In this document: piece after piece, positions 1 to 32,000 of the stretch
How the letters are laid out: each line of letters starts with the position of its first letter
Numbering within the stretch: position 1 is the first letter of the stretch
Assembly (NCBI RefSeq): GCF_000019605.1
Contig: NC_010482.1
Span: 990,001 to 1,022,000 of the forward strand
Length of the DNA stretch: 32,000 nucleotides
Origin: Candidatus Korarchaeum cryptofilum OPF8
Lineage (GTDB): Archaea > Korarchaeota > Korarchaeia > Korarchaeales > Korarchaeaceae
Reading direction: 5' to 3'
Program-made: the position numbers and the translations under genes
Notes under the pieces: model-generated
Database searches by the model: none
Seen by the model: only the letters and a program-made list of their open reading frames with translations
What the model was told of the DNA's origin: nothing

Positions 1-288
1 GTCTATATCCCTCCTCCAGTATTTTATTTTGAGAGATTCCGCTAGATCTATAGCGTCCTTAATATCTTCCTCCGGAGTCACCCTAGTGTCAGGGAGTATC
101 AGTCCGAATACCCTCTCGCTCCCCAGAGCATCGACGCAGAGCTTAGTCAGTACTGCTGAATCCACCCCTCCACTTATCCCCAGAACGATGCCCTCTGCTC
201 TCGACCCCGCCACCATTCCCCTGATGAATCCGGATATTATCTCCTTAACTTTCCCCATGTCCAGCTTGAGGGATTCCAGGGTGAGCAT
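1..288 (-). CDS. nadE: NH3-dependent NAD+ synthetase, N-terminal part (gene continues beyond the window start)
   Basis: Manual translation of the minus strand from ATG at 288: MLTLESLKLDMGKVKEIISGFIRGMVAGSRAEGIVLGISGGVDSAVLTKLCVDALG... It contains the PP-loop SGGxDS motif typical of NadE / N-type ATP pyrophosphatases. It is absent from the ORF track because it has no stop inside the window. Confidence 0.8.
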   Translation of the reverse strand, partial: MLTLESLKLDMGKVKEIISGFIRGMVAGSRAEGIVLGISGGVDSAVLTKLCVDALGSERVFGLILPDTRVTPEEDIKDAIDLAESLKIKYWRRDID

Positions 289-446
289 AGTACTTAACTA
301 TCTCCCTTCTTTTTAATGATGAAGGAGGCTCGAATTTTAAAGGCGAGGTTCTCGATTCCTTTATAGCTCACCCCCTGAATCTACGGCTCAGACCTTGGGG
401 AGGAACTTTTTTACGCTCTCATGCATCACGATACTGGTGCGTATCG

Positions 447-1034
447 ATGAACTGGCTTGGGGTCATCTCCCTTATCCTGTTCCTCTTAACGCTCACATCG
501 ACTTGGTGGTGGATGGATTGCTACTTACCCAACATCGGCGGCTATTTCAAGTACAATGGTAACCCCATAACCTTCGTGTGGTCCTCGGGAAACAGATCAT
601 CTCTCTCGCTATCCCTAGATATATTTAAGTGGCTATCTGAGGAGGGAAGGATCCCCCCAGGTGCATCTTACAGAATAGGCATCTCTAAATTCTTCTTAAT
701 GTTATGCACGCTCTTCATCTCTCTATCCCTCCTCTTCACAATTTACGCGATATTCAGTAAGTCCTCAAGGGCTTATTTCATAGCTGCAGCATTTGCTTTC
801 CTCTCCTTCCTTTTCTACGAGTTCTCCTTCCTCGCTCTAGAGGCTCCTAGGTCTGCTTTCCTCACGTTCCAATCGGATACAGGACAGAATTATGTGAGAT
901 GGGGGGAGGGTATTGGGAAGTATTTGGCCCTCCTCCTGACAATAACGCTCGTAGCTTCCGGATTCCTGAACAGCTACATCTATGAGAGGCCAATTCCCAG
1001 GAGAAGGCCGAGGAGGGGCAGGGGATACTGGTGA
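447..1034 (+). CDS. Hypothetical integral membrane protein (about 4-5 TM helices, basic RRRPRRGRG tail)
   Basis: 195-aa ORF with several hydrophobic stretches and no recognisable family motif. The downstream ORF starts at a GTGA overlap. Confidence 0.5.
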   Translation: MNWLGVISLILFLLTLTSTWWWMDCYLPNIGGYFKYNGNPITFVWSSGNRSSLSLSLDIFKWLSEEGRIPPGASYRIGISKFFLMLCTLFISLSLLFTIYAIFSKSSRAYFIAAAFAFLSFLFYEFSFLALEAPRSAFLTFQSDTGQNYVRWGEGIGKYLALLLTITLVASGFLNSYIYERPIPRRRPRRGRGYW

Positions 1035-1354
1035 TAGGTTCCCTGAGGAAGGAATTCGAGGAAGCTAAAAAGCTAGCAGCTCAAGATGAGGAGAGGGCAT
1101 TGAGCATCATCAGGGAAATATCGATACGCACGATGAAGCTCATGGCCCCTGAATGGGATTGTTCGATAAGCTTAGCTGAGTACTCAGCGACCAGAGGATA
1201 TCCTGATTTCTTCCTGGAGATGGCTGATAGGATAGAGGACTCATTCAAGTTCTGCCTAGAGGGATCGCAACTCAACTCTATTATAGCTTCCGCAGCTTTC
1301 CTGCTCAAGGTAGCTGAGAGGCTGCATTTGGGAGCGGAGAATGAGAGCCCTTAG
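1031..1354 (+). CDS. Hypothetical small helical protein
   Basis: 107-aa ORF with protein-like composition. Its GTG start overlaps the upstream stop (GTGA). The antisense 75-aa ORF (1081..1308) looks less protein-like. Confidence 0.4.
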   Translation: MIGSLRKEFEEAKKLAAQDEERALSIIREISIRTMKLMAPEWDCSISLAEYSATRGYPDFFLEMADRIEDSFKFCLEGSQLNSIIASAAFLLKVAERLHLGAENESP

Positions 1355-2112
1355 ATGAACCTTATCCTCTCGGAGCCCGCTATATCAGCGTATACCTCCA
1401 CGAACCTCTCGAACCTCGTCCCCCTTATCTTCTTCAGTAGGATCTCCTCTATCTGGAAGGTCCCGCTGGGGTCCTTCATCCCCACGGTTATCCTCAGGGG
1501 CTTCTCCTCACCCCTCCCTATATCGACCCTCTCCACAGCTAAAGCTGAGAACTTATGGATATCATGACGGCCCAATTGGAAGGGAATCCTAGCTCTCTCC
1601 TTCTCCATATCGCATCCATCGGCTGTCGCCACTATACCGGCTTCTAAGCTCGTGGGCTCGAACCTCCCCATGTGGCACATTATGGCTTCGTATATCATAC
1701 TGCCTATTTTAACGGCCTTCGAGCTATCATCGTAAAAATCGGAGAGTATCTCCTCTACGAATGGCTTAGCAAGGAAAACGCTGAGTATCTCATGCTCCTC
1801 TCTCATAATAGAGTTCCCTATGTCATGGAGGAAGCTGGCTGTCATGACTATGAGTTTAGAGTCCTCGAGATCGCGCCAATCCTCGTTGACCACCTCCTCA
1901 GATAATATGTCTAGGATCTTCAGGGAGTTCCTGGTGGTTATCATAGCGTGCATCATACCGTGATCGTTATACTTGAGCCTGTGAACGAGGACTATATTTG
2001 ACATCTCTAGGAGGCCCCTTATCCTAGGGTCTCCCTTGAGATAATCAAATATCCTGATGAGTTTCTCGGATTTCAAGAACCCTAATATCTCCTCTTCTAA
2101 TTCAGGAATCAT
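1351..2112 (-). CDS. HD-domain metal-dependent phosphohydrolase
   Basis: H...HD signature (GMMHAMITT ... SFLHDIGN). I moved the start to the internal ATG at 2112, which forms an ATGA overlap with the stop of the upstream 2109..2435 gene. Confidence 0.75.
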   Translation of the reverse strand: MIPELEEEILGFLKSEKLIRIFDYLKGDPRIRGLLEMSNIVLVHRLKYNDHGMMHAMITTRNSLKILDILSEEVVNEDWRDLEDSKLIVMTASFLHDIGNSIMREEHEILSVFLAKPFVEEILSDFYDDSSKAVKIGSMIYEAIMCHMGRFEPTSLEAGIVATADGCDMEKERARIPFQLGRHDIHKFSALAVERVDIGRGEEKPLRITVGMKDPSGTFQIEEILLKKIRGTRFERFVEVYADIAGSERIRFI

Positions 2113-2435
2113 TTCCGGACTCCCAATCTCTTCAGAGCCTCCAATATCATCTCCTTCGGAGGGAAGCTGTAAACAGCGCCTTTCCACTTATACAGCCTCG
2201 TGCACGCAGCCCTGTAAATCCCTTTATCCTCGAAGTTAGGATCCACATCCACGCCGTTTATCCTCACAGTAGGTACCCCGAGGACTTTATGCTCCACTGC
2301 CTCATCATCACTCGCTAAAACTATCTCCTCTATCTCACAGGATATGCCGGCCTCAGATAACGTTTCCCTCAATTCCTTGAGGAACTCATCAGCCGGGCAC
2401 TCAGGAGTATAGTATACCGATACCTTTGCGCTCAT
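2109..2435 (-). CDS. Small thioredoxin-fold-like protein (possibly DUF2703-like); function unknown
   Basis: 108-aa ORF with beta-alpha-beta-like periodicity (VSVYYTPECP..., GVPTVRINGVDV). It has a single Cys in place of a CxxC motif. The family assignment is from memory only. Confidence 0.45.
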   Translation of the reverse strand: MSAKVSVYYTPECPADEFLKELRETLSEAGISCEIEEIVLASDDEAVEHKVLGVPTVRINGVDVDPNFEDKGIYRAACTRLYKWKGAVYSFPPKEMILEALKRLGVRK

Positions 2436-2492
2436 ATGATTAATTGACCATTACCCTTTTTTTATCTTTCCGGTGAGAGACGATGAAGTAAC

Positions 2493-3917
2493 ATGATACC
2501 CTCCCATGTGCATGAGGATCCTCTCGCTTTCCTGAGACCATCCGAGAATACTGAGAGGTTTTTGGCCCATTTAATAGACTTAATTGTGATAACTATGATT
2601 CAGGTGCCACTAATTATCCTTTTGTTTGTGCAGCAGAGCTTAATGAACATCGTAATAGCCTCATCAATCGCGACTTTAACTTTCATTCTCTACTTCACAC
2701 TGTTAGAGGGTATCTTCTCCACGACGATAGGGAAGAGAGCGCTAGATCTCAAAGTGATATCATTGAATGGGATGTGCAGCCCCTCCCTGAGGGAATCTTT
2801 CCTAAGGAACACTTTCAGATTAGCGGACATCCTAGTTCTCTACCTACCTCTCTTCCTGATGAAAGGAGGAAGGAGGATCGGGGATCTGCTAGCTAATACA
2901 GCTGTTGTCTCAAAGAAATTCGTCAGGATAGAGCTCCCTCCCCCCGGATCTGGGCTAAGGAAAGAGGTAGGGGAGAGTATAGTTAAGGCCTTGTCCCTTA
3001 GGCTTGAGAGTCTGGATATTAAGCCTCAGGGAGTTCCTAGAGCTGAAATAAGGGAGTATGTAGCTCGGATCTTGGGGGAGGGGGAGGAGCTAGTGGATAG
3101 AGTAGCATACTTCATATCGAATCCCTCGCTGCAGCTCATGACATTGGGAGCTGAGGGCATCGCTGAGATATATGAGAGAGCATCGGAGCTCTGCTCAGGG
3201 GAGTGCAGCGAGATCTTGAGGAACAGAGCTAGAATAATAAGGGCCCTTTACAAAAAAGCCGAGAGAAGAGACAAGATTGGATTCTCCTGGGGAAGAGGCT
3301 TCAAGAGATTATCCCCTTACTTCCTGCTATCTATAGCTCTATTCCTGATATCATCCATCCTAGCTTATTATCTCAAGCCCGATTGGATGGAGAGCTTGAT
3401 CAAGGAGATATTCGGGAAGGATGTGATACCGAGTGAGGAGAGCCCCCTAACACTATCCACCGTGATATTCCTGAACAACCTCAGGGTGGTCCTAGCCACC
3501 CTCGGCTTAGCTCCTCTTATCTTCATGCCATTCGTCACTCTAACGGTAAACGGCTTCTTAGTTGGGTTCGTCCTGTCGATCTCAAGCGATCCCGCTAAAG
3601 CCTTACTCCTCATACTCCCCCATGGGGTACCGGAGCTCTCTTCCATCTTCCTCTCTACCGCCGTGGGCATCAGGGTCTCAAGGTATATGTTAGATAGTAA
3701 GAAGTGGCCCCGAGCTAGGGAAGCTGCTATGGAGTCCGTTGACCTCATGATCCTCTCTTTTATCGTTCTCCTCTACGCTGCATTCATCGAGGGTTTCGTA
3801 ACTAGATGGATCTCGAACTACCCTGCTTTAGATATAGCCTTCTCAATAGCTGAAGCTGTTATCATATACTTGATCCTCAGATCCTCTCCAAGTTCCTCAC
3901 GAGATCTGACTTCGTGA
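2493..3917 (+). CDS. Membrane protein fusing an N-terminal RDD-like domain to a C-terminal SpoIIM/DUF95-like domain
   Basis: The N-terminus (RFLAHLIDLIVI... plus TM helices, GRRIGDLLANT) resembles the RDD family. The C-terminus (LILPHGVPELSSIFLSTAVG, multiple TM helices) matches the PHG.xE motif of the stage II sporulation protein M family. Confidence 0.65.
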   Translation: MIPSHVHEDPLAFLRPSENTERFLAHLIDLIVITMIQVPLIILLFVQQSLMNIVIASSIATLTFILYFTLLEGIFSTTIGKRALDLKVISLNGMCSPSLRESFLRNTFRLADILVLYLPLFLMKGGRRIGDLLANTAVVSKKFVRIELPPPGSGLRKEVGESIVKALSLRLESLDIKPQGVPRAEIREYVARILGEGEELVDRVAYFISNPSLQLMTLGAEGIAEIYERASELCSGECSEILRNRARIIRALYKKAERRDKIGFSWGRGFKRLSPYFLLSIALFLISSILAYYLKPDWMESLIKEIFGKDVIPSEESPLTLSTVIFLNNLRVVLATLGLAPLIFMPFVTLTVNGFLVGFVLSISSDPAKALLLILPHGVPELSSIFLSTAVGIRVSRYMLDSKKWPRAREAAMESVDLMILSFIVLLYAAFIEGFVTRWISNYPALDIAFSIAEAVIIYLILRSSPSSSRDLTS

Positions 3918-4428
3918 CTATCCCCACTATACCTCCATTCTCTTGTATCAGGACCGCTTGGTAGTAGAGGAGCGCCTCCTTTATCAGTGCGACAGAAGTA
4001 TCCGGGGGGAATATTGGAAAAGGGCTCCCCATGACTTCCTCCACCAGCGTCTCCATCGATATAGAGCCCATCCTGTTTATTATCGCTTCCTCCGTCAATG
4101 AACCTACGACCTTCCCATTCGAAATCACCGGAAGTTGAGATATACCGTGCTCCTCCATGAGAGATATCGCCTTCTTCAAGCTATCCTTAGGGGAGACGCT
4201 TATGACGGGGGAGCTCATTATCTCCCTAGCTCTAGAGAGTCCTTTCTTTTCCCTCACGAGCTCCAGAGCTCTGATTATCCTCAAAGCTACATCGTAATTC
4301 GGGACCATCTGACCATTCTCCACCTTCGAAATGAGGGATTGGCTCACTCCGGCCATTTTTGCTAGCTCCCTCTGGCTTATCCCCAGCAATTTCCTTTCCT
4401 TTCCGAGGGAGCTCAGATCCCTCAGCAT
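3877..4428 (-). CDS. Transcriptional regulator: XRE-type HTH fused to a CBS-domain pair
   Basis: The N-terminal LLGISQRELAKMAGVSQSLISKVENGQMVPNYD is a classic Cro/C1 HTH. It is followed by two CBS-like repeats (IMSSPVISVSP...ISQLPV; VMGSPFPIFPP...GIVGIVTKSDL). Confidence 0.8.
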   Translation of the reverse strand: MLRDLSSLGKERKLLGISQRELAKMAGVSQSLISKVENGQMVPNYDVALRIIRALELVREKKGLSRAREIMSSPVISVSPKDSLKKAISLMEEHGISQLPVISNGKVVGSLTEEAIINRMGSISMETLVEEVMGSPFPIFPPDTSVALIKEALLYYQAVLIQENGGIVGIVTKSDLVRNLERI

Positions 4429-4468
4429 ATTCCTATTGGAATCATTTATTATTTAAACTTTTAAATCG

Positions 4469-5569
4469 GTGATTCTCGCCCCTACTATGTCAGATTTCTC
4501 GCCTATCGAGGTCCCAATATATATGACAGCTACTTTCCAGAATCCTCTACCTTCAGGAAAACCTAATATCTCCCGGAGGGGCAAGGAGTTGAAGTACTCG
4601 AGAGAAGAGAACCCGACTGTCGAGGAGCTCGAGAGGATAGTGGCTTCCCTCGATGGATACGATGATTGCTTGGCTTTCAACAGCGGTATGGCATCTATCT
4701 CAACGCTCTTCCTATCCAGGTACAGGAAGAGGATCGTGGTTAATTTAGATTCCTACTCGGCCACAGTAGGTTTGGCGCTCCGCCTAAAGGCTATGGGTTT
4801 CGATATCGAGATATGCAGCACCGATCATCTTGGGGAGTGCATCAAGCCGGGGAGCTTAGTCTTCACCGAATCGATAACGAATCCTCTACTCAGAGTACCT
4901 GATTTGGAGATGCTGAGGGATTCCTGCATAGATAAGGGCGCTGAATTCATCATAGATAACACATCTGCGACTCCTGTCCTGCTGAAACCCTCTCTCTTCT
5001 CAGATCTATCAATACAGAGCGCTACAAAGTACCTCAGTGGTACGAACGATACCGTGGGAGGAGTAGTATCCGGTAACGAATTATCAGAGTTATGGGAATG
5101 GAGGAGGGTCCTGGGGAGCATATTGGATCCATTCAGGGCGTTCCTCATAATTAGGGGGGTCAAAACTCTTGAACTCAGGATGAGGAGACATTGTGAGACA
5201 GCGCTTACTTTAGCTAGATGGCTCCAAGATCATCCCAAGGTGAAGGAGGTGATATATCCCGGATTGGAGACGCACAAAGATCATCAGATAGCTAAGAGGC
5301 TCCTCAAGGGATTCGGTGGGATTATTTCCTTCAGGATAAATGGGGATGCGAGGAAGTTCCTGATGAACCTCAGGAAGATAAAGAGAGCCACGAGCTTCGG
5401 AGCATCTATATCGCTAGCGAGCATACCTCATGGATCAGCTTCCTCTAACTTGACTGAGGACCTCATTAAGGCTAGTGGGATAGATGGGAGCTTGATAAGG
5501 CTCTCAGTTGGACTTGAGGATCCGGAAATTTTGATAGAGGACCTTGACTCTTCTCTGAAAGGAATTTAG
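4469..5569 (+). CDS. Cys/Met-metabolism PLP-dependent enzyme (cystathionine gamma-synthase / lyase / sulfhydrylase family)
   Basis: Family motifs YSREENPTVEELE and SATKYLSGTNDTVGG (PLP lysine), with a length of about 360 aa. The true start may be the ATG at 4487 (MSDFSP...). Confidence 0.85.
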   Translation: MILAPTMSDFSPIEVPIYMTATFQNPLPSGKPNISRRGKELKYSREENPTVEELERIVASLDGYDDCLAFNSGMASISTLFLSRYRKRIVVNLDSYSATVGLALRLKAMGFDIEICSTDHLGECIKPGSLVFTESITNPLLRVPDLEMLRDSCIDKGAEFIIDNTSATPVLLKPSLFSDLSIQSATKYLSGTNDTVGGVVSGNELSELWEWRRVLGSILDPFRAFLIIRGVKTLELRMRRHCETALTLARWLQDHPKVKEVIYPGLETHKDHQIAKRLLKGFGGIISFRINGDARKFLMNLRKIKRATSFGASISLASIPHGSASSNLTEDLIKASGIDGSLIRLSVGLEDPEILIEDLDSSLKGI

Positions 5570-5664
5570 CCTGAACTGACTCCTCAATTTTGAGTGCTGA
5601 GATTGTGCGAAGATCCCGAAGGATCAAATTTAATTAGTTCTACGACAGTCCATCCGAGGCTCGC

Positions 5665-6591
5665 ATGGAGCTAGAAGTGCTGAAGAAGCTCCTGGAGAGC
5701 AATACTGAGAGGACCTCCAACCCATTGGGTGTGAGTGAGAGGGAATGCGGAAAATGGGCGAGGGATCTGGGTATACCTGAGAGGGGAGAGGTGCTCCTCT
5801 ATACTGGATGCTTATATCAGATGGCCCCTCAGATAGAGCTATTCTCAGACCTCCTGAGGAGATTCGAATCCATCGGACCCAGCTTCCTGGATCTCTCAAT
5901 GAGGCTTTACGCTTCCTTCCTCTCTATGGGGATTGATATATCAGCTCCGATTAGGTTCATGAAAAAGAAGGACAGGTACCTCAATATATTGAGGAATATA
6001 GCATATGCTTTGAGGGAATCTGGTGTAAAATTCGCATGCTTGAGGGAGGAGCCTTACAATGGAGTTCTCTACCATGATCTGGGGCTCGACGAACTATTCG
6101 AGAGGCAGATGATGAGAGTAGCGGAGAAAATAAGGGAAGCTGGAGCTAAGAAAGTGATAACTATAGATCCCCACAGCACTTACATGCTGAAGTATCATCT
6201 AGCTGAATACATTGATATCGAGGTATTCCATTACTCTGAGATACTCCTGAAGGGATACGAGCCCGCGAGAAAGGAGCTCGAGGCAACTATTCACGATCCC
6301 TGCTACCTAGCTAGATGGAGCGATTCCACTGAGCAGATAAGGGAACTATTGAGAAAGGCTGGAGTTGTTTTGAGAGAACCTGAATTCTCCAGAAAATTCA
6401 CTGGGTGTTGTGGAGGACCAATAGAATCCATTTTCCCTGATTTAGCTTCTAAAATAGCTGAAAAGAGGTTAGAGGAACTGAAGTCCACTGGAGCTAGCAA
6501 GATAATAGTAGCATGCCCCATCTGTCTCCTCAACTTGAAGAAAGTTTCCGGAGGTTTAGAAGTATTAGATCTCGCGGAGGTGATAGTATGA
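5665..6591 (+). CDS. LutA/YkgE-like Fe-S oxidoreductase subunit with two cysteine-rich CCG domains
   Basis: Two CCG-type repeats (YTGCLYQ..., DPCYLARW..., TGCCGGP, ACPICLLNL). It has an ATGA overlap with the next gene. Confidence 0.7.
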   Translation: MELEVLKKLLESNTERTSNPLGVSERECGKWARDLGIPERGEVLLYTGCLYQMAPQIELFSDLLRRFESIGPSFLDLSMRLYASFLSMGIDISAPIRFMKKKDRYLNILRNIAYALRESGVKFACLREEPYNGVLYHDLGLDELFERQMMRVAEKIREAGAKKVITIDPHSTYMLKYHLAEYIDIEVFHYSEILLKGYEPARKELEATIHDPCYLARWSDSTEQIRELLRKAGVVLREPEFSRKFTGCCGGPIESIFPDLASKIAEKRLEELKSTGASKIIVACPICLLNLKKVSGGLEVLDLAEVIV

Positions 6592-7760
6592 ACTTGAGGG
6601 AAGTTAGCTCCCTCTTGATGGAAGCGAGCTCCAACAGTTTCTTGAGGACCTCGCTGGATAGAGCTAACCTCTCATACTGGGAGCTGAGGAAGAGCGTGTT
6701 CTCAAAGTACCCTTATCTGAAGGATCTAGCTGACAAAGTGAGGGAAGTCAAGGAGAGCTCATTGGAGAGGATGGAGGAGCTCACTCATATCGCTATGGAG
6801 AGCGTGGAGAGGAACGGTGGTTTCGCTTACCTGGCTAGGACGCCCGATGAAGCTAGGAGGATCGTAGATGAGATAGTGGGCGATGGCAAAGTCATAGTGA
6901 AGGGGAAGAGTATAACGAGCGAGGAATTGGGGCTCAGGGAGCACTTAGCGAGTAGGGGAAAGGAAGTCTATGAGACGGACCTGGGTGAGTTCTTAGTTCA
7001 GTTCATAGGTCCGAAATCCATGCACTTCATATCCGTATCCATCCACCTGACCAGGGAGAGGGTCGCCGAGTTCCTGAGGGGTTTCATGGGGGAGGAAGTC
7101 GATAAGGATGATATAGAGGGCATGGTTTCTCTAGTCAGGAAGTTCCTGAGGAGGAAGTACTTCGAGGCGGATATAGGGATGAGCGGCGTTAATGCCTTCG
7201 CCGCAGATGAGGGATGCGGCTTCATAATAGAGAACGAATCTAATGTGAGGCTCTCCATATCGTTACCTAGGAAGCATATAATGCTCGTTGGCATGGAGAA
7301 GGTTTTGCCTACGATGCTGGATGCCTGGAGGGCTGTGGAAGTCATAACTAGGTATAACGGGTACAAGGTATCATCTTACGTTAACATCGTGAGAGGACCT
7401 CAGAAGGATGGGTTCGGGCCGAGAGAGCTTCATGTGATATTCCTAGATAATGGGAGGGTCGAGAGCTCCCGGGATCCAGTTTTGAAAGAGGCCTTACTCT
7501 GCCTCAGGTGCGGGGCCTGCCAGTACTTGTGTCCCGTCTTCTGGATAGTCGGAGGTTACTGGGGAGGATTGAAATCCGTCTACTCCGGTGGGATAGGGGT
7601 TATATGGGAGTACATAACTGGAAGCAAAGAGGAGGCGACGAAGCATTCCTTCGCATGTCTCCTCTGCGGTAGATGTAAGGAGGCCTGCCCCATGCGGATA
7701 GATCAGCAGAAGATACTCAGGGAGATCAGGAGAAGGGGGTACAGTGTTAAGGCCCCCTAG
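6588..7760 (+). CDS. LutB/YkgF-like protein: LUD (DUF162) domain plus 2x[4Fe-4S] ferredoxin motifs
   Basis: CLRCGACQYLCP and CLLCGRCKEACP are CxxCxxCxxxCP motifs, and the N-terminal two-thirds is LUD-like. I moved the start to the ATG at 6588, which forms an ATGA overlap with the upstream stop. Confidence 0.75.
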   Translation: MNLREVSSLLMEASSNSFLRTSLDRANLSYWELRKSVFSKYPYLKDLADKVREVKESSLERMEELTHIAMESVERNGGFAYLARTPDEARRIVDEIVGDGKVIVKGKSITSEELGLREHLASRGKEVYETDLGEFLVQFIGPKSMHFISVSIHLTRERVAEFLRGFMGEEVDKDDIEGMVSLVRKFLRRKYFEADIGMSGVNAFAADEGCGFIIENESNVRLSISLPRKHIMLVGMEKVLPTMLDAWRAVEVITRYNGYKVSSYVNIVRGPQKDGFGPRELHVIFLDNGRVESSRDPVLKEALLCLRCGACQYLCPVFWIVGGYWGGLKSVYSGGIGVIWEYITGSKEEATKHSFACLLCGRCKEACPMRIDQQKILREIRRRGYSVKAP

Positions 7761-7803
7761 CCACTTCATTCTAATCATCCAAGCATTCTGCTGAGGCCTC
7801 AGG

Positions 7804-8784
7804 CTAGAGGAGCTTCAGTAAGGGAGTTATGTCTATACCCAGGCATTCCGTCAATCTTCTATCGATCAGGTATTTCGCTAACTCCCCGGAGCGATCCATC
7901 CCGAGTATTTTCTTCCAGAATGGCCAGAGCTGAGGGCACGGTATTTTCCCCAGCAAGGGAAGAGATAGTGCATCTTTGAAGGGACCTCTCATATGCTCTC
8001 TCCTTCCATCATCTAGAATTATGACGTGGACTTCCTTCGGTCCATGAGCGCCGTAAACTACCTTCTTCTCTATATCACCCGTCTTGCTGGGGCCGCCGAC
8101 TACTCCAGCGTAATTGTAACCCTTACTGAGCATCGCGAGCTCCACGATCCTGAAACCCTCCTCATAACTAGGAGCTAGCTGATCCAAGCCAACTAGAGCT
8201 ATGTGCTTCAGCGGTGCCATTGAGATGAGCCTCTCTAAGCCGCTACTTGGGAGGAGGAAGAGGGCCCCTGGATCCACTGAGAGAGCCGCTACATCGGTGA
8301 TTCCAAAATCTGCCCTCTCTATCTTCTCCCTGTAGTCGCTAAGATCCCCTCCTCTCAGTTCCTTGAGCAGCAGCGGGTACTCCGTATCGTAAACTTCATT
8401 GCCTTCCCTGACTAAATGCTCACCCACGCCACATTCTTCGAGTACGAGAGCGAAAGATTTGAAAACTACTTTCCCACTTCCTACTATTTCCCTTACAATT
8501 TTTCCAGCATCTTCCCGAGTCTCCGCTATATAGCACTTCATCCTGTTCTCCTCTAGCCCCCTGCAGGCATTATTTAGCATCGAATCTACGGATATTTCAC
8601 TCCTAGACCTCATCACGGAGTTCAATAGCTCTGAAGGAGGATTCCCATACGAGGAGTATGATCTGATGAACTCAGCGACCTTCCCAGTGAGCTCCCAGGA
8701 CAGTACTTTATCTATGAGCTCTAAATTAGATTCCAGCTTGGATCCCGTGATCTCTGAGTTCGCGAGCGAGTAGAGGAGACTCAT
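7804..8784 (-). CDS. LUD-domain protein, a LutB paralog lacking the ferredoxin cysteines
   Basis: It aligns by eye to the 6588..7760 product: GKIVREIVGSGKVVFKS vs RRIVDEIVGDGKVIVKG, and GPKEVHVIILDDGR vs GPRELHVIFLDNGR. Its ferredoxin region reads DALSLPLLGKIPCP. The ATG at 8784 is preferred over the TTG at 8802. Confidence 0.65.
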   Translation of the reverse strand: MSLLYSLANSEITGSKLESNLELIDKVLSWELTGKVAEFIRSYSSYGNPPSELLNSVMRSRSEISVDSMLNNACRGLEENRMKCYIAETREDAGKIVREIVGSGKVVFKSFALVLEECGVGEHLVREGNEVYDTEYPLLLKELRGGDLSDYREKIERADFGITDVAALSVDPGALFLLPSSGLERLISMAPLKHIALVGLDQLAPSYEEGFRIVELAMLSKGYNYAGVVGGPSKTGDIEKKVVYGAHGPKEVHVIILDDGRREHMRGPFKDALSLPLLGKIPCPQLWPFWKKILGMDRSGELAKYLIDRRLTECLGIDITPLLKLL

Positions 8785-8830
8785 CTGGAGGGATGCTCCC
8801 AAGAAGATATAAAAGTTTCAGTGCAATCCT

Positions 8831-9244
8831 TCAGGAGGTGTGTTCAGATATCTCGAGTTCCTCAAATCTACTCCCGGATAACTTGAACGCTTTGAAGTCT
8901 CCGCTTCCTGAGACTATGAGATAGATGAAGCCCGGAATCGCTCTCTCCTCATCGATCTTCGAGGGAGTAGGCGTCCCGACTGGATGGCTGTGATAGACCC
9001 CAATTAACTCTAGACCGGAGGATTCAGCCTCCTTTATAGCCCTATAAATATCTTGGGGATCAACTTCGTATAGCAATTGCGACCCGCTTATATTCCCAGC
9101 CCTGTGAATACCCTTCACTATGACTCTAGAGCCCTCTATATGCCCTATGATCAGTCCGCAAGCTTCTCTCGGCATCTCTTCCATCGAATGCCTCAGTATC
9201 TCCTCAATTATATGCCTAGGGATCTCCACTCTCAGCGGCTTCAC
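8831..9244 (-). CDS. JAB1/MPN/Mov34 (JAMM) metalloprotease
   Basis: JAMM motif: E (PREACGLIIG) ... HSHPVGTPTPSKID (HxHx7Sx2D). The 137-aa size is typical of stand-alone archaeal JAMM proteins. GTG start. Confidence 0.8.
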   Translation of the reverse strand: MKPLRVEIPRHIIEEILRHSMEEMPREACGLIIGHIEGSRVIVKGIHRAGNISGSQLLYEVDPQDIYRAIKEAESSGLELIGVYHSHPVGTPTPSKIDEERAIPGFIYLIVSGSGDFKAFKLSGSRFEELEISEHTS

Positions 9245-9324
9245 CCCCGGATATTAGGTAAGCATTATAAGTAAGCCGGCCCCTTAGCTCATTATGGATT
9301 TATCCACGTCGGGGGGTCGGGGCT

Positions 9325-9348
9325 CTTGAGTTTCATCTTGAGTTTCAT
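9325..9348 (+). repeat. Perfect 12-bp tandem duplication (cttgagtttcat x2) at the 5' end of the 9326 ORF
   Basis: Read directly from the sequence: 9325-9336 is identical to 9337-9348. It is in frame and encodes (M/L)SFI-LSFI. Confidence 0.9.
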
Positions 9349-9670
9349 AGTCACGCTAGTAGTGAGCGCAGTAGTGATATGGCTCGCCCAGAAGATAGTG
9401 CTCCCTAGGGAGAAGGAGAAGGGCATCATATCCGTCCTAGCATTAGCCTTCGTATGGTCCATTATAGAATTCGTGCTCTCTTTCATCTTCTCCATAATCC
9501 CCTTAGGCGTACTAGAGGGGTTAATAGTCCTCATCCTCTGGGTCTGGGTACTTAAGTCTTGGTTCAATGTGGGCTGGCTTCAGGCAGCAGGCATATCTCT
9601 AGTCGCTTGGATAATAATGCTCGTGGTAGGATTCTTCTTGGGAATGGGCTCCCTCACGGGACTAATCTAA
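9326..9670 (+). CDS. Small integral membrane protein (about 4 TM helices)
   Basis: 114-aa ORF that is almost entirely hydrophobic helices. It has a TTG start; a second in-frame TTG at 9338 is equally possible because of the tandem duplication. Confidence 0.5.
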   Translation: MSFILSFIVTLVVSAVVIWLAQKIVLPREKEKGIISVLALAFVWSIIEFVLSFIFSIIPLGVLEGLIVLILWVWVLKSWFNVGWLQAAGISLVAWIIMLVVGFFLGMGSLTGLI

Positions 9671-10401
9671 CCAATTATTTTTCTCAATTCATCGAAAGCT
9701 CTCCCTATTTCTTTATGCTTGAGCGCCATGTCTTCGAATAATATGGAATTGAACCTCTCCAATGGAGTCTCATCGAAATTAGCCTCTATGTATCTCAGCC
9801 CCCTCTTATCCTTTAGGACCTCCCTAATCTCATAGGGGCCCTCATGCAGCTTCAGGAGGCCGGCCACCGCTACAGTTCCTACCGATGATGCTAGAGCTAG
9901 AGTGCCGGCTTTATTTATCAGATGGGTCCTAGTCACTCTATCAGCTCCCACTAATCCAATAGCTCCCCTCTTCATGGAAATCCAAGGAATTAAGGAATCC
10001 TTGGTCAATATCACGGAGAATCCGAATTCATTCAGTATTCTGGCTGTCTCGATCCCCTCTCCCCCGGGGAGGGATTCGCTCACTATCACCTCCTCAGGGC
10101 CATATTCTTTAATGCAGTTTATGACAGAGGAGCTCCTGCTTATTGTAGCTACTCTCCTGACCCCCAGTTCACTCAGATGCTTCGAGCACGTCCTGACGAG
10201 CCTCACCTTCGAGCTCTCGAAGAAATCGCGTAGCTTAATCAATGAGCCGCTGCAAGCAGCTCTAGCTAGATGCTCGAGAGCCGACATCTCGGGATGGGCC
10301 CTAGCTAGCATTAGAGCGTGATTGCAGGGATCTTCCATATTCATCAGGATATTGAGGGCATCCTCGAATATCTCTAGGGACCCCCTCCTTCTATCCTTCA
10401 T
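9667..10401 (-). CDS. eIF-2B alpha/beta/delta-family (IF-2B superfamily) protein, short form
   Basis: The C-terminal motif GLVGADRVTRTHLINKAGTLALA matches the IF-2B family (GADxV...NK.GT). I moved the start to the internal ATG at 10401, which removes the 35-nt overlap with glyA. Confidence 0.7.
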   Translation of the reverse strand: MKDRRRGSLEIFEDALNILMNMEDPCNHALMLARAHPEMSALEHLARAACSGSLIKLRDFFESSKVRLVRTCSKHLSELGVRRVATISRSSSVINCIKEYGPEEVIVSESLPGGEGIETARILNEFGFSVILTKDSLIPWISMKRGAIGLVGADRVTRTHLINKAGTLALASSVGTVAVAGLLKLHEGPYEIREVLKDKRGLRYIEANFDETPLERFNSILFEDMALKHKEIGRAFDELRKIIG

Positions 10402-10408
10402 TAGATCC

Positions 10409-11725
10409 TCAATATTCGTAAGCCGGACCCTCCTCGAACGCATACTTGACGTTCCTGAACCTCTTTCTCAGCTCACTCACTTCCCCAGCTACCTTCTTAG
10501 GATCTTCCCTATCCAAGAGGACCTTCCTGTAAAGCTTAGCTATTTCCTTCATCTCCTCCTCCCCCATGCCCAGCCTCGTCAACTCAGAGACACCGAGCCT
10601 CAAACCACCGGGATCCTTGAAGCTCCTTCCTCTCTTTATGTCCCAGGGCAGCAAGTTCCTATTCACTATTATATTCGCCTCTTCCAGAAGCTTCTCGCAT
10701 CTATGACCTCCTCCAAGGGCGTCCACATCGAGGAGCACTTGATGAGATTGCGTGAAGCCCAGATGCTCAGCTACTACTGAGAAGCCCTCGTCATGGAGTG
10801 CCTGAGCTAAGGCTTTAGCGTTCCTCACTACCGCTCTCGCGTACTCCTCCCCGAATGCTAACATCTCAGCTGCAGCTAATGCTAATGCCGCTACAGAGTG
10901 CAGGTGGTGATTGCTCAGCAGACCGGGGAAGTTGGCCAATTTTATCCTCTCGAATTTCTCCTCATCGTTAGTAATGACTGCTCCATGCTGAGGTCCGAAG
11001 AAAGTCTTATGAGTGCTCATGGTCATCACATCCGCTCCTTCCTCCATAGGCTGTTGGAACTGCTTCCCAGCTATGAGGCCAGCTACATGAGCCGCATCAT
11101 AGTGCAGAAGAGCCCCTACTGACTTGCATACATCTGAGAGCTCCTTCACAGGATGGGGGAAGAGTATCACACTCCCCCCTAATATAACTAACTTGGGTTT
11201 GTTCTCCTCTATCCTCTTTATGCTCTTATCAACATCTACATTCATGTTATGATCATCGAAAGCCAGGTACTTGACATCCAGCCCTCTGACAGCCCCAGCA
11301 GTCCCCCCTATGAACTGACCCTCGCTCCCCCTCAGGGGTCCCATGCTTATGTGCCCTCCCTTCGTTATCGGGAGGGCCATGGCTACATCACCCGGGTTAG
11401 TGAATGCAGTATATACCGCTAAATTTGCGACCACACCGCTTATTGGCCTTACATCAGCGAATTTAACGTTGAAAAGTCTCTTAACGAGCTCCATAGCTAT
11501 CGATTCTACTTCATCTATGTACTTAGTTCCCGCGTAGACCCTCTCCCCGACCCATCCCTCAGCATATCTGTGACCGAAATCTGATGTCATGGCCTTCCTA
11601 ACAGCTGGGCTTGTGACGTTCTCACTCGCTATCATCGGAAGGGATGAATCGAACCACTTATGATGCTCCAATATCGATGATTTAACCCTCCCATACGCTT
11701 CGACAGGGTCCAAGGTGACACCCAA
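10409..11725 (-). CDS. glyA: Serine hydroxymethyltransferase
   Basis: Full-length 438-aa match to the SHMT pattern: MIASENVTSPAV, RYAEG, and the PLP-lysine motif MSTHKTFFGPQHG. Confidence 0.95.
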   Translation of the reverse strand: MGVTLDPVEAYGRVKSSILEHHKWFDSSLPMIASENVTSPAVRKAMTSDFGHRYAEGWVGERVYAGTKYIDEVESIAMELVKRLFNVKFADVRPISGVVANLAVYTAFTNPGDVAMALPITKGGHISMGPLRGSEGQFIGGTAGAVRGLDVKYLAFDDHNMNVDVDKSIKRIEENKPKLVILGGSVILFPHPVKELSDVCKSVGALLHYDAAHVAGLIAGKQFQQPMEEGADVMTMSTHKTFFGPQHGAVITNDEEKFERIKLANFPGLLSNHHLHSVAALALAAAEMLAFGEEYARAVVRNAKALAQALHDEGFSVVAEHLGFTQSHQVLLDVDALGGGHRCEKLLEEANIIVNRNLLPWDIKRGRSFKDPGGLRLGVSELTRLGMGEEEMKEIAKLYRKVLLDREDPKKVAGEVSELRKRFRNVKYAFEEGPAYEY

Positions 11726-11772
11726 GAATTATTGAGGATTAAGTTATTAATCTAGTTTACTCGTCCCCCTCA

Positions 11773-12951
11773 ATGCTCGAAGGTTACGTGCTCAGATGCC
11801 TGAGCTGCGGGGCTACGTATAAGCCGGATCCCTGGTTAATGAGGTGCCCCTCATGCAAGGGGCTGCTCGAACCGAAGCTCAACGATGTTGAGGTCTCTTG
11901 GGAGGATTTCAGGGGCAGGAAGTTCGGTGTTTGGAGGTATAGGGAGCTCCTCCCCAGGGTGAGGTATCAAGTGACGATGGGGGAGGGAGGAACCCCCCTC
12001 ATAGAGCTTAAGAGCAACTTGTTCGTCAAGTTCGAGGGGGCCAATCCCACTGGATCTTTCAAGGACAGAGGCATGTCTGTCGCTATAAGCGTGGCGAAGG
12101 AGATAGGGGTTAAGAGCGTTATCTGCGCCTCCACAGGTAATACAGCGGCCTCTATGTCAGCTTATGCTGCTAGAGCAGGTTTGAAGAGCTTCATAGTCCT
12201 GCCTAAGGGTAAGGTAGCTAAGGGAAAGCTCGCGCAAGCTTCCCTTCATGGAGCTACAGTAGTAGAGATAAGCGGCTCCTTCGACGAAGCCCTAGAGGCG
12301 GTAATAGAGGCATCTGGAAAGGAATTGGGACTTTACCCACTCAACTCATTCAACCCCTGGAGGTTGGAAGGTCAGAAGACTTTAGCTTATGAGATATCGG
12401 ATGAGCTAGGTGTCCCGGATTGGGTAATCTTACCGGTGGGTAACGCTGGGAATATATCAGCTTTATGGAAGGGGTTCAAGGAGCTCAAGAGCCTGGGGCT
12501 GATCGATAGGCTCCCCAGACTCGTGGGAGTGCAGGCTCGCGGAGCTTCTCCTATAGTCAGGGCATTCAGAGAGGGGAGGATGGAGTTCTTCGAGAGGCCT
12601 GAGACGGTTGCTACGGCTATAAGGATAGGGAAACCGGTGAACTGGCCTAAGGCATTGCTGGCTCTCGAGGAGAGCAATGGCATAGCGACTGATGTGAGTG
12701 ATCAGGAGATATTGGAAGCTCAGATGATGCTGGGGAGGATGGGAATTGGCGTCGAACCCGCATCAGCAGCTCCATACGCGGCTTACCTGAACCTCTTAGG
12801 GAGGGAGATAGGCGAGGATGAGAGAGTGGTGCTAATAGCCACGGGCCACGCTCTGAAGGATCCCGATATAATACCCACTCCGAGGCCGATTGAGGCATCG
12901 AGCGTGGAGGAAGCTGTTGAGGAGATAAGGAGGGTGATCGGACGAGGGTGA
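11773..12951 (+). CDS. thrC: Threonine synthase (with N-terminal Cys4 zinc-ribbon)
   Basis: PLP-lysine motif NPTGSFKDRGMS and the ASTGNTAAS loop. The N-terminus has CLSCG...CPSCKG. It is followed by thrB with a GTGA overlap. Confidence 0.9.
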   Translation: MLEGYVLRCLSCGATYKPDPWLMRCPSCKGLLEPKLNDVEVSWEDFRGRKFGVWRYRELLPRVRYQVTMGEGGTPLIELKSNLFVKFEGANPTGSFKDRGMSVAISVAKEIGVKSVICASTGNTAASMSAYAARAGLKSFIVLPKGKVAKGKLAQASLHGATVVEISGSFDEALEAVIEASGKELGLYPLNSFNPWRLEGQKTLAYEISDELGVPDWVILPVGNAGNISALWKGFKELKSLGLIDRLPRLVGVQARGASPIVRAFREGRMEFFERPETVATAIRIGKPVNWPKALLALEESNGIATDVSDQEILEAQMMLGRMGIGVEPASAAPYAAYLNLLGREIGEDERVVLIATGHALKDPDIIPTPRPIEASSVEEAVEEIRRVIGRG

Positions 12952-13841
12952 GGGCTTTCTGCTCTAGCGCTAACTTGGGACCTGGTTACGATATAGTTGG
13001 GCTGGCCCTGAATGCTTTCCACGATATAGTCGAGGTGGAGCTCGTTAAAGGGGATGGCAGGGCCGAGGTCGTGGATGTCAGGGGACCCTATTCAAACTCA
13101 ATACCCTTAGGAGAGAGGAACTCCGCAGCTGAGGCTGCTAGAGCAGCCCTGAAGTTAGCTGAGCAGAGGTTAGATGCTAAGATAAGGATATGGAAGGGAG
13201 TCCCCCCTAGGAGGGGGCTCGGTAGCAGCGGCGCTTCCGCTGCCGCCACCGTGAGAGCTATAGATATCTTGCTAGGAGGCGTTTTGAAGGATGAGGAGTT
13301 AGTTAAAGCAGCTAGTGAGGGTGAGAGAATTTCTTCTGGATCAGCACATCCAGATAACGTTGCTCCTTCCCTTTTCGGTGGGCTAGTCGTAATAGGGAGG
13401 GAGGTACTCAAGTTCAAACCGGACTTCGAGTTCCTATTGGCGATACCGTGGATCGACGTCCCTGAGAACAAGACCGAGTACATGAGGAATTTGATACCGA
13501 AGGAAGTGCCTCTAGATAAGTTCTCAAAGCACTGCTTACACCTCTCCCACCTCATGCTAGGTATAGCTTTGAACGATGCTAGGATCTTCGGGGAGGGGAT
13601 GAATTACTCCTTCATAGATGAGTGCAGGTCACGATCGATCCCCGGATTCGATGAACTGAGGAGGAGGGCACTTGAGAATGGAGCTCTCGGTGTTTCGATA
13701 AGTGGAGCAGGCCCGAGTATCCTCATACTATGCGAGGATTGCCCTAGAGTCTCCAGAGTGCTGAGGGATGAATTTAAGAGGATAGGAGTCCCTGCTACGA
13801 TTCTAGAGGCTTCTCCTGCTGAGGGAGCATCGGCCCTCTGA
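12948..13841 (+). CDS. thrB: Homoserine kinase (GHMP kinase)
   Basis: N-terminal SSANLGPGYD and the GHMP motif PPRRGLGSSGASAAA. It is operonic with thrC. Confidence 0.9.
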   Translation: MRAFCSSANLGPGYDIVGLALNAFHDIVEVELVKGDGRAEVVDVRGPYSNSIPLGERNSAAEAARAALKLAEQRLDAKIRIWKGVPPRRGLGSSGASAAATVRAIDILLGGVLKDEELVKAASEGERISSGSAHPDNVAPSLFGGLVVIGREVLKFKPDFEFLLAIPWIDVPENKTEYMRNLIPKEVPLDKFSKHCLHLSHLMLGIALNDARIFGEGMNYSFIDECRSRSIPGFDELRRRALENGALGVSISGAGPSILILCEDCPRVSRVLRDEFKRIGVPATILEASPAEGASAL

Positions 13842-13997
13842 ATGGGGCATGCTGGTAAATAGCTCTCTCACTTAGCACGAGATTTTGAAGTTAGGTGAGC
13901 TGAGAAGCTATTAATAGCAGAATTAACCTTCCCACTACAATTTGAAACCATCTGCGTGAAAAAAATTTTTTTATTTCCTTCCCCTCGGATCACCTTG

Positions 13998-15086
13998 ATG
14001 AGGATAAGGATAAAGGGAGGTTACTTCATCCCGGATCTCGAAACCCCTAAGGAGGCTCATATAGAGCTAACTAACGAGTGTAACTTGAATTGCACGATCT
14101 GTTACAGGAGGTGGTTCGAGAGATCGGGCTTCATGGATTCGAACCTCTTTGAGAAAATACTCTCTGAGCTCAAGGATATGGGGGTTAAGAGCGTATGGTT
14201 CGATGGGTTTGGGGAGCCCACTTTCCATCCGAAATTCGAGGAATTCTCGAGCATGGCATCTAGGGATTTCGAGCTCAATTTAGTGACTAACGGCACGATC
14301 ATAGGGAGCAAGCTGAGATGCATATCTGAGAACTTCAAGAACGTTTTCGTCAGCTTGGAGGCTTCAGATCCCTTGTTATACTCCAGAGTGAGGGGATTCG
14401 AATTTGAGAGGTTAAATGATACTGTGAGATCCCTAGTTAAGGAGGGGGTGAGGGTCTGGATCTCCACGGTCCTTCTGAAGGATACTTACGAGGCCCTCCC
14501 CTCCTTAGTGAGGTGGGCCTCTGAACTGGGCATAAAGGGGATATTGACCTCGAATCTCATCCCCACTAGTGAGAAGATGAGTGAGGAAAAGTTATATGGT
14601 AGGGTTGAGGTGGATCACGTCTCAGATGTCATGAGGGAGTCCTGGATCCTCGCTACTTCGAATAACATGAAGCTACTGGCTCCCTCGTTTTATTACAGGA
14701 GCGATAGGTGGTGCCCCTTCGTTGAAGGGGATTCCCTCGCTATAACTTATGAGGGAGATGTCTCCCCCTGCCTTTTCGCACTCCACGACTATAGAGCTTG
14801 GATTGAAGGAAAGGAAGTTCAGGTGAGGCAGATAAGCTTTGGTAATTTGAGAGAGAGAAGTTTAAGGGAAATCTGGTTCTCAGAAGATTATGTGATCTTC
14901 AGATCATTCGTAAAGCTCTCCAATTATCCATCATGCCATGACTGCCCGGCTTGGGAGGGATGCGGGATCTCAGAGAGCAATGAATATGATTGCTGGGGCA
15001 ACTCCCCATCCTGTTCCTTCTGTCCATATTACAGGGGAGTCGTGAGATGTCCTACAGGCCATGCCGTGAGGGGATTGCTCTCTTGA
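13998..15086 (+). CDS. Radical SAM enzyme with a C-terminal SPASM-type Cys-rich domain
   Basis: CX3CX2C motif (ELTNECNLNCTICY), GFGEPT, and a C-terminal cysteine cluster (CPF...SPCLF...CHDCPAWEGCG...CWGNSPSCSFCPYY...CP). The ATG at 13998 is preferred over the GTG at 13956 because the A7T7 TATA-like tract lies at 13959-13972. Confidence 0.8.
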   Translation: MRIRIKGGYFIPDLETPKEAHIELTNECNLNCTICYRRWFERSGFMDSNLFEKILSELKDMGVKSVWFDGFGEPTFHPKFEEFSSMASRDFELNLVTNGTIIGSKLRCISENFKNVFVSLEASDPLLYSRVRGFEFERLNDTVRSLVKEGVRVWISTVLLKDTYEALPSLVRWASELGIKGILTSNLIPTSEKMSEEKLYGRVEVDHVSDVMRESWILATSNNMKLLAPSFYYRSDRWCPFVEGDSLAITYEGDVSPCLFALHDYRAWIEGKEVQVRQISFGNLRERSLREIWFSEDYVIFRSFVKLSNYPSCHDCPAWEGCGISESNEYDCWGNSPSCSFCPYYRGVVRCPTGHAVRGLLS

Positions 15087-15110
15087 TAGCGACCACCTTA
15101 AAGAGGGAAA

Positions 15111-15120
15111 CTTTTAAAAT
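15111..15120 (+). promoter_or_regulatory. TATA-box-like element for tRNA-Val(CAC)
   Basis: cttttaaaat is centred about 25 nt upstream of the tRNA 5' end. The other two tRNA genes in the window show the same spacing. Confidence 0.5.
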
Positions 15121-15140
15121 TTGAGCATAGTTAAGCAAGG

Positions 15141-15213
15141 GGGCCGGTGGTCTAGAGGCTATGACGCCGCCCTCACACGGCGGAGGTCGTGGGTTCGAGT
15201 CCCACCCGGCCCA
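15141..15213 (+). tRNA. tRNA-Val (anticodon CAC)
   Basis: Hand-folded cloverleaf. Acceptor GGGCCGG/CCGGCCC, anticodon stem CCGCC/GGCGG with loop CTCACAC, T-arm GTGGG-TTCGAGT-CCCAC. 73 nt; no encoded CCA. Confidence 0.9.
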
Positions 15214-15486
15214 CTCCTCGATAATTTTCGGGAAATTTCGCTTGATTTCTCATATTACTGGCTAATTCATTAGCCTCAAGAAAGCATATTGTATGAATCG
15301 CGAGAAATTGAGAGATCACTTGAAATTTAATTGGAAAACTTTCAGCAGAACGGCAGCTCTTCTTGAACTTTCCGTATAAACTCTCCCAAGACCCTCATGC
15401 CCGAATCGATCTTCGCAAAGATTAGCTTCTCCTCTTGAAGGATTCCCGCATGAACTCCGCCATGAAGTCCCAGAGATCATTGAAGT

Positions 15487-16164
15487 TCATGACCAGTTCT
15501 TCAGTGTTATAGCTATAAAATCGCCATCTTTTAATCCAAGGAGCTTCCTAAGGTTTTCTTTATGAATTATCTCCAGCACATCGAAGCCGTAATGCCTCCT
15601 CCTCGGGAATATCGAATAAGCCTCTATCTCGCTATTGATCTTCACAGGGTACACTTCGACCTCCCCGAAGGTCCTTCCCTCCTCCGAGAACCCCTGTACC
15701 ACTTTAGGCATTACCCTCCTCCTCCAATCATCGATCTTCCTCGTATCCTCAGCGCTAACCCTCAAGTTTAGAGTCCCGGGATATGGCTCGTAGCCTATCA
15801 TCTTAGCGAAAGCTGATGAATATCCCTTCCTGGACATGTAATAGGCCCCCTCACCCATCCCCGAGAAAACTTCCCCCATTATCACGATCTCCCCCCATTC
15901 CACGCCTTCCAAAGATTCCTTCAATGAAAGTAAGAAATCCAGGGATTTATCGGACAGTAGGATAAACTGAACTTTCTTTGATGATACTTTTATGAATCCG
16001 AGCTCCTCAGCCCTCGAAACCCATCTCGATAGTGTCGCCCTGGAGACCCCCATATGCTTCCCGAGTTCCGTGACCTTCACGGGCCTCTTAGTCGCTCCAA
16101 GTAACGCGAGAGTTACTATTAAATATGTTACGAAGGGATCCATTCTATCTGCCATCAATTCCAT
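15487..16164 (-). CDS. ribK: CTP-dependent riboflavin kinase fused to an N-terminal winged-HTH (RbkR-type bifunctional kinase/regulator)
   Basis: The C-terminal half carries the archaeal riboflavin kinase motif (YPGTLNLRV ... GEVEVYPV ... RRRHYGFDVLEI). The N-terminal 60 aa look like an HTH (VTELGKHMGVSRATLSRWVSRAEELGFI). Confidence 0.8.
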   Translation of the reverse strand: MELMADRMDPFVTYLIVTLALLGATKRPVKVTELGKHMGVSRATLSRWVSRAEELGFIKVSSKKVQFILLSDKSLDFLLSLKESLEGVEWGEIVIMGEVFSGMGEGAYYMSRKGYSSAFAKMIGYEPYPGTLNLRVSAEDTRKIDDWRRRVMPKVVQGFSEEGRTFGEVEVYPVKINSEIEAYSIFPRRRHYGFDVLEIIHKENLRKLLGLKDGDFIAITLKNWS

Positions 16165-16783
16165 CCCTCCTGCTCGATTTAACGAATATGATCTCCGATG
16201 TTGTTTTCTCTATCATGATCCTAGCCTCATCCACCTTCCTCCTCAGTGGTATCAGAGAATCCGGGAAGACGGCGGAATTTATCCCTTCATATATCTCCTC
16301 CATGATCTCTACGAGCTCCTCGGCTCCTCTAACGTTCCCCTCCTTTAGATAGTGGAGAGCTATCCTCCTGAGCTCTCCCACTACATCGCTCACCCCCAAT
16401 AAGTATTCCCTAGCCCCAACACCTAGCTCAATGTGATTAGGCACCTCCTCGCCCATCACTATCTTGCAGAGGACTATTCCCTCGACTAACTCCTGGACTG
16501 CATCCTGTACTACGCTAGCTGCCAACTCAGAGAAGCCGGGTTTCGATTTAAGCTCCCCTATGAACTCCCTCACATCCCTCAATGATTCTAATAACGTCTT
16601 CTCAACATTCCTAAGGTTCCTGAACTCCCTAGATTCCAGTATGGAGTTCCTGGCTATCGATATCCATCTCCTCGAGTTTCTTATTGCCTCCTCCCTTACC
16701 TCATTGAGCTCCTCCATTTCCCTGATCGCCAACCTAAGTTGCTCCCTCAACATCATTTTTATCGGTAGCATGCGACATAGCAT
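16145..16783 (-). CDS. Translin-family protein
   Basis: All-helical protein of about 210 aa with the translin-like core YLLGVSDVVGELRRIALHYLKEG. The start is uncertain: 16783, 16771 or 16756 are all possible, and the 16792 gene starts only 8 nt away on the opposite strand. Confidence 0.65.
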   Translation of the reverse strand: MLCRMLPIKMMLREQLRLAIREMEELNEVREEAIRNSRRWISIARNSILESREFRNLRNVEKTLLESLRDVREFIGELKSKPGFSELAASVVQDAVQELVEGIVLCKIVMGEEVPNHIELGVGAREYLLGVSDVVGELRRIALHYLKEGNVRGAEELVEIMEEIYEGINSAVFPDSLIPLRRKVDEARIMIEKTTSEIIFVKSSRRDGIDGR

Positions 16784-16791
16784 GATAAAAG

Positions 16792-17769
16792 ATGTTGGCC
16801 TTAGGCGTGAGTACCCCCTCCCACGTGAGGAAGTTGATGGAGAAGCAGGGCTACAAATTTATCCTCAATCATTCAGCTGTGAAGCCCTGCTATTGGTTTA
16901 GGAAATCTATAATGGAGGGGAAGACCTGCTACAAGAATAAATTCTTCGGTATACCGACTTGGAGATGCATTCAGATGACCCCTACCGCTTCATTCTGCAA
17001 TATGCAGTGCGTTTACTGCTGGAGGTTGAACGCTAGCGATGTGCCCATGTCTCAGAGATGGGTCGAGGTGCCTGAGGGCAAGTGGGACGATCCTGAGGAG
17101 ATAGCTGAGGAGAGCGTGAGAGTCCACAGGATGCTAGTGCAGGGGTATAAGGGCGTGAGGGTCTTCAATAAGGATTGGGTTAGGGAGGCTGAGGAGCCCA
17201 AGCACGCAGCTATATCCCTGACCGGAGAGCCGACCCTCTATCCATTCATAGGAGGGCTAGTGGAGGCCTTCTCCAAGAGGGGGATGACCACCTTCATAGT
17301 CACCAACGGTACCATGCCCGAGAGGATAGAGGGATTGGAGAGAGAGCCAACTCAACTCTATGTGACAGTTCCCGCTCCTAACGAGAAGTTATACGCTGAG
17401 ATAACTAGGCCAATATGGCCAGATGCATGGAACAGGCTTATGAGGACGTTAGAGCTCCTCCAATCACTCTCATGCCCGACTGTAATTAGGATACCCCTTA
17501 TGAAGGGACTCAATATGGATGAGAGGACCTTGGAGGAGTTCTCAGAATTGATAAATAGGTACCAGCCGACTTATGTGGAGCCCAAAGCTTATGAGTGGGT
17601 GGGATACTCGAGGAGGAGGCTCAATAAGTGGAATATGCCCTGGCACCATGAGGTCAGGGAGTTCGCTTATAGGCTCTCGGATCTCACCGGCTATAAGATA
17701 TTGGACGAATCCGAGGAGAGTGGAATAGTGCTGCTCTCCAGATTGGAGAGGGCCATCAGGTTCTACTGA
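16792..17769 (+). CDS. taw1: tRNA 4-demethylwyosine synthase (TYW1/Taw1, radical SAM)
   Basis: KPCYWFRKS..CYKNKFFGI..RCIQMTP, the CNMQCVYCWR radical SAM cluster, and SLTGEPTLYP. It is colinear with archaeal Taw1. Confidence 0.9.
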   Translation: MLALGVSTPSHVRKLMEKQGYKFILNHSAVKPCYWFRKSIMEGKTCYKNKFFGIPTWRCIQMTPTASFCNMQCVYCWRLNASDVPMSQRWVEVPEGKWDDPEEIAEESVRVHRMLVQGYKGVRVFNKDWVREAEEPKHAAISLTGEPTLYPFIGGLVEAFSKRGMTTFIVTNGTMPERIEGLEREPTQLYVTVPAPNEKLYAEITRPIWPDAWNRLMRTLELLQSLSCPTVIRIPLMKGLNMDERTLEEFSELINRYQPTYVEPKAYEWVGYSRRRLNKWNMPWHHEVREFAYRLSDLTGYKILDESEESGIVLLSRLERAIRFY

Positions 17770-17778
17770 GGTGGTAGT

Positions 17779-18459
17779 TTGAGGGGTATCGTCCTACTCC
17801 TAGGAGGTAGGGTATTCGAAGGGATATTTGAGGACTCCAGTAGGTTCAATAGGGTAATTGAATCCATTAAGGAGGTTCATGGAAGAGGGATGAGCTTAGC
17901 TATAGTAACAGGAGGGAGTGAGATCGCTAGAAAATACATAGAAGCTGTTAGAAATACTGGAGGAAGCAAATACATGCAGGATTACGCTGGGATACTTGTG
18001 ACTAGATTGCACGCTCTCCTCACAATATCCGCTTTAGGTGATCTAGCTTACCCGAAGGTCGTTGAGAGTTATGAGGAAGCGGCCTTAGCTGCCTCTACGA
18101 GTAGGATACCAGTCTCAGGCGGCATCCATCCGGGCTATTCTACGGATGCTGTAGCCGCTATAATAGCTGAGAGGCTAGGTTACGATACGTTGGTTAAGAT
18201 GACCGGAGTGGATGGCATATATGAAGAGGATCCGAGGAAGAATCCTGGGGCCAGGAGGATAGAAGAGCTCAGCTACGATTCACTTGAGAAGCTCGTAATG
18301 GGGAAATCCTATGATCCGGGGAGATATGAGTTGCTCGACATTACATCAATAAAGATTCTCAGGAGATCGTCTATAAAGACGATAATTTTAAGTGCTGATG
18401 AACCGATGGCTTTAATCGACCTCTTGGAGGGGAAGAGGGTGGGCAGCTCAGTGAGGTGA
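17779..18459 (+). CDS. pyrH: Uridylate (UMP) kinase, archaeal type
   Basis: Amino-acid-kinase fold (LLLGGRVF..., AIVTGGSEIARKYI, GIHPGYSTDAVAAIIAE, VDGIYEEDP). The TTG start is preceded by the SD-like GAGGTGG at 17768-17774. Confidence 0.9.
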   Translation: MRGIVLLLGGRVFEGIFEDSSRFNRVIESIKEVHGRGMSLAIVTGGSEIARKYIEAVRNTGGSKYMQDYAGILVTRLHALLTISALGDLAYPKVVESYEEAALAASTSRIPVSGGIHPGYSTDAVAAIIAERLGYDTLVKMTGVDGIYEEDPRKNPGARRIEELSYDSLEKLVMGKSYDPGRYELLDITSIKILRRSSIKTIILSADEPMALIDLLEGKRVGSSVR

Positions 18460-18463
18460 AATC

Positions 18464-18841
18464 ATGCTATCAGGGAGGAGTTGGAGAAGAGTTCCTGCCG
18501 CTAGGAGGAGAAGAAAAGTCTCCCCATCTGTAAAAGCTGCAATAGAGGAGGCAATTTATGGTTCATTGCTCGCTCTATTCACCTTCCCCATCTCATTATT
18601 CATAGCCGAACTAGGGGTCTGGGTGATGATAGTTTGGATGCAGCCGCTCGATTTCATCTTGAGCAACTTTTACCTCACACTCGTATTGATTCAAGCGCTC
18701 TTCTTACTGATACCCGCTTATAACAAGCAGCCTATACGGTTGTTATTCGCTGCACTCGTAGCCTATTTGCTCTGGACAGCTCTAGTTTCCTTAGCTTCCT
18801 TCGATCCCGTCACCACGCTTTTCGGGAAATTACCCTATTAA
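18464..18841 (+). CDS. Hypothetical small membrane protein (Arg-rich N-terminus, 3 TM helices)
   Basis: 125-aa ORF with hydrophobic helices and no family motif. Confidence 0.45.
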   Translation: MLSGRSWRRVPAARRRRKVSPSVKAAIEEAIYGSLLALFTFPISLFIAELGVWVMIVWMQPLDFILSNFYLTLVLIQALFLLIPAYNKQPIRLLFAALVAYLLWTALVSLASFDPVTTLFGKLPY

Positions 18842-18858
18842 TTTTCAAAAATTATTGA

Positions 18859-18933
18859 TGCTCCGGCCGGGATTTGAACCCGGGTCTGGGGCTCGAGAGG
18901 CCCCTATGCTTGACCGGGCTACACCACCGGAGC
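18859..18933 (-). tRNA. tRNA-Glu (anticodon CUC)
   Basis: The reverse complement folds as acceptor GCTCCGG...CCGGAGC-A, anticodon stem GGGGC/GCCCC with loop CTCTCGA, and T-arm CCGGG-TTCAAAT-CCCGG. 75 nt. Confidence 0.9.
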
Positions 18934-18948
18934 CCAGGTGAGGGACAT

Positions 18949-19500
18949 ATGGGAAATATAAATATTTCGGGATTGATCGTAGTTATAGGCACTCCGGGAT
19001 CGGGGAAGACGAGGGTAGCTAAACTCATAGCTGAGAGTTTGGGATGTAGATATTTGAATGTTGGAGAGCTGTCGTTGGAGAAGGGCTACGTTCTGGGCAG
19101 GGATGAGGAGAGGGGATCCTATATAATAGATGAGGAGAGGGTCAGGGAGGAGTTATCTAGGATTGAAGATACTATCGTAGTTGAGACGATAAGCCCATAC
19201 GCGATCCCCCAGGACAAGGTCTCCTTAGTGATCGTTGTGAGATGCAGGCCTTCAATACTCCTCGAGAGGTTGAGGGAGAGAGGATATTCGAAGAGCAAGA
19301 TAAGGGAGAACTTGGAGTATGAAGCCATAGATGGGCCTCTCTTCGATGCCATGCAGATAGCTGATGTCGATAAGATAGTTGAGATAGATGGCTGTGAGGG
19401 AAATGATGAGGAAATTTATGATGCCCTGAGAGGTATTAAGAAAGGAGTTGGAAGGTTCAACTGGTCTCAGGATTTCCTCTCGATACTGGAGGAGATATGA
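18949..19500 (+). CDS. Fap7/AK6-like adenylate kinase / nucleoside-triphosphatase
   Basis: P-loop VIGTPGSGKT at residues 10-19, about 183 aa, with an archaeal putative adenylate kinase layout. I moved the start to the ATG at 18949 because the track ORF (18874) runs through the tRNA-Glu gene. Confidence 0.8.
   Translation: MGNINISGLIVVIGTPGSGKTRVAKLIAESLGCRYLNVGELSLEKGYVLGRDEERGSYIIDEERVREELSRIEDTIVVETISPYAIPQDKVSLVIVVRCRPSILLERLRERGYSKSKIRENLEYEAIDGPLFDAMQIADVDKIVEIDGCEGNDEEIYDALRGIKKGVGRFNWSQDFLSILEEI
18954..18967 (-). promoter_or_regulatory. TATA-like element for tRNA-Glu, embedded in codons 2-7 of the opposite-strand kinase gene
   Basis: aaatataaatattt is centred about 27 nt upstream of the tRNA-Glu 5' end (18933). 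This matches the spacing at both tRNA-Val genes. Confidence 0.45.
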
Positions 19501-19517
19501 GCGAAACTCCCTTCGTG

Positions 19518-19650
19518 ATAATCAATAAAAAATTTATAAAAATTATCATTTAGTTTATGAATTCTAAATTATATGCTAAATTTTTCATAAAATTTTAATT
19601 ATAAATTTTCTTAAAGTATTATTTTTGTTATTAATAAGGTCTCTATACAA
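19518..19650. other. Extreme AT-rich intergenic island (about 11% GC over 19521-19640)
   Basis: Counted by hand: 13 G/C in 120 nt, against a background of about 50% GC. It contains the inverted repeat tgataat(19516-19522)/attatca(19542-19548) and A/T palindromes such as aaaatttt. Confidence 0.8.
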
Positions 19651-19660
19651 TACCCAGGGA

Positions 19661-19672
19661 AATTTTTATTTA
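19661..19672 (+). promoter_or_regulatory. TATA-box-like element for tRNA-Val(GAC)
   Basis: aatttttattta is centred about 25 nt upstream of the tRNA 5' end. Confidence 0.5.
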
Positions 19673-19691
19673 GGTAAGATCCTTAAGCAGG

Positions 19692-19767
19692 GGGCCGGTG
19701 GTCTAGTGGCTATGACGCCGCCTTGACGAGGCGGAGGCCGTGGGTTCGAGTCCCACCCGGCCCACCA
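19692..19767 (+). tRNA. tRNA-Val (anticodon GAC), with genomically encoded CCA
   Basis: Same arms as the Val-CAC gene. Anticodon loop TTGACGA. The discriminator A is followed by cca (19765-19767). Confidence 0.9.
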
Positions 19768-19780
19768 AAAAGGTGGGAAA

Positions 19781-20062
19781 ATGGCGAGGTATTCGATTGC
19801 TAGATTAGCTAATAAGCCTGTCATCACGGATCAGGGGCTCCTGCTAGGTGAGGTTACCGATTTAGTCGTTGATGAGATATCGGGAAAGGTGATATCGATA
19901 ATAATTAGAAGTAATAGGGGTGCCGCTGATGCATTACTGCAGAAACTGAAGAGAGATAGGAAGGGGAATGTCCTCATACCGTATTCTACAGTTAAGTACA
20001 TCAGGGAGATGATAGTAGTAGATGAGAGACTTCTGAAGGTTTACATAGCTACTAAGGGCTAA
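19781..20062 (+). CDS. PRC-barrel domain protein
   Basis: 93 aa. LANKPVITDQGLLLGEVTDLVVDEISGKVISIII is the typical PRC-barrel pattern. Confidence 0.75.
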   Translation: MARYSIARLANKPVITDQGLLLGEVTDLVVDEISGKVISIIIRSNRGAADALLQKLKRDRKGNVLIPYSTVKYIREMIVVDERLLKVYIATKG

Positions 20063-20319
20063 GATCTATTGATCCTCTTATATAGGAACTCAGCTATATC
20101 TTCAGATAAATTGGAGAGAGCATACTTCAGGCCCATCCTCCGATCTACCTCTAGGGATTCCTCTATCATCTTCACCCTATCCGGTCTACCTATCTCATCA
20201 TATATCTCCCTGAACAGATCTCTCAGCTCCTCCATTATCTCATCATCAGGACTTCCGAATATGGCCTGCCTCGAGAGGTACCTCAACTTGGAATTCAGTT
20301 GGAGCACTCGGTCGATCAT
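20059..20319 (-). CDS. Hypothetical small acidic helical protein
   Basis: 86-aa ORF with balanced composition. The fully overlapping plus-strand ORF is Ser/Leu/Ile-rich, which is typical of antisense artefacts. Confidence 0.5.
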   Translation of the reverse strand: MIDRVLQLNSKLRYLSRQAIFGSPDDEIMEELRDLFREIYDEIGRPDRVKMIEESLEVDRRMGLKYALSNLSEDIAEFLYKRINRS

Positions 20320-20379
20320 CCTATCATAAGCGAATCGCTTTTTAATCTGAATGCCCCGCGAAGCTTAGGTGAAAGTTAC

Positions 20380-20712
20380 TTGAGTAAAGTCAGGCTGAGT
20401 TCAGTTAGGAGTGATCCGATATTCGATATAAATATATTGAGTTTCGAATCACTGGATAGGTCGTTCGAGGCGACTCTGGAGTTTCCGAAGGGTCTCATCG
20501 ACCTGAAGGAGGGCATGGAGGCTGATTTAACGCTAGGAGAGGAGGGTGAGGGAGATATAATAATGAAAGGAGTTGTCTATAAATTTGATGATTCTTCCAG
20601 AACTATTGAAATATCTTTCCATGGGCTTCTGATGAAGTTGACTTACTCAAAAGCAGCGCCGTTCAAACTGAGCCAGGGAGAGGAGGTCTATCTAACGATA
20701 AAGTTTGCCTGA
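20380..20712 (+). CDS. rpoG: RNA polymerase subunit Rpo8 (RpoG)-like protein
   Basis: The C-terminal half (GVVYKFDDSSRTIEISFHGLLMKLTYSK...VYLTIKF) resembles, from memory, crenarchaeal Rpo8 (...TTIISLYGLLVKI...VYFCVKK). I chose the TTG at 20380 as the start: TATA-like ctttttaatc lies at 20337-20346 and SD-like AGGTGA at 20366-20371, whereas the track start at 20299 would overlap the divergent gene. Confidence 0.55.
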   Translation: MSKVRLSSVRSDPIFDINILSFESLDRSFEATLEFPKGLIDLKEGMEADLTLGEEGEGDIIMKGVVYKFDDSSRTIEISFHGLLMKLTYSKAAPFKLSQGEEVYLTIKFA

Positions 20713-20723
20713 TTGTGAAACTA

Positions 20724-20736
20724 TTTTTTTATTTTT
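20724..20736 (+). terminator. Oligo-T tract (T7-A-T5) downstream of rpo8
   Basis: tttttttattttt starts 12 nt after the rpo8 stop, and archaeal termination commonly uses T-runs. A TATA-like gattaatattt (about 20748-20758) follows, about 26 nt before the ATG at 20780. Confidence 0.4.
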
Positions 20737-20779
20737 CTGGAGGAAAAGATTAATATTTGTGAGCATAAATACCATCGTG

Positions 20780-21373
20780 ATGGAAGAGGAGTTCTTAGGG
20801 ACGGGTTTCGAGGGATACGGGAAGCTCCCTGAAGTAAGGAATAGGGCCCTCGATGAGATAATTAAAGAGCTGGGGCTCCCTGAGGAAGTTGAGAGGCTGG
20901 CGAGCGAATTATTCAGAAGATATAGGGTTAGCGGGAAGCGGATGCGCCTGGCAGCTGTAGCTAGTGTATCTTTAGCGAGCAGGATATATGGATTCGCTAT
21001 TCCCGTCAGGAAGATAATGGAGGAAGCTGGGATTAGGGCATCGCGTAGGGCTTTACTCAGATCCCTGAGCAATATGAAGAGCGGCGGAGTCCAATGGGAC
21101 TCCTACCTCAACTATGTCTTGATGAAGGTAGGAAGGGAGCTGCCGCCTTTAGTTAGGGAGAGGCTCATGATAAACGCTAAGAGAGAGATGGCGAAAATCC
21201 TGAGGAGAAGGGAGCTTCTGTTGGGGCGTAATCCCATTCATATAGCAGCTTTAGCTGTTTACTTCGCATCCAGGAGGATCGGCCTCCGGATTCCGATGAA
21301 AGAGATAGCTTTAAGCCTGGGCGTGAGTGTTAGCTCAATTAATAGGGTGAAGAGGCTGATTAGAGATGGATGA
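20780..21373 (+). CDS. TFB/TFIIB core-domain-only paralog (two cyclin-like repeats; no Zn-ribbon, B-reader or B-linker)
   Basis: Repeat 1: LGLPEEVERLASELFRRYRVSGKRMRLAAVASVSLASRIYGFAIPVRKIMEEAG. Repeat 2: LVRERLMINAKREMAKILRRRELLLGRNPIHIAALAVYFASRRIGLRIPMKEIALSLGVSVSSINRVKRLI. Both align with the TFB cyclin folds and the C-terminal HTH. The ATG at 20780 is preferred because the track extension covers the T-tract and TATA. Confidence 0.7.
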   Translation: MEEEFLGTGFEGYGKLPEVRNRALDEIIKELGLPEEVERLASELFRRYRVSGKRMRLAAVASVSLASRIYGFAIPVRKIMEEAGIRASRRALLRSLSNMKSGGVQWDSYLNYVLMKVGRELPPLVRERLMINAKREMAKILRRRELLLGRNPIHIAALAVYFASRRIGLRIPMKEIALSLGVSVSSINRVKRLIRDG

Positions 21374-21500
21374 GGAGTTCTTCTTCGAGATAGAGACTTT
21401 GAAGAATCAGATAGAGTATCTATTCTTCAAACTTGAGGAAGTGATGAGGAGGATAGAGTCTATCGAGGAGAGGATCTCCAGGATGGAGGGAGAGAGATGA
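21366..21500 (+). CDS. 44-aa coiled-coil micro-protein (not in the ORF track)
   Basis: Manual translation: MDEEFFFEIETLKNQIEYLFFKLEEVMRRIESIEERISRMEGER. It has heptad-like periodicity. It overlaps the upstream gene by 8 nt and the downstream ATPase by ATGA. Confidence 0.45.
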   Translation: MDEEFFFEIETLKNQIEYLFFKLEEVMRRIESIEERISRMEGER

Positions 21501-23134
21501 AGAGGGAAGATTTGGATGTTTACTTATTAATCGCAGCTCTAATGATCCTATTGTTTTATAAGAATTACGGAAATATATTGAAAATTTTAATGAACTTATC
21601 GATATATTTAGTCATGATACTCGCTGCCGCATCCTTCATCATCCTGATCAAGATGAGGAGGCTATTGCCCCGTAGGGGCCCCCTAGTAGTTCCAGCTAGG
21701 CTCTCTGTTTATGATAAAGACGCTAATATAAACCTGAATAAGTTGAAAGATATTGCAGAAGGAATGGGATTGAGGATAATATTTTTAATATCGATTGGGA
21801 GGAGCGGACTGATGGGGAGGAGCCCCGGGAAGGTTGCGTACAAAGTGCTCCTCCTGGGGAAGGATAGAGAGATGATAAGAGCGGGAGCTTCAGCTATAAA
21901 CAGTACCTCAGAAGGGTTCAAGATAGAGCTCATGGAGAGGAACTTGAATCCCGATCTGGCTCAGGAAATAATTGAAATTTGCGACGAGAGTGAGGTGGCA
22001 TCTATAGGTGTTGGAAGGAACCCTGAGAGGGATGAGCCCTTGCTGGAGCTCGGGGAGAGGAAAGGTAGGGTCATAGGAATTCCTGTAGGCGAGTTAACTA
22101 AGCATATCCTCGTGATCGGGCAGACAGGATCTGGAAAAACGACGACAGTCAAGAGAATTATCTATGAAGCCTGGAACCTTGGGATACCATCCTTAGTGCT
22201 CGACTCCCACTGGGAGTATCGGAACTTGATCTTCGGGATGGGGGGCAGGATATTCTGCAGTAGAGCGGGATATCCGCAGATATGCATAAATCCGCTGATT
22301 TCAATACCTAAAGGGGAGAAGGAAATATTCCTGGTAGCTGAGACGTTATCCTCCCTCCTAGATCTCACACCCTCCCAGTTCTACTTACTCCTGAAGGCTT
22401 TAAGAAGGCTGAGCGATATCTCAAGTGAGAAAAATCCGCCAAATATGTACGATTTACTGATGGAGATTAAGGGTTTCTCGACGAGCTCCCAACCTGAGGA
22501 GGAGAGCAGAGCTTCGCTCGTGAGGAAGCTTGAGCCATTAGTCTCCGGGGATGGGGAGGCGATTTTCAAATGTGATAATATACTCTCAACCGGTTTTGAG
22601 GAAGTCCCCACACTCCTGGAGTTAGGGGATGTAGAGAGCGACCTTCAGAAGCGGCTAATAGCGTTCTTTACTTTGAAAAGGATAAAGGATTATTACATAA
22701 GGGAGGAGGCCAAGTCCAGATATCCTAAGCTAATAGTTGTCCTCGAGGAAGCTGAAAAGTTGATCCCGTATTATAAGGATCAGATAGGCATGGAGCTCAT
22801 CAGTAGGCTATTCGCAGAGCTCAGGAAGTTCGGAGTCGCACTAGTATTGGTCTCCCAGAGCCTCTCTGAGATACCTGAAGGAGCTGTGAGGAACACTGGA
22901 ATTAAGATAATCCATAAGGTCGAATCCCCGAGCGACCTAAAGTTCCTGAGGACCTTCATGAGGGAGAAGAATATTGTGGATAAAATACTGACTCTAGCTC
23001 CCGGCGAGTGTATAATGAATTTTCCTGGAGGCGTAGAGAGCTTGCAAGTGAGATCCGTGGATGAACTGCCGCTCAGCAGGGAGTCTGTAGATGAGGTCAT
23101 CATGATGAACTCATTCTATTGGATCTCGAGATGA
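21497..23134 (+). CDS. Membrane-anchored P-loop ATPase of the HerA/FtsK/VirB4 (DUF87-like) clade
   Basis: Two N-terminal TM helices (YLLIAALMILLFY; LSIYLVMILAAASFIILI). Walker A ILVIGQTGSGKTTT, then PSLVLDSHWEY, Walker B KLIVVLEEAEKL, and RKFGVALVLVSQS. Confidence 0.8.
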   Translation: MKREDLDVYLLIAALMILLFYKNYGNILKILMNLSIYLVMILAAASFIILIKMRRLLPRRGPLVVPARLSVYDKDANINLNKLKDIAEGMGLRIIFLISIGRSGLMGRSPGKVAYKVLLLGKDREMIRAGASAINSTSEGFKIELMERNLNPDLAQEIIEICDESEVASIGVGRNPERDEPLLELGERKGRVIGIPVGELTKHILVIGQTGSGKTTTVKRIIYEAWNLGIPSLVLDSHWEYRNLIFGMGGRIFCSRAGYPQICINPLISIPKGEKEIFLVAETLSSLLDLTPSQFYLLLKALRRLSDISSEKNPPNMYDLLMEIKGFSTSSQPEEESRASLVRKLEPLVSGDGEAIFKCDNILSTGFEEVPTLLELGDVESDLQKRLIAFFTLKRIKDYYIREEAKSRYPKLIVVLEEAEKLIPYYKDQIGMELISRLFAELRKFGVALVLVSQSLSEIPEGAVRNTGIKIIHKVESPSDLKFLRTFMREKNIVDKILTLAPGECIMNFPGGVESLQVRSVDELPLSRESVDEVIMMNSFYWISR

Positions 23135-23579
23135 TGGCTCCCTCAATGATCCATGGTGAAATTCGTGAAGCAGGTGTTAGAAACTGCTTCCATTTAGCGT
23201 AAGTTTAATAACTTCAGTGATGCTGAGTTTAAAATAATGATCCCATTTTCGAGCCGTGCCCGATATGTGAGGAAAAGCCCGGATGAGACGGGCAGAGAAG
23301 AGAGATGTGAGGGATTCGTCCGTTCACCCCGAAGGCCCTATGAGAGAAGGGATAAAAGTTAATGCTAAACCAGAACGGCGGGTCAGTACTCAAGATCATC
23401 TTCATAGTTCAGCGGGCCGTTTACCTCATCCACCGCCTGTTGGAGAGATTTCGGAGGGATAATTTAAAGATTGAGCTGGTCCGCTTTCTAGAGTGATCCC
23501 CCCATGAGCTTGAATAGATTCTCGGGGAACTCGCCGGGGCTTCAAGAATATTTTTAAGCCCGAAGTTAGGTGATGTAGT

Positions 23580-23921
23580 ATGGATGATAGGATTATCAGG
23601 GATTTGAGCGATATCATAAGGAGGGTAAAGGCCGGTGAAGAGGTGGATAAGAGTAAGATCGAGGGGATAAGGAAGTCTATATCCGAAGTGGAGGATCCCA
23701 TCCTCAGGAAGCATCTCCTCACCCTAGTTGAGGAGATAGATCAGGGTTATGAGGATGGGGATATCTTGAGCAAGTTGATCCTGCATGAGAGCTCGGAGGT
23801 GAATAAGTTGAGGAGCGCTATCCTCGAGTTCATATATGAGGAACCCTTTGAAGGACTAGATCTCAAACAGACTTTGGAGTTCTGGAGGAGAGTTTTGGAA
23901 TCTCTTGAGAGGAAAAAATAA
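23580..23921 (+). CDS. Hypothetical acidic helical protein
   Basis: 113-aa ORF. A TATA-like atattttta lies about 28 nt upstream. No family motif. The antisense ORFs (23421..23722) look spurious. Confidence 0.5.
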   Translation: MDDRIIRDLSDIIRRVKAGEEVDKSKIEGIRKSISEVEDPILRKHLLTLVEEIDQGYEDGDILSKLILHESSEVNKLRSAILEFIYEEPFEGLDLKQTLEFWRRVLESLERKK

Positions 23922-24023
23922 AATACTTTTACCAATTTGCATCAATTCTATATTTGAGTATCTCCGTGATTGAGGAATATATCCGATAGCAGATGATACA
24001 TAGCGCTCCTTGAGAGAGTTTCA

Positions 24024-25163
24024 CTAAATTTTACTGCCCTTTATCGAGTACCTGCCCGTTTCAGTCTTATAGACGAGCCCTTCCCTCATTAGCTCCGAGA
24101 TCAAGGCATTAGCCTCGATCAGCTTCAAACCCCAGACCCTTGAGGCCTCCAGTAATGAAAAAGATGTTCCCGGTGGGAATCTCTTCCTTAGGGCATCGAA
24201 CTCTTCCTTTAAACCATCAGGCACTTTTTCCTCTAAGATCCCTCCTTCGGGTGGGGTTTCCTTGCCCTCATCCGCTGACTTAACTATTTGAAGGACTTTC
24301 TCCTTGCTCAATTTCCCGCTTTCCCTCAATTCCTTAGTCAACATAGCTAAGACATTTCTAGCAAGCTTCATCAACTTCCTAGGATTTCCTCCCGCCATTT
24401 CATTCATCTTAATGACTAGGTCCTCTGTGAATGGTTCATCTAACCCGAAGTCCCTAGCTTCCTTGTTCATCAAAGCTCTATAATATTCTAACCTTTTCTT
24501 CAGGATCCTGCTAGCTTCAGCAGGGCTGAGCCTCCTCATCTCGATCTTCTCATGGGGGACATCTATGAGCCTCTTCATTATATCGTAGGCTGGAGGGATG
24601 CAGCCTATGACTATTGCTTTACCCCCATTGAGTCCTTGGAAGATCCTTGAGATAGCTTTAGAGAAGAGCTCAGCGTCCTTCCTGGTCCCAAATACGACAA
24701 CGTTCTCTACTTCATCTAGGAGGAGGACTGCCAGATCATAGCTATTGAGCTCATCTACTATGATCTCCATCAACTGATCGGGATCCTTGGGAATCCTCCT
24801 CTTCAGCAGCTTGGCAGGTATTCCGCTCTTGACCACATGGGCGATCCTGTATATAGCTGTGTTGAAATCATCGACATCTATCTTAACATAGAACGTGGAG
24901 GCCTCCTCCAATATTTCACCGATTAGCCTCAATCTATGAGTTTTCCCCGTTCCGAACTCCCCAACTAGGAAAATTAACCTCTTCTCCCCATCCCTGATGA
25001 CCTTATCGAGAATATCAGCTAATTTCTCGTCTATATCAGTATCCACATGAACTTCCTTAACTTCCTCAAGGCTCTCACTGCTTAAATAAGCGAAAGGGTT
25101 TGCTCTAAGCATCCATCTCAGATAGCCAGCCTCAATCACCTTGATGTCACTCTCATCAGGCAT
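24024..25163 (-). CDS. Divergent Orc1/Cdc6-like AAA+ ATPase with C-terminal winged helix
   Basis: Walker A VGEFGTGKTH and Walker B VLLLDEVE. The sensor-2-like GGNPRKLMKLARNVL is comparable to GNARIALKILFSAARL in the bona fide Orc1 at 26339. A C-terminal wHTH-like segment is present (SLLEASRVWGLKLIEANALISELMREGLVYK). It lacks the canonical P..L.HRE N-terminal motif. Confidence 0.7.
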   Translation of the reverse strand: MPDESDIKVIEAGYLRWMLRANPFAYLSSESLEEVKEVHVDTDIDEKLADILDKVIRDGEKRLIFLVGEFGTGKTHRLRLIGEILEEASTFYVKIDVDDFNTAIYRIAHVVKSGIPAKLLKRRIPKDPDQLMEIIVDELNSYDLAVLLLDEVENVVVFGTRKDAELFSKAISRIFQGLNGGKAIVIGCIPPAYDIMKRLIDVPHEKIEMRRLSPAEASRILKKRLEYYRALMNKEARDFGLDEPFTEDLVIKMNEMAGGNPRKLMKLARNVLAMLTKELRESGKLSKEKVLQIVKSADEGKETPPEGGILEEKVPDGLKEEFDALRKRFPPGTSFSLLEASRVWGLKLIEANALISELMREGLVYKTETGRYSIKGSKI

Positions 25164-25257
25164 TTATTTACCCTCTCTCACTTCCCCAAGTTGAGTGACG
25201 TATTGAATTTATATATGCTTCTATCCAGTAAAAAATGCTATACGACTCCAGGGTAAG

Positions 25258-26265
25258 GTGACTTCGATGGAAAAAGTTAAGGGAGTGATAATAGTCTCTC
25301 TCGCCCTTATGACGCTCCTGGCTCCTCTGATCTTGGCTGATGCAGATATCCTATCCGATAAGCCCTACTATATCACTACTGAGCTCAGAGTTTTCTTCCA
25401 AACGGAATCAAAAGCGACGCTCATCCTCAATTACAGCTGGTACGGGATGATGGCAAATGATATCGAGAATTTACTCTCAAAATACCCAGGAGGGGAGGAA
25501 AACTACACGAAAGGTTTCATCGATTATGTGAAGAATAACGTGAATGGCCCATTCATAGCAGGGGACTTCGAATTCTACCCCACTAAGATGGAAGCTAAGA
25601 TATCGAGGGAAAAAGAGGGGAATTATACGAAGAGAGTGAGTTTAACGCTCACAGTGGAGCTAGAGGCTAGGAAAGGGGCTCCCAAGATAAGCCAAGGGAG
25701 GAAGGGTATCATCTATTCCACTAGGGAGGATATGTGCAATTTATCGAAGATATATGTGAAGGAGGTAGATCTCCTGAACGTATCGGTGGTCCTTCCCAAG
25801 GATTACGTGATAAGCGTAGTTAGACCCACACCTAACTCAGTATACACAGTCAACTCGAGCGATGGCATGAGGGTAGTGGCTTCCTGGATCATAAGGAATC
25901 CATTAGTTGACACTAGGGGGACAACAGGGTACAGCGGTTGGTTCTTCATAGGAGCTGTGAATCTGACGAAGGATGAAGTTGAGAAGTTAAACTCCTTGAG
26001 GAGGAGCATATCGGACCTGAGGAAGCAAGCCTTAATTCCTCTAGATGAGAGTGGAAAAGCTAAAGCTAGGGAACTCTTCGACTTATTTTACTGGTACTCC
26101 ACTAGAGCCCCGTATTCCCTGAACAGGAGCCTGGACTATGCATTGAGCCTAGCTAATGGGATACCTAAGCTACCGGTCAGTTTAGATACTATCGTCCTGA
26201 TAATATCCGCTCTAATCGTGATCGCCGAGATAGTCTTTTATTTTGTGAGAACTAGGAGGGGGTAA
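25258..26265 (+). CDS. Predicted type-I surface (glyco)protein: N-terminal signal/TM, C-terminal TM anchor, 8 N-x-S/T sequons
   Basis: N-terminal VIIVSLALMTLLAPLILA and C-terminal IVLIISALIVIAEIVFYFV followed by RTRRG. Sequons: NYS, NYT (x2), NLS, NVS, NSS, NLT, NRS. The start could be the GTG at 25258 or the ATG at 25267. Confidence 0.6.
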   Translation: MTSMEKVKGVIIVSLALMTLLAPLILADADILSDKPYYITTELRVFFQTESKATLILNYSWYGMMANDIENLLSKYPGGEENYTKGFIDYVKNNVNGPFIAGDFEFYPTKMEAKISREKEGNYTKRVSLTLTVELEARKGAPKISQGRKGIIYSTREDMCNLSKIYVKEVDLLNVSVVLPKDYVISVVRPTPNSVYTVNSSDGMRVVASWIIRNPLVDTRGTTGYSGWFFIGAVNLTKDEVEKLNSLRRSISDLRKQALIPLDESGKAKARELFDLFYWYSTRAPYSLNRSLDYALSLANGIPKLPVSLDTIVLIISALIVIAEIVFYFVRTRRG

Positions 26266-26302
26266 TACTTTCGCATACCCCTCCCCTGTCATGTAGTGCC
26301 GA

Positions 26303-26320
26303 AATGAAATTAATTTCATT
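26303..26320. promoter_or_regulatory. Perfect 18-bp palindrome AATGAAATT|AATTTCATT upstream of orc1/cdc6
   Basis: Read directly from the sequence. It lies 19 nt before the orc1/cdc6 start and 38 nt after the stop of the 25258 gene. Confidence 0.5.
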
Positions 26321-26338
26321 AAGGCCCTTAGCCTGGGT

Positions 26339-27487
26339 GTGACCATACCTATAGTGAGGGATCCCAGGTTCTTCTCCGACTCATATACCCCGAGCAAGCT
26401 GCCTCATAGGGAGAAAGAGGTTGAGATTCTCTATAATACTCTATCATCAGGATATGAGCTAAATGAAGGCCTCGCTCTACTGAAAGGGGAGCCAGGGATA
26501 GGTAAAACATCAGTAGCAAAGCTATCGGCTAGCAAGCTCTCAAATCTAGGTATTGGAACGGTCCATATAAATTGCAGGACTTATCGCTCCCCTTCTTCCG
26601 CCCTTCAAAAGATAATAGCTTCTATAATCCCTGGAGTTCCCGAGAGGGGGCTCAGCTATGAGGAAATGGTCCTGATGCTGGAGAAGATAATGAGCAGAGA
26701 GGGAAAGCCTCTCCTCATAATATTGGATGAGATAGAGTACTTGAGGGAGGGGGAGACCCTAGTATACACGCTTTTGAGGCTTCATGAGGGCGGAGCGACT
26801 AAGAGCCCAACTTTAGTTGCTGTAGCGAGGTGGGATCCTCCATACACATTGGATGATTCCATCAAGAGCTTCATGATACTCAAGCTAACTTTAGAAAAGT
26901 ATAACGCTTCGCAGTTATACGATATACTAGATTATAGGGCTTCTGAGGCATTGTATGATGGAAGCTATGACTCCAATACGATAGAGAAGGTAGTTGAGCT
27001 TTCTAAGCACACTGGGAACGCTAGGATAGCTTTGAAAATACTCTTCTCCGCTGCGAGGCTCGCTGAAGAGAGGGGCATGAGCTTGATAACCCCGGATTTG
27101 GTTAGCGAGGCGGCAGCGAGGATAGGCGTAGTTGGGATAACCGAGGACTCCCTGATGCCGCTGGATACTCACGATAAGTTACTACTCTTAGCTGCCGCTA
27201 GAAGGTTAGCGATGACCAGTAGGGGATGGATAAAGATGGGAGACCTCTTGGAGGAATATAAGCTCATATGCGAGGAGCTAGGCGTTATCCCCTACAAATA
27301 TACTGCGGTGTGGAAGAGAGTGAGGGAGTTGAGGAACATGGGGTTCATGGAGGCGAAGCGTAGCGGTGAAGGAATGAAGGGACAGTCTACGCTAATTTCG
27401 TTGGGCTCGATTCCAGCGGAGAGGCTGGCGGAGAAGCTCAAGGAGATTTTGAGAGAGGATTTAAGCCCCCTTCCCTCCAGCTTCTAA
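26339..27487 (+). CDS. cdc6: Orc1/Cdc6 replication initiator
   Basis: N-terminal YTPSKLPHREKEVEIL, Walker A LKGEPGIGKTS, Walker B LLIILDEIEYL, sensor-2 GNARIAL, and a C-terminal winged helix. GTG start. Confidence 0.9.
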   Translation: MTIPIVRDPRFFSDSYTPSKLPHREKEVEILYNTLSSGYELNEGLALLKGEPGIGKTSVAKLSASKLSNLGIGTVHINCRTYRSPSSALQKIIASIIPGVPERGLSYEEMVLMLEKIMSREGKPLLIILDEIEYLREGETLVYTLLRLHEGGATKSPTLVAVARWDPPYTLDDSIKSFMILKLTLEKYNASQLYDILDYRASEALYDGSYDSNTIEKVVELSKHTGNARIALKILFSAARLAEERGMSLITPDLVSEAAARIGVVGITEDSLMPLDTHDKLLLLAAARRLAMTSRGWIKMGDLLEEYKLICEELGVIPYKYTAVWKRVRELRNMGFMEAKRSGEGMKGQSTLISLGSIPAERLAEKLKEILREDLSPLPSSF

Positions 27488-28720
27488 TTTATACACTTCC
27501 TCGATATCTGAGAGTATTTCCCTCATATCGCTTTCCCTAATCCCCAGCTCCCTCCCAAGTTGTCTTATGAGCTTTCCTCCAGCTTTAGCATCCGCTATGA
27601 GGAGGGGTATCAATTCCATCCTCACGACAGCTGTGGATACGTGAATTCTCTTAGCTATCTTCTCCAAGAACTCCTTCGTCTTAGATCTCAATTCCTTCGT
27701 CGCTGATAGCTGCTTTATCAGGGACGGGGGCCTGAGCTTTTCGCCTTCCGGCCTCCCCTCCTTAGCCGCGCAAACCCCGAAGGTCATAAATTGAGTGTAA
27801 TAAGCTAGGAACCTCCAATTGTTGGTCCTTATTATCCTCCCTCTCATTATATCGGCGAGCGAGAGCATCTCATAAGCTTTGGCTAATGATCTCCCGCTGT
27901 AAACGTGGGCTACGTTCTCCTCGACCCACCTGAAGAGCATATCGGGATCCATATCTAGATTGAGGGAGGAGAGGTAAGCTGGGTAGCAGTTCTCACCATA
28001 GAATATGGAGCTGAGAACCTTGAAGACATCCGTCTCTATATCTCTCTTCCCATACTTCTCCCCAATATATTTGAGGAGCTCAGCAGATCCTTTGACGAGC
28101 CCCTCAAGATCGTTTATAGCAGCTCTGAGATCCCCTTGGCAGGATTTAGCTATCTTATTCAGGACTTCTTCTGGAACGCTCAGTCCCTCCTTCCTGCATA
28201 TATCCTTCAGGACGCTAACTACACTCTGCCATCTGACCCTGGAGAACTTCACCATCATCGAGAGATTCCTTATCTCATATAGATGCCTCTCATAGGGGTC
28301 ATTCGCTGTCATGACGATAGGAATTCCCTTGGATATAAGCTCTTTGACCAAAGAAGCTATTGCATGTCCCTCTCCGGGGAGGGCATCTATCTCATCCAGT
28401 ATTATGAGTCTCCTCTTGCCGCTCAGCAAGCTCACAGCACCGGAGCTCTCGACTATATACTGCAGGTGAGTTCTATCCCTCAGATCGCTCGCATTTACCT
28501 CTATGGCATCGTAATTGAGCTCATTTGCGATAGCGTGCGCTGCTGATGTCTTCCCGGTCCCGGGAGGTCCCACTATCAGGAGAGGCTTTACCTTTTTTCC
28601 CTCTTTCACATCCTTAATCCAGTTCCTTATCTCATCTATAGCTTCCTTCTGCCCCTTTATCTCATCTAGAGTCTTGGGTCTATGTTTCTCTACCCACGGC
28701 ACCTCTCTCATGGGATTCAC
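27461..28720 (-). CDS. rfcL: Replication factor C large subunit
   Basis: VPWVEKHRPKTLDEIKGQKEAI, IVGPPGTGKTSAAHAIA, LIILDEIDAL. It lies immediately downstream of rfcS with a 41-nt overlap. Confidence 0.9.
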   Translation of the reverse strand: MNPMREVPWVEKHRPKTLDEIKGQKEAIDEIRNWIKDVKEGKKVKPLLIVGPPGTGKTSAAHAIANELNYDAIEVNASDLRDRTHLQYIVESSGAVSLLSGKRRLIILDEIDALPGEGHAIASLVKELISKGIPIVMTANDPYERHLYEIRNLSMMVKFSRVRWQSVVSVLKDICRKEGLSVPEEVLNKIAKSCQGDLRAAINDLEGLVKGSAELLKYIGEKYGKRDIETDVFKVLSSIFYGENCYPAYLSSLNLDMDPDMLFRWVEENVAHVYSGRSLAKAYEMLSLADIMRGRIIRTNNWRFLAYYTQFMTFGVCAAKEGRPEGEKLRPPSLIKQLSATKELRSKTKEFLEKIAKRIHVSTAVVRMELIPLLIADAKAGGKLIRQLGRELGIRESDMREILSDIEEVYKLEAGGKGA

Positions 28721-29675
28721 CGACCTCCACTAGTTTAGCGAGCATAGCAGCCAGCTGGACATCTCCATGGGCCCCCTCAGTGACTCTGAAGTCCACCTCA
28801 CTCAGGAATATCATGAGCATGGCTTTCTCCTTATCCGATAGCGATTTGCTCGCCATTATCTCCCTATTGAGCTGCCTTATGACGTCCTGCGCTGACATTC
28901 CGTAGTTTATCATCAAGTTCCTCAGGGCCTCCCTAGCGGATAGGAACTTCCCCTTCAGGGCTGAGTTTATCATCGCCCTAACTTCCTCTGGATGCGCTAA
29001 ACCCGCCACTCTGTAGACGACCTTGGAATCGACCGTACTCGCCATAGCCGATGCTGTTTGAAGCAGGTTTATTGCCTTCCTCAAGTCCCCTTCCGCAACA
29101 TATATTATCGCTGATATCCCATCTTCAGTGTACTTGAGCCCCTCCCTCTCGGCTATCATTATCAACCTGTTCTTTATGGCTTCCTCGGGTATCGGCCCGA
29201 ACCTGAAAACAGCGCATCTCGACTGTATTGGTTCTATTATCTTCGAGGAATAGTTGCAGGCGAATATGAATCTTGTGGTAGCTGAGTACATCTCCATTAT
29301 TCTTCTCAGGGCCTGCTGGGCATCGGCAGTTAAGTTATCCGCTTCATCTAAGTGTATTATCTTGAATGGAACTTCTCCGAATGGAGCTGTCTTAGCGAAG
29401 TCTTTTATCTTAGTCCTTATTGTATCTATCCCCCTCTCATCACTCGCATTGAGCTCCAAATAGTTAGCGGCTACGAGCTCCTCAGATTTATATAGATCGT
29501 TGGCAAGCGCTAAGGCAGTTGTCGTCTTTCCAGTGCCGGCTGGACCAGCGAAAAGTAAATGAGGCATTGATCTCTTCTCAACAAATCCCTTAAGGGCTCT
29601 TATAATATCATCCTGCCCGACAACATCATCCAATGTTTTCGGCCTGTACTTCTCCACCCACAGCTCGAAGGTCAT
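28680..29675 (-). CDS. rfcS: Replication factor C small subunit
   Basis: WVEKYRPKTLDDVVGQ, FAGPAGTGKTTTALALA, IIHLDEADNLT, and the SRC motif IQSRCAVFRF. No intein. Confidence 0.95.
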   Translation of the reverse strand: MTFELWVEKYRPKTLDDVVGQDDIIRALKGFVEKRSMPHLLFAGPAGTGKTTTALALANDLYKSEELVAANYLELNASDERGIDTIRTKIKDFAKTAPFGEVPFKIIHLDEADNLTADAQQALRRIMEMYSATTRFIFACNYSSKIIEPIQSRCAVFRFGPIPEEAIKNRLIMIAEREGLKYTEDGISAIIYVAEGDLRKAINLLQTASAMASTVDSKVVYRVAGLAHPEEVRAMINSALKGKFLSAREALRNLMINYGMSAQDVIRQLNREIMASKSLSDKEKAMLMIFLSEVDFRVTEGAHGDVQLAAMLAKLVEVGESHERGAVGRET

Positions 29676-29738
29676 GGTCCCCTCATGATCGATGCATGAT
29701 AATTTAATAACTCAGTCTAGCCCAAGCGCTCGGTGGGT

Positions 29739-29942
29739 ATGTTCCCGATAAGATGCTTCACATGCGGTAGCGTGATAGGGGACAAGTGGGAGGAGTTCTC
29801 CCGGAGGGTTATGGCTGGAGAGGATCCAGGAGAGGTGCTCGATTCCATGAATATAAAAAGATATTGCTGCAGGAGGATGTTCCTCTCCCATATAGAGCTC
29901 TCAGATCTGGAGCTCTCCTTCTCGCCCCTGATGGAGAGGTGA
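29739..29942 (+). CDS. rpoN: DNA-directed RNA polymerase subunit N (Rpo10)
   Basis: [20 protein letters not shown]...[16 protein letters not shown] is the canonical RpoN zinc-bundle sequence. The ATG at 29739 is preferred over the GTG at 29733. Confidence 0.95.
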
Positions 29943-29946
29943 TCCC

Positions 29947-30600
29947 ATGGGATATGATGATACTAGCTTAGCCAATGTTCCTCCAGTCGAGGATAAGGAT
30001 CTCCTCATACCTAGGCAGAAGTACCTCCTTTCGGGAGTGCACGTGGGGACTGGGATAAGGACTAAGGACATGGAGAAGTTCATATACAGGGTCAGGCCCG
30101 ATGGCCTCTGCATAATAGATATAAGGAAGATAGATGAGAGGATAAGGACCGCTGGCAAGTTCCTAGCGAGATTCGATCCGGATAGGGTTCTAGCAGTTTC
30201 CGCTAGGATATATGGGTTCAAGCCCGTCAGGAAGTTCGCGGAGTACACTGGTGCTATGTACATAACTGGGAGGATACTTCCTGGTACCTTGACGAACCCT
30301 CAAGCTCCTCTCCACCTCGAGCCCGACGTAGTGCTCCTCTCAGATCCGAGGGTGGACAGGCAGATACACATAGAGTCCGTTAGGATGGGCATCCCCGTCG
30401 TGGCTCTAGTGGATGCCGATAACATGCTCGAGAACATAGATCTAGCTATCCCAGTTAACAATAAGGGGAGGAGGTCGCTAGCTCTCGTCTACTGGCTCCT
30501 GACGAGGGAAGTCCTCAGGAACAGGAAAGTGATACCGCCTGATGGAGACCTCCCTGAGGGCTATGAGGAGTTCGCCACTAGGATAATGGGAGTAAGATGA
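29947..30600 (+). CDS. rps2: 30S ribosomal protein S2 (uS2)
   Basis: [40 protein letters not shown]..., [10 protein letters not shown]. It is preceded by the SD GAGGTGATCC, which overlaps the rpoN stop. Confidence 0.95.
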
Positions 30601-31454
30601 AGTTGGGGTTGAGGAAACCTGCCGTAGCTGGCTCCTTTTATCCATCGAGGAGCGATGATCTACTCAAGCTCCTCGACTCCCTCTTCAGGGGAGCGGGATC
30701 CGGAGGGATACCATCACCTAACCCGGCTGGGGAGAGGAGAATAGCCTCCATGATGGTTCCTCACGCGGGCTACATTTACTCTGGAAAAACTGCTGCTTCA
30801 GCATATTCAATATTAGCCCAAGATGGCATCCCAGAGACTTTCGTCATAATAGGACCCAATCACACAGGACTGGGGTCTGCTTTCTCAGCTACGAAATCCA
30901 AGTTCTGGGAGACGCCCCTGGGGAGGGTGGAAGTGGATTTGGAGCTAGCTGAAGCTATCTCGAGATACTTCGGGGATCTTGATTTCGATGATCTAGCCCA
31001 TACATGGGAGCACTCCATCGAAGTTCAAGTTCCATTCCTCCAATCCATATACGGAGCTTCCCTCAAGATACTCCCGATAGTGATGGCGATACAGGAACCC
31101 GAGCCCTCAATAGATCTAGGAAAATCCATAGCGCTCGCCTCAGAGAAGCTGGGGAGGGATGTATTAGTCATAGCCTCCTCAGATATGTCCCACTACCTGC
31201 CCGAGGGAGAGGCCATCAGGAGGGATAGAGCTGCAATAGATGCGATTCTCAACATGGATGTGCACTCTCTCTTCAGGATAATTCAGGAGTTAGACGTGAG
31301 TATGTGCGGGCCGGGTCCAGTCTCAGTAGCTATATCTTTCGCGAAGCTCAAGGGTGTATCTAAAGGCGAGTTAGTGAGGTATTCCACGAGCGCTGAGACG
31401 AGCGGTGATAAGTCCTTCGTAGTGGGCTATGCCTCCGTGGTGTTCAGGTTATGA
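30597..31454 (+). CDS. MEMO1-family protein (UPF0103 / AmmeMemoRadiSam system protein B family)
   Basis: [34 protein letters not shown]. It has ATGA overlaps with both neighbours. Confidence 0.85.
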
Positions 31455-32000
31455 GGGAGGATCTAACTAACAGGAGGAAGGTCGAGCATATAGAGATAGC
31501 GCTAAGCGATGATATTGATCTGAGCAATAATTGCAGGTGGTTCGATTTCGTGAGGCTGATACATAATGCACTGCCTGATTCCTCTTTCGAGGAGACCCAA
31601 CTCAACTGGAGCTTCTTGGGTTACGAGCTCGAGGCTCCCCTCCTGATAGAGGGGATGACGGGGGGGCACGAGGCATCTCTGAAGATAAATGAAGCACTGG
31701 CCAGAGCTGCTCAATCCGAGAGAGTAGCCATAGGGGTTGGGAGTCAGAGGGCAGCTTTGAAAGATTATTCCGTAGTCGGGACTTATAGGGTAGTGAGAGA
31801 AATAGCTCGGGATGTCCCTGTAATCGCCAACTTGGGCATCTCCCACATCTTAGGGGAGGAGGGTGTCGATAACGCCAAAGCAGCGGTCGACATGATAGAT
31901 GCGGATGCTATAGCCATACACCTCAACCCCCTCCAGGAACTCATACAACCGGAAGGGGATAGGAACTTCTCCGATTCCCTGATTTCCCTCAGGGATCTAG
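31451..32000 (+). CDS. fni: Isopentenyl-diphosphate delta-isomerase, type 2 (FMN-dependent); 5' part, continues beyond the window
   Basis: Manual translation: [18 protein letters not shown]...APLLIEGMTGG...AIGVGSQRAAL...IAIHLNPLQE, which matches IDI-2 motifs. The track only lists a spurious antisense ORF here. Confidence 0.9.
   Translation, partial: MREDLTNRRKVEHIEIALSDDIDLSNNCRWFDFVRLIHNALPDSSFEETQLNWSFLGYELEAPLLIEGMTGGHEASLKINEALARAAQSERVAIGVGSQRAALKDYSVVGTYRVVREIARDVPVIANLGISHILGEEGVDNAKAAVDMIDADAIAIHLNPLQELIQPEGDRNFSDSLISLRDL

Follow-up and report, generated by a model that had tools for sequence, protein, structure and literature searches.

A CedD-like membrane ATPase gene chained by overlaps to those of a micro-protein and a TFB paralogue in Korarchaeota: a possible relative of the crenarchaeal TFB3-CedD module

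The DNA analysed here (the window) is a 32,000-nt stretch of the genome of Ca. Korarchaeum cryptofilum OPF8, and the coordinates of the trio given below are positions within it. Three overlapping genes lie on the plus strand: ORF1 (20780..21373, 197 aa), a TFB paralogue consisting of the core only (two cyclin repeats and a C-terminal HTH); ORF2 (21366..21500), an acidic, amphipathic coiled-coil micro-protein of 44 aa; and ORF3 (21497..23134, 545 aa), a membrane-anchored, CedD-like ATPase of the HerA/VirB4 superfamily, identical in sequence to ACB07752.1/WP_012309649.1 of the same organism. As stated in the preliminary description, the trio is chained by overlaps, with 8 nt shared by ORF1 and ORF2 and an ATGA joining ORF2 to ORF3. 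Upstream lies a gene for an rpoG/Rpo8-like RNA polymerase subunit (20299..20712, plus strand), whose translation probably begins downstream of the TTG at 20299. The trio had been placed directly after rpo8, and its position is indeed as described, but the rpo8 call is marginal (Pfam Rpb8/RpoG 25.7 bits against a cutoff of 25; RpbG E=5e-3). An RpbG-annotated gene occupies the same position in L021, L104, L105 and L106, and the immediate upstream neighbour of the trio is always rpoG, which ties ORF1 to the transcription apparatus. The trio does not, as had been proposed, lie directly before an Orc1-like ATPase: the Orc1-like AAA_22 gene is 890 nt downstream on the minus strand, with a 113-aa ORF between. 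An RNase P-like motif in the spacer at 23135-23580, GAGGAAAAGCCCGG, was rejected (no Rfam RNase P match at E<=1; folding z-scores of -1.4 and 0.0).

An oligo-T tract after the rpoG stop, TTTTTTTATTTTT (20724..20736, plus strand, read from the sequence), is probably the archaeal terminator of rpoG; eight loci have a T-rich tract at the matching place. It is followed by a BRE/TATA-like element, AAAAGA plus TTAATATT (20744..20757, plus strand), located 23-36 nt 5' of the ORF1 ATG, and the TATA-like element previously noted ahead of the operon is real, with TTAATATT at 20750-20757. The pattern AAGAAA-n2-3-TTAATAT recurs in loci with diverged flanks (the window, L001, L002, L018, L020, L021 and L104), and the distance from the AAGAAA-like BRE and TATA-like element to the ORF1 start is constant in 8 orthologous loci. 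We take the element to be a putative promoter, and its spacing from the ATG implies a leaderless or short-leader transcript. The conserved BRE/TATA stands ahead of ORF1 only, and SD-like GAGG/GGAGG motifs stand ahead of ORF2 and ORF3. The block of rpoG, TFB-like gene, micro-ORF and ATPase gene, with its overlaps, co-occurs across 10 korarchaeal loci in which ATPase identity falls to ~29%. The trio genes overlap or are separated by gaps of <=4 nt in the window, L001, L002, L018, L019, L020 and L104; the micro-ORF is frameshifted in L021; and the trio is also present in the deep-branching L105 (Ca. Methanodesulfokora) and in L106. Genes flanking the trio differ between loci. The overlaps are kept where the flanks are rearranged. 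The genes form a conserved, tightly coupled unit, as the earlier description had it.

ORF1 had been described as having both TFB cyclin repeats and the HTH while lacking the Zn-ribbon, B-reader and B-linker, and Pfam, a PDB profile search and the AF2 model with Foldseek all bear this out. It matches the Pfam TFIIB family PF00382 above cutoff in two stretches (45.4 bits, cutoff 23.6), and its profile aligns with the TFIIB core in the PDB across both repeats (E=4e-14). The AF2 model (pLDDT 76) contains 2x5 helices, the first from residue 22, and its top Foldseek match is the archaeal TFB core 1ais_B, with 1d3u_B matched as well. Against the NCBIfam TFB model, residues 23-194 correspond to profile positions 130-303 of 312, with a score of 24.7 (cutoff 384). 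Between the rpoG stop and the ORF1 ATG there are only 67 nt, too few for a Zn-ribbon. The B-reader and B-linker are absent, with ~20 residues before repeat 1, even in those orthologues that do carry the ribbon. The orthologues form 15 clusters, 7 of which have a Zn-ribbon (P0042, whose start is cut off, among them); by locus it is absent from the window, L001, L019, L021 and L106 and present in L002, L018, L020, L104 and L105. Because about half of the korarchaeal orthologues retain the ribbon, its absence from ORF1 is a lineage-specific, derived loss. At the positions with which TFIIB contacts the BRE, residues are not conserved in ORF1, according to the alignment from the PDB profile search. 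The TFB-paralogue/RPC34 context of Blombach 2009 was considered and is unrelated.

ORF2 belongs to a family of 16 independent protein clusters of 41-51 aa, all of them korarchaeal, and is known from this operon only. It carries the motif E-I/L-E..L..QIEYLFFKL-D/E-E, with Q15, I16, F20 and F21 invariant in an alignment of 6 orthologues, and is preceded by a GAGG motif 11-14 nt 5' of its start. These invariant residues, an identity of 39-57% across lineages and the number of independent clusters argue that ORF2 is a real gene rather than a chance reading frame. Searches of Pfam and NCBIfam with ORF2 returned no family.

The N-terminal membrane anchor of ORF3 comprises two hydrophobic helices at aa 8-52 (21518..21652, plus strand). 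Kyte-Doolittle segments at aa 10-28 and 33-51 and AF2 helices at 4-22, 24-33 and 35-53 (model pLDDT 79) agree with one or two TM helices here, and the ORF3 orthologues and true CedDs likewise have 1-2 such hydrophobic segments. In the model, the anchor is followed by an alpha/beta domain (63-165) and then the ATPase domain (182-537). The Walker A, Walker B and RKFG..VLVSQ motifs read from the sequence beforehand are all in place (all on the plus strand) and conserved in 23 orthologues: the P-loop GQTGSGKTT (aa 208-216, 22118..22144) with G208-T215 invariant, VVLEEAE (aa 414-420, 22736..22756) with E417, E418 and E420 invariant, and the third motif (aa 443-454, 22823..22858), in which R443, K444, F445, G446 and Q454 are invariant and which aligns to ExRKFGxGLCxVTQS of CedD. 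ORF3 scores 43.8 bits against Pfam DUF87 (PF01935, cutoff 23.2), and Foldseek matches its model to HerA and VirB4 at E<=1e-15 (HerA 4d2i, E=6e-17; VirB4 4ag6, TMt 0.73, rmsd 4.3 A). By DUF87 score, Walker motifs and fold, ORF3 is a P-loop ATPase of the HerA/FtsK superfamily, and NCBIfam, Foldseek and the TM segments uphold the view that it is a membrane-anchored, HerA/VirB4-type and Ced-related protein.

The comparison originally offered for ORF3 was CedB and VirB4, but its closest family in NCBIfam is CedD. The CedD model NF053655 (an equivalog) gives ORF3 138.9 bits, with aa 191-510 covering profile positions 207-515 of 527, a score that tops the ranking and yet falls far below the cutoff of 600; true CedDs score 659-746. 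The other models compared lie much lower, with HerA at 45.5-49.7 bits (cutoffs 800-970), CedB at 28.3 (700) and VirB4_CagE at 26 (643). The intermediate relatives, too, all have CedD as their top family, in a graded series of 746, 563, 276 and 139 bits. A profile-profile comparison (hhalign) of the ORF3 family with true CedD gives a probability of 100% (E=1e-44, 31% identity over 331 columns) and spans the ATPase domain only (ORF3 181-537 versus 191-529); the N-terminal domain falls outside the alignment. In a neighbour-joining tree the groups separate but their order is not fixed, since deep nodes, including the placement of CedD, have <60% bootstrap.

CedD was described in 2025 (PMC11868833, PMC11823120) and is essential for DNA import (PMC11823120, PMC11868833). 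Its architecture of an N-terminal TM anchor, an N-terminal domain and a C-terminal HerA/VirB4-like ATPase (PMC11868833) is shared by ORF3, which like CedD (SiRe_1715 / Saci_0667) has a TM anchor and a ~130-aa N-terminal domain before the ATPase, in a total of ~530-570 aa. CedD is characterised by an N-terminal domain with homology to a portion of that of VirB4; among the top 50 Foldseek matches of ORF3, a VirB4 N-terminal domain was sought and none was found. No Ced system has been reported from korarchaeotes. TedD, the "HerA-like helicase" of Thermoproteales Ted clusters, is likewise a CedD-family ATPase with a conjugation-like DNA import apparatus (PMC11823120, PMC9905601), but it adjoins TedA, TedB and TedC, none of which is near the korarchaeal trio; CedA, CedB, VirB4 and pilin genes are similarly absent from the 32-kb window. 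The bacterial T4SS ATPases VirB4 and VirD4 share the P-loop superfamily with ORF3, and the ATPase domain superposes best on 4ag6 of VirB4, while the coupling protein VirD4 has an N-terminal membrane anchor as ORF3 does; however, the sequence scores are negligible, the TrwB domain match is to the P-loop only, and there are no T4SS partners.

Linkage between TFB paralogues and this ATPase family is not confined to Korarchaeota. Among 37 informative crenarchaeal loci, defined as those in which the CedD-like gene is complete and its flank long enough, 25 have a TFB3-family gene (recognised by a TFB Zn-ribbon) within 2 kb of cedD. In 13 of these the pair converges on an intervening thermosome gene, in 4 it lies tail-to-tail, and in 8 it is co-directional and abutting. 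This linkage agrees with published locus tags (tfb3, SiRe_1717/Saci_0665; cedD, SiRe_1715/Saci_0667), although it is not mentioned in the cited Ced/TFB3 papers. The idea that tfb3 and cedD of Sulfolobales lie side by side in one operon was discarded, the genes there being convergent with the thermosome gene between, whereas in Korarchaeota the genes point the same way, overlap and include a micro-ORF as well. Six loci considered as cedD loci (L003, L005, L007, L008, L013 and L014) were also set aside, as they proved to be canonical HerA repair operons or to encode an unrelated ATPase of 986 aa. TFB3 is an activator of ced and ups genes and sits on the promoter of cedD (PMC6101594); TFB3-dependent induction by DNA damage is a trait of CedD. 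The preliminary claim that no described system has this composition was too strong, since TFB3 is a known activator of cedD that binds its promoter; in both settings, a TFB paralogue without a B-reader is genomically linked to the ATPase gene.

TFB3, the crenarchaeal TFB paralogue of the DNA-damage response, is described as a protein that bears the ribbon, lacks the B-finger and has a truncated core/HTH with a coiled-coil, and its Zn-ribbon is essential for its function in Sulfolobus (PMC6101594). ORF1 differs from it in keeping both cyclin repeats and the HTH and in lacking the very ribbon that TFB3 needs, while the ribbon-bearing korarchaeal orthologues share the ribbon and the missing B-finger with TFB3 but have a full core. 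The TFB-like groups T1, T2, T3 and the korarchaeal family can be joined in an hhalign chain (T1-T2, 100%, E=6e-54; T1-T3, 99.5%, E=3e-22; T3-korarchaeal, 95%, E=3e-8). The last match, with a probability of ~95%, is confined to the ribbon and a 41-column stretch of repeat 2/HTH, both short, and could reflect common TFB descent instead of specific kinship with TFB3. In a comparison with the PDB, whose method differs from that hhalign comparison, the T3 C-terminus found no canonical TFB. The korarchaeal TFB-like HMM had no match in the cedD loci at E<=1e-3, so the link exists at the profile-profile level only. The korarchaeal TFB-like protein is a probable relative of TFB3 and not a TFB3 itself.

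The gene order has a parallel in the T3-type pairs of Desulfurococcales and Sulfolobales MAGs (L067, L071, L077-L082, L085, L089, L090 and L092), in which a 217-231-aa TFB3-like protein abuts a CedD-like ATPase of ~509 aa; the cited Ced/TFB3 papers make no mention of them. As in Korarchaeota, the TFB paralogue comes first and the genes are co-directional with a gap of -19 to +12 nt, and the top family of the ATPase is CedD (259-276 bits). The pairs differ in having no micro-ORF, no TM anchor on the ATPase and a degenerate C-terminal repeat in the TFB-like protein. The micro-ORF is neither the detached C-terminal tail of the T3 proteins nor the TFB3 coiled-coil (hhalign probability <=3%).

Our preferred reading, to which we give a probability of about one half, is that the trio represents, in Korarchaeota, the TFB3-CedD module known from DNA exchange in Crenarchaeota, with the translocase co-expressed with a TFB-paralogue regulator. 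One leaderless transcript, starting just past the conserved BRE/TATA element, would encode all three products. The first would be a paralogue of the TFB3 lineage that has kept the TBP/DNA-binding cyclin core and HTH, the B-reader and B-linker having been lost everywhere in the lineage and the Zn-ribbon also in the K. cryptofilum branch. It would most likely act at promoters, that of its own operon included, and in its ribbon-less form as a modulator that occupies TBP/BRE and not as a recruiter of RNAP. The 44-aa protein would be a coiled-coil accessory and family-specific partner of the TFB paralogue, of the ATPase or of both. The ATPase, of hexameric type and closest in sequence to CedD, the motor on which DNA import in Sulfolobales depends, would most likely translocate DNA at the membrane, both the DNA substrate and the direction of transport being presumed. 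A transcription factor that is a regulator and nothing more would not usually be coupled in translation to a membrane ATPase, and the lack in K. cryptofilum ORF1 of the ribbon essential to TFB3 in Sulfolobus (PMC6101594) speaks against the TFB3/CedD reading, as do the sub-cutoff CedD score of ORF3 and the absence of CedA, CedB, VirB4 and pilin genes from the window.

The trio would then be a divergent korarchaeal form of a TFB3/CedD-type module, with a putative function. Were the TFB3-CedD reading correct, the range of the CedD-type DNA-import ATPase, until now confined in published reports to Crenarchaeota, would extend to Korarchaeota, which would suggest that the module predates the split between the two. 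The physical linkage of TFB3-family genes and cedD in many genomes would tighten the argument for TFB3-Ced "co-evolution", formerly one of co-occurrence only. The korarchaeal proteins, which combine a ribbon with an intact cyclin core and have no B-reader, would be plausible as an intermediate from which TFB3 arose and would help to explain its unrecognised C-terminal part. Moreover, the overlapping trio with its phylum-specific micro-protein would offer a compact, testable system for asking whether a paralogue of a basal factor can work with or on a membrane DNA motor.

Another way to view the trio is closer to the physical device of DNA recognition plus translocase first envisaged, in which the micro-protein and the TFB core (TBP-bound or not) would be attached to the ATPase as stoichiometric subunits, serving as a DNA-recognition or loading module in place of a relaxosome/coupling complex and not in transcription. 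Stop/start overlaps conserved in 10 loci point to co-translation in similar amounts, at least two losses of the RNAP-binding ribbon have spared the DNA/TBP-binding core and the HTH, and the micro-protein is restricted to this operon; co-directional, abutting TFB3-family and CedD-like genes occur in the T3-type MAGs, and no relaxase is known for the Ced/Ted systems of archaea (PMC9905601). However, TFB3 acts as an activator bound to promoters in the only case studied (PMC6101594), the genes in most crenarchaeal loci are convergent and not co-translated, and ORF1 does not conserve the BRE-contact residues of TFIIB. We consider a subunit role unlikely, and find it harder still to credit the wider proposition that the TFB core and the 44-aa protein are physical subunits of a CedD-type membrane translocase, forming a module for DNA recognition or loading that descends from a promoter factor, and that TFB3/CedD linkage across Thermoproteota marks an ancestral complex and not only a regulator and its target. 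Homology to TFB3 makes the arrangement of regulator plus target the more economical reading, and the physical device is less likely. The overlaps would equally fit a circuit in which the ATPase and the small, coiled-coil, adaptor-like ORF2 sequester or release the TFB paralogue at the membrane, much as anti-sigma factors or partner switches do, and thereby let DNA translocation feed back on transcription; the known regulatory role of TFB3 (PMC6101594) is compatible with it. Such a circuit is purely inferential, and we regard it as very improbable. We know of no precedent for it in archaeal TFB biology.

The TFB3-CedD reading must also be weighed against one in which the ATPase is no motor of DNA exchange at all, being instead a generic HerA-type enzyme for double-strand-break repair or for defence against phages, or else an ATPase of a pilus or secretion system, with the neighbouring TFB gene a matter of inherited synteny and not of functional coupling. 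HerA structures are the top Foldseek matches and give the best E-values for ORF3, and synteny among korarchaeal genomes is broad around this locus. Canonical archaeal HerA, which belongs to the same superfamily, sits in mre11-nurA-herA-rad50 operons and has no TM helices, whereas ORF3 has a TM anchor instead, lacks a HAS-barrel match and lies in another operon context; with the low scores of the HerA models, this shows that ORF3 is not an ordinary HerA. Weak PADLOC matches (mad8 74 bits, HerA <=59 bits, the best at 59) are generic, the neighbours have no match, and an anti-phage HerA system was rejected, the locus having no defence partners and lying among housekeeping genes. The persistence of the overlaps despite rearranged flanks and the independent TFB3-cedD linkage in Crenarchaeota also weigh against mere synteny, and we think a motor unrelated to DNA exchange improbable. 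The nearest relatives without TFB linkage (P0027 and P0028) are found at the end of Tad/type-IV-pilus-like clusters, which fits a pilus or secretion ATPase. The genes upstream of the nearest non-korarchaeal relatives of the ATPase (L102 and L103), considered as possible TFB-like or micro-ORF homologues and rejected, encode TadB/C-like membrane proteins and Flp-type pilins.

The three genes form a tightly chained unit: ORF1, encoding a TFB-like protein of 197 aa, lies at 20780-21373 (+), ORF2, encoding a 44-aa micro-protein, at 21366-21500 (+), and ORF3, encoding a CedD-like ATPase of 545 aa, at 21497-23134 (+). The overlaps between them, 8 nt for ORF1/ORF2 and ATGA for ORF2/ORF3, are as the preliminary description had them, and GAGG/GGAGG stands ahead of both ORF2 and ORF3. 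Upstream of ORF1, the stop codon of the Rpo8-like gene rpoG is followed by an oligo-T tract and then by AAAAGA-TTAATATT, 23-36 nt before the ATG. Because the same layout is repeated in eight orthologous loci whose DNA has diverged elsewhere, we infer a separate transcript, leaderless or with a short leader, that would span all three genes.

A co-conservation survey found that the grouping recurs across Korarchaeota. The order rpoG, TFB-like gene, micro-ORF, ATPase gene, with the genes overlapping or lying ≤4 nt apart, is found at loci L001, L002, L018, L019, L020 and L104. It extends to two deep-branching lineages: in L105 (Ca. Methanodesulfokora) a ribbon-bearing TFB-like gene is accompanied by a coiled-coil ORF of 37 aa that overlaps the start of the ATPase gene, and in L106 the TFB-like gene is without a ribbon and the small ORF is weaker. 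Identity of the ATPases to ORF3 falls as low as ~29% among these loci. A block comprising Cdc6, 335-aa, AAA_22 and 113-aa genes, downstream of the trio in the window, is upstream of it in other Korarchaeum-like loci, and in L105 and L106 the neighbours differ from those of the Korarchaeum-like loci. Since the flanks vary in this way, the trio appears to be maintained by selection and not by general synteny alone.

ORF2 is a genuine gene. We found no family for it in Pfam or NCBIfam, and its 16 clusters (41-51 aa) are all korarchaeal; the orthologues are 39-57% identical, with Q15, I16, F20 and F21 invariant. In L021 (4860-5010) the micro-ORF starts out as VEEELLFEI..., after which the conserved QLEYLFFKLEEV motif goes on in a different frame, probably reflecting a 1-nt indel in an assembly of ~10x coverage rather than a pseudogene.

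The assignment of ORF1 as a TFB core held up. It exceeds the Pfam TFIIB cutoff (45.4 bits, in two stretches) and aligns with positions 130-303 of the 312 in the NCBIfam TFB model, while its family profile matches the TFIIB/TFB cores of human, yeast and Pyrococcus (E=4e-14). Its AF2 model (pLDDT 76) shows two repeats of five helices each, and structurally it comes closest to the TFB core of P. woesei in the TBP/TATA complex (1ais_B, 24% identity). On these matches ORF1 is a TFB core plus HTH, with nothing N-terminal to the core. The Zn-ribbon, B-reader and B-linker are thus all absent from ORF1, as first described, but across the family only the last two are missing: a TFB ribbon (CPxCG...CxxCG) opens the orthologues at L002, L018, L020, L104 and L105, as it does 7 of the 15 protein clusters. 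Just ~20 residues separate that ribbon from repeat 1, so the entire korarchaeal family is without B-reader and B-linker. The ribbonless state in K. cryptofilum is a secondary loss, one that took place at least twice.

ORF3 is identical to ACB07752.1/WP_012309649.1 (Ca. Korarchaeum cryptofilum OPF8), whose sole annotation is 'ATP-binding protein'; this identity assigns the window to that genome. One or two N-terminal hydrophobic helices are followed by an alpha/beta domain of ~100 residues and a HerA/VirB4-type ATPase, which exceeds the Pfam DUF87 cutoff; the Walker A (GQTGSGKTT), Walker B (VVLEEAE) and RKFG..VLVSQ motifs reported earlier are all present and invariant across 23 orthologues. Foldseek matched it to HerA (E=6e-17) and, when TM-score is considered, to the ATPase domain of VirB4 (0.73). 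Among curated NCBI models CedD is top at 139 bits, against ≤50 for HerA, 28 for CedB and 26 for VirB4. An exhaustive search with the korarchaeal ATPase profile recovered the true CedD equivalogs P0127 and P0138 (746 and 723 bits, both on the CedD model). Compared profile to profile, the korarchaeal family and CedD match with 100% probability (E=1e-44, 31% identity) over the ATPase domain only, for which reason we claim no CedD kinship for the N-terminal domain. Two 2025 papers describe CedD (SiRe_1715, Saci_0667) as a HerA/VirB4-like ATPase bound to the membrane that has both a TM and an N-terminal domain, is DNA-damage-induced and is essential for DNA import; its homologues within Thermoproteales Ted clusters are termed TedD (PMC11868833, PMC11823120).

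Scores against the CedD model are graded, from 659-746 bits in Sulfolobales through 510-563 and 259-276 in the crenarchaeal arrangements T2 and T3 to 139 in Korarchaeota. In a neighbour-joining tree the korarchaeal clade (90%), CedD sensu stricto (96%) and T3 (100%) are supported, with between-group order below 60%, and canonical HerA falls outside all three, so that a grouping with ordinary HerA, which would have spoken against the original proposal, was not seen. Given the graded scores and the weak group order, these comparisons justify the label 'CedD-like' for ORF3, but not 'a CedD'.

The TFB paralogue TFB3 co-occurs with Ced, sits on the cedD (herA1) promoter and acts as an activator of both ced and ups genes (PMC6101594). 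Its gene (SiRe_1717/Saci_0665) carries locus tags near those of cedD. We sampled 80 cedD-like metagenome loci, 37 of which had a full-length ATPase and enough flank; in 25 of these a TFB-Zn-ribbon protein of 160-230 aa is encoded within 2 kb of the cedD-like gene. T1 (13 loci, Sulfolobales type) is convergent with a thermosome gene between, T2 (4 loci) is tail-to-tail, and T3 (8 loci, Desulfurococcales and Sulfolobales MAGs) is co-directional and abuts a CedD-like ATPase without TM. This linkage, a by-product of our analysis, is widespread, and the TFB3/Ced papers that were read make no mention of it, or of Korarchaeota. L043 (~4128-4772, +) and L046 (~4144-4734, +) have, besides the TFB3 gene in tail-to-tail position, a further ORF (196-214 aa) just upstream of cedD and co-directional with it, whose product begins with a ribbon-like CPKCG...C.H and contains a long charged coiled-coil.

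The T1-T3 proteins all pass Pfam Zn_Ribbon_TF and, compared as sets (T1 with T2, 100%, E=6e-54; T1 with T3, 99.5%, E=3e-22), form a single family, TFB3. The T3 profile matches the korarchaeal TFB-like family over the end of cyclin repeat 2 and the HTH (95%, E=3e-8), and those of T1 and T2 align with it on the ribbon. Since a search of the PDB with the T3 C-terminus found no canonical TFB, the korarchaeal family may bridge the TFB core and TFB3-like proteins; we regard the link as moderate, given the shortness of the matched segments and the different methods behind the two comparisons. TFB3 reportedly lacks HTH and core. Its C-terminal half in T1/T2 (L022-L053) faintly matches the Pfam TFIIB repeat (E=0.09), and these proteins align full-length with those of T3, whose C-terminus matches TFB repeat-2/HTH; what has been called the TFB3 'coiled-coil' may represent a cyclin repeat that has degenerated.

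We put at roughly 50% the reading in which the trio is one operon of a CedD-type membrane DNA translocase and a TFB3-lineage paralogue working at promoters. In ribbon-bearing species the paralogue could touch RNAP in a TFB3-like manner; in K. cryptofilum it would be limited to occupying TBP/BRE-DNA, as modulator or competitor, and ORF2 would be a lineage-specific coiled-coil partner. The preliminary description had instead coupled the TFB core physically to the translocase as a DNA-recognition device. Such a device, which we consider unlikely, draws on the coupled translation, on the way the genes are arranged in T3 and on the fact that the ribbon was lost repeatedly while the core was retained, and that interpretation is kept only in part, in favour of regulator plus translocase. 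A sequestration circuit seems highly improbable, and a role other than DNA exchange quite improbable.

The genes around the trio are housekeeping (Cdc6, RFC, S2, amino-acid metabolism), no Ced, Ted or T4SS partner genes were found in the 32-kb window, and PADLOC returned generic HerA matches without partners. The canonical HerA genes of the first scan lie in mre11-nurA-herA-rad50 operons. The nearest ATPase relatives without a TFB-like neighbour, P0027 and P0028, are the final genes of Tad/type-IV-pilus-like clusters with a T2SSE ATPase, TadB/C-like proteins and a Flp-type pilin, a context more suggestive of a DNA or pilus process at the cell surface than of repair. The trio is best read as a variant of the TFB3/CedD module, one not described before in Korarchaeota and set apart by the coupling of its three genes; the role proposed for it draws on homology and context.

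Several further features were observed. At L102 (925-5689) and L103 (17-5293) a TM-less CedD-like ATPase ends the pilus-like cluster, which has two TadB/C-like membrane proteins and the pilin motif G/xxxxEE. The C-terminal coiled-coil tail of P0028 has a weak match to the HMM of the micro-ORF (E=1e-5, against a very small search set), which may be compositional. In Sulfolobales (L022-L035) cedD is preceded by the genes for ribosomal S17e, a ThiS-like protein and a 121-aa protein, S17e and an AAA_18 kinase lie downstream of the CedD-like gene at L103 (7971-8201), and the kinase abuts the ATPase in most Korarchaeota, L102 and L106; such recurrence across phyla may be deep synteny supporting orthology. 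In K. cryptofilum the kinase (18874-19500) is upstream of the trio, and the 113-aa ORF, the AAA_22 'Orc1-like' gene (24024-25163, -), the 335-aa gene and Cdc6 (26339-27487) are downstream (23135-27487), sides that are reversed in L018-L021. That an Orc1/Cdc6 paralogue has stayed close to a TFB3-like/CedD-like unit deserves notice, since tfb3 of Sulfolobus is under Orc1-2 control (PMC6061795). A tRNA-Glu (18859-18933, -) overlaps the 5' end of the longest kinase ORF, whose true start is probably an internal Met (MGNINISG...). Between rpoG and a PRC-barrel gene lies an 86-aa ORF without a family (20059-20319, -), conserved in position, at 85-98 aa, in every Korarchaeum-like locus. The 445-nt spacer that follows the ATPase gene contains a sub-threshold C/D-box sRNA candidate at 23380-23433 (-; snoPyro_CD, 20.6 bits, E=0.074) with C box GAUGA and D box CUGA; elsewhere it gave neither significant structure (z = -1.4, 0.0) nor an RNase P match.
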